From assembly GCA_009859145.1 (NCBI GenBank), contig VRVR01000036.1, positions 93,987 through 157,986 on the forward strand: a DNA stretch of 64,000 bases, given 5' to 3'. The first letter of the stretch is position 1, and the number at the start of each line of letters is the position of its first letter. This document shows, piece by piece, positions 1-64,000 of this stretch. The notes beneath the pieces were generated by a model, which was not told where the DNA came from, did not search any database, and worked only from the letters and a program-made list of their open reading frames with translations. Position numbers and translations under genes: made by a program. The DNA is from Andalucia godoyi And28. Taxonomy: Eukaryota > Protista > Jakobida.

Positions 1-154
1 ATGGCTGCTTTTCGCGCAAAGTCGCAGCAATCAAAATCCAGCAATTCTCGTGTCTCCGCTTTTCTTTTCTTCATTTTCTTTTCTTTTCATTTCTTCTTAT
101 AATTTTTATTTAAATATATTTTTGTGTGTGATTTGTGAGAATAGAGTTGAGGGG

Positions 155-1579
155 ATGAAACACGGAAGAAGAAAAGTGTCAAAGCGAGTTTTGCAGTATT
201 ATTCGACTCATTTTCGATTTCACCGGCCACACAGAGTGCTGTGTGATGGACCGTTTCTGCATGCGGTGACGACTGCCAAGCTTGATCTTGCAGTTTGTCT
301 GCGGAATCTGATGCTCGGAACTGACTTTTCTGATGTTCGGGCGTTCACAACAATCGAAGTCGTTCAGGAGTTGGCAAGACTAGGTCCAACCTATGCGGAT
401 ACGCTGCAGCTGGCGCGATCCTTGCCGAAAATGTCAGACTCTACGGTTCCTGCAGAGGCGCAATCAACTCTTGCTGGCTTTGCAGAGCGCATTTCACCCA
501 TCCCAAAAGCGAAATTAGAGAAAAACGAAGTCCTGAGCTTGCTGTGCAACCTTTCAGCACTCAACTCAGAGCTGGTGCAGCGTGGACAAGACGCCATTGT
601 CGCGCGGCATCATGACAATGGCTCCGACAGGGACCAGCACAAGGACGAAGACACTGCTCCTGTGGATAATCGAAAAGCAATCGATGGGACAGAATCGATT
701 GTGCGGATTGTTTCGCGCGGAAATCCGTGCTTGGTTCGAGCCGCGCTGCTGTGTGTTTCGACAGTGATGGCTAAACACAGACCAATCCCCGTCATGCTTT
801 CCGAAATCGAAACGAGATGGACTCGAGCCCTGACACGCGCCTTTGAGATTGTAGGGAAAATTGATCCTGCAGTGTTCTCGCCAAATATTGACCGGTTCTA
901 CGTCGCATCGCAGGTACCGTCAGTCCAGGCACTGGCCCACGCAATTCCGGGGGTTCCAGTCATTTTCACGGAACGTGGAGTTGTGATGATGGAACAGCAG
1001 CCGGGATATGGATCCAAATTGCTTGTGGAGGTCATTGAAAAGCAAAAACTTGGCGTTGTGGAGGGAATCAGGCCTGTTGCACTACCAAATTTCGGAAATC
1101 CGAATGCACCTGCAGAGGTCCCCGAAACCGCACTGGAGGTTGTCCATCGCAAAAAGAAAATCAAGGGTCCGAACCCGCTTTCCTGCAAAAAGAAGACTTT
1201 AGACACTGAGAAGAAGAAGGAGAAGAAGCCTGAAAAGCCGGAAGCAGGAAGCTGTCAGGCTCAGGGTGCGAGCGGTGCTGTACACCTCGATGATGATGAT
1301 GCAGGAGACAAGAATGATCAAATCAGCAAGGCTGCAACAACGGATGCGACGACTGCGGTGAGCGGTGTCGTCAACGCAGCGGAATCCACGGACACATCTC
1401 GAAACAAGAGAAAACGCAGGAGGAAACATGCGTCTCGACGCAAAAGTGGAAACACAGCATCCAACAACGGCGGTAATGATGATAGCAACGACGACAACGA
1501 CAACGACGACGACAGAGATTCTTCGCCACCCGCGAAGAAGCAAAGATCCAGTGGTGCCAAACACGATAACAATGAATAA
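155..1579 (+). CDS. UTP23: rRNA-processing protein Utp23 (PIN-like domain)
   Basis: Starts MKHGRRK..., has LCDGPF (PIN N-terminus), IPGVPVIF and C-terminal GPNPLSCKKK typical of Utp23, then a basic/acidic tail. Start moved from 50 to ATG 155. Confidence 0.85.
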   Translation: MKHGRRKVSKRVLQYYSTHFRFHRPHRVLCDGPFLHAVTTAKLDLAVCLRNLMLGTDFSDVRAFTTIEVVQELARLGPTYADTLQLARSLPKMSDSTVPAEAQSTLAGFAERISPIPKAKLEKNEVLSLLCNLSALNSELVQRGQDAIVARHHDNGSDRDQHKDEDTAPVDNRKAIDGTESIVRIVSRGNPCLVRAALLCVSTVMAKHRPIPVMLSEIETRWTRALTRAFEIVGKIDPAVFSPNIDRFYVASQVPSVQALAHAIPGVPVIFTERGVVMMEQQPGYGSKLLVEVIEKQKLGVVEGIRPVALPNFGNPNAPAEVPETALEVVHRKKKIKGPNPLSCKKKTLDTEKKKEKKPEKPEAGSCQAQGASGAVHLDDDDAGDKNDQISKAATTDATTAVSGVVNAAESTDTSRNKRKRRRKHASRRKSGNTASNNGGNDDSNDDNDNDDDRDSSPPAKKQRSSGAKHDNNE

Positions 1580-1672
1580 TCAATGTGCATAGAAGTAACT
1601 CTTAGAAGTGCGTCAGCTCTGGACTCTAATTCATTTTTTTTTCCCTCTTCTCCAGCCTGTTGTTTCTGTTGT

Positions 1673-4144
1673 TTATGATGATGATTCATGTGCACTGCGT
1701 CCATGTGGTGAACGGAACGAGAATCCCCACTCCGAAGAAATCTTGCTGCTATCCACAATGCGGTTTCCCCCGTGAATGGAAGTGAGGCCCTTGACATCCG
1801 GCTGCCGTTCTGCATCCTCCACCTGCTTGACGGAGTCAAGCAAGCCAAGGTCAACTGCAATGCCAGCATAAAACTGTCGTCGCTTCTCGTGCAGCGGTGC
1901 AGTGACACTCCACACTCCAGAAGAGTGCTGCATCACAGCATATCCCAATGCTCGTGTGATATCCTCCATCGGAGATACATTCATGGGGAACGAGGTCGAT
2001 GATTCCACAAGCATGCGAGCGATGTCGAAGCGAGAGCATTCGCTGAGAGGACTTGATGCGGCCGAGGATCCGCATCGTTTCTGCAGTGCGCCGGAAAGCA
2101 CGCTTTGCACGCGGCCATGCCATCCGGGGAACGAGTCGTCCAAGATTTCACCCAAACGCAGAATGGAAACCCGAGGAAACGTGTTGGGCTGCAGCATGTT
2201 CTGTTCTTGCAAGGTCTTGATAGCGCGAATTGAGAATGGAGGATCCGCAACATCCAGCATTGCTTGAATCCGCGCCGGAATATCCTGCATGACGGCTTCT
2301 GTCCTTCTCAGAATCCTGGAAGACACCGAAGCAAGGGTCGCTGAGTCGATTGGTGCATCGTCCTCGTGGACTACCACTGGTTGATCGCCAGTCGATGAAT
2401 TCGGGTACACGGACGTTGAGGAAACGTAGACAATGCGGCTGCAAGTGAAGAAGCCATTTTCTGCGAGCTTCGTGATCGCATCCGACACCGTCTGTGCAGT
2501 CTGCAAATAGCAGTTTGTGTATGCAGCCTCTGCGCCTTGTGATGCAACGTCCTCGCGAGACGGGGCAACGCAGACAACAAGGACAGTCGTCCGTCGTTTT
2601 TCGATCAGTGCGGCAAGGTCATCGGATGCCGTTCGATGAGAACAGTCGAATTTTTCCACGTGGAACCGGATGGCCGGGGGCATGAACGCGTAGCGAGCAC
2701 GAAGAGACGAAGATGGGTTGCGAGACGTCACGGTGACCGAGGACGCAAATGGGCTGAGAACCGGCAGACCGTTTTCCTGGCTGGAGTACACGTATCGCAA
2801 AAACGATTCCGTCAAGTTGCCCGATCCGATGAACAGCATGGAGTCGTGTTGCAAAGGCAGACTGCCCTGCTTTGTTATTGGAGCCGCTGCACGCGGATGC
2901 TCAAAATACTCGGTCATGATGCTTGCGAGTAGATTGTTCGAGGCGATCAGGAACGGAGACTGAAAGGACTCCATGCTTGATTTTGGCGTCCAGGCAAACG
3001 ACTTTGCGCCCTTTGGAAGCTGTTGCAGGCACGCTTCTCGTCCATCGTACACCGGTCGCGAACCGTCGAACTTGACGATTGCTGCGCCGGCCGCCGTCAG
3101 AATGGCTTCTGGCCCACACAAATCCCACAGAGAACAAGATCCGGAAACATTGAAATACAAGTTGGCACGCCCGTGCGCGATCAGGCAAGCCTTCAGTCCA
3201 AGCGACCCGATTGTGATTCCCTGCCACAGGTTGTTTCGTGGCACCGCTGGACCAACAAGCCCTCTCCGCACCAAGTAGTCGCACACCGAGATTGCGTACT
3301 CGTGGTCCTCCTCTCTTGCCACCGCCTCTACCGCCGTGGTCCCCCGACTCCGAGCCTGCGCATCCAGGGAATACTGCGAGGGAAACAGCTGTTCATAGCG
3401 AGGATCATAATGAGACCGAGACACAAACAATCGCAGTGGGAACTCCACCGTCTCATCCCTCGTGCCTGCGCCCTCGGCAACCGCCCCAATGCACTCTGCA
3501 TCGACCGTTGACTTAGCCTCGTCCACGAAGAACGATCCGCCGAGAATGGATCCGCCAAAGTACAGCCACTTTTGCACCGGGCAATAGCAAACTCCAATCA
3601 GCGGCGTTGCATCTGTAGACGCAAGCCCGATCATCACGCACCAATCCTCACGCTTCGCCGCAAACTCTGCGGTCCCATCAATCGGGTCTACGAACCACAC
3701 GCGCTTCCTGACCCTTTTCGATATCAAGGACAGAAACGTGTCGCCCAGGCTCGCCGATTCCTCTGCACACACAATGTCATCCGGAAACTGTGCCGAGAGC
3801 TGCGCCATCACATACTCGTTCACCTGCTTGTCCGCATTCGTTACCGGGTTCGAAGGACCTGTCTCTCTCCCCCCCACGGTGAAGTAATTCGCAATTCACA
3901 CAAGTCGAAACATTAGGTTCATGATGAAGAACAAGAACAAGAATAAAGAAGGCGGGAAGGGTGGAAACAAACCTTTGGATTCGACGGTAACGAGCGCGTC
4001 AAAGTTCTGAAAGAAATGAAACGCTTGTGAACCGGCTTCTCGCGCAATGCGGATCGATGCCTCCAGCTCGGACGAGTACGGAACCCGTGAGAAGATCTCC
4101 GACAGACTCGTCACCACGCCTTTCCGAAATCCCAACGCCGTCAT
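1673..4144 (-). CDS. CysQ/inositol-monophosphatase-family phosphatase fused to a C-terminal atypical (YeeZ-like) SDR/epimerase domain; 2 exons (4144-3973, 3858-1673)
   Basis: A GT..AG intron at 3972-3859 gives VESKGPSNPVTNAD. FIG-family motifs AEES, WFVDPIDGTAEF and WDLCGPEAIL follow. The C-terminal half has FIGSGNL, RIVYVSSTSVYP, SILRLGEI and RIVDSSKI. Confidence 0.8.
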
Positions 4145-4350
4145 GATTGCTCTTTCCGACCCAGAAAATGCATGAAGATCAATAATACTAATAATTTACT
4201 AAAAACCACCACCATAAATAGAATACATAACAAAATGAAACAAAATAAATAACAGTTGCATCGAAGATTTGAATGAGTCCCCTTTTTCCTATTCAAGTAG
4301 TTTTATTTTACGTACGACAGAAAAACATGATAGGGAAAAACAGAAACGGC

Positions 4351-4974
4351 TCAGAGAGACGGGATGCGGGAATTGCGGAACAAGAGAGGAGAGTATCCGC
4401 GCTTCTCGAGACGTTCAACAAGTCCTCGAAGCCACCTTTTGGAGACCCTTTGCACCGTGCGTTTGATCGTGACTCGTTTTTCCCCGGACGCCGTGATGAT
4501 GGATGTGGGAGTGGGTGTGGATGTGCTGATGCGGCCCGTCGCAGACAGATACTCGGACACCTCCTCCAAAAACTCGCTCTGCGTGACGGGCATGTTAAGC
4601 GATGCACGCGTAGCGACGTAGGCGTACATCTTCTCCTCCTCCTCGGACGTCAACAGCGGAGGTCGCCCGCCCGTTCCAAACACGGACACAACCTCCTCAA
4701 GCTCGTCCCACTGCACATACTCCATCAGTGCCGCCGGGATGATGCTGTAGCGCTCCTCACCCTCGCTTGGCTCCACTCGCTGAAACGACGCAGTCCCACG
4801 CAGTCGATGCATCTCCTCTGCCTTGTCGTTCAGCAAGTCGACAACGACGCCGTAGTAGATCTTTACGTACTTGCGTACCGTCCTCTCAGGAGACAGCAAC
4901 TGGCTGTACGGTGTCCGGTACACCAAGTACTGCAGAACGTCTTGCGTCAGACATCCAACAGTCGACTCTCTCAT
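4351..4974 (-). CDS. Protein with pogo/Tc5 (CENP-B-type) HTH DNA-binding domain, no DDE domain
   Basis: GGRPPLLTSEEEEKMYAYV...PVTQSEFLEEVSEYL...VSKRWLRGLVER resembles HTH_Tnp_Tc5 of pogo/Fot1 transposases. Confidence 0.55.
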   Translation of the reverse strand: MRESTVGCLTQDVLQYLVYRTPYSQLLSPERTVRKYVKIYYGVVVDLLNDKAEEMHRLRGTASFQRVEPSEGEERYSIIPAALMEYVQWDELEEVVSVFGTGGRPPLLTSEEEEKMYAYVATRASLNMPVTQSEFLEEVSEYLSATGRISTSTPTPTSIITASGEKRVTIKRTVQRVSKRWLRGLVERLEKRGYSPLLFRNSRIPSL

Positions 4975-5327
4975 TCCCCTCGCCGTATCTCCCCTCCTCC
5001 TCCGTCAATATTCCGTTGCAGAAATCTTTCTGAAAACTAAAATTCCGATCGTTGGATGCCTTTTCATCACGTTTCCAGGAATTTAGGCGCCAAACGCAGT
5101 TGAGTCACTCGTTTGAGGTGTGCTGTTGCTGCATATATGCAGCGTGTGTGTTTTCCACGATGTGCATAGCGCATACTCGGCAGCAAAGTCAGTTTATTTA
5201 TTTATTTTTTTGGTTTTTTTAATTTAAAACACTTCCGTTGTTGCATAGTGCATGTTTTTTCCGAGCATTCGTACCTCGCTGATCGATCGTAGAGTCGTGG
5301 AGCACCCCCGACGTCCAAAAAAAGAGG

Positions 5328-6317
5328 ATGATGATGGGAAGTCAAAGAGTTCATCGACATTCGCTGTCTTTTCTGTATCCGAGTTTGGCGCGACTACGGT
5401 CGTTGGGGGAGGCGGAGGCCAGGAAGGATGATGGGCCGCTGGTTGTTTCCGAGGCGTTTGACGTGATTGTTCTGAACTGGCGGCTGCCTGGTTTTTTCAC
5501 GCATCTGTGGGACCGGGCATCGCTGCGGATTTGTGCAGACGGTGCGCTGAACCGGATTGCGGCGTGGGCGGGGTGTCGAGGGTTTGGGTTGTTTCAGAGG
5601 ATATCAACAACGTCGGCAGAACGAGCGGGATGGCTGCCAGACGTGGTCGTCGGAGATTTGGATTCGGCAGACGGGGAGCTTGTGGAGAGGCTTGTGCGGG
5701 AGCATGGCGGGCGGCGGATCGCGGTCGATGCGGGACCGGTTGCAGGCATGACGTATGATGCGCGGGCAGGAGTCTGGGCGAATGTGGACGTGTCTGGCAT
5801 TCGTCCGGGACAGCCACCATGGATTGTGCGTGTGCCGGACCAGAACTCCAGCGACATTTCAAAGTGCATCGCGATGTGGCAGCACATACCGCGGCACAAG
5901 CGCAGCAGTACGTTGTGCATCGTTGGGTCGTTTGGCGGCCGGATGGATCATCAGATCGCGCACTTGCAGGCGCTGTACGCGTTCTCGGACCCCGCAGACA
6001 GCATTGTGCTTCTGGGGGATGCAAGCGCCTCGCTGCTGCTGCACGGTAGCACGCAGGACTGTGCGGTAGAGAACGTCATTCACCATAGGTGGGGAGAGTA
6101 TGAGGGCTCGTACTGCGCTCTTGTCCCGCTCGTCCCGTGCCGCTCAGTCACCACCAAGGGTCTCGTGTGGAACCTGCACAACGAACCTCTGCGCTTCGGA
6201 AAAGGGGGCCTCGTAAGCACCTCCAACAAGATCGATCCTCAATCGCACGTTGTGTCCGTCCGTACCGACGAACCACTCGTCTGGATGATCGGCATCCCAT
6301 CGGCTTCCGAGCCATGA
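5328..6317 (+). CDS. TPK1: Thiamine pyrophosphokinase
   Basis: ICADGALN, VVGDLDS, DQNSSDISK, GSFGGRMDHQIAH, TTKGLVWNL and LVSTSN motifs. Confidence 0.92.
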   Translation: MMMGSQRVHRHSLSFLYPSLARLRSLGEAEARKDDGPLVVSEAFDVIVLNWRLPGFFTHLWDRASLRICADGALNRIAAWAGCRGFGLFQRISTTSAERAGWLPDVVVGDLDSADGELVERLVREHGGRRIAVDAGPVAGMTYDARAGVWANVDVSGIRPGQPPWIVRVPDQNSSDISKCIAMWQHIPRHKRSSTLCIVGSFGGRMDHQIAHLQALYAFSDPADSIVLLGDASASLLLHGSTQDCAVENVIHHRWGEYEGSYCALVPLVPCRSVTTKGLVWNLHNEPLRFGKGGLVSTSNKIDPQSHVVSVRTDEPLVWMIGIPSASEP

Positions 6318-6545
6318 AGCTCAAGAAGGAAAGCAGAAGGAGAAACGAAGAACAACATTACCAATAATAACAATAATAAGTTCTCGCCAATATATATGGA
6401 AGGGAACACGAATGCGAGAAGGGTGTTTACTTTTGGAAAACCAAATCGAAAGCAGCAGAGCTTGCTTCATTCAGCAAAGAGAAAAACCACAATCCAAAAT
6501 CAAAGAAGAAGAAGAAAAAACAAGCGACGAGCAGGCAATGAGAAA

Positions 6546-8615
6546 TTAATCTTCAACATCGAGCGTGAATTCGTCGTCCTTCTTCTGACGACCGCGGGTG
6601 CCGGTGACGCGAGATCCTCCGGTCGCAGACGCTGCCGGTCCGGCGAACTCATCGACAGGAGCGGGAGCAGCCGCACTCCAATCTGCAAGTGCGTCCAAGA
6701 ACTGGATGGGCGTCCAGATTCGCTCCGTTGCGATGCACAGATCCCATGCAGATTTTCCACTGTACTCCTGGGCAGCCTCGTGAAGAGCACGCAGCTCCGA
6801 GTAGGTACATCCTCCCACAACATAGAAGCACAGCTTCGGTCTCTTCTCGTCCCACACATCTGGGTCATCTTCCTTCTCCTTCTTCGCAGTGGATGACGCA
6901 CTTGCCGCAGTATTGTCTTCCTCCTTCTTGCGGCCACCCCAACGACGGCCCCCAGCGCTGGAGCGAAGGGATCGAGCAGCAGTGGCGTCGCCAGACGCAG
7001 CTTCGTCCTCGTCATCGTCTCGATTCGCCGTGCGGCCTGCCTTTGCAGGGTTGTAACTCGACTTGGCTTCCTTTCCTCCCATGTACGGATACTCGGAATC
7101 CGGAAGAGAATTCTTTAACTGCGCAACAATGATGTCTTTCAGCAACGGCACATACCGCGAGAACTCGAACGGAACATCAGTCTCGTTGTTGCCGCCGCCG
7201 CTCTTTTTCTTGGAAGCAAAGCGAGACTGCTGCCTTTGAATGTTCTTCGATGCGCCACGTCCGATTGCAACTTGGACACCAAAGAAGGACAGGTTTCGCA
7301 CAGCTTCCTGCTCGTTCTGGTCCAGGCCCGCTGCAGAAAACAGTGCCTTTCGCTGCGTTTCCTTCACACCACCAATACAAACAATGTAAATCATAATCAA
7401 GCGAACCTTGTCTTCGTGAGAGATCGCGGGATTGTCCAGCAAAGACAAGACATCGTTCGCAAGTCTCTTTTGCTGGGTCGACGACGCATCACCGCAGGCC
7501 ATCAGTTGCTCCAACTGGGCCAGCACGTCAAGCTGGCGCGAATGGAACTGTTTCATGCAAGCTGAGACCAGGGTCAAATGCAGCGAACATTGATTGATCT
7601 TTGCCGTGTACTCGGGCATTTTCTTGAGCACTGCCGCTACATTCCTGGATGACACATCCATACCTTGCTCGGGCAGCTGGGACTGGATATACTGGATTAC
7701 CTCTGCAATGTGGGTGTGCTTCAGCGAAGCCCACAAAGGATCGGCGGCATCGGACAACAGCGCCATTCGGCTCTCCTTCTCACCCTTTCCATTGGTATAG
7801 TCATACACAAACAACGGCGGACTCTCCCCACGCAACGAGGCCTGGGCGCCTTTCCCGTCCTTTGATTGCTCCTGGTGCGAGAAGATCACATCATGCGCCA
7901 TGGCCTCGTATGTAAACTCGTGCAACAGCGGCGCAACGACATCCACAGAGCGGTCCACAAAGACGATCAGGTCCTTCTTTTCTGCAGCCGCACTCGACGA
8001 TCGCGATGGTCGTTCCGATCCCGAACTGACGGCAGCCACGGACGGCGCCACCTGCTGATAGGCCCACGCCATTCTCTTGGCCTCCTCTGTCGTTCCATGG
8101 CGCACCGCCGCATTCGGAAGGAAGGACGCCAGCTGCTTTGCGTAAGACAGTCGATCGCGGTCGCCAGCTGCATACGGATCCGCTGGCGCAGAAAGCAAAA
8201 GCATCGCTCTCGGGTCGACAGACAGATACTCACAGCGCACATCCTTCAACGCCGCCACGTACTTCTCCACAGGCGCAAGCATCTCCAACAGATTGTCAGG
8301 AAGCGGCGATGTGGTGTAGATGGCTGCAGACTTGTACTTTGGTTTCTTGTCGCTGAAATCTGCAATGATTTGCTCAATTGACTCCTTGGTCGCGCGCACA
8401 AAGTAGATCGCAGCGAGCGGAAGCGCCTGTCTGTTCTTGTTATCCAGCGGCTCAACCACTGGCACTCCCTTGTGTGTCAGCTCCGAAATTGACGTGCACG
8501 ACGACAGAATCGGAAGCGCAAACGAGTCCACAATCAACACATGCGGGGTCCGGATCGAACAGCCCGAAAGCATGTCCTCAAGAATCCGCCGCGCAGTCGC
8601 CTTTGGAATGTGCAT
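6546..8615 (-). CDS. Sec1/Munc18 (SM) family vesicle-fusion protein
   Basis: AAIYFV, DRSVDVVAPLLHEFTYEAMAHD, WASLKHTHIAEV, DKVRLIMIY, FSRYVP and FYVVGGCTYSELR. A short upstream exon is possible. Confidence 0.92.
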   Translation of the reverse strand: MHIPKATARRILEDMLSGCSIRTPHVLIVDSFALPILSSCTSISELTHKGVPVVEPLDNKNRQALPLAAIYFVRATKESIEQIIADFSDKKPKYKSAAIYTTSPLPDNLLEMLAPVEKYVAALKDVRCEYLSVDPRAMLLLSAPADPYAAGDRDRLSYAKQLASFLPNAAVRHGTTEEAKRMAWAYQQVAPSVAAVSSGSERPSRSSSAAAEKKDLIVFVDRSVDVVAPLLHEFTYEAMAHDVIFSHQEQSKDGKGAQASLRGESPPLFVYDYTNGKGEKESRMALLSDAADPLWASLKHTHIAEVIQYIQSQLPEQGMDVSSRNVAAVLKKMPEYTAKINQCSLHLTLVSACMKQFHSRQLDVLAQLEQLMACGDASSTQQKRLANDVLSLLDNPAISHEDKVRLIMIYIVCIGGVKETQRKALFSAAGLDQNEQEAVRNLSFFGVQVAIGRGASKNIQRQQSRFASKKKSGGGNNETDVPFEFSRYVPLLKDIIVAQLKNSLPDSEYPYMGGKEAKSSYNPAKAGRTANRDDDEDEAASGDATAARSLRSSAGGRRWGGRKKEEDNTAASASSTAKKEKEDDPDVWDEKRPKLCFYVVGGCTYSELRALHEAAQEYSGKSAWDLCIATERIWTPIQFLDALADWSAAAPAPVDEFAGPAASATGGSRVTGTRGRQKKDDEFTLDVED

Positions 8616-9112
8616 TCGCAGTCCTCAGAAACAATAAGCTAGAAACCTGCCCACCTTTGCCACACACAAAAACGAATCTTAAGGGAATAAAAGAAGAAGG
8701 GAAAAATTAACTGAAAAACGACTGCATAAAAGAAACCCCAAAAGAAAAAGAAGACGAACGAAACCGAAACGAAAAGGATGGCTCTTTACTGGAGGAAGCC
8801 TTTGCAAGTCGAGAGCACACGGAAACCCTTTTTCTGGTTCTGGTCTCACGTGATGCCTGCGTTTATTTTTTGTGTACGTACGAGCAGTGCTGGCAAGCCC
8901 CGATCGAAACTTGTCGACTCTCATATATATATATATATTTTTTTCTTCTCCTTGGTCAATCAGTCATCTGGTGGGGGCGCTTGTCCGCTGCTTTTTCAAT
9001 TTTGTTATTTGTTCCTTATCTTTTTTTTTTAATAATTTTGGCTTTTTGGCTTTTATTTATTATTGTTGTTTTTTTGTTTGGAGAGGGTGGTGATAGCGTG
9101 AGATCGGAAAGA

Positions 9113-9769
9113 ATGACGATCACACTTGGATACTGGGCGATTCGGGGGCTTGCGAATCCGATCCGTGCGCTGTTGTTTTATGCAGATGCCGACTACGATG
9201 AGCAGTTCTATGTCACAGGGGATGGTCCGGCGTACGACCGCTCAGAATGGTTGGATGCGAAGGACAAGCTCGGGCTGGAGTTTCCGAACCTTCCGTACCT
9301 GATTGATGGAGATCGTAAGATCACCCAGTCCTTGGCGATCTTGCGGTATGTTGCTCGCAAGTTTGGGTACATGCCCACGAACGAGGACGATCTTGTGGAT
9401 GCGGAAATGCTCGAGGGAACAGTCATGGATTTGAAGAATGGATTCACACAGATGTGTTACTCGCCGGGGTTCGAGAGATCCAAGCCGGCCTTCCTGGCGT
9501 CACTGCCCAACCAGCTGGTTCGCTTTGAGAACAAGCTCGCCAACAAGGAGTTCCTCGTGGGCAACGGCAGCCGTATCTACTACATTGACTTTCTCTTCTA
9601 TGAGACTCTGTCCATCCTGGACAAGTTTGCACCAGAGGTGATGGATACCTTCCCCAACTTGAAGGCTTTCATGAAACGCTACGACGAGCTTCCCCAGATT
9701 AAAAAGTTCCGAGCGTCGCCAAAGTACTTTGACGGCCCAATCAACAACAAGATGGCGTTCTTCAAGTAA
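9113..9769 (+). CDS. Glutathione S-transferase, mu-class-like
   Basis: MTITLGYWAIRGLA, LGLEFPNLPYLIDGD, ITQSLAILRY and C-terminal PINNKMA. Start taken at ATG 9113. Confidence 0.93.
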   Translation: MTITLGYWAIRGLANPIRALLFYADADYDEQFYVTGDGPAYDRSEWLDAKDKLGLEFPNLPYLIDGDRKITQSLAILRYVARKFGYMPTNEDDLVDAEMLEGTVMDLKNGFTQMCYSPGFERSKPAFLASLPNQLVRFENKLANKEFLVGNGSRIYYIDFLFYETLSILDKFAPEVMDTFPNLKAFMKRYDELPQIKKFRASPKYFDGPINNKMAFFK

Positions 9770-9937
9770 TGCATTACCGTTACTTGCACGTTGCTTGTGT
9801 GTGTGTGTGTGTGTGTGCGTGTGCTTCAATGGGGTGATTATTTTAGCCGAGTATTAAAATATTGGATTGAGTAATCCCTTGGGGAGAGCTAATTTTTTTA
9901 ATTAAAAAAAGAGACCGGGTTGGTTGCACTTTCTGTT

Positions 9938-11041
9938 TCACTCGTGCGTGCGTGGACGCCATCCAAGGTACTTCTCGAATGCATTTTCAAGAGGAACGGC
10001 CATCTTCGAGTGGCCTTGCACGGACGGGTGGCCGTCGCAACCATAATCAGACGACTCGGTGAGAACATGCATGTCGACGTACGCAACTCTTTGGAATAGA
10101 CCATAGGAAGAAGCGACGCTCTGCACGTACTCGCAACAAGGATTCTGAATCATCGGGCCGCAAAGCATGAAGATCCAGGTATCCTTTCCGTAATTCGAAC
10201 GGATGCGCTGCACCAGGTTGTGGTACCCATTTTCAAACACGTTTTGAGGAGGCTGTGGAGCCACGGAATAGTCGTTGGTACCGAGATTGATGACAACTGC
10301 AGAAGGAACCCACGAAGAAAAGTTCCACGCATTCTCCGGAGATTCTGGGTAATTTGCGACAATGCGTCCATAGTATGTGGGAAAGGGATCTGGTGATGTA
10401 GTATTGGGGGCAGCATAGTTGCGCACCATTCCCTTTCCACTCCAGCACGTAATGTGCAGATCAGCCCCCATCGACTGAGCAGCAATATTCTCATACGAAT
10501 ACACTGCATCCTCGGTATTCGGTGAGAAGTGGCAGCCGGTCTTTCCGAGGTTTCCGTATGCGCACGTAATCGAGTCTCCGATCAACTCAATGGATCTGGA
10601 TGACAAGGGATGCGAGCATGCCTGGAACAAGTCTGCCGAAAACGAATGGATCGTCGTGACACCCGTCAGTGCTTCAGTTCTCTTTCGGATTGCGAACTGG
10701 TGAAATTCACCAGTTCCCGACTGCGATTTCCATAATGTGTGCACCGTAGCGGTCGTCGACGTTGACAAGTTGAGCAGCCCAACGACGGCTCCATCAAGAA
10801 TTACATCAAACTGGCTCCCGAGAGATCCGCCAGTGTCGGACAACGTCACACTCAGAACAGCTGTCGTTGCGCAGAAAGACAGCTGAGTCAGGCTCCAGTC
10901 AAGAGACACAGACTGGTCTGCATTCTGCAAAACACGTCCGTCGCGCCAGACAATTGGGTCCGAGGCAGGCAGATCAACCGCAAAAACAAGACCGCAGAAC
11001 AATACGCAAACAGAAAGCAAAAGGCCTAACCGGGAACGCAT
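9938..11041 (-). CDS. Secreted SGNH/GDSL carbohydrate esterase (CE2 / endoglucanase-E-like)
   Basis: Signal peptide, IELIGDSITCAYG, WSGKG, VVINLGTND and DGHPSVQGH. Confidence 0.85.
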   Translation of the reverse strand: MRSRLGLLLSVCVLFCGLVFAVDLPASDPIVWRDGRVLQNADQSVSLDWSLTQLSFCATTAVLSVTLSDTGGSLGSQFDVILDGAVVGLLNLSTSTTATVHTLWKSQSGTGEFHQFAIRKRTEALTGVTTIHSFSADLFQACSHPLSSRSIELIGDSITCAYGNLGKTGCHFSPNTEDAVYSYENIAAQSMGADLHITCWSGKGMVRNYAAPNTTSPDPFPTYYGRIVANYPESPENAWNFSSWVPSAVVINLGTNDYSVAPQPPQNVFENGYHNLVQRIRSNYGKDTWIFMLCGPMIQNPCCEYVQSVASSYGLFQRVAYVDMHVLTESSDYGCDGHPSVQGHSKMAVPLENAFEKYLGWRPRTHE

Positions 11042-11325
11042 CCTTTTTTTTTTTAATTCTGCGTTCGTCTTGTCGTTTTCTCGGCCTTAAACAAACCCCA
11101 GCGAATTGCATTAATAAAAATTAAATTAAAAGAATTGCGGATCGCACGAATCAAAAGAGCGCTCGGGGGGAAACTGCCCGAGCCGGGGGGGGTTACAACA
11201 GACGCTGCACGAGGAACTGCAGTGGAGGGAGGAAGAGGCGGAAGCACTTGGGGGGACGGACCACTCGCACACATGTCGATTCTTTGATCTCCGAGGAACT
11301 CTCGGGCACTTGGAAATCTCGAGAC

Positions 11326-14300
11326 TCATAGCGGACACTTCGACTCGCCGAATTCGGTCTCGGTCTGATGAGAAGGAAGATCAAGGGTCTGCAGTGACGT
11401 CTCGCTTCGCAGATAACGGATGAGAGACGCAAAGAGACGTATTTCGTCGGGGCTCAAATGCTTCCGCAGGGCTTGCATTTCGGACTGAGACATTTTTGAA
11501 AGCGTATTTCCACCAGATGGTCCGCTTTCAGAAGAGAGAAGGGTACTGCTGGACTCGCTATTTGAACCACGGGGTATGAGACTCATTTCCAGATCGGCAT
11601 TCCTTGTCTTTCTGCGCCGCACTCCACCGTCCAACTCTTCCACATTCTGAGCCTCATAGTACTGTGGCTCCATTCGAATGCCTGGATCCGGAGATACAGG
11701 CCCATTGCGAGCTGCATTGCGAGCTGCATTGCGACGGTCAATGAAAAGATGCAACCGCTCGATAATGACGATCGCCACGGAAAACACTGCCCAAAGACCA
11801 CTGGAACTGCCCAACAGCTGCGAGAACAGCTGCAGCAACGAAATCCGAGAAAAGGACGTGATCGACTGCACCGTGGGAGAAACCTGAAAAATGCACTGAA
11901 TTACCACTGGGGACAGGAGGGACGGATCTGTGAAGGAGACTGGTTGGGTCATGGGGGACCGGACAACGTTCGAAACAGTAACCACAACGGCAAGCCCACG
12001 ATCCTCCACTATAGTGGACGTGCCGTGGGCATTGAGATACTCCAGCGGATTCATGCTGCAATCCACGGTGGCCGATTTGACAGAGGAGTTGCGAGAGAAG
12101 AATCGACCGCTGGACGTCAAATCATGCCCTCTGAACGGAGAGGAAGTTGCGTTGACTTCAATACCATTGAATCCCGTGAGATGCGATCCGTTGAAGGTCT
12201 TGATCGACAATTGAATTAAAAACTTGTTCACCGGGGTTGTTGGCAAATCGAAATTAAGGGTAACAAAACAGGAAGGAACGGGCTGCGTCCATCCAAAATC
12301 CACGGAAACAGATTTGTACGAATACGTAAATCTACCCGACAGCAGATGACTGTCATAGTCCAATTCGATCTCTGCAGCACTGCAATTTCCAGAAAATCCG
12401 TACATTGCAAAGAGCAAAGAAAATGACATTGGTTGCTCAAGCACTCCTGTCGAGCTCCGCAAAGCTACAACAGCAAGACTATTGCCGTTGACATAGCCGT
12501 CAGTGAAACTGGTGATCACGACGGGGAGCGCGATTGCGAAGCCAATACTAAACACTCCACCCAGAACAGTCTTCTTTGAGCCTGGCAAATGCACTGGTCG
12601 CAAAAGGTGGCTGCGAGGGAACGCAAAATCGATATCCCTCAGCCACGCCGTAAATTTCGCATGTAATGACTGCGATCCACAAGACCGCAAAACCAAAACG
12701 CATACGGAGAGCAATATCATCAAACAGGCAACGCTCAGCAGCCCGTAGAGAAGCAGCTGGGAGCCAGTGATGGACGAATCGAATGAGCCACCCCCACCAG
12801 CACTCCCAAGGGCAAAACCCGGAGTGCCATCTGTGTGGACAGGAAGGTCTGCTACCCACAACGGAAAAGGTACAGGCGCAAAAGGCGGGCAAAAGAATCC
12901 TGGCGGACAAGCAGAGCAAACTGAGCTTCCATAAGAGCTGGCGTATGTGCCCGAGGGGCAAACGGAACACACTGCATTTCCGACTCCAGAAGCAAATGCA
13001 CCCGGTTGACAAGAGACGCAAGCTGAAGACATGTTTGCAAATGCAAATGTGCCCGGTGAACACGGAAGACAGGAAGACGCCGCACTTGTTGCAGCGAAAT
13101 ATCCAGAACTGCAAACATCGCACTTGTACGTCCCGTAACCACGAGAAAATGTTCCAGAAGTGCACTCAGCACACAGCGAATTCGCTAAATCAGCCCGATG
13201 GCCAGCGGAACAGCCAGAAGCAGCGTAAAACACATGCAGGAATGCATTGTTCGCAACGTCAAACTCGGAAGCAATGATAACTACAAAAGAAGGATCTGCA
13301 GCCTGCAGCACAGTAAGAACTCCCATTGGGCTTCCAGTGGCGAGGATGAGAGATGGCAACAATGCGTATTGGCCATCCAGTAACCCCACTCGAATAACAG
13401 TCGTGTTCAAACGAATCGCACAACCTGAAGAAGCTGCATCACCACAAGACGTACCGATGTACATCGTTGATGACACCGGGTCGATGGATGCAGAAGAGGC
13501 ATAGCCATTGTCCACTGACACCAGTTGAAAAGGAGAAATGAGAGTGTTGGAAAACGTGGACAGCAGGACAGAACCAATGGTCACCACAGATCCGTAAGTA
13601 ACATAGTGCAGTCGATCACCAAGTAGTGGATCGAGTAACATGAAACGAACATCCTGTACTCCAGAAGGCAACAGACAAGAACGCACAACCTTCATGAAGA
13701 ATGGGCTGCCTCGGCGGTAGGACACTTCCACAACATCTGCCGAGAGGAAAACCGTACAATCCCCAGTGATCAAATCGGAGACGCAGAGGTTCCTTGAAAA
13801 GAACACCGACTCGGAGGCGGGATTCACGAGACAACTTCGAAACTGAAACTGCAAGGACGGTGCTGGATGAACTGACCAGGAGCTGGATGCAGATTCGAAA
13901 TACACGTACGCAGGTTGGCCGGTAGTCGCGGACTTCGGCACCCAACCGATCATAACACCATGTGCTGAATCTTGGCATATTACATACGATTGCTTGGAAA
14001 GTGCGGTACCTAGCGGGAAGAACGGCGTAGGGCCTAGCGAGGAACTGCCATACGAGAGCTCACCGCTTGAAACATTGTATTGCGGCATCCCGACACTTGC
14101 CATTGGCGATGCGGAGCCAGAATACTGCACCAACATCGCAGATCCGTTTTGATAGACAGCAAAGGAGAACGCAATTCTAGGATCTGCATTTCCAGCCACA
14201 CGAATCGGCTTGAACGAATACACAGCGCTGTTCGGACCTTGAGGATCCGGATTGAGAACGGTATTCAACGGGAGTGCAGGCTGGCATCCGTCGAACACCG

Positions 14301-15696
14301 AGTCCATAGAAACAATCACGTCGTCCCGAAGAACCCCATTCCGCTGATACATCGACGGCGCCGAAAAATGAAAAACTTGAGAATCGGGAAGATAGAAAAA
14401 AGAAACCAAGCCGAATGACAGCATTGGAAGAGATGAATTCGAAACGGAAACATTGTTGGTGAGCATGCTGATTCTGTAGTCAAACAAACCACGAGGACTC
14501 GGTCCGCAGCCCGTACGAACAAGAAAATGGAAAATCATAGAAGCCTGAAACTGATCATAATAGCCAACGCTGCTGAAAAGCTGCCAAGCTGGCGATCCCC
14601 AATCTATGGTCGCACAGTATGCACACGAAGAACAAAACGACGCAAGAACTTCTCGTTGATAAGGCGGTTGCAAATTCAGGCGTTCAACATTGAAATTCGA
14701 GGAATTAAATGAAGCAACGTAATATAAGAAGCTAGACAAAGAATCCTGGCTGACGACTTGCAAGCTGATGAGTTTGTCGATTGACCTCCCGATATCTAGT
14801 GAATGCGCTGAAGGACTCGAGAAGTTCCATCGAACGGTTTGGTCCAGGGGGTCCAGAGGAACATTGATGTTCACCGTGTACAGGAATGAGGACTTTGTAT
14901 TGAGGATCGTAAACTGCACATCCGTTGACGTTCTTGTGGAGAATACCAGTGCTGGAATTTGTCGGAAGGCCGGGCAACACGGAAACGAGAAGGACGTCGC
15001 GTTCGACTTTGCATACGAAATCACATTTCCTGGAGATGACATCGTTGCGATCTGGAATACCCATAATGTAATAGATGACGAGGGAGCGGATATTAGAGCA
15101 ACAAGCACGCCGGTGCTGGCATCACATGCAATATCGGAGCTTTGATAAGTCAATGACCGGTTTTGTGGAATCTGCAAATTTGACAGCATCCAGGAATTAT
15201 CAGAATCCAACGAGACTGCGCTGAGCGAGGTCGAATACGATTGCACGACAACCAGGTTCTCCGAAACTTTGCACAACTTCTGAGGAAGCAGCGTTCCCAG
15301 GGACAATGGAACTGTTGAATTGCATATTACAAGACCAGGCAAGCAGATCGCAATCAATGCGCTTTCCGACATCGTTCTCCACCTTCCAATCACCCACACC
15401 TGGCTCTTCTCGCGCATCCACACTGCGTACTGAAACGTTCCAAAATCTACATGCGGAACCACAAACGACACTGAGGAGTCGTTCTTGTTCTTCACTCCAA
15501 GCAAAAGGACCGCATCCAACCCCATATAGAGAACCTGATCACCAATGTCTAAGATCGACGGGGGATTCGTAAACCCTTCCAAGACGCTCTCCATCGTTGC
15601 CGACATTCGCGATGGCAGCGAATAGCAAAGATGACGACTCCACCAGCACAGCACACACAGTGCAACAAAGATCCGCACCACAACCTTTGAAAACAT
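11326..15696 (-). CDS. Large secreted/membrane protein with GCC2/GCC3 (ephrin-receptor-like) Cys repeats and several TM helices
   Basis: N-terminal signal peptide, tandem C..G.F......C..C repeats, and hydrophobic segments followed by a cytoplasmic tail. Confidence 0.75.
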   Translation of the reverse strand: MFSKVVVRIFVALCVLCWWSRHLCYSLPSRMSATMESVLEGFTNPPSILDIGDQVLYMGLDAVLLLGVKNKNDSSVSFVVPHVDFGTFQYAVWMREKSQVWVIGRWRTMSESALIAICLPGLVICNSTVPLSLGTLLPQKLCKVSENLVVVQSYSTSLSAVSLDSDNSWMLSNLQIPQNRSLTYQSSDIACDASTGVLVALISAPSSSITLWVFQIATMSSPGNVISYAKSNATSFSFPCCPAFRQIPALVFSTRTSTDVQFTILNTKSSFLYTVNINVPLDPLDQTVRWNFSSPSAHSLDIGRSIDKLISLQVVSQDSLSSFLYYVASFNSSNFNVERLNLQPPYQREVLASFCSSCAYCATIDWGSPAWQLFSSVGYYDQFQASMIFHFLVRTGCGPSPRGLFDYRISMLTNNVSVSNSSLPMLSFGLVSFFYLPDSQVFHFSAPSMYQRNGVLRDDVIVSMDSVFDGCQPALPLNTVLNPDPQGPNSAVYSFKPIRVAGNADPRIAFSFAVYQNGSAMLVQYSGSASPMASVGMPQYNVSSGELSYGSSSLGPTPFFPLGTALSKQSYVICQDSAHGVMIGWVPKSATTGQPAYVYFESASSSWSVHPAPSLQFQFRSCLVNPASESVFFSRNLCVSDLITGDCTVFLSADVVEVSYRRGSPFFMKVVRSCLLPSGVQDVRFMLLDPLLGDRLHYVTYGSVVTIGSVLLSTFSNTLISPFQLVSVDNGYASSASIDPVSSTMYIGTSCGDAASSGCAIRLNTTVIRVGLLDGQYALLPSLILATGSPMGVLTVLQAADPSFVVIIASEFDVANNAFLHVFYAASGCSAGHRADLANSLCAECTSGTFSRGYGTYKCDVCSSGYFAATSAASSCLPCSPGTFAFANMSSACVSCQPGAFASGVGNAVCSVCPSGTYASSYGSSVCSACPPGFFCPPFAPVPFPLWVADLPVHTDGTPGFALGSAGGGGSFDSSITGSQLLLYGLLSVACLMILLSVCVLVLRSCGSQSLHAKFTAWLRDIDFAFPRSHLLRPVHLPGSKKTVLGGVFSIGFAIALPVVITSFTDGYVNGNSLAVVALRSSTGVLEQPMSFSLLFAMYGFSGNCSAAEIELDYDSHLLSGRFTYSYKSVSVDFGWTQPVPSCFVTLNFDLPTTPVNKFLIQLSIKTFNGSHLTGFNGIEVNATSSPFRGHDLTSSGRFFSRNSSVKSATVDCSMNPLEYLNAHGTSTIVEDRGLAVVVTVSNVVRSPMTQPVSFTDPSLLSPVVIQCIFQVSPTVQSITSFSRISLLQLFSQLLGSSSGLWAVFSVAIVIIERLHLFIDRRNAARNAARNGPVSPDPGIRMEPQYYEAQNVEELDGGVRRRKTRNADLEMSLIPRGSNSESSSTLLSSESGPSGGNTLSKMSQSEMQALRKHLSPDEIRLFASLIRYLRSETSLQTLDLPSHQTETEFGESKCPL

Positions 15697-16499
15697 CGGT
15701 GCTGCAGTTCAAAAACGAAAAAAGACGAAAAATGTATTTAAAAAATGTGGGATGCGCAGCTCCACAGGTCAGACTCCCTAGAACATGAAATAACTTTAAA
15801 TTTATGACAATCGCCAATTCAGTTTAAAAAGAAGGAGTCGCAGGGTCGCTGCTGTGGTGAATGGCGACATTCGTCATGGTGGTGGGAAAAAAAAAGACGA
15901 CACTTGCTGTCGGGGAAACGCAGTACGCACAGTGCGCCGCCTGCTACTGGGAGGAAATGTCCGACCCACTCTGTCTCCAGCCCGAAAAAGGACGCGCCCG
16001 ACAATGAGCTGGAGCGGGCTTTGGATTTGCTCCCGGAACTGAACTGGGATTGTTGTGGCGTTTCATCTTTTTTGGAGCTCGGTGCGTGCCGTACAGCCAT
16101 TGGGCGTGACGGGATGGTAGTTCCAGGCATTGCAGTCCGAAGGAAGAACATGGTACTCAGTCGCTTTCATCTGTGTACTGCGTTTCTGTCAGTCATACTG
16201 CACTGCGGTGGACAGTATGCTTTTCGCTGACCTCCTCTTCGAGTAATAGTCAGGGGTACACTTCTGCGACATCCCGCGTTCCTGGGGCGCTGGAGGAAAA
16301 ACAACTGCTTTTTCCGAGTCTCTTTTCAAGGAAAGATCGTGCCGCTTGTGTGGACTCTCGAGCCCTTCCATATGTATGATGCGTGCCATTGTCTTCAAGG
16401 GAGGCTTTCTGACAGTGCACGGTTGGATCGTTTCAAGATGGTGCGAAACGCCTACATTGTACACGAACCACGGATGATCATCGCTGATCACCCATAATC

Positions 16500-16970
16500 A
16501 ATGCTGCAACCCAACAACATGCATAACATGATTGAGGAGAGGGTAGGCCCCGACACGCCCCTCGGCATGAGAGACGTTCCTAAGATAGATGTTGCGCGCG
16601 CCGTTCCAGTCGCGGTCGATCGTGCATTTGCACGATGGGTAACAAAACACACCTTGTTGCCAGATAACTTGCGATGCATTTCCCCGCAACGGCCGCACGT
16701 TTTAGACGTGCACTCCTCCGTCACAAGACACAATCGACACCTACCGCCCCGCGATTTCGCACAATTTTTGCAGAGCATTCGCTGCTGGAATTGAAAATGG
16801 CCCCATGTCAACATCTGCCGCGCAGTTGTCGCCTTGGCGATCTTTCCTGGCGGCGGCCCAGCGCCGGAAGGTATCGGTGGAGATGTCATGGGTCTTGCCG
16901 CAGCGTTGCGGGCGTAGCGGACACGGTGCGTTGCATGGACAATAAAAATAAGAACGAAAATAAGAAATGA
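16500..16970 (-). mobile_element. Internally deleted IS607-like element: TnpA HTH fragment plus Fanzor2 C-terminal fragment (pseudogenised)
   Basis: Across frameshifts it reads MQRTV..TPATLR-THDISTDTFRRWAAA-GKI, then KIAKATTARQMLTWGHFQFQQRMLCK...VTEECTSKTCGRCGEMHRKLSGNKV / FCYPSCKCTIDRDWNGARNIYLRN. Ends are approximate. Confidence 0.85.
16504..16600 (-). ncRNA. Putative Fanzor2 omegaRNA scaffold of relic 1 (probably decayed)
   Basis: Overlaps the end of the Fanzor ORF. The segment gccgaggggcgtgtcggggcctaccctctc is homologous to the equivalent segment of relic 2. Boundaries are inferred. Confidence 0.5.
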
Positions 16971-17370
16971 GCGTCGCTGTGCGAGAATGCAACGCGGCGG
17001 CGTGTTTATAAGGATTTCATGATCAAAATGGGGCGAAACGAATCGGGCATCGTGTGACGGAATTGTCAAGATACCGTAACAAACGCATGCGCATGGCGCG
17101 TGACAGTGTTTTGTTTTCGTGGGCTTTAGACTGATTCATCATATCGCAATAAGTGGCAACGGCATGCTGCTTTGTTTGAGAGTTTCTTTTTGCGATCCCC
17201 CTTCCCCTCCTCTTTTGTGACAACTTGAGGGGCTCCAGAGACGGACAACCCCCCAGAGTTCGGATACTTCTTCAAAGACTAAACAAACTAGTCATTTATC
17301 ATTAAAGAGAGAGAGACCGAGTAATGCCCAAAGAGAGGGAGGGGGGGCAAGTCAAGGAACAAGGGAAAAA

Positions 17371-19026
17371 CTAAACCTTGTACAGGTTTGCCATGAATTG
17401 CACAATGAAGGAGCTCACAGCCTTCGCTGGCATCTTCGTTGACGCACCATAGATGGCGGCCAGACCTTCACGAAATTCTTCCGGATGACTCTTGTAGCGC
17501 TCAACAACCTCTTTGAGATCTCGGATGAAATCCGCGTAGTGGTCGACCTGCCGAGCGGTAACGGTGCAGTGCAACGACGCCGGCAGTTGCTGACGCTCGA
17601 GATGCCATCCCTTCTTGGACAAGCCGTCGCCGATCGCAAGAATATCAAACGTATCGGAACCAATTGCAAAGATGCACGTCTCGGGCTGGGCAACAACATG
17701 CAGTCCATCAATTGAGTTCACGGCATCTTGAAGAGCTTTGGTTGTCTTCATAATGTCGGCTGCGAGCGCAAGGTATCCATTCTCCCCCATTGCAATCATA
17801 GATGCCCATGCAGTCGCCACTAATCCACCTGGACGAGATCCTGCTGCAGCTGGAGATCCGTAGAGGCCACCGGGCCATGTCGTGATCGTGAAAAACTGGT
17901 GATTCCGGAGATCCGGAGATCGGTAAACGATAACGGACGCGCCCTTCGCAGCGTAACCGTACTTGTGGACGTCGGCAGACATGGAAGTCACGCCAGGGTT
18001 ACGGAAGTCAAACACGGGCATTGGATAGCCCAGCTTTTCAATCCAGGGGACGATGAAGCCGCCAAGACAGCCATCTACGTGCATCGGAATTCCTCGCTTA
18101 CGTGCGATTTCTGACATTTCCGGGATCGGGTCCACGACACCGTGTGGATACTGCGGTGCGGACCCGACAATGCAGATCGTGTTCTTTGAAATTGCTTTTT
18201 CAAGGGCGGAAAGATCACACTTTTTGGAAATCTCGTTGACTGGGACATAAATTATTTTGATGCCGAAGTAATGCGCCCCTTTCGCGAGCGCAGGGTGTGC
18301 AGTAATCGGCATGACTGCCTCTGGACGGGTGATTCCCTTGATAGCCGCTGCGTAATCACGATAGGTCTTGAGCGCCATCATCAGAGACTCGGTGCCGCCA
18401 GACGTCATCGTCCCGCAGGCATCCTCTGGGCCATGGAGCATGCTCGCAGTCATGCGAACAACCTGCGCCTCCATCACCTGGACAGAAGGAAACGCCGAAG
18501 TGTGAAGAGGATTTGTGGACGAGAATGCTGCATAGACCTTGTTCATGAAGTCAACATGTTCTTCGCCTCCGTGGTAGACAAAACCGAATGCACGACCGTG
18601 TTGCCAGTCGCAGTCGTACTCAATGAACTTGCGCATTGTCGCTAAGAGTTCATTTCGGTCTACTCCGACCTCGGGGATCTTGGTATGGCGAGGAACGATT
18701 GTGCGCGACTGCGTAACTCCGTCAGCTTCAGCGTCATCGGCAGCATGAGATGCTTCCGCTTTGCTGAATGCTTTGTTCATCTTTTCAATCATTTTGGAAT
18801 TCTCCTTTGCGATCAGCGCTGCTCCTCCCGGAACACGGGATACTGCGAAATATCCAAAATCCTTCAGCGCAGGAAGCGGATTCAACACCGAAAGGCCTTC
18901 TGGCGACGACAGAACCTTGGACACCGCATAGAGAGCCGCAAGCGATCCGGCTCCAAGAGAAAACGACTTTGGGTCCACATCGCGAACTAAATCACGGACC
19001 ATATCCACTACAGTGTTGTGCGACAT
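17371..19026 (-). CDS. SGPL1: Sphingosine-1-phosphate lyase
   Basis: TNPLHTSAFP, GTMTSGGTESLMMA, HPALAKGAHYF, MHVDGCLGGF and PLP-lysine motif SADVHKYGYA. Confidence 0.95.
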   Translation of the reverse strand: MSHNTVVDMVRDLVRDVDPKSFSLGAGSLAALYAVSKVLSSPEGLSVLNPLPALKDFGYFAVSRVPGGAALIAKENSKMIEKMNKAFSKAEASHAADDAEADGVTQSRTIVPRHTKIPEVGVDRNELLATMRKFIEYDCDWQHGRAFGFVYHGGEEHVDFMNKVYAAFSSTNPLHTSAFPSVQVMEAQVVRMTASMLHGPEDACGTMTSGGTESLMMALKTYRDYAAAIKGITRPEAVMPITAHPALAKGAHYFGIKIIYVPVNEISKKCDLSALEKAISKNTICIVGSAPQYPHGVVDPIPEMSEIARKRGIPMHVDGCLGGFIVPWIEKLGYPMPVFDFRNPGVTSMSADVHKYGYAAKGASVIVYRSPDLRNHQFFTITTWPGGLYGSPAAAGSRPGGLVATAWASMIAMGENGYLALAADIMKTTKALQDAVNSIDGLHVVAQPETCIFAIGSDTFDILAIGDGLSKKGWHLERQQLPASLHCTVTARQVDHYADFIRDLKEVVERYKSHPEEFREGLAAIYGASTKMPAKAVSSFIVQFMANLYKV

Positions 19027-19381
19027 TGTCAAGGAAGGAAGTAGTAGCAATTATAACAATCGTTAAGCACCGCTTGGAAGACACCACACAACAACAACAG
19101 CGAAGGAGGCGAAGAAGAAGAAAAGAAGTCGGGAATAGTGTTGCTGCGAAAGAAGTGAGTCGTGTGATGGAGTTTCCGGATTCCGTCGGCACCGACTCGA
19201 AGTCCTCTCAGAGTTCCGACGGAGAGAGGGGGAAGTGGAGTACGGCAGTTTATAACTTTCCGAATTTTTGATTCGGGAAAACGGCATGACACGACGGCAC
19301 AATGGCAAGCGGCGAATGGCGAATGGCGAATGGTACGTCCAGTGTCCGAACCAGGAAGCGAGGTAGAACTGCGAAATTTTA

Positions 19382-19412
<31 letters not shown>

Positions 19413-19419
19413 AGAGGAA

Positions 19420-20100
19420 TTACTGGTGGTGATCACCCTTGAGCAAAAGCTTGAACTTCGTATCAAGATCATGCAGTTCATATTCAAGAGCCTTCTTATC
19501 AGCCTCTTGGACGACAGAAAGCTTTTTGAGCTGTCGCAGCGCATAGAGATCGGATCGGATCTGCGCCATCCTTTCATGGACCTTTCGTGCTTCCGGTGTC
19601 AGTCTACGGACCTTTGCGTCTGCTCCCGACGACTTCCACATGGACGCCGCACGAATTGCAATGGAGATCTTACCCCAGCGTCGCTTTGCTTCCGTCTTTT
19701 GGGGCATGGTGGATCGCAATTTCACCATCTCTTCCCTAAAGCTCCTTGCCTCTGCTTTTCTGGTTCGCAGAAGCACGTTTTCATTCTTTTCGAGCTCGTG
19801 AATAAGAGCACTGATCTGAGCCTTCTTCTCTGCATTCGAAAGAGCTCCGTTCGCCCGAACTGCCAGAAGCTCTGTTCGCAGCTCTGCATCTCTCTTTTCA
19901 AGATTCGCAAGCGCCAGCTCAAGTTGCAAGAGATCAGGGCCGACTACAGAATTTTCACGAGCCAATGGTCGAGCTTCTCCTGCTCCTGCTCCTGATTCTG
20001 CCAGTGTCGACGTTGCCACTGCTGAGCTGTCGTCCTGTGCACTCTCTTCCAACAGATGCACGCGGGACCGGGCAGTGTCCGTATCGACCGTTAAAGACAT
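19420..20100 (-). CDS. Uncharacterised coiled-coil protein
   Basis: 226-codon ORF rich in heptads (LELALANLEKRDAELRTEL...); no family recognised. Confidence 0.6.
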   Translation of the reverse strand: MSLTVDTDTARSRVHLLEESAQDDSSAVATSTLAESGAGAGEARPLARENSVVGPDLLQLELALANLEKRDAELRTELLAVRANGALSNAEKKAQISALIHELEKNENVLLRTRKAEARSFREEMVKLRSTMPQKTEAKRRWGKISIAIRAASMWKSSGADAKVRRLTPEARKVHERMAQIRSDLYALRQLKKLSVVQEADKKALEYELHDLDTKFKLLLKGDHHQ

Positions 20101-20357
20101 GGTTTGAACGCTGTCAGCTGCAAAACGTCAATCAACCACTAGCGAGGTGGATTGTAACAGCAACAACAATATCTGAGCAATATGAGGGGTTGAAAAGAAA
20201 TGGAAGGAGTAAAGCATGCGGAAAACGAACAAAAGGCAGGCGAAGGAAAGCGTACAATCGGTGTCAATTACGAGACTTCGACAATCGACAATCGACAATC
20301 GACAATCGATACTGTATAAAATTGTAAAGTCCGGCACTTCCCTTCCACACTTTGACC

Positions 20358-20770
20358 ACGGCTTGGCAGCTTTGTGTGTGGAACATCAAACAACATCATG
20401 CCAGAAGAGTTTGTTTTTTCGAAACTCCTTTGGGGGACGCGATGTGTTCCTACCGTAGTCTAGTCCAGAATTTCTCATTCTTCACCGCCTTTTATTCCTT
20501 CTATTATTTTCGGTTTGTTTCTCATATTTATAATCGAACCCTCAAGCAGCACCATTCATCAAAGACAAAACATCTCATGGCTCCAGAGAGAGATCTTCTC
20601 GACAAACGCAAACCGGCGATGCCCGAAGACACCGAGAACCAAGAAACCCGTTGATCCTTTTGATGCAGAGCAATCTGCATCGAAGAGCTGGTGCTCGCCC
20701 CCAAACTGGACCTGTCTTCGGTAACAGCTTAGCCGGTGATGACCTGTAATGATTCATGTTTTGGCGAGCG
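20358..20770 (+). repeat. Dispersed ~412-bp repeat, copy 1
   Basis: Near-identical inverted copy at 50722-51133, with 4 differences counted by eye. Confidence 0.95.
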
Positions 20771-21155
20771 CTGGTACTGGAGCTGCTATTTTTTTACGAC
20801 GAGTACACAAGGAACAGCAACTTTGCCTGTTAGGGCTTCGCGAATCACAAACTGGCAATTTGGCATCTCAGGGTCTCTGACTCGCTGGATGGCGCGCTGG
20901 CAAACACAAAGAACAGAAAGAAATTTCTTACAGCACAGCACAAGACCCGGATGGTGAAAGAAACTGAACATCAGACGTGCATGGCATTCCATTGCATTGC
21001 ACTGCGTTACGCCCCCCTCGTCCTCGGCCTTCGTGGTTCCGGTCTTCGATGAACATACGAGTCATGCACGGTGTGCGCGAAAAGTAAAGAGCAAGCAGTG
21101 AAGATCCCAGTGCCAGGAACAGTGCCAGACAGCTCAGAAAAGAAAAGTTGCAAGA

Positions 21156-21470
21156 TCACTGCAAGGCATGCGGTGAGAACGACGACACTGAACCATGTCG
21201 GGTGACGATATCGCGAATGACACGAGTATCGGACAGCACTTCTTCGAAGCGACTGTCCATGTGCTGCACAATGTCCTTGCGGATGCGCTCATGGTCATCC
21301 AGCAGCGTCTCCTCCAGCTCGCTGAGACGGTGCGCTACAAAGGCTCGGTGCTCGTCCGATTGTTTCCGCAAGGATAAGTACTGATAGGCTACCCCCGAAG
21401 ACAAGAGCACGAAAGACACGGAAACCCGCCGAACCAGACGGGCACAGAGGCGAATGACAGCTACTGACAT
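21156..21470 (-). CDS. Small protein with N-terminal TM segment and coiled coil (possibly organellar)
   Basis: MSVAVIRLCARLVRRVSVSFVLLSSGVAYQY followed by a charged helix. The upstream in-frame Q/L run is a microsatellite. Confidence 0.45.
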   Translation of the reverse strand: MSVAVIRLCARLVRRVSVSFVLLSSGVAYQYLSLRKQSDEHRAFVAHRLSELEETLLDDHERIRKDIVQHMDSRFEEVLSDTRVIRDIVTRHGSVSSFSPHALQ

Positions 21471-21825
21471 TTCTGGCTGCAGTTGTAGTTGTAGTTGTAG
21501 TTGTAGTTGTAGCAGTGGTTGTGGTGGTGGTGGTGGTTTGCGTTGGCGATCTATACTCACACTCAGTCACGTGGATGTCTCCTGTGCTGCTGATCAATCA
21601 CTCTTATCGGAAATGAACAAGAAAAAACGAAAACAAAGATTAAGATACAAAAAAAAAAAAGATGAGACGGGCATTCGTACATGAAAATGGCCTGCATGAG
21701 TCCGCTTGAGGCAAGCAAAAGTCTGCAAATCCGACTGCGTCTTTTTCTTTTTCGATGGACCGCCAGGAACCAAGACTGAGAATTTTAAAGAAGGATATTG
21801 AAGACAGTGCGCAGCCTAGCAGGTA

Positions 21826-22401
21826 TTGAAGAGAATGAAGCCTGTGACATTCATCTTGTATGTATGGAAATCTGCTATTGTGCTTTCACTCGTCTTTTGC
21901 TGTGCGACAATGCTAGTCGACTGCATCTTGTCGTCTGAGCCACACGTGGCGCTCGTTACAGTCAAGGTTTACGCAGCGCTGCTTTCTCCTGTTCTGGGTC
22001 TGACAGAGTGGGGGAGACGGGCGCTCGTCCGAAAGTGGCTTGTTGCATTTCGATACCCAGGCATTCGCGCTCTTCTCTACGGTTTTGTGGTGGTTGCCAC
22101 GTTAGCACCCGTGCAGGTGGGATCGTTCGTTCAGCCATACCAGCAAGCTTCTGGTTTTATTCTGTTGATTCTAGCAAGCATTCAACTGATTTCTCAAATC
22201 ACATGTCTAGGACACTTCTTCAAGCAGCGACAGGCAGAACAGTACGACTATCACGGCCGCAAGCACCAACGGCAGCAGGCAGGCATCGATGCTATCGAAG
22301 CGGGTCATGAACCTCCGGAAATGGACAACGCGGTCTCCGGAATTCATTCTACAGGGTACGGACAGCTCGGTGAAGATGCGCACGAGAATGTTGAAATTTA
22401 A
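21826..22401 (+). CDS. Small multi-pass membrane protein, COPI-associated/Tvp15-like
   Basis: About four hydrophobic segments, with LTEW...FRYPGIRALLYGF resembling the COPI_assoc motif. Confidence 0.5.
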   Translation: MKRMKPVTFILYVWKSAIVLSLVFCCATMLVDCILSSEPHVALVTVKVYAALLSPVLGLTEWGRRALVRKWLVAFRYPGIRALLYGFVVVATLAPVQVGSFVQPYQQASGFILLILASIQLISQITCLGHFFKQRQAEQYDYHGRKHQRQQAGIDAIEAGHEPPEMDNAVSGIHSTGYGQLGEDAHENVEI

Positions 22402-22434
22402 CATTTTGGAAACGGCAGAAAATGCAAGGGACCC

Positions 22435-23106
22435 TCATGGTTTCGGAACCGCAGAGACAGAGACGTCCGGAGACACGTAGGCCACATCGATGTAAAATAC
22501 GCATTTGATTTCATCCCATCGTGTACGGAACCGTTCCTTGTCCAGCCCTTCGGATGGTATCTTGAAAGCAACTGTTTCGTACGGAAGAGCAGCAACGACA
22601 AGATAAAGAAAGGCTGGATCAATCGGGCGGTCGACCTTTTGTTCATACGCCGACATGAATCTGACTCTTGGCTGCGTCGCTGACGCGATATCTGGGCAGT
22701 CAATCTCGAAATGAAGCACCCTGTCTTCTTCCGATTTTGAAATCCGGTACCCCGGACGCCCAATTCTGACCGTGCGTTTCTTGAAAACAACCCGATGCTC
22801 TGAATGAGAAGACCGCGTTGCAGAGCTTTCATGCTGACGCTTTACAGTTTGCTCGCGCTTCAGCAGCTGCATCTGGTGCCGCTTTCCTTGAGTGTGGGCC
22901 AGGTAGTTGCTTTCCGTGTTGTGAAGAGTCAAGCATAGTCTACATTCAAACTTTCCAATGTGGTTTTTGAAGAAATACGGATCTTTGGTCACATCAAACT
23001 GCTCCAGAGTCAGCTTTCGAAGCCGCTCGCGCCGATCCATGGCAAGCATCGTATCCGTCGCTGGAGCAGCTCCATGCCGAGCCCCATACTCTCGATTCGA
23101 AGACAT
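22435..23106 (-). CDS. SF3A2: Splicing factor 3A subunit 2 (SF3a66/Prp11)
   Basis: DPYFFKNHIGKFECRLCLTLHNTESNYLAHTQGKRHQ, IGRPGY, RFMSAYEQKV and YETVAFKIP. Confidence 0.96.
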   Translation of the reverse strand: MSSNREYGARHGAAPATDTMLAMDRRERLRKLTLEQFDVTKDPYFFKNHIGKFECRLCLTLHNTESNYLAHTQGKRHQMQLLKREQTVKRQHESSATRSSHSEHRVVFKKRTVRIGRPGYRISKSEEDRVLHFEIDCPDIASATQPRVRFMSAYEQKVDRPIDPAFLYLVVAALPYETVAFKIPSEGLDKERFRTRWDEIKCVFYIDVAYVSPDVSVSAVPKP

Positions 23107-23675
23107 GGCTTCTCAGAATCCCACAAATACCAAATTCGTATGAGAAGAATTCGAAGAGAAAAGATGGATTGGACCGCGCGAACCGAGGCCAGGGTTCTCT
23201 TTCTCATTTTATTTATTTTATTTTATAATTTTTTTTTGGTCGTCATCTACAGTCGCCCAGGGGAGAAAAAAACATATGGCCCCCCGCCTCCCGAAACTTG
23301 TGCGTTTGCGTGCGCGTCGACTGCCAAAAGGACGATACGTAGGAAAGACATTGATGAGGGCCTGCAAAGTTTCGAAAGAACGTTCTACAAATACTGCAGA
23401 GCACAGTCAGGACAGTGGGCGAATGTTGACTTCAAACACCTGACATCTCCGCTCAAATGGTTGAAACGGGTGAATGGAAACAGTCAGCAGCACACCGGCC
23501 ACCATCCGTCAAAAAGAAGAAGAAGAAAAGAAAAAGAAACTGTGGCAGGACCGGGGATTCAGTCTTCGATTCAGTCACCGAGCAAGCATAATCGAGCGAA
23601 ACCGTTTACAACCAACAGAAACACGCACCTCGCGTCGCCATTCAGGGATACCTCGGATAACAAAACAACCGAAAT

Positions 23676-24638
23676 TTAATATGTGTTCTTCAATTTCATG
23701 ACAAGGTGATCAATGGCGCGAATCGGTTCGTACTTTGGAGTCCCGCATCCCGGCAGGCAGGTGATCATGGTGTCCTTGTTGGGGTTGCAAAAGTACGCAA
23801 TAGAGTAGCGGGGCTTCGCCGCCCGCTCTCCCTTTTCGGGGAGCACAACACGATGCACATCCGACTTCAAGACATCGTTCGTCCACTGCTGCATCAGATC
23901 TCCCGAGTTGATGATGATAGCGTCTTCAATCGGCGAAGCAGCAATCCAGGTCTTCCCGTCTGGATGCAGGACCTCCAGCCCACCAACATCATCCTGCATC
24001 AGAAGCGTCAGCGTACCGTAGTCAGTGTGTGCTCCAGCACGCTGTTGACCAGGCTTCAACGCCGGGGCGGTAGCAGTGGGCGGATAGTGCAACAAGCGCA
24101 GATTGTTACATTCGTTTCCGCACGTCTTGTCGAAAAAGTCGTTATCCAGGTTCAGTTTCAGTCCAAGGGCACGGAGCAATTCAAGATGCAATTTGAAAAG
24201 CACATTCCACAACTCCAGGCACGTCGAACGGAAGTTGGGCCGAAGACCATTCTCTGGCCAGCGGTTCTCAAATTCCTTTTCGTTTTCATTGCCGATTTCA
24301 AAGCTCTCCTTAAAGTCTGCGGGCTTCGATAAGTCAAGCTGCTCACGACCGAGTGCCGAGTAACCGCGGTTCGACTCGGGAGAAGTCCACCCCATATTCA
24401 GTTTCTGCGTCATGGACAGATCAAAAAACCCCTTGGATTCGGAAAATGCACGGTTTCGCAGATCTTTCGGAACACCATGGTTCACAATGTAGACAAACCC
24501 ATATTTGTGGAAAGCATCGAAAAGAGTCTCGGCACAAGCCCGACGAGCAGCATCATCCCCATTCAAGAACTGTCCAAAGTCCACAATCGGAATCTCCATC
24601 GGAAGATCGTTTGCATTGAAATCAGAATTCGCACACAT
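23676..24638 (-). CDS. 2-oxoglutarate/Fe(II)-dependent dioxygenase (IPNS-like)
   Basis: IPIVDF, NRGY, LRLLHYP, AHTDYGTLTLL, HRV and RYSIAYF. Confidence 0.93.
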   Translation of the reverse strand: MCANSDFNANDLPMEIPIVDFGQFLNGDDAARRACAETLFDAFHKYGFVYIVNHGVPKDLRNRAFSESKGFFDLSMTQKLNMGWTSPESNRGYSALGREQLDLSKPADFKESFEIGNENEKEFENRWPENGLRPNFRSTCLELWNVLFKLHLELLRALGLKLNLDNDFFDKTCGNECNNLRLLHYPPTATAPALKPGQQRAGAHTDYGTLTLLMQDDVGGLEVLHPDGKTWIAASPIEDAIIINSGDLMQQWTNDVLKSDVHRVVLPEKGERAAKPRYSIAYFCNPNKDTMITCLPGCGTPKYEPIRAIDHLVMKLKNTY

Positions 24639-24958
24639 TATTTTTTATAAAAAATAACAGGGGCTCGAGTGGTGGTCCTGAAATATCCTTTCCCCATGCG
24701 AAAACATCATTTTGAAGAAGAAGCAGGTCAGAAATAGCTTCGGCGTGGAAACCAGCCGCACCAGGCCGTCATCAGTCATCAGAATCTTGAGCTCCCGATA
24801 GCTGGTGAATCAATTGAGACAGCTTGAAGACTTTCCTCGGCCATTCTTTCGGAAGCATTCGAATCCTCGGGTTCCGTGCACTGCCTTCTTTCCACACATG
24901 TGGACGTCGACGAGAACGAGGACGAGGACGAGGACGAGGACGGTGCAGTTGCGCAAGA

Positions 24959-25884
24959 ATGGATGTTTCAAGCGTTCTCCGAACTCTGCAGCTTCCCAAC
25001 ACCCTTCGTGCGAGAGCTGCGGAACTTGTGCGGTTGTCGCAGCTTCGATGTCCGGGGGCGCAAGCTCTTGCTGTTCCTGGTATCTGCATTGAGATTGCTT
25101 GCCGGGAGCAGAATGTCGAATTTGATCGAAAACTAATATGCAATGCAGTGGGCGTTCCCATGAACATGTACATCCCGGTATTCTCTGCTGTGAAGACGGC
25201 TCTTGGAATCCAAGACAAGATTGATTTGCAAGGATTGGCCCTGGAATTCGGCGCACAGCGGGTTCTTTCTCGAGTACGCGAAGTCGGTAAGGTGTACATG
25301 GAATATCTGCAAAAGGAAGATCCAAAGAATTACGAACAGATCGTGAGCGCCCAACGGGCGGCTATTCTCACATCGGCATTTGCCGAATGCTGCAAAGCAT
25401 GCGACATCAAAGTATGTTTCCGTCCTCCTTCTTTTTTTTTCTTCTTTTTTTTCTTCTTTTTTTTCTGATTTCTCCTCCCTCATTGATGGTACTGTTGGTT
25501 TTTGCCCCGTTATGATTTGCTATTTCTCTGTACGTGTCTAACAGTCACACTGACGTTCTGAATTAGGTCGATGTTAAGAAGCTGCTCACGAAGTCTGGAA
25601 TTTCAAAGACGCTGTTTGAAAGTTGCTCCAAAGAAGTTTTTCGCGTGTGCGGATCGTTGATTGTGAACGGTGTTGATGATTGTCTTGGAAATCGAAAGCG
25701 ACCTGCCCCAACGACGAATCCGGACGGAAGCGAAAAGCCAGAAGTTCGTCTTGCAGCAATATTTGAACCTCGATCAAAGAGGCTGCTTTTGTCAGAACGG
25801 AGTCCAAAGCTTCCAGCATCTTCCGAAATTGCAGAGGACGACTATGAAGTCTGGAAAGCGAAGATTTTGGCCCAAAAGGACTAG
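24959..25884 (+). CDS. ORC6: Origin recognition complex subunit 6; 2 exons (24959-25411, 25567-25884)
   Basis: GICIEIAC, LALEFG and C-terminal DYEVWKAKIL. The phase-0 GT..AG intron at 25412-25566 joins IK|VDVKKL. Confidence 0.85.
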
Positions 25885-26340
25885 TTTCGATGGCAGCTCA
25901 TCTGATTTGCTGTTTTATTAACATCATTGACAGTAGCATTTATCTGGACACCATTTTCTGTCTTGAGGCGTTTTATGAAATTTCCGGTCGTTCCGGACAT
26001 TACCATGTCCGTTTCTGAGATGTCTGTTTTGATCCCTTGCTGCGCGGTGTGCACACTTGCTTTCAATCAGCGAGGCACATGCAGAGAGTCAAAAAAAAAA
26101 AGTCATCTTTGCTGCCATTGAGGATCCACTGTTGTGTTTCCTGCTCTTGCATAAGCACGGCAGCATGAAAAATGGGCTGTGGGTTTGGACTGCTGGGAAG
26201 AAGAGCGCGTGCCCCAACACGTCGTTTTCTGGTAACGCATGCATTGTACACGAAGCATGGCAAATGATTGCTGAGCCTCCACATCAAGTCTTCCATCCAA
26301 CACCAAACGAAACCAAATGTGAATTCAATTCAGAAGTGAC

Positions 26341-26433
26341 GCCGCACATGGTGGGCATCGGAGTGACGATGGATTGGCATGAATGAAAAAAGGCGACCGA
26401 AATGGCAATGTCTGAAATTTCTGGGTAAGTGGG
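26341..26433 (-). repeat. Dispersed ~95-bp repeat, copy A (inverted relative to 35183-35276)
   Basis: Contains a 38-nt identical core, cagaaatttcagacattgccatttcggtcgcctttttt. Confidence 0.85.
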
Positions 26434-26575
26434 TTGAAAAAGGATAACAAGTTGGGACATATCTTGAAAATGAAATGAGATGTGGCTTGCTTGTGCGTGC
26501 AGCACGATGGATGTCAAGGCTCACTTGCTTGCAGCCAGTCGTTTATAAAATAAAATTAAAAAAAGCAAACGCCTT

Positions 26576-27322
26576 TTATCGCTTGCGTTCCTTCTTGAAT
26601 TTGTAAGACGGAACGCCTCCTTTCAGGGACATAACCTTCTTCTTTGTTCCTTTTGATTGAGCCGCTCGATGCGCTTGCATTTTTCCCAGGAGTCTTGACA
26701 ATTTAACGTCCCGAGAGACTCGGGCAGCAAGTTCTTGATACTGCGGGTTTGGAGATTCATCACTACCGCTAACATTATTAGTGATTAGGGATGCAAGAGT
26801 CTGGTTGCTCTTACTTTCGAGTTGGTCTTTTCGAGGCCGATTGAACGTTCGCTCCAGCAGCTCTGCAGAGGTGCTGAGTCTTTCCGACAAATCGAACCGC
26901 TTCAAATCATCAACAGATTCAACGAAGAAGGTCTGCTGATTTCGCGGAGTCTCGCCAATGAAATGCAAGTTAGACTGCAATCGATCGATTTTTGCCTTTT
27001 CAATCTTGTTTTTAAAAGACAGGTAGACGCGGTCCTGTTCTTTCAGATGCTGCAAGTCTTCGTGATCCACGACGTCCTTTTCGACTGTTTGATGCACGCC
27101 ATCAACAACACGAGATTTCTTCATTGAAAAATAAAACTCATCTGGATTCTTCGAAAATGCTTTCTCTTGCAACGCATGGATGGTGTCTTGTTTTCGATGA
27201 TAATCCCTTGCTCGCTGCACGTAGTCCTTGTGCTTCTCCAACAATCCAAACTTTCTTCTCTTGTAAGGCTGGGATCGTTCCCGATGTTCCTTATTCGGCG
27301 CATACTTTTTCCACGACGACAT
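26576..27322 (-). CDS. UTP11: U3 snoRNP protein Utp11
   Basis: MSSWKK..HRERSQP..R.KFGLLEKHKDYVQRARDY...NPDEFYFSM and C-terminal YKFKKERKR. Start at ATG 27322. Confidence 0.95.
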   Translation of the reverse strand: MSSWKKYAPNKEHRERSQPYKRRKFGLLEKHKDYVQRARDYHRKQDTIHALQEKAFSKNPDEFYFSMKKSRVVDGVHQTVEKDVVDHEDLQHLKEQDRVYLSFKNKIEKAKIDRLQSNLHFIGETPRNQQTFFVESVDDLKRFDLSERLSTSAELLERTFNRPRKDQLESKSNQTLASLITNNVSGSDESPNPQYQELAARVSRDVKLSRLLGKMQAHRAAQSKGTKKKVMSLKGGVPSYKFKKERKR

Positions 27323-27643
27323 TATAAAACTGTATTCCTTTGTCTTCGTCTGCGAAGCTGAAGCAGAAACGATGATCTTGACAGGAAAGGAATTCCGATA
27401 ATGCTTTTCTTTTGTGGATCGATGAGCGCAAAGAAACGAGGAAGACCCTCCGAAGAGCGACATTTTTCTACGGCAGCTGGCATAATGCGGTGTGTTAGGC
27501 ATTAGGTGTGGTTTTCTTTGTCTTGCTGGTAATCCACGCGATCTTCATTCATTTTATTGTTATTTATTTATTTTATTTATTTATGTTAAAATAAATAGAA
27601 AGTAAAATGTACATCAAAAAGAAATATACAGGATCGATGAAAC

Positions 27644-29068
27644 CTAGGAAGACTTCAGCGACTTCGATGGCATCATCTTCAGTTTCTTCCTCCCGTGTAC
27701 CCAGAGAGGAGGACTGTACAGGCTAAGGACCGGCGAAGAGCACATGTCATCCTTCTTTGATAATCTCAAAAGGAATTGCAGGGGTCGCACGCAAGAAAGC
27801 ACATCCTCGGTGCTGCTCGACGATCTTTTCGCATTTGCTATGTACGAGGATGCACGGATGCGGAAATGTTCAAAGTCAAAAGCGGTCGATCCATTTGCCA
27901 GACGCTCCATTTTTCCATTAGTGACAAACTGAGTGGCTTGAGAGGGTCCGGCAACACGGTTCCTGCATGAAACAAGACATGATCTTCCTTCGGATCGGAT
28001 CGGTTGCCTTGTGTCACGATCCACAAGATCGAAGGAACACTCCAAATCATCAATATTCAGCGTCGACGTCGGGTTTTCAGTGATGACCAGGCGAATGGAA
28101 CGGGACTTGCGGTTGTGCATGTAGACCGGACGGCAGGTTTCATGCGACGCAGAGCACGAAGTGGTAGTTGAGGCCGGACGAATCTCGTCCATTTGGCTGG
28201 AAGTCAACTTTTCGCAATTCTTTTCGACATACTGATTCCACGGAACGAATGTCTTGTCGGAAGTTGCATTGCTGTGATTGGTCAATGTAGAACTGGAAGA
28301 CTGATCAGAAGAGACGGAGTCAAGAGACGTTGTCCGCTGGTGACCATGACCTTTGCGCGGGCGTCCTGGGGCTTCGTTGGCCATAAGCACGTCCAATGTA
28401 GGCGCGCCCTCAGCTGCACAGTGTTCATCATGCACTGCAACTTCCCAAGAGGATTCCAACATGAATCCTGCGCATACACTTTGGACATCTGTGATGCACT
28501 CGGGCTCTCCGCAGTTGTCATCATCTTCCATATGCGATTCGCAGTCATCGTCATCCGTGCACATGATGGCTGGCGAAGCCCTGTCCTTGCTGGCTCTTCT
28601 CGACACCGAAAATAGCGGTCGTTTCTCACAGCCATCCGCAACAAAGTGTTGCGGAGCAGATTGTAAAACCAATTCAAGCCGCCGGGAATGATTCGCTGAA
28701 ACGTCGCGTTGGCTGCCCCGTGACGCCGAATCGATGTTCAACAGATTCATCTTGTACAACGCAGGTTGAACAACGTCTGAAGACGCAACAAACAATGGGT
28801 TCTCTGCACACACGAGCTGGGAATCTTCGATGGTGCACTTTTGCTGGGGGGATTTGGCAGCAAACTCAAACGCCGATGATCCGTTGGGGACAAAAAATGC
28901 AGAATTGTCCGTAAAGGCTACGTTTTCGTAGTGAAACTCCCGGTCTGGAACGTCAAAAGCATAGGAGCTATCTGCCTGAGAGGCGGGGAGTGGAAAACCG
29001 GGCTGTTCAGTGGCCCAAGCCGACGTTTGCTGCACCCAGTCCTCAACGAAAAACGCATCCGAGTTCAT
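27644..29068 (-). CDS. Uncharacterised protein; low-complexity N-terminal half and beta-rich C-terminal domain (possible Ig-fold DNA-binding domain)
   Basis: Long ORF with an S/D-rich linker. The C-terminus reads FDFEHFRIRASS...FLLRL...SPPLWVHGRKK. Confidence 0.6.
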   Translation of the reverse strand: MNSDAFFVEDWVQQTSAWATEQPGFPLPASQADSSYAFDVPDREFHYENVAFTDNSAFFVPNGSSAFEFAAKSPQQKCTIEDSQLVCAENPLFVASSDVVQPALYKMNLLNIDSASRGSQRDVSANHSRRLELVLQSAPQHFVADGCEKRPLFSVSRRASKDRASPAIMCTDDDDCESHMEDDDNCGEPECITDVQSVCAGFMLESSWEVAVHDEHCAAEGAPTLDVLMANEAPGRPRKGHGHQRTTSLDSVSSDQSSSSTLTNHSNATSDKTFVPWNQYVEKNCEKLTSSQMDEIRPASTTTSCSASHETCRPVYMHNRKSRSIRLVITENPTSTLNIDDLECSFDLVDRDTRQPIRSEGRSCLVSCRNRVAGPSQATQFVTNGKMERLANGSTAFDFEHFRIRASSYIANAKRSSSSTEDVLSCVRPLQFLLRLSKKDDMCSSPVLSLYSPPLWVHGRKKLKMMPSKSLKSS

Positions 29069-29899
29069 GATGAAAGAATGTTGATGAACAAGGATCAAAA
29101 CAAAGGGGAGGAAAAAAGAACAAGAAGGGGAAAAGGCGCAGAGCAAATTGGGAATGATTCAACGAGGATCGAGCAGATTCGGTATAAAATGACGCGAGAA
29201 CAGCTAAATAAGCGATCTAAAGAGTTCTTTGCTGTGATTTGTTTCTTGTTCTTCTATTATTATTTTCTTTTTCCTTTTTCTTTCCTCTCTGTTTTGCGGA
29301 TTGTTTTTGCTTTTCTTTTTTCTTAATTTCCCACAACGAAAACGAAAGAGGATCGTGGGAGGAGGGCTCCAAGGAAGCCGGGAAACCAGAAACCCAAAAG
29401 AAAACAGATGCACCACCCCAGACTGGACCGAATCGTTTCTTATCGGGCGCCATTGTCATCTGACATCAAAGTTGTTTCGGCGAACATTAGACATGTACAG
29501 CTGACGCAAATTTCGATGTGGATCTTTGATCGTTCAGAGAACCGGAGGACAACGTGGTCTCGTCTTCGAAATACTGCACGAGTTTTCGTCCCAAGTCATC
29601 GAGCATAGTTCCACCACGCGAAAGGCACTGACGTTCTGGATTGCCCCGCTCACTCTGTGTGTGTGTGTGTGTGCATAATTCGCAAGGCAATATAAGAGTG
29701 CATTTCATACAGCCGCGATAAATGTCTTCCAGTCAGTTTGTTGTTGTTGTTTCTTTTAATTTGAAATGAAGTAAAGGAGACATAGAAATTCAATACTTTC
29801 CAATTTCAATGTTGCGAGCTCAAAAGGACTGCAAACAAGCAAAACATTGATCCATCCACTAACACATGACAATGAAAAACGCATGGGAACCCCCGCGGA

Positions 29900-32800
29900 T
29901 CACCACACCGACGGTTTGGTGTTGTTTTGGCTCGAGCCTGCGGCCCAACCAGAATGACTGCCACTTTGCTGCTGAGCTTGACTTCCTATTCCGTACTGAG
30001 ACCCAAACACATCGCCTGAGAACAGATTCATGGCAGGAAACGAAAAAGCAGTGGAATGATCGGATACCGTGCGCTGGTCCCATATGCTGTGCAGCGACGG
30101 AGGAGCACCAATGGAGGCACCTGAAGCATTCCGATCGTCTCCAATTCGAGAATCTGCTTGGGAGAATGGCATCAAAGGCTCCACTGATTGGTGTACTGAA
30201 GAACTGCTGGCTGATGCAGAGATGCTAGACAAAGAAGCAGCGAGAGTCGAACGCGGCTGAGCAGAGTGTCCCGACAAAGGGATGATCGACGCACCCGGAG
30301 AAGATTGTTGCTGCTGCGACACAGAACTTGCGGCATTCATAGGACCCGGAAATTGGGTCGGCATTGACAGGACCGGCGCTGGATTTGAGGACGACCACAC
30401 AGATCCAAACAGGGAAAAGAGGGAAGAAGAATTGTTGAACACAGTTGAATTTGAATTTGGTGATGAAGAATTCGACTGAGCTGGCTGCTGCTGATAAAAT
30501 GACGACGATGCAGCCGCTGTCGTGATTGATACGTTACCCGCTGGAACAGGCTCGTTGGCGGCGAAAGAAAACGCAGGAGCAGCCACAGGGGCATTGGAGG
30601 GATGACCCTGCATGGTGCGTGGCACGGAATTCGCAGAGGCGGAAGCAGTGGATACCGACGGTGACATGTGTGGATTGCTAGCAACCGGAAGTTGTACGGA
30701 AGACTTGGCAGTCCCCTTCGTTCGCATCGAACCAGTAGCTTTTCCGGGATTTGAAACAGACAGGTTTGACACTGAAAGGCTCGCAGCATTCGTACCATCA
30801 ACTCTATCCGTGCTACGTAGCGGCATCACACCCAGGTCGTTCCTTGCAGTTGAAGGCGCCGCAATCCGTGATTTCTGGACGACTTCCGTTGCAGGAACAG
30901 CGTGTTTTTCGTCGTCTAACTTTGCATTGCGCTTCTTTTTTCCGCCTCTTTTCTTATTCTTCTTCTTCTTTCCACCCAACACTTGGCCTACCGCATCATC
31001 ATCCGACTCGTCATCATCGTACTCTTCTACCGCAGCATCCACCCCAAGAGGCGCAGCATTCGCGACGTCAGAAACAGACTCCACCTTCGAAACATCCAAC
31101 TTACCAAGCACAAGTGCAGCAATCGGATGTATTCCAGTTTCTCCTTTCGCTGAAGGTGGCGAGTCTGTTGCGGATTTGCTCTTTGACTCACATAGAGTGT
31201 CGGCATTGGAGTCCTGACGATCCACGATCTTGGACACATCGTCAATGGGTTCATCTACTTCCTCGTCGTCATCATCTTCAACCAAAATAATCTTGGCATT
31301 TCCAACCTCCACTGTTCTGGAAGATTCCAGCAGATTCGAGTCTTGCGATTTGCCATGACTAATACCTTTTCCACGCCCCACATCAGCTTCATCTTCTGAT
31401 GACACTTCTTCCACAACCTTCTTCTTATTAGACGATTTCGACGAGTCTCGAGAATGACTCGCGTTGCCGTGCGTTTTCTTATTCGCTGCCTTCTCATTTG
31501 CAACACTTGCTGCTTTCTTTTTGTTTTTCTCTTCTTGCTTCTTTGTCGGTTTCTTCGTATCTTCTCTTGCGAGATCATCTAACAATCGTTGCTGATGCAA
31601 AAGAGAAACAACATCACGGTGAGCAAGCACAATGCGAGAAATGAAACAGCGAGCAACAAAGATCTGGAAAAACCAACGAGAATCAAACACTCGCTGAAGG
31701 TGACGAATGTCTCGACGGTGAACCTTATCATCGACAGATTGGCTCCTTCCGACATCCGACTTCTTTGACTTGGTGGGATATTTCATGGTCGCTGGATTTG
31801 CTGCAGCTGCTTCCTCTACAGTTCCGACCCTTGTCGAAAGCAGCAGAGACGGGTTTGCACTGAAAACGCTGAACGCAACAGCAGCATCAAGAAGTGGTGG
31901 AACACGATCATCTGATTGGGGTTTTTCTGCCTTGGGCTTCGATTCAATGGCATTTTGCCGTCTCTTAAGCATAAGCTGAAGAAATTCCTGAAAAGTAACG
32001 CCTTTGGGAAGGCCAGAAGCAATGCGATCATAATGCTCGGCGTTTTCTTTGAAGTCTTCCTGCTCGTCATCATAGTCGTCTCCATCATCATCATCGTCGT
32101 CGTCGTCGTCGTCGTCGTCATCATCATCATCATCATCATCACCGCCACCACCACCACCACCACCACCACCATCGTCGTCGTCGTCATCATCATCATCATC
32201 GCCGCCACCACCTTCCCGAGACTGATCGTCTTCGGAAACGTTGGCATTCTCCGAGACTTCCGATTCTTCAGAATCTGACAAGTCTTGCATCCCAGAATTG
32301 TTCGACGTTTCGTCATCTTCTCCCTCAAGATCAGAATCGCTCAAGTCCGAATCACTGTTGTACGAATGAGACAACGCATAAGACGCTGCCCACAAATCCC
32401 CGTGAAGCGACAAGTTATCGTCGAGACCATAGATTGCAGTAATCTTGTCCATAAGCTCCGAAAATCTTCGTCCATTATCGGATAAATATTCCTTGGAGAG
32501 ATGGATGCGGCCGTCTCGAATGCAAACGGACGATCCAAAAGGAAACTCCCGCCGCAGATCCAAATACGCCATATAGTCGGCGGACATGCTGGACGAGGAC
32601 ACGAGGGACCCATTCATTTGCGGCATCGCACCAAATCCAGACACGGCAGCCATCCCCGATGCGGACGCACCATTTGCAAATCCGTTCAAGAACTGCGGGT
32701 TTGTTGAGGGTACAGAATACTTCTTCCTTTCCAATTCAAGGCAGTAACTTTCAAAAAGCTGAACTTCGCGGTCAAAGATTGTTCTTCTCTTTCCACAGGT

Positions 32801-33139
32801 TGGGCAGGAACAAGTGTGGCGATGATGGCTTCGCAGGCTTTTCAAAACAAACGCCTTGTCAACTTCGCATAAAGCGAATTGGCGATCCATCGGCAATTGC
32901 AGCCAAAAGTCACGAACCAGAAACCTTTCCATCGTCGGATGCCTCTCGAAATTCTCGGTGGAAGCCGGTGTAGATCGATTTCGAACCATGCCTGTATACC
33001 ACTCTTGCGTTACGTTTTCTCTCTTCCCAAAATAATGGTCTGAAAACGGAACTTGCGAAGAAAAAAAGAAAAGGAAAGTGCTTCTCTGCTGCCAAACGAT
33101 CGATCGATCAAGCATCGCACCCTTCACCCCCCTCCCCAC
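29900..33139 (-). CDS. Nst1-like stress-response protein
   Basis: DFWLQLP...VDKAFVLKSL...TCSCPTCGKRR and FQIFVARCF..RIV.A......QRLLDDL match the two conserved fungal Nst1 blocks. The true start is uncertain. Confidence 0.7.
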   Translation of the reverse strand: MGRGVKGAMLDRSIVWQQRSTFLFFFSSQVPFSDHYFGKRENVTQEWYTGMVRNRSTPASTENFERHPTMERFLVRDFWLQLPMDRQFALCEVDKAFVLKSLRSHHRHTCSCPTCGKRRTIFDREVQLFESYCLELERKKYSVPSTNPQFLNGFANGASASGMAAVSGFGAMPQMNGSLVSSSSMSADYMAYLDLRREFPFGSSVCIRDGRIHLSKEYLSDNGRRFSELMDKITAIYGLDDNLSLHGDLWAASYALSHSYNSDSDLSDSDLEGEDDETSNNSGMQDLSDSEESEVSENANVSEDDQSREGGGGDDDDDDDDDDGGGGGGGGGGDDDDDDDDDDDDDDDDDDDGDDYDDEQEDFKENAEHYDRIASGLPKGVTFQEFLQLMLKRRQNAIESKPKAEKPQSDDRVPPLLDAAVAFSVFSANPSLLLSTRVGTVEEAAAANPATMKYPTKSKKSDVGRSQSVDDKVHRRDIRHLQRVFDSRWFFQIFVARCFISRIVLAHRDVVSLLHQQRLLDDLAREDTKKPTKKQEEKNKKKAASVANEKAANKKTHGNASHSRDSSKSSNKKKVVEEVSSEDEADVGRGKGISHGKSQDSNLLESSRTVEVGNAKIILVEDDDDEEVDEPIDDVSKIVDRQDSNADTLCESKSKSATDSPPSAKGETGIHPIAALVLGKLDVSKVESVSDVANAAPLGVDAAVEEYDDDESDDDAVGQVLGGKKKKNKKRGGKKKRNAKLDDEKHAVPATEVVQKSRIAAPSTARNDLGVMPLRSTDRVDGTNAASLSVSNLSVSNPGKATGSMRTKGTAKSSVQLPVASNPHMSPSVSTASASANSVPRTMQGHPSNAPVAAPAFSFAANEPVPAGNVSITTAAASSSFYQQQPAQSNSSSPNSNSTVFNNSSSLFSLFGSVWSSSNPAPVLSMPTQFPGPMNAASSVSQQQQSSPGASIIPLSGHSAQPRSTLAASLSSISASASSSSVHQSVEPLMPFSQADSRIGDDRNASGASIGAPPSLHSIWDQRTVSDHSTAFSFPAMNLFSGDVFGSQYGIGSQAQQQSGSHSGWAAGSSQNNTKPSVW

Positions 33140-33560
33140 TACGGTCGTTGGTATGCCTACGGCGGTTTTGGCGGGAATGTTTGGAAATCCAGCTGATTTT
33201 TTATAGCATCACACGTTCCACATACGGCGACTATGCCCCTATATGAACGCTCCATACACTTGGCAGCTAGTTTGCTCATCTCCGAAAGATTCTTTCAGGA
33301 AATGAAACATAAATGCGCAAACTGTTACAGAGCATTGTCCTAATTTCTAAGGACGGGCTTTGCTGTTTTGGAAAAGGAGACGTCAGCCACATTCTCCATC
33401 TGGAAAAAAATTGGTTGTTTACAAACGCCGTCGCAATGATGAACCATCAAGTCTACGGCTACCACAAATTGCAGTGTGGCTCAGAGACATTCAACAAAAA
33501 AAAAAGGCGAAACTGAGAGGTTTTACGCTCCAAATATCCACATTTATTCATTCAGCATTC

Positions 33561-34631
33561 TTATTGCCGCCATGATTCACGTCGATGTCGATTCCAAAGC
33601 TTTGCGACACTTTGGGAGAAGTCAACACGAATACGTCGATCATCAATAATGCAACCATCCATCTTGACAAATGCGCGCTCGCAATCTTGCTGATTGTCAT
33701 ATTCCACAAACGCATAGCCGAGACTCTCTCGTGTCTCTCTATGCCGAATCACCTCACAGCTGACCACCTTTCCGAACCTCGAAAAAATAATGGCCAGGTC
33801 GTCGTCACAAGTGCAAGGATTTAATTTGCACACAAACAGAACCGTCTCGGGAGGACGGGCGTCGGCGTCTGGCAGGTCCCCTAGTACTTCGAGAACAACA
33901 GCACGGGCATGAGAATCAACGTCCCTCACAAATTCATCCACCTCATTTCTGCTCAAAAAAGTCGGGACTGGTTTCGGCAAGACGCCTTCAGAATTTCGAC
34001 GAAGAGAGGGATTGATCGAAGTCCAATTCAATTCAGAAAGGTCTCCAGGATCCTCGAACGGATCGTCAAGAATGTGCGTACTCAAGATTCGCACTTCTTT
34101 AAAAGGTATTTTTGAAGACACATCGACTACAAGACTGTTCATCGTCCGCAGCACGTCGAATCCCTCTGCTACTCGGCCAAAAATAGTATGCTGCCGATCC
34201 ATATGAGCAAGTGGCAATTTGGATGTTGTGATGTAGAACGGAGCAGAATTTGCATTATGTTCACCAAAATTTACATACCCAACCATTCCGAATTGATCAT
34301 GCAGAAGAGAATCATGCCGCTCATCCTTAATGTACCGCAGTCGTTCTTTCTCCGACTGCGTTCTAGACAAAATGCCAAAGATTGAGTAGCCACGAGCATC
34401 ACCAACATCCAATTTCTTTTCATGCGCCACATGGAGATCTGCCACATCCAATTCACGAGTATTGGGGTTGCCCATCTGTACACAGACATCCTTCTGGATG
34501 AAATGTACGAGCGAGTTGGAATAGTATCCGATCTTGCACAGCTTCAAAAAATTCATGGCAGAATCGGGAACCTCGTCGACAAAAAGATCAATAACGATGT
34601 CTCCGAGAGAAGTCTCCAAGAGCACAGCCAT
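33561..34631 (-). CDS. PPIL4: Cyclophilin-RRM protein (PPIL4-like)
   Basis: MAVLLETSLGDIVIDL, NFLKLCKIGYY, HTIFGRVAEG, ILDDPFEDP, LFVCKLNP and IDDRRIRVDFSQSV. Confidence 0.95.
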   Translation of the reverse strand: MAVLLETSLGDIVIDLFVDEVPDSAMNFLKLCKIGYYSNSLVHFIQKDVCVQMGNPNTRELDVADLHVAHEKKLDVGDARGYSIFGILSRTQSEKERLRYIKDERHDSLLHDQFGMVGYVNFGEHNANSAPFYITTSKLPLAHMDRQHTIFGRVAEGFDVLRTMNSLVVDVSSKIPFKEVRILSTHILDDPFEDPGDLSELNWTSINPSLRRNSEGVLPKPVPTFLSRNEVDEFVRDVDSHARAVVLEVLGDLPDADARPPETVLFVCKLNPCTCDDDLAIIFSRFGKVVSCEVIRHRETRESLGYAFVEYDNQQDCERAFVKMDGCIIDDRRIRVDFSQSVAKLWNRHRRESWRQ

Positions 34632-35182
34632 TTCTGCTGCGAAACAAGTACAGTGCTCTTTCAAAGAAGTCCGATTAGAAACAAATATATACTAAGGATA
34701 TTTGGATATTTGCAGAAGTCGAGTTCTTTTTCGAATGATTATTTTTTGACAGCAAAATAAAAAAGCAATTTGTCCGGCAAGGAATATTTACCAACAAATC
34801 GTCCGCTGCTGCATGCATGCATGAGCACACCACGTTATGATCCGCTAATAACCCTCCAACCTAAATGTCTGGCGGACGGCTGTGAATATCATCGGATAGC
34901 ATGGCCGAGTTGGCAGCCGTCGACATTGCTGTTGAAGGAAGGCCGACCTCCCCCCCTGCAGACCAGCTGATGTTGTTGTTGCTGTCGTTGTTGTTGCTGT
35001 TGTTGTCGCGGCGGCGTAGGTGTGCAGGTCGAGGCCCAATGAGACGCTGTCGAATATTGACAACCGATTCCTTGTAATCGATGTTGGGCGATGATGCGGA
35101 TTTATAAAGTCACTATACGCCAAAAAATAAATCTGTCTGAGGCACAGCATGCGAGCCAGATGTTTGGAGAGTAGTACTTTAC

Positions 35183-35276
35183 CCCACTCACTCAGAAATT
35201 TCAGACATTGCCATTTCGGTCGCCTTTTTTCCATTCATGTCAGCCCATCGCCACTCCGATGCCCATCGTGTGCGGC
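35183..35276 (+). repeat. Dispersed ~95-bp repeat, copy B
   Basis: Partner of 26341-26433. Confidence 0.85.
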
Positions 35277-35651
35277 CCCGTTCTCTGCTCAAGATAGGAG
35301 AACTGTTCATGTGAAAAAAGACTGCTGTATGTATCTCGCACGAAAGGGCGTTGTGGTAGCGAGATTGGTGCGCGTGCTCCACGGTCCACCATCCATGACC
35401 GGTGGTGAATCGTGGTGTGTGTCGGCTGCTCGAGAACCGCGAATGACGCGTTCTTCCTACTGCTGTAAAAAAGAGACGTATTTTCATGAAATCGTCACTT
35501 GATGCTCGGCATGTGTGGACTTTTTTGGTCGCTGGGAGTTTTTGGGAAAGCCCTATTCTTTTCATCTGCAACGCAAGACAAGGAAACAATGGACTTTTCT
35601 GGAATTGGATTTCCTTGATCTTGGTGAATCGGACCTGTGCTGTATTAGATC

Positions 35652-37157
35652 ATGTACGACGATAGCAGCGACGGTGCCAATGAGTGCCCTCTTTGCCTGG
35701 AAGAGATGGACGCAACGGACATGGGATTCAAACCGTGCGTTTGCGGATACAAAATTTGCATTTGGTGTTGGAATCAAATCAATGAGCGCTTCGACGGCCG
35801 GTGTCCTAACTGCCGACGCGAGTATGATACTGCGAATGTTCAGTTTGAGGAAGTTTATGCAGATTCAGGTTCTCGAGAATCTCAGAAGCTGAAGAAGAAG
35901 AAATCAACAGGTGCCGTCTCCAGCGGGTCTGCTGCGGTATCTGCTCCGCGCTCGTCTTCCTTTTCTGCAACTGGTTTTCCTGCTTCTGGCGCCAATGCAG
36001 CAAGGCCCCCGTCTTCTGGAAATCCCGGACTTCCGCAGCCGAGCGCGGTTCCAATTCCTTCTATTGCTATCCCGTCTCGACGCGATTTGGCGAACGTGCG
36101 AGTCATCCAGAGGAATTTGGTCTATGTTGTTGGTTTACCACCATCGCTTGCTCGAGAGGACCTTCTTCGATCTCCAGAGTATTTCAGCCAATACGGGAAG
36201 ATATTGAAACTCGTTGTCAACAAACCGCACTCTCAACAAAATCCACGGTCCAGTTCGTTTTCTGCGTACGTGACATTCGCAGAACCTATTGCGGCGCGTG
36301 CTGCAATCGAAAATGTCGATGGTGTCGTTGTCGATGACCGAACAATCAAAGCTTCTTTTGGCACAACGAAGTACTGCTCTTACTTCTTGAGGGGAATTCA
36401 GTGCACTAATCCCGAATGCATGTATCTTCATGATCTCGGGGACGAGACTGATACCTTCACGAAAGAAGACATGATCCTCCGGAAGGCCTCTTTCCAGAAT
36501 TCCATTCATCCCCCAAGCCACCCGGAAAACGATCTCTGGCAGGGCCCAGGCTTCCCTCCTGTTGGACGAGACGCATTCGAAGAACCTTATTATGACGAAA
36601 GCGAAGAAGAAGTCCCTCAACCAGCTCCCGTGCAAAGTCCGACCGTCGCTCAAGCTGCCACAGCAAGTGACTTTCGAGCTTCTTCGCAAGAATGGCCCAC
36701 TATTCAGTCCGCTTCTCAGAATAACAGACCGTTTGTGCCGAAGACACCAGTGAAGAAACTGCTTCCTTCCGGAGCCCAGACATCCCAGTTGTCCAGCAAC
36801 AATCCTTTTTCGCAAAAGGCATCAACAAGTCTTGCTGTTGGGGGTGTCGCGCCACAAGAAGCCGGTGCTTCAGTAGAGAATCTCGGCACATCTGCAATCC
36901 CGACTTCCGACCAGTTTTCCACAGCAGGCCGGCGGGATACCCCGGTTTGTGCTTTTTTCCGCCATATTGTCCCAATGCCCAGAGCTTCTGTGCAGTGGGC
37001 TGCGATGAATGCGGTATCTTGGTCGTTTTCTTTGCTGCCACAGTCTACAGAATTTGTCACGAAGTCTGTTGATGAACTGCTACCAGAAGTATTGTCGGAC
37101 TACACCAGAGTACCTAGCGTCCCGGTATCTCATTTCCCTGGCTCTGTTGCACAATAA
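35652..37157 (+). CDS. CNOT4: CCR4-NOT subunit 4, RING E3 ligase
   Basis: C4C4 RING (CPLCLEEMD..CVCGYKICIWCW..CPNCRREY), RRM (VRVIQRNLVYVVGL) and CCCH (FGTTKYCSYFL..C.NPECMYLH). Confidence 0.96.
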   Translation: MYDDSSDGANECPLCLEEMDATDMGFKPCVCGYKICIWCWNQINERFDGRCPNCRREYDTANVQFEEVYADSGSRESQKLKKKKSTGAVSSGSAAVSAPRSSSFSATGFPASGANAARPPSSGNPGLPQPSAVPIPSIAIPSRRDLANVRVIQRNLVYVVGLPPSLAREDLLRSPEYFSQYGKILKLVVNKPHSQQNPRSSSFSAYVTFAEPIAARAAIENVDGVVVDDRTIKASFGTTKYCSYFLRGIQCTNPECMYLHDLGDETDTFTKEDMILRKASFQNSIHPPSHPENDLWQGPGFPPVGRDAFEEPYYDESEEEVPQPAPVQSPTVAQAATASDFRASSQEWPTIQSASQNNRPFVPKTPVKKLLPSGAQTSQLSSNNPFSQKASTSLAVGGVAPQEAGASVENLGTSAIPTSDQFSTAGRRDTPVCAFFRHIVPMPRASVQWAAMNAVSWSFSLLPQSTEFVTKSVDELLPEVLSDYTRVPSVPVSHFPGSVAQ

Positions 37158-39305
37158 ACTTCACACAATTGCACTGAAAAAGCATTCGACATATTCTGAT
37201 TCTCCTGGACGTGCAACCCTGTGAAGGATCCACAAACAACTGCTCGGTGAAAGAGCCGTAAAAACCAGACAAAAAGTCGTAAACACATTTACGTACAATG
37301 GTTCGTCAGTTGTGGAATGCAAAAACAGCAGTAATCAACAACGGATGCCTCCTAGCCAGATCGATGTACTAAAGGAAGCACAGGAATCTCACTTCAGGAC
37401 GAGTAAAGGAATCAAGCAAATAAAACCAAGTTCAAAAGTCGAAGGGAAAAAAACATGAGGAAATATATAAATCAAAAGAGTACAAACAACCATGCAGCAT
37501 ATCACTATGAACGAATTACTTCAACGTTTGCAAGATAAATTAGCCAAACGCCAATGAAAATCGGACGCGTTTTGAGACCGCATACCTGCAACACACATTT
37601 GCAACGAATCGCCAGCGACCACGTGCCAGAACCATGAAAACAAAGGAGAAAATCATTTGACGGGAATGACCGAGAACCGGAGAAGGCAAAGAAAAAGAAT
37701 CGGAAGAACAGTACACTACTTACACAGACAACACCTGACCGTCGGAGAGGAGAACCCTCGTAAAATGTGTAAATACAGCCTGGGAACAACGCAAACAGTT
37801 TACCTGTCTAGGTCCAAATGGGCAAGTCCTCCCGATTTTGGGAGCCGGACGGATTGTAATACATCCAATGCCAGATAAAACGAGGGATAGTGAAGCATGG
37901 TTTGTGTCAATAAGATTTTTTATACAGAAAACAAAACAAATAAACATACAAAGAACTCCTTGAATATGAAGTCGGAGTACTGTTCCTCTGTAACCTCATA
38001 CGTCATTAAAAAAGTCATGACGTACGTCACACCGTACATGGTAACGGACCACTATGATGTTGCCCCCTGCAAGAGTTAACTGCAGCCCGGTAAGACACTG
38101 TTTCTCAACAAGACTCCCTCCACCAGCCCGGGAAAACCGAATTCCAGGGAGAAAAGATAAAAAGCCAGTATTCTGCATTTCAATGAACAAAACTCGCCAG
38201 TACAGGAAAGTTCTGAAAACACAACGCATACGTCGTCAGCTGTGGAATATCAAATAACCGTTGATAACAAGCGACTGTCAGGATGGACACAAAGCTACCA
38301 ATAATTTGCGGACAGCCTTACCAGAACAGTGTAAACGCCAACATTTTGCAGTTCCGACTCTAACGTTTAGCGGTAGCAGATATTCGACATTCACTAGCTG
38401 ACATTCTAGGATATTGCGACTCTGCTGAACTTTCAAGTGAACGCCGAAGATTGCCTTATCCGCAGAAGCCGATGAGATTCGACAGAGGCGCATTCACGCG
38501 GAGTCCGCTGTTGATAATCCGCCTTCGGAATTCCAACGTAGGCCTGCAAACCTTTTGTTGGTGCTGGATAATGCAATAGCAAACCAGACTTTTTGCATCG
38601 TGGGCTTTTGTTGCCTGCGTCACAAGCACATTCCGACACGGCGATTCCTCTCGTTCTGGATTGTGCGTAAATACATTTTGACTCTCGACATTTGGTCGTC
38701 GGTTTTGAAGCAGCTGAATTTTTCATCGAATCTTCGATATTGTGGTGCTGTTGCAGATTGTTTGGCGACGATGGCAGTATGATCATGAACAATATTGCAT
38801 CCCATTATACTCTGTCACAGCCCCAAACCTTCTCTGACAACGATTGGACGGAGGAAACGGACGCTGTTGTCGAGGTGTCTTCTCCGCGGCCTGCACCGTT
38901 TTCAAGTCATCGTTGTTTGGCTGTTACTCTCGCGATTGTTATCGCGAACGCTGTTCAGCTTTCTTTTTCCGTCCGCGACACCGACAGTCAAAAGAACTTG
39001 TGTGTCGTTCGCGAGGTCTCCACCGGGTCCTCTGACGGAACGATCTGCGTTTTACGGGTTAGGAGTCCGTCATCCCCTGTCTCTCAGCTTTGTCGGTGGT
39101 AGCCGACTGACCGTTTGAGGAGAAAGCAGATTTATTAATCGTCACGTGAAATTATGGAAAGACGTTTATCGTGAAGGACGTTCGTTGAGAGAAGATTTAA
39201 GACATTAAACGAAAGCAACAAACGGCAGAACTCCACACCAAAGCCAGCGATCGTGGTAAAAGGATAGTTAACTTCAATTCCCTCGACAAGTTTCTCAGAC
39301 ACTGT

Positions 39306-41489
39306 TTAATCATCATCATCCTCGTCGTCGTCGACATCATTCTCAATTGCTCGGATGCTCGAAAACATCAAGGTGGACTGAACATGTCCGAGGTTTCCGG
39401 CAGTTTGTTCAGAAGGATTTTTGTCAGTACCAGGTAGTGAAACACCGTGATCTGGATGTCTTGACTCCTCGTGGTCCTCCATTGCTGGGTCCGTAAGGAG
39501 TGCTCGATGCAATGCAGCTCCAGAGTCAGGGTTTTCCATGTGAATGTGCAACGGAACCTCCTTGAATGCGCGAAATTTTCCAACGTTGTTCACGTGCTCA
39601 TTTTCTACCCGAACCAGGTTCCACACTGCCTTTCTGAACACTTCAAAAACACCAAGAATCAAAAACATCGTCCACACCCCAAATGTTCGCAAGTCAACCA
39701 AAAACACCAAAGCCCAAGAAACTCGACAAACGATGTTGACGAGAACAGCGAACGGATGAAACAAACGCGAACGGAAACAATTCCTTTCACGCACGGCGGC
39801 CCATGGAAGTATTCTCCAATCCTCAACAAAATCCCAGTACAAACGAACAACTGTCGACAATACATTCAACAGGATCCAGACGGTTCTCCACGCATTCCAC
39901 GATGTTCCCCAAGAAAAAGATTCCGCAAACGCGATGGAAAGCATGGCTAAAGACAACACAAACTTCACGGAGTTGGACAAATATGGATGGATTTTCTTCT
40001 TGTCATATGATCTCCGAAAACACTGCATCAACCGAACATATGATGGAATCATAGAAAGAAGATATGTTAGGCTGACAGACAACCCATCGCATACAAGCAA
40101 AGAGTCAGTCAATCCAGAAGCAGCAGCGCGAATGCAAAATGCGTACTGCAAATCCCCAAGAAAATATGACAAGGAAGATAACTGGTCAGCGATGAAAAAT
40201 TCAGGAAAATGAACAGTCAGAAACGGAGAACACAACAGCCGGAGAACAGCGGAGAGAAGCCATCTGCGCGACGTCCAAAAGAACCGTGGCCAAGGAGACA
40301 GCAAACAGAACAACAAAACAGCGCATGCAACCAAAGGCTGATACGAGGATGGCAAAAGGAGATGGGATCCGTGCTGTTCATACGAGACAGATTTGACGTA
40401 CGCAAACATAGAACTGAATATCACTGCACCGAAACAAAGGCACAAATACAAATAGCGAGAAGGGGACAAGTGATCACGGGGATTCAGATCAAAAATAAAG
40501 ACGTAATTGATCTGAAATTCAGTAAAGAAATAGAATGCAACTGCCAATGATGCTGCCTGTGCGAACACAAATGCCACAGCTCGGTAAACATTGAACCAGA
40601 CAAAATTGTACTTCCAGTCTAGGCCTTGATTAAAAGTAGCATTGACGTCATAAATGATATCCAGTACAAGAACGCCTATACCACCAAGCAACAAACCCGA
40701 AAGAAACAACGCATAACGGTCCTTGACAGACGGGAAGGACGATTCTTGTGATGACGGCGAGACCCGCAGTAACCTCGACGCAGCTTTGAGATCTCCTCCC
40801 ACAAAATTGACAGCGTACAACTCCTTCAATTCATCCAATATCATATCTATCGCTTGCAGATCGAAAAACGGTGTATTCCGCAGCATGGACTTGACGGTGG
40901 GCCAGATCGTCGAGCACAACACCTTATCATATTTCTTGGAAATTTTCAAAAATCCAGTGGCATTCATCACTGCAAAATTCCGCAGCATTTCCAAATCTCG
41001 ATAAAACTCCAAACAAGCCAGCCTCAGGTTCGCCTCCAGTTCTCTGGGTCGCTGCTTTCCACCGGGCCACTTCAGCAACATGTCTTCCATTACTGTAATA
41101 TTCGAATGCAAAGTGACAAGTTGTTGCTCATAGAACGCAGAAACCTTTTGAATCTCTTTTGAAATACTAGCCAAGAAGACTCGGTCTTCGTGATTATGAG
41201 CCAAATCCTCTCGTGACTCGGAATGATGAATTGCGGACGCAGCGAAGGCATCTGAAGTCGTTTCGTTTCGTCGCCGGGCATTGATCACTTTAAAAGTATC
41301 GTCCAGGATTTCATCTCCGTGATTTCCTAGAAGGGAGACGAACGTAGTAGACTGTGAAACCTCGCTGGAAGCATCCCCAGACTTCTCCATAAGCAGCCTG
41401 GAAATGAGTTTCTTCAACTCTTTGTAGCTAACATACTGACTCTTCCATTCCGGAATTAAATGATTCTCCAAATATTTTGCAAACCTCAT
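39306..41489 (-). CDS. XPR1: SPX-EXS phosphate exporter (XPR1/SYG1/PHO1 family)
   Basis: MRFAKYL..IPEW..YVSYKELKK, NATGFLKISKKYDK, INYVFIF, FFIADQLSS, RLMQCFRR and EVFRKAVWNLVRVENEH. Confidence 0.94.
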   Translation of the reverse strand: MRFAKYLENHLIPEWKSQYVSYKELKKLISRLLMEKSGDASSEVSQSTTFVSLLGNHGDEILDDTFKVINARRRNETTSDAFAASAIHHSESREDLAHNHEDRVFLASISKEIQKVSAFYEQQLVTLHSNITVMEDMLLKWPGGKQRPRELEANLRLACLEFYRDLEMLRNFAVMNATGFLKISKKYDKVLCSTIWPTVKSMLRNTPFFDLQAIDMILDELKELYAVNFVGGDLKAASRLLRVSPSSQESSFPSVKDRYALFLSGLLLGGIGVLVLDIIYDVNATFNQGLDWKYNFVWFNVYRAVAFVFAQAASLAVAFYFFTEFQINYVFIFDLNPRDHLSPSRYLYLCLCFGAVIFSSMFAYVKSVSYEQHGSHLLLPSSYQPLVACAVLLFCLLSPWPRFFWTSRRWLLSAVLRLLCSPFLTVHFPEFFIADQLSSLSYFLGDLQYAFCIRAAASGLTDSLLVCDGLSVSLTYLLSMIPSYVRLMQCFRRSYDKKKIHPYLSNSVKFVLSLAMLSIAFAESFSWGTSWNAWRTVWILLNVLSTVVRLYWDFVEDWRILPWAAVRERNCFRSRLFHPFAVLVNIVCRVSWALVFLVDLRTFGVWTMFLILGVFEVFRKAVWNLVRVENEHVNNVGKFRAFKEVPLHIHMENPDSGAALHRALLTDPAMEDHEESRHPDHGVSLPGTDKNPSEQTAGNLGHVQSTLMFSSIRAIENDVDDDEDDDD

Positions 41490-41856
41490 TCTGTCTCAGA
41501 ACAAAATACGGTACATCACAGACTGCCGCACACTATGATCAGAATCTGCTGAAAGGCATTAAAAAAAAGGTTGCTCAAGATCATCGAAAGTTCAAAAAAC
41601 AAAAGCAAAAACAAAAACAGAATAATAAAATAATGAAGATATTCCAATCCTGCGATTCACAAATAGTCTCCTCAACTTCCGTTTTTCTTGCGGCAGACCT
41701 TGCAGCATCAAGAACAAGCATCAGTTCACTCCCGAGCTCACTTCCAGGGCCTTTTTCGTTTTGCGCCGAAAACGTGACTCCTCTGTTCAATGGGTCACAC
41801 TGACTCGCTGTCCAATACCGCAGGCGACTTGGAATACGGGCAGCAAGCTGTTTCGA

Positions 41857-43134
41857 ATGAAGAGGACAGAGGCTCCAGGTTCCGCTTCGTCGCACAGTAG
41901 GCCGGCGAAAGAATCTCGACGGGCTGCTTCCGGCGCTGGATCCTCTGTTTTCAACCGGGCTTCATTGGAGAGTTTTGTGCATCCGCTGCGACCGTCGAAG
42001 CCAATTCGAAGACAGGAGGGAGATGAAGTACGCTTTTTGCGTTCGGATTTGCGGACTCTTGTTACTCGCGAAGGATGCCTTTTTGAGAAACGCTCCGACG
42101 AAATCGGTGTGGCTTACGAAGATGCTGGAGACTTGACATTCACCTTAGTTCACAACGATGGTGATGTGAAGGCACTCTTTGCTCTCGTTTGCTTGAAGAA
42201 TGTGTTCAGTAGGCAGCTTCCAAATATGCCCAGGGAGTATATATGGAGATTGGTGGGAGACCCTCGTCATTATTCTCTAGTTGCGCTTTGGAAGGGATCT
42301 GTCATTGGTGGAATTACCTTCCGTCCGTTTTACACTCCAAAAGTGAATTTTGGGGAGATTGCCTTTTGCGCTGTTTTTAATCACCAAGATACAGAGCAGA
42401 GAGGAGTCGGAGCTCGTCTAATGCAGAATTTGAAAATTGAAGCACTCAAGATGGGGATTGACAACTTCTTGACTTACGCCGATGATACGGCAATTGGTTT
42501 TTTTGCCAAAATGGGATTTTCGAAAAAGATTGGGCTTCCTCACGATACATGGCGGGGGTTCATCAAAGACTACGAACGTGCCACGTTGATGCATTGCTCG
42601 TTCCGCAGAGACTTTGACTACTCATCCGTTGCAGACATCGTGCATCTTCAGAGACAAGCCATTCTTAGCCTGTTCCCGAAACTTTCGACTGCAAGTCAGC
42701 TGCGTACTGTTTTAAGAGTTGCAGAGCCGGAGGTTTCAAGTTCAGATCGGGTTCTTCAGGAGCTCTACGATGCTGTCTTCAAACATGAGGACGCGTGGCC
42801 ATTCAAGCAGAGTATTCAGGAAATCATTGATTCATATCCTGCTTACAGGGACACCATTAAGAATCCTCTAGATCTTTATATCATTTCTGAGAGAATGCAG
42901 AAATCGTTTTATCGGACATATCAGATGTTCATCGCAGATGTTGTCGTGATGTTGAAGAATTGTCAACGTTTCAATGGTGATGGATCCGAGTACTCTCGGT
43001 ATGCGTCCAAGGTTCTCGACTCCTTCAAAATTGCATGCACTTCCAGAGGGAAAGACAAAGAATTTGATTCTGTATTTGAAGGGTTCCGATACATCTTTGA
43101 TCCGGACCAGGTGAAGAAGAACAAGAAGAAGTAG
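41857..43134 (+). CDS. GCN5: Histone acetyltransferase Gcn5 (GNAT plus bromodomain)
   Basis: LKNVFSRQLPNMPREYI, GGITFRPF, EIAFCAV, FLTYADDTAIGFFAKMGF, IKDYERATLM and bromodomain AWPF..Y...IKNPLDL. Confidence 0.96.
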   Translation: MKRTEAPGSASSHSRPAKESRRAASGAGSSVFNRASLESFVHPLRPSKPIRRQEGDEVRFLRSDLRTLVTREGCLFEKRSDEIGVAYEDAGDLTFTLVHNDGDVKALFALVCLKNVFSRQLPNMPREYIWRLVGDPRHYSLVALWKGSVIGGITFRPFYTPKVNFGEIAFCAVFNHQDTEQRGVGARLMQNLKIEALKMGIDNFLTYADDTAIGFFAKMGFSKKIGLPHDTWRGFIKDYERATLMHCSFRRDFDYSSVADIVHLQRQAILSLFPKLSTASQLRTVLRVAEPEVSSSDRVLQELYDAVFKHEDAWPFKQSIQEIIDSYPAYRDTIKNPLDLYIISERMQKSFYRTYQMFIADVVVMLKNCQRFNGDGSEYSRYASKVLDSFKIACTSRGKDKEFDSVFEGFRYIFDPDQVKKNKKK

Positions 43135-43186
43135 CAGTATCAGTGGCATCTTGTAATTCTTCTTTGCCGAAGTTGCTGTTCGTCGA

Positions 43187-44461
43187 CTATCCTTTCGTGG
43201 AGAACACTGTTAAGTTTAGTGATCCCAATATTTTCCCTACTACAAGAATCTCATCTCGACCTCGTGATCCATTTTCTAAAAGGGACCACCAACAGGTTGG
43301 TATCCAATCTGTGCCAAACGCTGCTCCACACATAGCTGCTACTAGTGTCGGGGAGCCAGGTGTTGTGGAAAGCTCCCGAACACTGTCGCAAATGCACAGT
43401 TCCGGAGATGAATAGTTGAATTCTTCAAACTTTCGAACAGCATTCTGAACAGCTCTTCCAATTGCGGAATCATTGGACTTTTCATAGTTGTGAAGATCGA
43501 TTTTCTTGTTCAGAATAAGGTCTTTCAATACGACAACATACAAGACTGCGGCTTCCAGAATTTGATTGTTTGCCCCGCAGATGGGTGCCAGCGCTGCGCG
43601 AACAACCTCAAATAGAACTCGAGGTGGTGCATTACGGTACACAAATGCCAATGGCGCACACCGCAGGACGGCTGATATTGCGAACGGTAGGTCATGTTCC
43701 TTGTTTGTGTCCGCGGAGACTATGTCCGCTGTCTTTGCGAGTTTTAAGAGCAATGCTGCCATGTATTTTGAATATCCTCTTGGTGGGGAATAAAACTCAG
43801 CGTATTTCTTCGCGACGCTGTTCATTTCGAGTCTTTGTCGTTCTGCAATTGAAAATGCAACCGCCAGCATCTGTTCTGTTCTGTCTGTGTACTTGGCGAA
43901 TTTCCACGTTTTTTTCGCGTATGGTGGATAAGCGTCTGATTGTTGAAAAGTTTCGAGATTGCGGAATGTGCAATAAAGGCTGCCGTATGCTTTTTCTATG
44001 CTCCTTTGATTCCAACCGTCCACCGGCGCCTCCAGAATGTCTGCGCAGGCCACGCTCAGTAGTATTCCGCAAGCTTTAGATTGTTCGTCGTTTTGCATCT
44101 TCATGGAAGGTGTCGCGGAAGAGGCATATAAACTGGATTTGAGCCACCTGACAGTTTCAGAATCATCTGTTTCCCCATTGTTTCGCAGTGGGTTCGAGGA
44201 CCATTCAACAAGCCAGTAACAGTAGTCATGAATGTCCCTCCCCGATCGGACGGTCTTCAGTGAAGGACAAGACTTTGGGCCTTGGCAGAAATCAACAGCC
44301 ATATAATTGCTTTTTGGGGCACCAGCGTACTTTTTGGAGTTGGAGGAAAACAGAAATGGAGCAAGGAAGACGTATCCATCGGTCATTTTTTTCTTCGCAG
44401 TGTCGAAGGGAACGGTTTTCTGAGCTGTTTGCTGCGGCTGTGGAAAGAACCTGCTGTACAT
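43187..44461 (-). CDS. ADP-ribosylglycohydrolase-like protein with degenerate metal-binding motifs and extra N-terminal region
   Basis: ACADILEAPVDGW, YTDRTEQMLAVA, RGYS, VLRCAPLA and LVAAMCGAAFG..WIP..W...LEN. Start at 44461 is assumed. Confidence 0.75.
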   Translation of the reverse strand: MYSRFFPQPQQTAQKTVPFDTAKKKMTDGYVFLAPFLFSSNSKKYAGAPKSNYMAVDFCQGPKSCPSLKTVRSGRDIHDYCYWLVEWSSNPLRNNGETDDSETVRWLKSSLYASSATPSMKMQNDEQSKACGILLSVACADILEAPVDGWNQRSIEKAYGSLYCTFRNLETFQQSDAYPPYAKKTWKFAKYTDRTEQMLAVAFSIAERQRLEMNSVAKKYAEFYSPPRGYSKYMAALLLKLAKTADIVSADTNKEHDLPFAISAVLRCAPLAFVYRNAPPRVLFEVVRAALAPICGANNQILEAAVLYVVVLKDLILNKKIDLHNYEKSNDSAIGRAVQNAVRKFEEFNYSSPELCICDSVRELSTTPGSPTLVAAMCGAAFGTDWIPTCWWSLLENGSRGRDEILVVGKILGSLNLTVFSTKG

Positions 44462-44489
44462 TTTCCCTCGCACACCTTCGCCTATATTA

Positions 44490-44860
44490 TACACGGAACA
44501 TGCATATCTACGAATAGACATGCATAATCAGTCTTGCATCCCGTTGCCGGGAAGAGGATATGCCCCCCAACACGCCTCACGGCGCTCTTCAGATAGATGT
44601 TCCGCGCTCCGCTCCCAGTCTCGATCAATCTGTGAGCCACTTTCTCAGCGTGACACGTTGTTCCTGAGAAGGGTGCATTTTTTGATGCTGACGGCCCTAG
44701 CAGCAGGCGCTTTCGTGTCCTCAGTTGCAGCACTGGAGCTACGAGAGGAAGAGGCGGTAGGCGTAGTGACACGTGGTCTCTTAGGAGGTCTGCGGGACCT
44801 AGGAGGCCCTGGCATCGGGCGGCGTAGGCGAATGCGTCATCCCAGCGAACTCACGCCCAT
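44490..44860 (-). mobile_element. Internally deleted Fanzor2 element (N-terminus joined to last RuvC motif) with downstream structured end
   Basis: MPGPPRSRRPPKRPRVTT...ARAVSIK-MHPSQEQRVTLRKWL, then IDRDW-GARNIYLK, with frameshifts. Ends are approximate. Confidence 0.8.
44495..44610 (-). ncRNA. Putative Fanzor2 omegaRNA scaffold of relic 2
   Basis: Follows the RNIYLK codons, shares a motif with relic 1, and has a GCAA-capped hairpin (44540-44551) and an 11-bp UUCG-capped hairpin (44500-44525). Confidence 0.65.
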
Positions 44861-45139
44861 ATTTGAATTATAAAAGTGAAACCAACGAATGATAGATGGC
44901 TACGCGTAAGCACGAATTCCCCTGTGAAACAAACGTGCTAGCGTCGGCCGGTATTGACCGTGTCCGTTCATGTATACTTCCTTCCGTATGCATGACAATG
45001 ACGTGTTATTTATTCAACGGCACAATGTTTTAAAAGATACAACAGATGGAACCAAAAAAACAAAGACAAAGCAACAAAAATAAATACCCCCATTTTACTC
45101 ATGTTTTATAAAATCAGTAGGATATCTTCTGCTGCAGCG

Positions 45140-48100
45140 CTAGGATGAAGGCGACGTATCGAACTTGCTATTCATGTTCCATCGAAGAAGAAGCTCGTCC
45201 AAATTGAGGGAGTTATCTCCAACAGCCTTGAAGCCTTTTGAGCCCAGTTTCTCCAAAACCATCTTACAAAAGAGGGCATACTGGTTAAAATGTTTTCTCA
45301 TTCTCTCCAACTCAGTCGTCATCACTTGGATACGCTGCAGCTCACTGCACATTACCGCTTGCGCAACCACATCTCGGAATGCAGCTATGCAATCAAAGAT
45401 GGAATACATTAGATTTCGGACTGCTTCGCACTCATCTGTGAGCATGCATCGTTCCATCGAGCCTCGAACGTATCGACACAATGACGAATATAGATCATCT
45501 AGGCTAGAATGCTGTGTCGGATCGTCGACGAAGGAATGGTCAGAATGCACAAGCTGCATGATGAGATGGCCTTGGAGATGTTCCACAAAAAACCTCATTT
45601 CATGATGAGTTCGAATAATCAACGGCATGCATCTAAGAAACGGTCCTGTCGACGACTGAGAAGTTGAGATGAAAATCCAGGTATCACGCAAGCATTTCGA
45701 TACCCACTTCAACTTTAAGAGAAACGAGAAAACGGAATTGTATGAGGCAAGTACTGTAGGGTCCAAAAATCTTCGCAGGGGAGTCGGGACACTGACTGCG
45801 AAACAGATGGAATCCAGAAACTTTGTTCCTCCGACCTGTGAGCCAGAGAACAGCCGAATTGCAGGTTCTGACAAACCATCCGATGTCTTCACAATCACAG
45901 CCGACGGAGAGTCTGCGTTAACTCTCAAGAGGAATTCTGTCTCCCCAGGAAGGTCCAGCCGGTCATCAAGGCGCTTTCTTGCATGTAGGAAAGTGTACTG
46001 CAGCGAACTCTGAGACAAGTACAAACCACCATCCTTGGAGGAGAGGAGTAGTCCCTGCGAATCTGTGTCATGGAGGTCAGACATTCCCCTTTGCGATGAC
46101 AAGTCGAACAGTTCTTCAACGAAAACATCGAAAAGATCACCTCTTTCCATAAAAGCGTATTTCTGCAAAAAATAAATCCACTTCCGAAGACCCAGATTAT
46201 TGAGAATCGCAGGAACTGCCAGGGAAGACGCAGCCAGAGCCAACGATTTGAAAGGAACAAGAAGAATTTCAGAGATGGCGGTAGGAACAGGAAGGACTGT
46301 AGGATCTGTGACCTCGTTGGCGAATTGACGATGGTCACCCGTGCTTACCGCTTGGGATTCACCTGCAGCAAAGATTCCAATAGGAGAAGAACAGTAACCC
46401 CATATGTCGGACGGATTCAATGCTTTTCGCGCCGATTCCGTTTCGGCAGCTTGGTGCGTGTCATTGGGTGGCTGAATTCGTTGGGTCTCTCTCTCTTCAT
46501 CCTCTCCAAACTCTACATCCGTCCTTGCCTCAGGTTGATGGTCAGGAAACAGTTCCGAAAATCCTCGGAGTTGCTCGTTGTCTCTGTTGGCAGACGGAGT
46601 AATTGACAAGTGAGGGGTGGGCACTGTCCCGACCTCCGCAGATGCCGATTTGTAGGGCGGTGCCACCACTTGACGAATCCTAATTTTTGGAGAAACGCCA
46701 GTGGACTCAACGAAACTATGGATCATCTGCGATTCCACTTCCGCAACAGCAGCCTCTCGCTCGTCCCAGTACGCAGCAAGACGGCGTTCTTCTGAAGCAG
46801 AATGAACCTCCGCTTCAAGACGGTGTCTCTTCTTGTCATCGATGTCTTCCAGGATTTGTTTTAGCCTTTGTTCTTGTTTCCTTTTCTTTGTTTCTCTCCA
46901 CTGCAGCCTTAAAGCATTTTCTCGTTGCGCTCTTAACTTTGCAGCGTCATATCTACGCTTCATCACATCTGAGGAAAAGGAGTCCTTGGATAGAGATTCC
47001 TGATAGGAAGCCTCCAAAGCCTTGCGCAGTTGCTGGATTTTAACGGACAATGCAGACGACCACTGTGACTGAAATGCGATGACCGAACTAACCGATGAGT
47101 TGAGAGGGGGAAAGCGTGGGAAGTCTTGACGCTCGGGCAACTGAAGTTGCAAATGGGACAGCTGTGAGGTGCAGAGGAGTTGAAGACACTGTCGGACCAT
47201 CAACAGAAAAGGGACAAGCGGCTGGAGAAAAGTGGTATTTTTCAACACGGAAACGGAAAATTCTGAATCGAGGAGGGCCAATTCCTCATGATCGCTGGGC
47301 GTTGTTGACCATTTTTCATAAAGAGCAGAGTCTACCGAGGCACAAATTTGCGTGATCGAATCAACAAGCAGCCCATACGCAGCATTCGAGTACGGAGCCT
47401 TCTCAAAAAGAAAATTCAGAAACACATCGGCCGACTTGCCGACAAAGAGAGTGGATGACAACCTGCATATGGACGCGAGGTCCGTCATTTCGAACAACTG
47501 CGGTGCGTTGGAAAGGCCGAGCGCAAACTGAAACGGGGTCGACGATTTCTCGTTTAAGTTGAACAAGAATTGACGGAATATTCTGCATTTTTGCTTAAGT
47601 ATATGGAAGACATTCTGCAGAAATGACGAATGATCGGCTGACGCGGAGCGCCCTGCAGTTGCTTCGACAATGAGAAGATCTTCTCTTATTTTTTTCATAG
47701 TGTTGGCTAATCCTCGTGGAAGCATAGAAAGTGCAGAGTCTGCAGAGATATGATCGCCGAACCCAAACAGATAAGAAGCCAATTGGGCGAGAACATCAGA
47801 ATTCGTAGGTTCCGAAGAACGATGGAGGCGTTCCAATCGTGTCATGGGAAACGGTTCGCAACTCTTCAGTTCCTCAATTTGCGCATCGGTCCAGACGGGT
47901 GTCTCATTCGGAACAACATCCCGGCTGTCTGCCTTAACAGCAGACGACGGGAGGTCATTCGAGAATGTTTTCGCAGAACGCGACTGCGCATTCAACGACG
48001 TAGAACAAGAAGACGCCAGTTCTGCGGGTGTGAAGAAAAAACTCGCATTCGATTCCACAATGGGTGGTATAGATAATGGCAAAGTCACAGCACGACTGTT

Positions 48101-48613
48101 TTGGGACAGCGACGCAGTAAGCGTTTTCAATCTACGAAAAGCACTCAAGGCAAACGGACCAGAAAGAGACGAACCGCTAAAATACGATGTGGCCTGAGAA
48201 TCATCGTGTGCGGACTCCATAGAAGATTGATAACCATAAACATCACTAGTACCCAGCCATTCATTGAGAAAGAGCGCCTTTCGTTTCCCTCCGAGGACGT
48301 CCATTTCAATCTGGGTGGTCGGAATGCAAGAGCAGATGGAAAACAGGGTCAAAATCTCGGATTCTTTCCCCGACTCGAGCACATTATCAAAAAGCCTTTC
48401 CAGCTTTTCAGCAGCAGAATCGGAGCCAGTCATTCGGAGGCACAGCAGGATGTGAGACAGGCGAAAGCACACATCATCCAGAGTCAGCTCTTTCGTTGAG
48501 AAGCTGCCGCTGTCCGTGAATCCAAGAACGACTTCAAAAGCACGATTGCTCAGGCCTCGACTGCCGTGCACAGTGCACAGTTTTTGAATGGAATCTTTGA
48601 AAGAGAAATTCAT
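45140..48613 (-). CDS. Gamma-tubulin complex component (Spc97/Spc98 family, GCP6-like)
   Basis: KYAFMERGDLFDVFVEELF, YNSVFSFLLKLKW and HEMRFFV..LQGHL, with a long central coiled-coil insertion as in GCP6. Confidence 0.78.
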   Translation of the reverse strand: MNFSFKDSIQKLCTVHGSRGLSNRAFEVVLGFTDSGSFSTKELTLDDVCFRLSHILLCLRMTGSDSAAEKLERLFDNVLESGKESEILTLFSICSCIPTTQIEMDVLGGKRKALFLNEWLGTSDVYGYQSSMESAHDDSQATSYFSGSSLSGPFALSAFRRLKTLTASLSQNSRAVTLPLSIPPIVESNASFFFTPAELASSCSTSLNAQSRSAKTFSNDLPSSAVKADSRDVVPNETPVWTDAQIEELKSCEPFPMTRLERLHRSSEPTNSDVLAQLASYLFGFGDHISADSALSMLPRGLANTMKKIREDLLIVEATAGRSASADHSSFLQNVFHILKQKCRIFRQFLFNLNEKSSTPFQFALGLSNAPQLFEMTDLASICRLSSTLFVGKSADVFLNFLFEKAPYSNAAYGLLVDSITQICASVDSALYEKWSTTPSDHEELALLDSEFSVSVLKNTTFLQPLVPFLLMVRQCLQLLCTSQLSHLQLQLPERQDFPRFPPLNSSVSSVIAFQSQWSSALSVKIQQLRKALEASYQESLSKDSFSSDVMKRRYDAAKLRAQRENALRLQWRETKKRKQEQRLKQILEDIDDKKRHRLEAEVHSASEERRLAAYWDEREAAVAEVESQMIHSFVESTGVSPKIRIRQVVAPPYKSASAEVGTVPTPHLSITPSANRDNEQLRGFSELFPDHQPEARTDVEFGEDEERETQRIQPPNDTHQAAETESARKALNPSDIWGYCSSPIGIFAAGESQAVSTGDHRQFANEVTDPTVLPVPTAISEILLVPFKSLALAASSLAVPAILNNLGLRKWIYFLQKYAFMERGDLFDVFVEELFDLSSQRGMSDLHDTDSQGLLLSSKDGGLYLSQSSLQYTFLHARKRLDDRLDLPGETEFLLRVNADSPSAVIVKTSDGLSEPAIRLFSGSQVGGTKFLDSICFAVSVPTPLRRFLDPTVLASYNSVFSFLLKLKWVSKCLRDTWIFISTSQSSTGPFLRCMPLIIRTHHEMRFFVEHLQGHLIMQLVHSDHSFVDDPTQHSSLDDLYSSLCRYVRGSMERCMLTDECEAVRNLMYSIFDCIAAFRDVVAQAVMCSELQRIQVMTTELERMRKHFNQYALFCKMVLEKLGSKGFKAVGDNSLNLDELLLRWNMNSKFDTSPSS

Positions 48614-48989
48614 GTGCGCGTGCCAGATGTTTCACCCTCCCCCACTTCCAAGAAGAAACGGAAGAAGACGTTGACGTGGTCGAGGAAACTGGAAAAAGAG
48701 AGGACCAAAGAAAGCCCAAACGCCCAACTTGGCGGGAAGTTTACCACGATTGTGTGCATGGTACGTGCCTTTATTTTACGACTGTCGTGCAAGAAAAACA
48801 ATAAGTTCGAATTCCGCCGTGCATGGTGAACTGGGAAGGACTGTTTGTGCAATGTGGAGGGCGGGAGCAGCGTCATGAAAGAGTATGGCGTCATTTAATC
48901 CTTATACATGTGATAAATTACGAAGCAAAGCAAATGGCTTAGAATGCAACAATAGCGACATCAGGATGACCGGCTTCGAAAGCAGCTTC

Positions 48990-49184
48990 CTAGCGAATCA
49001 GAATATCAAGAATGTTTGACGTTACCGATGCCTTTCTTTCATAAAATTCAGTGAACCCGCATACTGTGCAAGTAGACGTGCTAAACTTTCTGGATTTGAT
49101 GTTGAGCCACCGAGCCAACAGCGAGCCAACAGTGTAGACCGTTCCTGTGCGCCATTGAACAGAGCCGCATTCTGAGCAGGCCAT
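48990..49184 (-). CDS. Small Zn-ribbon protein of the prokaryotic YpzJ/DUF2082 type
   Basis: 64 aa: MACSECG...G..LARWLNIKSRKFSTSTCTVCGFTEFYERKAS..NILDIL. Confidence 0.75.
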   Translation of the reverse strand: MACSECGSVQWRTGTVYTVGSLLARWLNIKSRKFSTSTCTVCGFTEFYERKASVTSNILDILIR

Positions 49185-49682
49185 GTGCTCCGGAACAACG
49201 AACACATGTGGACGGTTTGTCGCTACAACTCCACGAGTCGCATTCCCTTCTACTCGCAGGACTCCTCGCAAACTATCGTTCATCATTTAACGTCAGACTC
49301 GAACGACACGGTTCCATTCCAGGAAAGAACGCGCTCCCCCGATTTCCCGAAATTCGGCAAGGATGCTCTGCACCCAGAAAGTCGACATTCTTCAACTCGC
49401 AGCAGCACGCACTCAAAAGAGCGGGCTTTTTTCTGTTTTTTGCGTGGATCATCATGAAAAAATTCCCTAATTCACTGGGCTGAGTTCCAACCTCTTTTCT
49501 CTCGTCTGTTTCCCTCGCTTCTTTTCTTTTTTCCCTTTCGTTTCTCGTTTCTCTTCTCTCTTCTCTCTTCTCTCTTCTACTTTTCTCTTTTCTCTTCTCT
49601 CTTCTCTTTTCCCTCTTTCCCTCTTTCCCTCTTTCCCTCTTTCCGTGTGAAGCCTTCCTGGATCCCTGTCCTCCCTTGTGAA

Positions 49683-50123
49683 ATGTCGGCGTCCGGCTCT
49701 GGCTCTGTGGCTGGTCCGAAAGCGATTCCCACTCCGATGCGTGGAGACGTGCATGTCACAGACATCAGCCAGTCTGTTGGGGGAACAATGTACGGCGTGA
49801 CTCCCGGTGGTACTCGCATTGTGTACGACAGGAACCTGCTCTTGCACTTGCGAAACAGTCCCTACAGCAAGACTCCGCCTGTGCTTCCCGACTTTTCAGC
49901 AAAGTTTGCAAATGCAACCAACAACAGCTCCAGCATCACCACCACCACCACCACGACCGCCACAACCAACAACAACAGCACTAACGTGAACAACGGTTCG
50001 CTGAATGCAAATCACAACTATCACAACACAAACAGCAGTCAAAATCATGCAGCCAACGGTGCTGCTGCCGCGCCCGCGCCCAGCAAGCAGGCGCCCGCAG
50101 ATGACATGTTTGAGATGGAGTAA
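49683..50123 (+). CDS. eIF4E-binding protein (4E-BP)
   Basis: GGTMYGVTPGGTRIVYDRNLLLHLRNSPYSKTPP (YxxxxL-phi motif with TP sites) and a C-terminal FEME TOS-like motif. Confidence 0.9.
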   Translation: MSASGSGSVAGPKAIPTPMRGDVHVTDISQSVGGTMYGVTPGGTRIVYDRNLLLHLRNSPYSKTPPVLPDFSAKFANATNNSSSITTTTTTTATTNNNSTNVNNGSLNANHNYHNTNSSQNHAANGAAAAPAPSKQAPADDMFEME

Positions 50124-50721
50124 TGAGGAGTGCTTTGAGCTTTTATCGCTGTTTTGAGGTTGTTTTCTTGCCTTTCCTAACCTCGCCGTTTGCTTCTTTG
50201 GCTGTTGACGGGGGTCCGTTGGAAAACGCAGGAATGCTCGTTCAGGTTTCCCCCCCGCTTTTCTTGTAGTACTGTACGTTTTAGACGATAGACGAATGAT
50301 GTTCTTGATTTATTATTATGGTGAATCATCCTTTTGTCCGGTAAAGGCACATTTTGTCGTTCAATCTTTTTTCACAAATTAATTTGTCGACATGTGACGT
50401 TGCGGGTTTTTCCATCCGTTTTTTTCCCCATGGTGTTTCCAGCTTTTCTACCTACGCGTTCTTCGCTCCGTTTCCCGCTTGGGAAAACTTCGGAGAATCG
50501 GAGTCATTTGCCGTAATTGCAGTGCCCATTCGTCAATCGTCAGCATTCGATCGACGATCGTGACTGGCGCCTCCGAATTAAAAAAAGGCTCGCCATACTG
50601 TACGAACTGGCTGAAGACGCCAGTCAGCCGGCTTTTCTTTCTTGACAAAGTTCACCGTCTTGTCGGCTGTAATCAAAGGTGGGAGTGCTGTCGTTTCGCG
50701 AAAGGAATTCAGTTTTTCAGC

Positions 50722-51133
50722 CGCTCGCCAAAACATGAATCATTACAGGTCATCATCGGCTAAGCTGTTGCCGAAGACAGGTCCAGTTTGGGGGCGAGCA
50801 CCAGCTCTTCGATGCAGATTGCTCTGCATCAAAAGGATCAACGGGTTTCTTGGTTCTCGGTGTCTTCGGGCATCGCCGGTTTGCGTTTGTCGAGAAGATC
50901 TCTCTCTGGAGCCATGAGATGTTTTGTCTTTGATGAATGGTGCTGCTTGAGGGTTCGATTATAAATATGAGAAACAAACCGAAAATAATAGAAGGAATAA
51001 AAGACGGTGAAGAATGAGAAATTCTGGACTAGACTACGGTAGGAACACATCGCGTCCCCCAAAGGAGTTTCGAAAAAACAAACTCTTCTGGCATGATGTT
51101 GTTTGATGTTCCACACACAAAGCTGCCAGCCGT
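50722..51133 (-). repeat. Dispersed ~412-bp repeat, copy 2
   Basis: Inverted near-identical copy of 20358-20770. Confidence 0.95.
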
Positions 51134-51216
51134 CTCTTCTTTCGCGTTCTGCAAAGTTTTTAGAAAAAATAATAATATAAAAATAAATAAAATTGAAACA
51201 AAATACGTACGTAACT

Positions 51217-54200
51217 ATGGGACGCAAAGAGTTTGTATTGCTGCGTGCGCGTCCAGTGTGGGCGCGGCGTGATATGCTCCCTTTTGTTGTCGCCTACGTA
51301 CTGAATCTTATTGGTATGTGTCTGGCACCTCACTTTCTCACTTCAAAACGTTGTTTTCTCATGTTGCGTGCTTTCTCTTTGTCCTTGTCCTTGTCCTTGT
51401 CGTGATCTTGTTCTTTCTTCTTCCTTGATGATAGGCATCATTGCATTTCCTGATTGGGACTTTTGGTTATTGGTTGCGCTGGGATGCGAGGTTCTTTGCC
51501 ATGTTTTGTCTCTCCTGTCAACACAGTGGTCGTTTGCTTGGGCCGTGAAGGCGTCATTCGATGTGGTTTCTGCATCTCAGATCTCCGTCGCAACGAACGT
51601 GTGGATCAAGTATGCAAAGAAGAATCAGGCGGTTTCTGTCACTTCAAAGTCCGAAATATGCCAAATTCAAATTTGCAAGCAGACTAGGCAGCGTTTCGTC
51701 TTGCATCATATGAGGAGATTCACATATGACGACGACAAGAAGGTTTTCGCAAAGTCCGAGTTCCCTATTCATCTGCCGTCTTCCGAGTATGCCCATGCCA
51801 AAAGCCTGTCGATAGAGCGCCATCGTGGTCTCGCGGATTTATACGGGCCCAACAAGTTCACCATTCCGGTGCCTTCCTTTTGGCCTCTCTTCCAGCAACA
51901 CCTGTTTGCACCATTTTTTGTGTTCCAACTGTTCTGCATTTCTCTGTGGTTCCTCGACGAGTACTGGTACTATTCGCTGTTCACGCTCGGCATGTTGGTG
52001 TTGATGGAATCGGTTGTTGTGAAGCAGAGACAAGGAAATCTGTCACAAATGCGTGCTGTTGCGCAAAAGCCTGCGTCGCTTGTGTATGTCCTTCGTGCTG
52101 CGCAATGGTCTCGTGTATCGTGCGAAGAACTTGTTCCTGGCGACATTGTCTCAGTGCACCACGCTTCTCCTCTGTTCTCGTCTCCTCACAAAAGCCATGA
52201 TAAACTGAATTGTCCTGCGGATTTGCTGTTGCTGGAGGGCGATGTTGTGGTTTCGGAAGCAATGCTCACTGGAGAGTCGAAGCCGCTTCTCAAGAAGGGG
52301 ATCGAGACATCTTCCGTTTCCTTTGGAGAGCTCAGTGTTCAGAAGCACAGGGATCATATTCTTTTTGGTGGAACTACTGTGTTACGGTCCTTCCCTTCTA
52401 GCTGGTCCGGATCCATCCCGTCCTCTGCGAAGAAGAAATCGGGGGGAACAGCGTTGTCGTCCAGCGCTCCTGCCGTGTCTTCGGGCCCTGCCCCTGATGG
52501 CGGGTGCAAAGCGTATGTGTTGCGTACTGGATTCGAAACGGAGCAGGGAAAACTGATCCGCAAGATTGTCTTTGCATCCGACAAGGCAAAGATAGAATCT
52601 GCAGAGGCATATGTTTTCTTGTTGGTTCTGTTTTTATGCGCTCTTGTGGCCGCAGTATATCTCTTTAAGAAGAGCCTGGAGCTTGGCGAGAAGTCGTTTT
52701 ACAACATCTCCCTGGACTGCATTCTGATTCTTACCTCCGTTGTACCTCCGGAACTCCCCATGGAACTCAGTTTGGCAGTGAATCATTCGTTGATTCTTTT
52801 AGCGAAGGGGTCTCGCGTTTTCTGTACCGAGCCTTTCCGAATTCCCATGGCGGGAAAGGTCGACACCTGTGCTTTTGACAAGACCGGCACACTGACCTCG
52901 GATGATATGCGTGTTGAGCAGATTGTTCCCTCAACTCCTGACAAGTCGAAACGAGACGCAGAACGTATTTTGGCGGCTTGCCACTCCCTTGTATGGCTGG
53001 ATTCCGAACAGCCTGTTGGAGATGCAATGGAGGTTGCTGCTTTCGATTTTGTGCGCTGGAAACGGCTGGACAAGGACTATTATTCTGCCGACTCGAAGGT
53101 AGAAAAGGAAAGCGTGAAGATTCTTCACCGCTTTGGGTTTGATGCTGACCTGCGGCGGATGTCTGTGTTCTGCGGTATTTCAAAGGCCGGTTCTGCAGAC
53201 GTCGACGACTTCGCAATTCTTACAAAAGGTGCGCCGGAAACCATGAGGGAAATGTTTAATCCTGCTTCCTTTGATGCAGAGAAATTTGATGTGATGTGCA
53301 ACAAGTTTACTGCCAGTGGAGCCCGTGTTCTTGCGCTGGGCATGAAAGTTGTGGGTGACTCGGCGAATCTTTCACGCAGATACAAGAAAGCACTCCAAAA
53401 ATCAAACCGGGAAGGGGCAATAACGAATTTTGTATTTTCCGCGCTGATTTCAAAGGCTTCCTGCTCGCTAGACAACGAAGATGAACACGAGGTGATCTGT
53501 GAAGAAGCCGATCTCCGACAAGCTGCGGAGGCAGGGTTGAGTTTTGCAGGGTTTGTTCTGTTTGTATCGCCGTTGAAGAAGGATACCGCAGCCTCCATCG
53601 AGGAATTGATTTTATCTGGTCACGATTGCATCATGGTCACGGGTGATAATGCCAGGACTGCTACTGCGGTTGCAATCCAATGCGGTATTATTTCAAAATC
53701 GTCTGAAAAGGAAATACTTCAGTTGTCGGTAACTTCCCCGGATGGCGCACAGTTTGGCTGGGTGGATCAGCAGGATGCGGCGATCAAATATTCGCTGTTT
53801 GGAGTTCCTCACAAGAATTTCGAATTCGTCATTTCTGGAGAGGTTCTGCGGCATATGTCGAGTACTGAGGCTTCCAATGTTCTGAAGGAGTATGCTTCGA
53901 ATTGTCATGTGTTTGCTCGAATGGCTCCGTCTCAAAAGGAAGATGTCATTCATGTCCTGCAAGCTGTAGACCGACAAATCCTGTTTTGCGGGGACGGCAC
54001 CAACGATGTGGGTGCGTTGAAAGCTTCCCATGTCGGTATCGCGATTGTTTCGAAAGAGATGCCTGCGGACATCGGGGTTCCTCGTTTGCAGAATTTTGAT
54101 GAGGAGACCATCCTCAAGGATCCGATGCTACGAAGAGCACGAGATCTCCAGAAGTTCCTTGATGGTCCTGTTGGAACACGCATGACCGATTCTCGCAAGG

Positions 54201-55138
54201 AACAAATCCGTGGAATGATAACCCAAATTGAAGAGCTTCGCCAGGAAAACGAGAATTTTGTGGCGCAGCTGGGAGATGCGTCCATCGCCGCTCCGTTCAC
54301 TTCAAAGCGCTCCTCCATTCGATGCGCTCTGGACATTGTCAGGCAAGGTCGCTGTACTTTGGTTACCACGTTGCAGATCTATTCTATTTTGGCACTGCAG
54401 TGTCTTTTGAACGCGTACACGCTATCCGTGCTGCACTTACAGGGTCTAAAGTTTGGCGATCGTCAAATGACTGTCGCTTCCATTTTTACTGCTTTGATGT
54501 TCTTCCTCATGTCGAGACCCCAGCCTGTCGAGCGATTGTCTCGTGAGCGTCCCTTCAAGTCGATCTTCTCTCCGTATTTTATTCTTTCTGTGTTTGGGCA
54601 ATTTTTGCTGCATCTCTCTTGTCTGTTGTTCTTGGTGTATGTACTGCTTCCTTCGTCTTTGCTGCACGCAGAGACTCCGCAAGATGTCGAGAATCTGCGA
54701 AAGGAGTTTTCTCCGAGCATCTTGAACACTGTTTTGTTTCCGTTTTCGTGCATTTTGCAAGTCGCCACTTTCACAATTAATTATCGCGGAGAACCGTTCA
54801 TGCAGCCCCTCAAAAAGAACAAGGCTTTTATTGTTGTGTCCTCCATTGCTTTCTTCATGTTTCTCTCTGCGGCCACGGGATCTAACCCAGAATTCAACGA
54901 GCTTTTCCAACTTGTGGAGCTTCCCCGAGACATTCCGTTGTGGATTGACACTGCCACGGCAGATTCAAGCTTCATTGCCTCCTTATCAGTGCGTGTGTGG
55001 AGCGCAATGCTCAGATGGGACCTTACTTTGCCAAACGTCATATGTGGAGTGATCGTATTTGATGTTGCAGTGGCATTCTTCTGGGATCGCGTGCTTCGGC
55101 TCACTTATCGCCAACCCGTTGTCACAGCTCCTCAGTAA
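51217..55138 (+). CDS. ATP13A1: P5A-type ATPase (Spf1/ATP13A1); 2 exons (51217-51313, 51435-55138)
   Basis: LTGES, VVPPELPMELS, FDKTGTLT, TKGAPE, MVTGDN, CGDGTNDVGALK and ASIAAPFTSK. GT..AG intron at 51314-51434. Confidence 0.95.
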
Positions 55139-55229
55139 AACCTTTTCCGCTTCCTTCCTCTCAATATACACACACGCATAAAAAAATCCTCGGAAAAGCG
55201 TCTAGTATTCGCAGACTCTTTTGTCCTTT

Positions 55230-57899
55230 TCACCCTTTGTCTAGGGCTGGTAACGTCGAAGATCTCAGGAATGGATGTGGTGGCGCGGGAGCCGATCGAA
55301 AAGACTGTCGCTCGTCCCTGGATTTCGACAACGACGCCAGTTCCTTCTCATACACGACATCGCTCTTGTCTCCTGCATCTTTCAAAAGGTGCACGACATT
55401 CGCTGCACGTTGCTGCTCATTTCTGGCGACGACAGTGTTGTTTTCAGAAGTGGAAGAACGCACAAACAAGTGATTCTCCACGAAATTCAGTTTTCTTATC
55501 AACGAAACGTCTTCAACCTGTTCTCCCAGCTTGGTGGATGAACGAAGAGTCGGAAGGACGATGCTCATCAGTTTGAAAACGCAAACGGCAATGATGCTAG
55601 CACCCACAATGGCAGAGCAACACAATACAATATGTGACACAGCACGGTCAAATGTGAACGGAATCACAGACAGTAAACTGATCAAAGAAGGCACCAAATG
55701 AACTCCAACTACATTTGCAACATCATCCAGATGCACAAACTGACGGCGAAATGTCCTTGTTACGAATCTGGATGCAGCCGCCGCCACACATCCAACAGCA
55801 AAAGCAATTGGGGGTCTGATGATGTGAGCACTTGCAGATACAGCAATTGCACCCGACAACAAGCTTTCGAAATCGCCGCTCGATATGAGAAATGCGCTGC
55901 AGGCAGCAATGACGGAGTTGACAACACAGCGGACCTGAAATTCAACGCCATGCAAAGACGACACAATGTACAAAATGAATACCAAAGCGAAGAATTGAAA
56001 AAGAAGGCCGATTCTGTTCAAGAAAACTGCAGAACGCAAGAAATTGACGGAAACCCCATTCGACGCCGCAGCGCCAGAAAGACTGGAGCTGCCGCTCAGA
56101 AGAATGTTCTCGTCGGCGAATGCAGCGCGACGAGCCTCATGACGCGGTCCCACGAAGAAAAGACCAACAACCGCAAATACGGAAGAGCAACAGTGACAAA
56201 TGAGAGCACCACCGAAATCCGTGAAATTCCAATTCGAAGACCACACATGCTCTTTGGACGAAACAGACGTGAAACCGAGAGTGTTAAGGGAGTTCAAGCT
56301 CGTGATGTACGGCCAGAAAAAGCGTATCAACACAGGAACCACAACAACACACTGCGTAAGATTGCAGATCACATAAACGAGCGGCCGTGTTCTGCCAGAA
56401 AAGGATACAGTGGAAACAAAGACGCATTGAAGTGTGAACATCGAAAATACGGAGCAAACCAGATAGACATTCTCCGACAAAATGCCATTCACAATGCTGT
56501 TCAGAAGATCTGACGGATCCGGATGAAGAGACACCGGAGGACGACTTAGAAATGACCAGAGCCCAGAGGCAATTGGGAACCCGAGAACCGCTGACGTCGC
56601 AAGCCCAGTGCCAGCGTTTACCAACACCCGACACGTAACAGTGTACATTTCTCCGGGGGGAGTCATTGCCAATTCTCGAAACAAGAATCCAATCGTGATA
56701 AAAACACCGAAAAGAATCACAAAAATGAAGCTTCGAAGCCGCTGCTCCAGAAATGCCAGTGTACCCTTCATGTTCGCAATTTCCTCTGACTTGGAGGGAA
56801 TAAAAACGTACAGCTTCGGATACTCATGCAGAACTTGCGAAACATTCTGATGAAGTAAGGAGTTCCAGTCGAGACCAGCAAATTCGTTCAGCAGCGTCTT
56901 GTTGGCATTCGAAAGGACTTCATTCGCTGACGAAAACACCTGCTCTAAATCTGAATGCTGCTCGAAAAGCCAAGACAATGTTGCATTCAGGCTCGTGACC
57001 TGCGCCTCGCGAACCCGAAACTCCGCATACACAGTTGAATTGGCGAGCGACAAATTGCCGGCCATCTGCGAGGCTGTTGCTGCAAGCAATAGCAGCTGAT
57101 CTCGCATGAACAAAAAATCTGCGGTTTCGTTATTCGACAACCGAACATTCACCAAGTAATCCTTCAATGCGGTAATGTTCCTGTTCAGATCAACGACTGC
57201 GGATTCCAGAATCGTCGCACGTTTCTTCAACGCATCGATTTCGCGAGTATGAGTATCAATTGTTGGAATCAGAGAATTCAAGGTTTGAAGCGAATTCCAA
57301 AGACTGGAATTCACAGTCTTCACCTGCGTGTCGAGTGCAGCAACAGTCGAAGCATGGTCACTTTGCCATGTGTACAGACTGTCATTTAGGAGCAATATCG
57401 AGCTATTCAGAATGGCAATGTCCGACGATAAACTTGCAAGGAGCGACAAAAACAACTGATCGTTGGTCAGCAACGCCGCCAAAGAAGCGCGTGCAAGAGT
57501 AATGTTGGAAGTAAGATGCACGATTGTGTCGAAGGACGCAATCACACTCTCTGTTCGACTGATGATTGCCGTATCGGAAAACCGAAGCGCGGCAATGGCG
57601 GATAACAGGGCTGCATTTTGTGAAATTGCAGCCCCGAGAGAACTGTTAACAGACGCTAGTCGTCCATTTAGCGCAGAAATGGCAGCGTAAAACGCCGTGT
57701 CGTTTGCCCACAGCGAGGCCATCGTGGCATTTGTGGATAACATAAACGTCGTCAAGTTCGCTAACACAGTTTCTGCCGTGAGCGGAATGATCCTCTCTTC
57801 CTGTGCTGCAACCAGTCGAACCGGCAGAAAAAGACATCCAAAACCAATGACCAGAACAACACAAATCAGCGTGTTCGAACTGTCTGGCCTGCGCTGCAT
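55230..57899 (-). CDS. Ammonium transporter (Amt/Rh) with signal peptide and long N-terminal coiled coil
   Basis: DFGGALICH...GPR, SGAIAVSA and LDDVANVVGVH (both channel histidines appear present), preceded by about 330 aa of heptad-like sequence. Confidence 0.8.
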   Translation of the reverse strand: MQRRPDSSNTLICVVLVIGFGCLFLPVRLVAAQEERIIPLTAETVLANLTTFMLSTNATMASLWANDTAFYAAISALNGRLASVNSSLGAAISQNAALLSAIAALRFSDTAIISRTESVIASFDTIVHLTSNITLARASLAALLTNDQLFLSLLASLSSDIAILNSSILLLNDSLYTWQSDHASTVAALDTQVKTVNSSLWNSLQTLNSLIPTIDTHTREIDALKKRATILESAVVDLNRNITALKDYLVNVRLSNNETADFLFMRDQLLLLAATASQMAGNLSLANSTVYAEFRVREAQVTSLNATLSWLFEQHSDLEQVFSSANEVLSNANKTLLNEFAGLDWNSLLHQNVSQVLHEYPKLYVFIPSKSEEIANMKGTLAFLEQRLRSFIFVILFGVFITIGFLFRELAMTPPGEMYTVTCRVLVNAGTGLATSAVLGFPIASGLWSFLSRPPVSLHPDPSDLLNSIVNGILSENVYLVCSVFSMFTLQCVFVSTVSFSGRTRPLVYVICNLTQCVVVVPVLIRFFWPYITSLNSLNTLGFTSVSSKEHVWSSNWNFTDFGGALICHCCSSVFAVVGLFFVGPRHEARRAAFADENILLSGSSSLSGAAASNGVSVNFLRSAVFLNRIGLLFQFFALVFILYIVSSLHGVEFQVRCVVNSVIAACSAFLISSGDFESLLSGAIAVSASAHIIRPPIAFAVGCVAAAASRFVTRTFRRQFVHLDDVANVVGVHLVPSLISLLSVIPFTFDRAVSHIVLCCSAIVGASIIAVCVFKLMSIVLPTLRSSTKLGEQVEDVSLIRKLNFVENHLFVRSSTSENNTVVARNEQQRAANVVHLLKDAGDKSDVVYEKELASLSKSRDERQSFRSAPAPPHPFLRSSTLPALDKG

Positions 57900-57944
57900 G
57901 TTTTAGTAGAACAGAGGCTCTGCACACAGGCAACTTCTGTCTGA

Positions 57945-58007
57945 ACTGCGGACTGCGGACTGCGGACTGCGGACTGCGGACTGCGGACTGCGGACTGCGG
58001 ACTGCGG
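57945..58007. repeat. Tandem heptamer (ACTGCGG)9
   Basis: Nine perfect units lying 46 bp upstream of the Amt start codon. Confidence 0.95.
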
Positions 58008-58578
58008 AGGATTTTCTGTTGAGCGATTGAGGAACGAAACGGATTCTCGTGACAGTTGACAGGACTGAAAAGGCCAACAGGCAGAGAGCTCAAAAGTCAA
58101 AACAGGAAGAATCGCTGTGCTTTCGATCATGTCGGACAATTCTCTGTGACATCGGGTCACATTTTCCGACATTTTTCCGCTCGGTGGGGTTAACTCGGCA
58201 CTCGGCAGCCGTTTAGTTCTTCAGCTTTCGCACTCGGACTGTTGACAAGACTGCGGAATGGTTTACAAGTTCTTGATCTATCGCTGTCTACAGAGTCCAC
58301 AAAATAAGAAAGGAACGGGTGGTGGGAAGAAGTTGTTTGTCGAAGCACACGGTTTCCAAAAAACCGATAAATTTCGTTGTTTTTTTAAATTAAAAAAACA
58401 TGTTTTTTGAAGTCGGACAGAGCAGTTCAGTGCAAAATTCTCTGAAGTTTTTTGTGCTTTGGAAAAACATTCCCTTTCTCAAAGAAAAAAAAAAGGTACT
58501 GCTGAAGGAAGATGGTGTGCGTAAAGACTAAGGAATGCAGTTTACCTGGAGAAACATCGCGCGCGCGAGTTTGTAGGG

Positions 58579-59010
58579 CTAGGTGCGCATGGTACGAATA
58601 TGGTATCCAAGTCGAGTGAAGGTAAGTATGCAGTTGAATGCCAAATGACACAGAGCATCGGATGTCCAGCTGCACCCAAAGGCGAACATCGCATGAAGCC
58701 AAATGGTATTGTGCAACACATCGCCCACAGATAAAAACTGCATCATTCTGCGCTGTGCAATCGGCGATCCCCATCGCATAATTGTCTGGATCGTCAAGGC
58801 TAGAATAATGCACATCGAACAGAACAGACGTGTAAGAGACATTGTGAGCGGATGCGTAACGATCATATCGAGATTTGGATCCACTGTGAGCGGAACTAGG
58901 GCTCGGGCTTGCTGCGCAGGATCGAAGATTCCAGGAATCACAAATACAATCGAAAACAGGAATCCGTCCAGCCACAACAGCACAAAACGTTCGCAGGAAT
59001 TCAGCTTCAT
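58579..59010 (-). CDS. Small ~4-TM membrane protein of unknown function
   Basis: 143 aa with hydrophobic helices and an LSVGDVLH motif. Confidence 0.6.
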   Translation of the reverse strand: MKLNSCERFVLLWLDGFLFSIVFVIPGIFDPAQQARALVPLTVDPNLDMIVTHPLTMSLTRLFCSMCIILALTIQTIMRWGSPIAQRRMMQFLSVGDVLHNTIWLHAMFAFGCSWTSDALCHLAFNCILTFTRLGYHIRTMRT

Positions 59011-59474
59011 GATGACAAGTACGTATCACTGAACGATTTTCAGCTGTGTTGACTTGTTTCCACCCCCGCACACACACACACAACGACTGTCAAAAACAAC
59101 ATTAAACCAAAAAACAAACAAACAAAAAAACCAAAAGGAATGTAAAAAATAATGCTGGAAACAGCAATGGAGACTGTTCATTCTCCCGCCATCCAGCAGG
59201 CAAAGGCGTCGTGTCTGGTGGGTTGGAGGGAGATCTGAAGTGGGCAATTCTCCGTTTGGTCGCAAAGAAAAACGCAAAAAAACATTTCCGATCGAGCCAG
59301 CATGCATCATGGCAGTATCTAATTGAGTTGCATACCCTTGGGGGGGCACCTCCGTACAGTAGTGCCGTGCATGCACATTGCCACAGTTTTTCGTGAATTT
59401 TTGATATGCGTTTTTGAGTGCAAAAAACAAGTGCATCAGTGCGTATAATATTATTGTGTGCATAATCGCGCAGC

Positions 59475-60686
59475 ATGGAACCGCATACCACCAATTTCGA
59501 GGGGAAGAAGAAGCCAGTCTTGTTTGAACCTCTTGCGTTCTCACATTCAAAGGTGCTGTCGAACAGGGTTGTCGTTGCCCCGATGTGCCAGTACTCTGCA
59601 GTAAACGGCTGTGCTACAGACTGGCACCTGGCTCATTATTTAACGCTTTCCAATTCAGGAGCAGGGCTGCTTGTGTTTGAAGCCACTGCCGTTGAGCCAC
59701 GAGGAAGAATCTCCCACGGCGATTTGGGGCTGTATGACCAAGAAACGGAAGACGCACTGTGTAGAGTTGTTCGTGCTTGCAAGGCTTTAGGGACTGCCAA
59801 ATTGGGCATACAGATTGCACATGCTGGACGGAAAGCCTCCCTTTCAAGGCCGTGGGAAGGGCCCGGACAGACCGTTACTGGGTCAGAATTTCTGGAGAAA
59901 AAAGTGTTCGTTTCGTCGAATGAATCCCAGGCTTCCCGGCCACTCACTGCAGAAGAGCATTCTTGGGAATGCATCGCGCCGTCTGCGATTCCCTTTTCAT
60001 CTTCATGGCCAGTGCCTCGTGAGATGACCGTGGAGGAAATTAAGGAAGTGGTGCAAATGTTTGGGAATACGGCGAGGCGTGCTGTTCGTCTCGGTTTTGA
60101 CGAAATCGAATTGCACTTTGCACATGGATATCTGGCCCATGAATTCCTGTCACCGCTTTCCAACAAGCGAACCGATTTGTACGGAACGGGCTCGCGTGTC
60201 GATCAGTTTCGGTTTGTGCTGGAAATTGCAGATGCTGTCAGAAAAGTCGTTCCGGAGCACGTCATCCTCGGTGCCAGAATCACCGGCTCGGATTGGGTGG
60301 AGGAGGGCGGCTGGACTCTTGAAGACGCTACGCAGCTGTCCCTTTCACTTGCAGATCATGGAATCGAATTCGTGTGTGTATCATCCGGCGGTAATGTGCA
60401 GACAAGGATTCCACTCGGGCCAAAATATCAGGTCCCGTTCGCGCAGCACATTAAACACGCCGTCGGAGATCGGCTACGAGTCCGCGCTGTTGGCCTGATC
60501 TCTCAACCGGAAGAAGCAGAGTCCGTGATTGCACAGGGAGAAGCAGATTTTGTCGCGCTTGCTCGACCGTTTTTGCACAATCCTCACTGGGCTTATCATG
60601 CTGCAGCCATTCTTGGCGGCCATGTTGAAAGGCCTCCACAGTATGCTCGTTGCAGTCCGTCTCTGTGGAAAGTTGCAAAATACTAG
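59475..60686 (+). CDS. NADH:flavin oxidoreductase / old yellow enzyme (YqjM/NamA-like)
   Basis: NRVVVAPMCQYSA, GIQIAHAGRKAS, ELHFAHGYLAHEFLSP.SNKRTD.YG and ALARPFL.NPHW. Confidence 0.93.
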   Translation: MEPHTTNFEGKKKPVLFEPLAFSHSKVLSNRVVVAPMCQYSAVNGCATDWHLAHYLTLSNSGAGLLVFEATAVEPRGRISHGDLGLYDQETEDALCRVVRACKALGTAKLGIQIAHAGRKASLSRPWEGPGQTVTGSEFLEKKVFVSSNESQASRPLTAEEHSWECIAPSAIPFSSSWPVPREMTVEEIKEVVQMFGNTARRAVRLGFDEIELHFAHGYLAHEFLSPLSNKRTDLYGTGSRVDQFRFVLEIADAVRKVVPEHVILGARITGSDWVEEGGWTLEDATQLSLSLADHGIEFVCVSSGGNVQTRIPLGPKYQVPFAQHIKHAVGDRLRVRAVGLISQPEEAESVIAQGEADFVALARPFLHNPHWAYHAAAILGGHVERPPQYARCSPSLWKVAKY

Positions 60687-61212
60687 ACCAACACATTGAT
60701 TATCCCACGCCCTCCTCCCTCTTTCAAAGTCCTCTCTTGCGTCGCACATGCTTTCTTGCGGAGATCCGAGCGACACACTGCAGCCCGTCGGTCGAGTGAA
60801 GTAAGAAGCGAGGTATGGAATGGTTTCGGATGGAGGCGTCCCACAAATAAAATCAAATCTCTTTATGATAGAAATGTGTCTTCCATTTGCCATGAACGAC
60901 AAAAATGAAGGGGGGAAGTGGAAGAGATGTAGAGCGCTTTCAAAAAACCAAATAATGAAAAGCGAAAAAATAATGATAATAAAAATAAAAATACGCACAC
61001 ACATACATACGAACACGCACACACAGCAAACAAAGAAGATAGAAAATAATAAAAACAATAAGAAGGGGGAAAAAGAAGACAAAACTCGCCAGTGCAAAAG
61101 AAAATGTATAAAATAAAATATAAAAAACAACAACACGAAACAGGGCTCAGGCAAGCAAATCATCAGCAGTCAGAACACACACGACAACTGGACACGCTCA
61201 CCTCACGATCAC

Positions 61213-63372
61213 TCACGCAACGGGTGCATACTCTGGAGGGCACGGTCCTGGAGACGCGAGGTCATGTACATTCATAGGTTCATCGTATTCCTGTCGTTTG
61301 ACTTGCCCAGTCGCTGCCAACTCGTCTTCCGAAGGTCTTGGATCGTTGTTGTTATTACCGCTGACGTTGTTGTTTTTTCGAGCAGACTGCGGACCATTAG
61401 CGCGATTCGCATATGCGGCGAACAGCATCGTTGAGAACGCACCTTCAGCGAGCACAGGCCCAGAGGAATTTCTTCGTCCACTGCTGCTTCCAGGAGGATT
61501 TCTGGGAGACGGAGAAGCCATGCCAAGGGGAGATCCCGCTCGATCAGTTCCACTCTCGACATTCTGCAGAGCTTCTCGCATAATCATAGGAGAAACAGGC
61601 TTTTGAAGCGACCTGATTGACGGAGAAGGTGACGAGGAAGTCTGGCCACGAGAACGAGATCTTGAAGACAACCTCGGTTCCACTGGGACCGTAAGTTCCG
61701 GAGTCCAGTTTTCTCCAGAGGCGTGAGGAACCACCTTTGACTGTTCACGTAAAACCCGAGCCTTTTCTTGCCTTCTCAAGAAATCCTCCAGTCCTGGAAC
61801 GTCATCTTCGTTCAAGGATCGCGAGGAACTTGGGGATGAATACCCAGAATTATCATTTGCTCCGGGGGCGGAAGACGACGGCAGCGATGGAGTCATCGGC
61901 TGGAACGTACATTCCTGCACTTCACGAGCATCTTTGGCTTCCCGTTCCTTGTGGATCCTTTCATCTTTCCGCTTTGCCCACACAGAAAGACGCTCCACAA
62001 CATCCGCATCCCCCAAATCGACATCATATTCCTCGTGATGCAGCCGATTTTCAGATGTCGTCGACACGCGTTGGGGTCTGAATGTGCATTCGGAAAGCAT
62101 GCGCTGTTCGTTCTCTTCCCTCATCCTTTGCAACTTCTCGATTTTTGATCTAGACTTTGCGTGCAAATACTCGCCTCGGTCTTGATACGACGTGGCAACC
62201 TTCGACGATAGCTTCTTCGAGTTTCCATCAATCTTGGGATGGAACGTACATTCTGCCAACTCCTTCAACAAGAAGTCCGGGTCCCTTGGAGCTGGAACCA
62301 CCTTTGGAGAGAGCAATCGATCCCAAGATGAAGAGGGCATGCGATTTGCCATGTACTCCGACGTCGGGTTCATTTTTGCAGGCGCATACAACTTTGCCAT
62401 CTCAACTTCCCACTTGGCCTGGATTTTCCGCTTTGATTCTTCTGAACGTTTCAAAATGACATCCTCCGGATGAGCACTCTGCGACCGAGTAGGGGATGAA
62501 TTCAGCGAGGGATCAAGCTCCGCCTTGCACCGCCTTCGCTTCTCCTCAATGTCTGACGCCATTTCGTAAAGACGGTCAAATGGGTTTCCGTTTCTCTTCA
62601 ATGCGGCTGCTCGTTCTGTGATCTGTGGGTGCCCGGGATTCTCCACTGCATCGACTTCAGTCTGAAGATCCAGAAGATGCAGTCTGCGCTTCATGTCATA
62701 TTCAAGCAGATGATCCTCGACTCGTTCGCCTTCCCGCCGCGATTTTGAAGCCAGTTTTGCAGATCTGCGATTGATGTCCGGTTCAAAACGTGCCTCAGCG
62801 GCTTCCGATGCTTGTTTCTCCTGACGGAGCTGTTCAATACGTCGCTGGCGATCCGCGTCCCAAACGTATATGGCATCCACATTGCGACCGGCCACACGCT
62901 CTCCGTGTTTGGATATCTTTGGCTTCAGAGTCAGCTCACCTTGCTCAGCCTCTTTTGCCTTGACTTCCTTGTCCGTTCTTTCTTTCTCCAGTTTTTCCTG
63001 CGATGACGCATATCTCTCGATGAGTCGCACATAGACAGGAACCTCGGATTTGATGTTTTGTGCCTTTTTCGACAGTTGGGGAGACGAAAGCGCTTCTCGT
63101 TCCGATTGGATCTTTTGTGTTCGCTGGTTCTCGATCTTTTCCTGAGACGCCTTCCAGAACGTCATTAGTCTATCTTCAACACGAGGCCCGTCTGGAGACC
63201 GCGGACTCGACGTTGATTCCCCATTGTTCGACAGGTACGCTTGGTGCTCCTCCAGCTGAGACCGATGAGATGCGAGTTCGGCGGCATACCGATCCAATCT
63301 TGCTTGACTACCAACCCACAGTAACAAACAAGGAATACGAAACACCAACAACACAAAAAACATCATCATCAT
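61213..63372 (-). CDS. Coiled-coil protein with repeated ECTF.P.I-type motifs (5' end uncertain)
   Basis: ELTLKPKI, RFEPDIN, ECTFHPKI, ECTFRPQ and ECTFQPM. The N-terminal residues of the ORF look non-coding or intronic. Confidence 0.65.
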   Translation of the reverse strand: MMMMFFVLLVFRIPCLLLWVGSQARLDRYAAELASHRSQLEEHQAYLSNNGESTSSPRSPDGPRVEDRLMTFWKASQEKIENQRTQKIQSEREALSSPQLSKKAQNIKSEVPVYVRLIERYASSQEKLEKERTDKEVKAKEAEQGELTLKPKISKHGERVAGRNVDAIYVWDADRQRRIEQLRQEKQASEAAEARFEPDINRRSAKLASKSRREGERVEDHLLEYDMKRRLHLLDLQTEVDAVENPGHPQITERAAALKRNGNPFDRLYEMASDIEEKRRRCKAELDPSLNSSPTRSQSAHPEDVILKRSEESKRKIQAKWEVEMAKLYAPAKMNPTSEYMANRMPSSSWDRLLSPKVVPAPRDPDFLLKELAECTFHPKIDGNSKKLSSKVATSYQDRGEYLHAKSRSKIEKLQRMREENEQRMLSECTFRPQRVSTTSENRLHHEEYDVDLGDADVVERLSVWAKRKDERIHKEREAKDAREVQECTFQPMTPSLPSSSAPGANDNSGYSSPSSSRSLNEDDVPGLEDFLRRQEKARVLREQSKVVPHASGENWTPELTVPVEPRLSSRSRSRGQTSSSPSPSIRSLQKPVSPMIMREALQNVESGTDRAGSPLGMASPSPRNPPGSSSGRRNSSGPVLAEGAFSTMLFAAYANRANGPQSARKNNNVSGNNNNDPRPSEDELAATGQVKRQEYDEPMNVHDLASPGPCPPEYAPVA

Positions 63373-64000
63373 AAAATACGATCATGTAAGAGAGGCTGAC
63401 TCATACAGAAAACTAACACAAGAAAGCAGGAGGAAAACATGCAAAACGACATACATTTTGTAAGCAATTGAATCATTCGGCGAACTCATTTTCAAAAGTT
63501 TCTTTTTGAGGTCTTCTTCGTCTTCTCTCTTTTCAAACGACAATCAAGAACGGGATATTTCGGAACCGGAGGCGAATCAGTGCAAATCTGTTAATAGCGC
63601 AATGACGTCCGCAGACAAAAGCAATACACGAGAATAGAAATACTAGAAAGGGTACAGCGCACTGGATGCTTTTTTTGTTTTGTTTTTGGACGAAAGAAAA
63701 CAAAAAAGCAAAACGAGGAAAATCGATCGAACGAGAAAATTGAGGTAGATTAAGGAAAGGAAAGCAGTCTTAAAGGACAACCGTCAGGCTCAAACGTCTC
63801 CAGCGTGCACTGACACATTCCCCCTCTCTCTTTGAATGCGTCTCCGAAGAGGCGCTGACAAGAATGACAGTTTTTTTTGGATGCATGCTTACATATGTAA
63901 TTTTTTCTTCTTTCCTTTTGACAAAAGGCAACGTCGTCGCGGGGCATCACTTGAAGCTTTGTCAGTTGTCAGTCAGTCTCGCTGACATGTCATCCTGTCG

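Follow-up and report, generated by a model that had tools for sequence, protein, structure and literature searches.

The Fanzor2 nucleases of IS607-type elements represent the TnpB-Cas12 lineage in eukaryotes and attract interest as compact genome editors. Well-documented examples come from giant viruses, amoebae, molluscs, algae and the discoban Naegleria (PMC10432273; PMC3627910), and their fingerprint combines a DPG motif in RuvC-I with an alternative RuvC-II glutamate placed six residues before the zinc finger (PMC10711439, Yoon et al.). Elements of the IS607 family transpose by means of the TnpA recombinase and leave no target duplication (PMC6188088). No mention of Andalucia or of jakobids was found in the Fanzor papers and supplements searched, so that for the element reported below the host lineage is new while the kind of element is known. 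Its presence in Andalucia godoyi would bring into the Fanzor2/IS607 host range a deep-branching group that is best known for its bacteria-like mitochondria. The genome of this organism is compact (20 Mb) and intron-poor, and the published assembly omits subtelomeric scaffolds called "transposon/viral-like" (PMC7050145).

The window analyzed here, i.e. the whole stretch of 64,000 nucleotides (64 kb) of A. godoyi DNA, contains on its minus strand, at 17040-16433, what is probably a decayed and internally deleted eukaryotic transposon of the IS607 type (relic 1), derived from an ancestor with TnpA, Fanzor2 and a guide RNA at the right end. This ancestor would have carried the TnpA serine recombinase, Fanzor2 and the guide-RNA scaffold in that order and on one strand. 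Of tnpA, relic 1 would keep just the first ~30 codons; the C-terminal ~115 codons remain of Fanzor2, followed by an RNA module of ~50 nt with two hairpins. A deletion appears to have joined the tnpA piece directly to the C-terminal part of Fanzor2, with loss of the recombinase catalytic domain and of the WED, REC and RuvC-I segments of the nuclease. What is left is broken by three short insertions and by the substitution of one zinc ligand. The locus resembles the Fanzor2 of described IS607-type elements (ISvMimi_1/mimivirus L79, ApmFz2, PDB 9b0l; NlovFz2 of Naegleria lovaniensis) in its TnpB-type RuvC/zinc-ribbon C-terminus and in the alternative Glu. The likeness to the ISvMimi_1/L79 type extends to the DPG motif (seen in the paralogues), the size of full-length relatives (about 500 aa), the linkage to IS607 TnpA and a structured RNA module at the 3' side. 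Unlike these enzymes, relic 1 is a pseudogene of ~0.5 kb, internally deleted and devoid of WED, REC and RuvC-I.

A direct reading of the minus strand from 16936 to 16576 spells the peptides as given in the preliminary description, which had joined several minus-strand frames into one history. The start codon (ATG) and MQRTVSATPATLR (16936-16898) are followed by an extra, frame-breaking C (16897), then by KTHDISTDTFRRWAAA (16896-16849), a second frame-breaking insertion (an extra A at 16848) and GKIAKATTARQMLTWGHFQFQQRMLCKNCAKSRGGRCRLCLVTEECTSKTCGRCGEMHRKLSGNKV (16847-16650). A 2-nt insertion, TG within GTGTG (16649-16648), changes the reading frame in the middle of the zinc finger; beyond it lies FCYPSCKCTIDRDWNGARNIYLRN (16647-16576), in a frame that stays open to the stop codon at 16500-16498 and that reads in full, down to this stop, as FCYPSCKCTIDRDWNGARNIYLRNVSHAEGRVGAYPLLNHVMHVVGLQH. 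In tblastn comparisons with every relative the matching frame changes exactly at 16650, which confirms the position of the frameshift. On this basis three coding remnants were delineated, all on the minus strand: the putative tnpA start with its helix-turn-helix remnant (MQRTVSATPATLR / KTHDISTDTFRRWAAA / GKI; 16839..16936), which rests on sequence, a TnpA HMM and paralogues; Fanzor2 fragment A (16650..16847), assigned by Pfam, homologues and tblastn; and Fanzor2 fragment B (16498..16647), assigned by Pfam, tblastn and the family alignment. Fragment A comprises a deletion joint (KIAKA/TTARQ) and the helix TARQMLTWGHFQFQQ, and it also has the first CxxC (16697-16686) together with the alternative Glu of RuvC-II. 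Fragment B holds the second zinc knuckle, the RuvC-III motif DRDWNGARNIY (16617-16585) and the C-terminal tail AEGRVGAYPL before the stop.

The same reading shows how much has been lost. WED, REC and RuvC-I are absent, RuvC-I with its catalytic Asp; the nuclease retains RuvC-III, the greater part of the zinc finger and the alternative glutamate of RuvC-II. Where relatives read VFCCPxC, relic 1 has VFCYPSC (TAC at 16641-16639), a change of the third zinc ligand from Cys to Tyr, and for this reason the zinc finger is not intact. Thus, of the CxxC..CxxC zinc finger and RuvC-III motif proposed beforehand, the latter (DRDWNGARNI) is present as stated while the former is damaged. Since the RuvC-I segment with its DPG motif is deleted, relic 1 counts as the dead remnant of a Fanzor2 and not as a working one; it can neither move nor cut, and has no function of its own. 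The copy had already been described as dead, lacking RuvC-I and the recombinase catalytic domain, and this is confirmed. The open reading frames of relic 1 have no entry among the annotated proteins in the protein collection searched, and a scan for promoters and terminators of bacterial type gave no signal above chance. A single frame of 193 codons (16488-17069) does stay open from 17069 to 16488, and it could be taken for a live, domesticated gene encoding a small functional zinc-finger protein derived from Fanzor2. We give this reading almost no credence: the open frame turns the RuvC-III segment into a meaningless, out-of-frame peptide (CFVTHRANARSTATG), the homology changes frame at 16650, one zinc ligand is gone, and no such protein occurs in the annotated set.

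The assignment of the C-terminal part of relic 1 to Fanzor2 is strongly supported by sequence comparison. The stitched C-terminal peptide matches the Pfam family PF07282 (TnpB/Cas12f1-like TNB zinc-ribbon) with 40.2 bits (E 3.7e-10), well above the cut-off of 26.3, and gives sub-threshold matches to the NCBIfam models guided_TnpB and IS607_TnpB. Among 5.8 billion proteins 29 homologues of this peptide were found, the best of them (E 3.3e-28, 62% identity) being metagenomic. An exhaustive HMMER search collected 2382 cluster representatives at E<=1e-30, with full-length members of 450-680 aa. When the family profile was compared with the PDB, mimivirus L79/Fanzor2 (9b0l) came out on top (111.8 bits, E 2.4e-31), followed by UnCas12m (74 bits), and ISDra2 TnpB reached 44 bits. 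The alternative Glu (GAG, 16718-16716) stands seven positions ahead of the first zinc Cys (16697-16695), from which six residues separate it; its column, E-x2-TSKTC, is invariant in 24 family members and is kept in relic 1. The RuvC-I counterpart of the fingerprint, ALDPGVRTF, is found in the A. godoyi paralogues ANDGO_08534 and ANDGO_03800, in a 1286-bp Logan contig (L083; SRR28211851) and in all full-length relatives examined. This contig is the nearest of the more complete relatives; it spans the WED motif, the C-terminus and all that lies between them, with a single frameshift. Overall, the expectation of a Fanzor2 C-terminus with a Glu relocated to a place just before the zinc finger is strongly supported by the profile, by the structure ranked first and by the conservation of this residue.

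The identity of the N-terminal piece required a more elaborate comparison. It follows the MerR-like N-terminal pattern of IS607-family TnpA proteins (IS607, IS1535; PMC6188088), [VI]S..T[LF]R.W...GKI, and keeps their spacing exactly (W, three residues, GKI). Pfam detects no helix-turn-helix in this piece, which lies beyond the reach of its MerR and HTH_17 models, and an HMM of 11 divergently oriented giant-virus TnpAs had no match in the window, as was also the case for a first hhalign run. This profile was replaced by one of 70 sequences from closer, co-directional relatives, with which the stitched N-terminal peptide scores highest of all 2090 peptides in the six-frame translation of the window (15.9 bits, E 5.8e-4) and aligns to the helix-turn-helix positions (...lGVSekTLrrWakeGKI...). 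The score concerns only ~30 residues and depends on two frame corrections picked with the TnpA hypothesis in mind; with only the frameshift at 16897 mended it falls to 6.9 bits (E 0.34). Neither value was attained by any of 3000 composition-matched shuffles. A hand-built composite peptide scored only 13 bits (E 0.09) with MerR and was excluded from the evidence, and an AlphaFold2 model of the paralogue ANDGO_07725 from three sequences (pLDDT 55.6) gave one long helix and was uninformative.

A more telling picture comes from the paralogues. ANDGO_03800 and ANDGO_07725 begin with the N-terminus of relic 1 and continue, in the correct order, into a motif of the TnpA C-terminal helix (siitvFsarlnGlRkykk), which in ANDGO_03800 is matched by the HMM at 13.7-15.6 bits (E 0.002). 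The same N-terminus is also found in the paralogues P0018, P0030 and P0187. In an hhalign comparison of the A. godoyi N-termini with the 70 TnpA sequences the probability is 89% (E 2e-6). The 3000 composition-matched shuffles did not attain these scores either. These matches to the TnpA profile and to the C-terminal motif indicate that the 5' region of the repeat family is a tnpA with a deleted catalytic core. The serine-recombinase catalytic domain, the absence of which sets relic 1 apart from IS607, has no match in the six-frame translation of the whole window, and it is also deleted in ANDGO_03800 and ANDGO_07725, whose gene models pass from the shared N-terminus straight into Fanzor2 sequence.

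It could still be argued that the locus is a relic of Fanzor2 only, the N-terminal piece being the own N-terminus of that protein or an unrelated 5' sequence and the likeness to xTLRRWxxxGKI arising from chance combined with the deletion joint. Such an explanation would account for the silence of Pfam, for the negative first TnpA profile and hhalign run and for the low score obtained when one frameshift is mended, and it draws support from the fact that the KI of GKI belongs, in paralogues, to the Fanzor2 segment SKIAKA, as well as from a second relic in the window (see below) whose start is an N-extension of Fanzor2 plus the WED motif and which bears no trace of TnpA. On the other hand, the WED N-motif (PF12323-like) was tried as an identity for the N-terminal piece and rejected, since a profile of 121 WED-N segments misses relic 1 and its paralogues entirely. 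In addition, the same N-terminus runs on into the TnpA C-terminal motif in the paralogues, the spacing between W and GKI is exactly that of TnpA, and most close relatives have tnpA directly upstream. On balance, we consider a Fanzor2-only origin unlikely. The overlap of KI with the SKIAKA segment suggests rather that the GKI junction is probably itself a deletion joint, and the deletion possibly occurred via microhomology. The preferred reading of the N-terminal piece as the helix-turn-helix of an IS607 TnpA is therefore supported, if less strongly than that of the C-terminal part. Of the helix-turn-helix claimed in the preliminary description, a match of moderate HMM score backed by paralogues stands; Pfam does not report it, the profile of 11 sequences does not recover it where that of 70 does, and the GKI at its end is partly Fanzor2.

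The broader IS607 affiliation is upheld by the continuation of the paralogues into the TnpA motif and by the neighborhood of the relatives, as an IS607 TnpA is encoded at 89 of the 163 related loci, in most cases immediately upstream of Fanzor2. In 52 of these 89 loci tnpA is co-directional and the WED motif of Fanzor2 begins at the TnpA stop, and it is to this co-directional tnpA-Fanzor2 group that the relatives closest to relic 1 belong. The one neighbor checked by domain, which served as the TnpA reference, proved to be a genuine Resolvase + MerR protein. A viral provenance deserves consideration in this context, with the relics regarded as fragments of an integrated giant-virus genome and not of a cellular transposon: 80 of the related loci come from IMG/VR giant-virus contigs, the context of one of the loci (L001) looks viral, and the unassembled subtelomeric scaffolds of A. 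godoyi are themselves described as "transposon/viral-like" (PMC7050145). However, the relics are 0.1-0.6 kb long and lie singly among ordinary host genes with no other viral gene nearby, they recur at several dispersed places, with lesions in common and with the same terminal motif, and in viruses, too, these genes are IS607 insertions with a TnpA of their own. An origin from an integrated virus thus appears highly improbable.

Eight long open reading frames of the window match exactly proteins that only EukProt contains. Within EukProt, the only relatives of relic 1 are four A. godoyi proteins, ANDGO_08534, ANDGO_01483, ANDGO_03800 and ANDGO_07725, and the window is accordingly nuclear DNA of this jakobid. 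A combination of tblastn and DNA searches revealed two further relics in the window, both intergenic and on the same strand as relic 1. Relic 2 (44479..44860, minus strand), detected by tblastn, DNA search, its WED motif and its 3' module, belongs to another subfamily, with ANDGO_01483 as paralogue. It is internally deleted and consists of an N-terminal stretch rich in K/R (PPKRPRV; ~44836-44700), the WED N-motif KMHPSQEQRVTLRKWL (44681-44634; 19 bits, E 6.8e-5 in a search of the 121-segment WED-N profile against the whole window), frameshifted remnants of RuvC-III (QIDRDW / GARNIYLK; 44655-44554), a first hairpin (44529-44496) and a terminal motif (44495-44479), all on the minus strand. In relic 3 (26236..26310, minus strand), found by DNA search, only the 3' module is left, composed of hairpin 1 (26285-26253) and the terminal motif (26252-26236), likewise on the minus strand. 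The relics belong to a small repeat family of the A. godoyi nuclear genome, which has three members in the window and, outside it, four or more annotated pseudo-ORFs. A compact genome of 20 Mb is seen to harbor a number of decayed copies amid its housekeeping genes. The parent element was not seen in intact form; an intact, testable nuclease with its guide scaffold might sit in the subtelomeric scaffolds that the assembly omits.

The 3' module is the feature common to all three relics. In relic 1 it starts with a hairpin of 14-15 bp closed by a GCGA loop (16466..16499, minus strand), which begins at the stop codon and was recognized by folding and by RNAalifold, and it ends with the terminal motif CGTGTACAATGTAGGCG (16449..16465, minus strand; from the three-relic comparison), which forms a second hairpin. 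The motif occurs in all three relics in the form CGTGTAYAATRNAKGCG, i.e. three times against 0.15 expected by chance. The RNAalifold consensus of the three sequences consists of a 14-bp hairpin from the stop codon and a 6-bp terminal hairpin; in this alignment of three sequences six base pairs are changed on both sides, 93% of the cells are paired, and none of 500 shuffles is equal. The sense strands of the three copies fold with -28.2, -23.0 and -17.0 kcal/mol, as compared with about -10 for the antisense, a difference that is due to G-U pairs; the fold of relic 3 is no better than those of shuffles. Searches of the window with Rfam at gathering thresholds returned no family match, the pattern of the module had no match among the metagenome contigs searched, and the tails of viral and metagenomic relatives contain no motif resembling it, so that the terminal module differs from the viral Fanzor2 relatives in having no sequence similarity to their tails. 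Judged from its position and conserved fold, the two-hairpin module is probably the remnant of a guide-RNA (reRNA/omegaRNA) scaffold, and it offers a starting model for the guide RNA. Together with the extra copies and the evidence for a spread of defective ones, this conserved terminal RNA module is what the present analysis adds to the known picture of such elements.

Clear similarity among the three relics stops after the terminal motif, and for this reason the motif, reading ...TAGG in relics 1 and 2, is taken as the probable right end of the element. Such an end is consistent with the GG crossover dinucleotide of IS607 (PMC6188088). No terminal inverted repeats were seen, and upstream of relics 1 and 2 the sequences are no more alike than shuffles, which leaves the left end undefined. 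Relic 1 is flanked, unlike IS607 (PMC6188088), by a direct repeat of 18 nt on the minus strand. The upstream copy, CGTTTCGCCCCATTTTGA (17023..17040), lies 87 nt before the ATG, and the downstream copy, CGTTTCGCACCATCTTGA (16433..16450), found by alignment to the upstream one, abuts the right end. The two are identical at 16 of 18 bases, a score attained by none of 500 shuffles. No comparable flanking repeat is present at relics 2 and 3 or between the ends of 56 related elements. The upstream copy would represent either left-end sequence or a duplicated target. The fact that relic 3 shares part of the repeat, with gaps, suggests that it could be left-end/right-end sequence; alternatively, it could be the footprint of another insertion route.

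Several lesions recur at more than one locus. The joint KIA[K/E]ATTARQ is common to relic 1 and ANDGO_03800, the deletion of the TnpA core to ANDGO_03800 and ANDGO_07725, and the frameshift between DRDW and GARNI to relic 2 and ANDGO_01483. Lesions shared in this way across loci imply that copies already defective were duplicated or mobilized in trans, a point of relevance to the persistence of such elements in eukaryotes. MITE-like non-autonomous derivatives of DNA transposons provide a parallel, with ends kept, the middle lost and internal deletion joints common to several copies. The differences lie in the low copy number (three in 64 kb and four annotated elsewhere), in the lack of inverted repeats and in a mobilization in trans that is still putative. 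As a tentative possibility, which we regard as doubtful yet worth stating, the relics may form a MITE-like non-autonomous family that went on multiplying although little of the nuclease and nothing of the recombinase core remained, its 5' start and 3' guide-RNA module being retained. Its members may have been mobilized by intact copies hidden in the unassembled subtelomeric scaffolds and may possibly still be read as guide-RNA donors, with the 18-nt repeat of relic 1 as the footprint of an insertion route other than classical IS607 serine recombination.

Among the loci related to the window Fanzor2, 52 elements from giant-virus and metagenome contigs (loci L003-L163) carry tnpA, the IS607-type serine recombinase gene, and Fanzor2 in the same direction (e.g. 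L012:3911-5657 and L003:3950-5582). In these co-directional elements the Fanzor2 frame is open across tnpA for a median of ~590 nt, lies without exception in the +1 frame, and contains the conserved motifs PFW..LWLPT..SWFS. Because the +1 frame stays open over tnpA and conserved motifs are found in it, the sequences suggest that the recombinase gene is overprinted with an N-terminal extension of Fanzor2.

A near-complete Fanzor2 relative was found on a Logan contig (SRR28211851; L083:21-1275), extending from the WED motif to the C-terminus with one frameshift. It is 62% identical to relic 1 (the decayed tnpA/Fanzor2 copy at ~16936-16498, minus strand) and has the motif LN[IL]KALRALLLNS in common with ANDGO_07725, an annotated A. 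godoyi paralogue of the relics. The contig stops 11 nt past the stop codon, and its 3' module is therefore out of view.

Within the window, relic 2 (44479-44860, minus strand) is a Fanzor2 remnant of a subfamily other than that of relic 1, its paralogue being ANDGO_01483. It comprises an NLS-like N-extension, the WED N-motif and a frameshifted RuvC-III, with an internal deletion, and ends in the same 3' two-hairpin module as relic 1. Of relic 3 (26236-26310, minus strand), nothing but the 3' hairpin module and terminal motif is present.

The start of an annotated gene overlaps relic 2 (44461-44521, minus strand). The ORF in question (43187-44521) corresponds to an annotated 444-aa protein, with the same start in its EukProt entry; its ATG falls within relic 2's hairpin 1, so that codons 1-20 (MSIRRYACSVYNIGEGVRGK) come from the transposon tail. 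A second in-frame ATG is located 60 nt downstream. Either the start was donated by relic 2 or the gene model is over-extended.

Relic 1 is flanked by an 18-nt direct repeat (17023-17040 and 16433-16450; 16/18 identical), one copy of which lies exactly at its right end. Such a repeat is not expected for an IS607-type insertion, and none was found at relics 2 and 3 or in related elements.

Elsewhere in the window, a 1456-aa ORF (11326-15696, minus strand) begins with a signal-peptide-like segment, contains Cys-rich repeats and has membrane segments at its C-terminus; in the composition profile, AT skew is strong, reaching 0.29, in the 12-16 kb bins of this region. A CAT/ATG trinucleotide run at ~19380-19413, which would read as His9 in the plus and as Met10 in the minus orientation, separates two genes (17371-19050 and 19420-20100).
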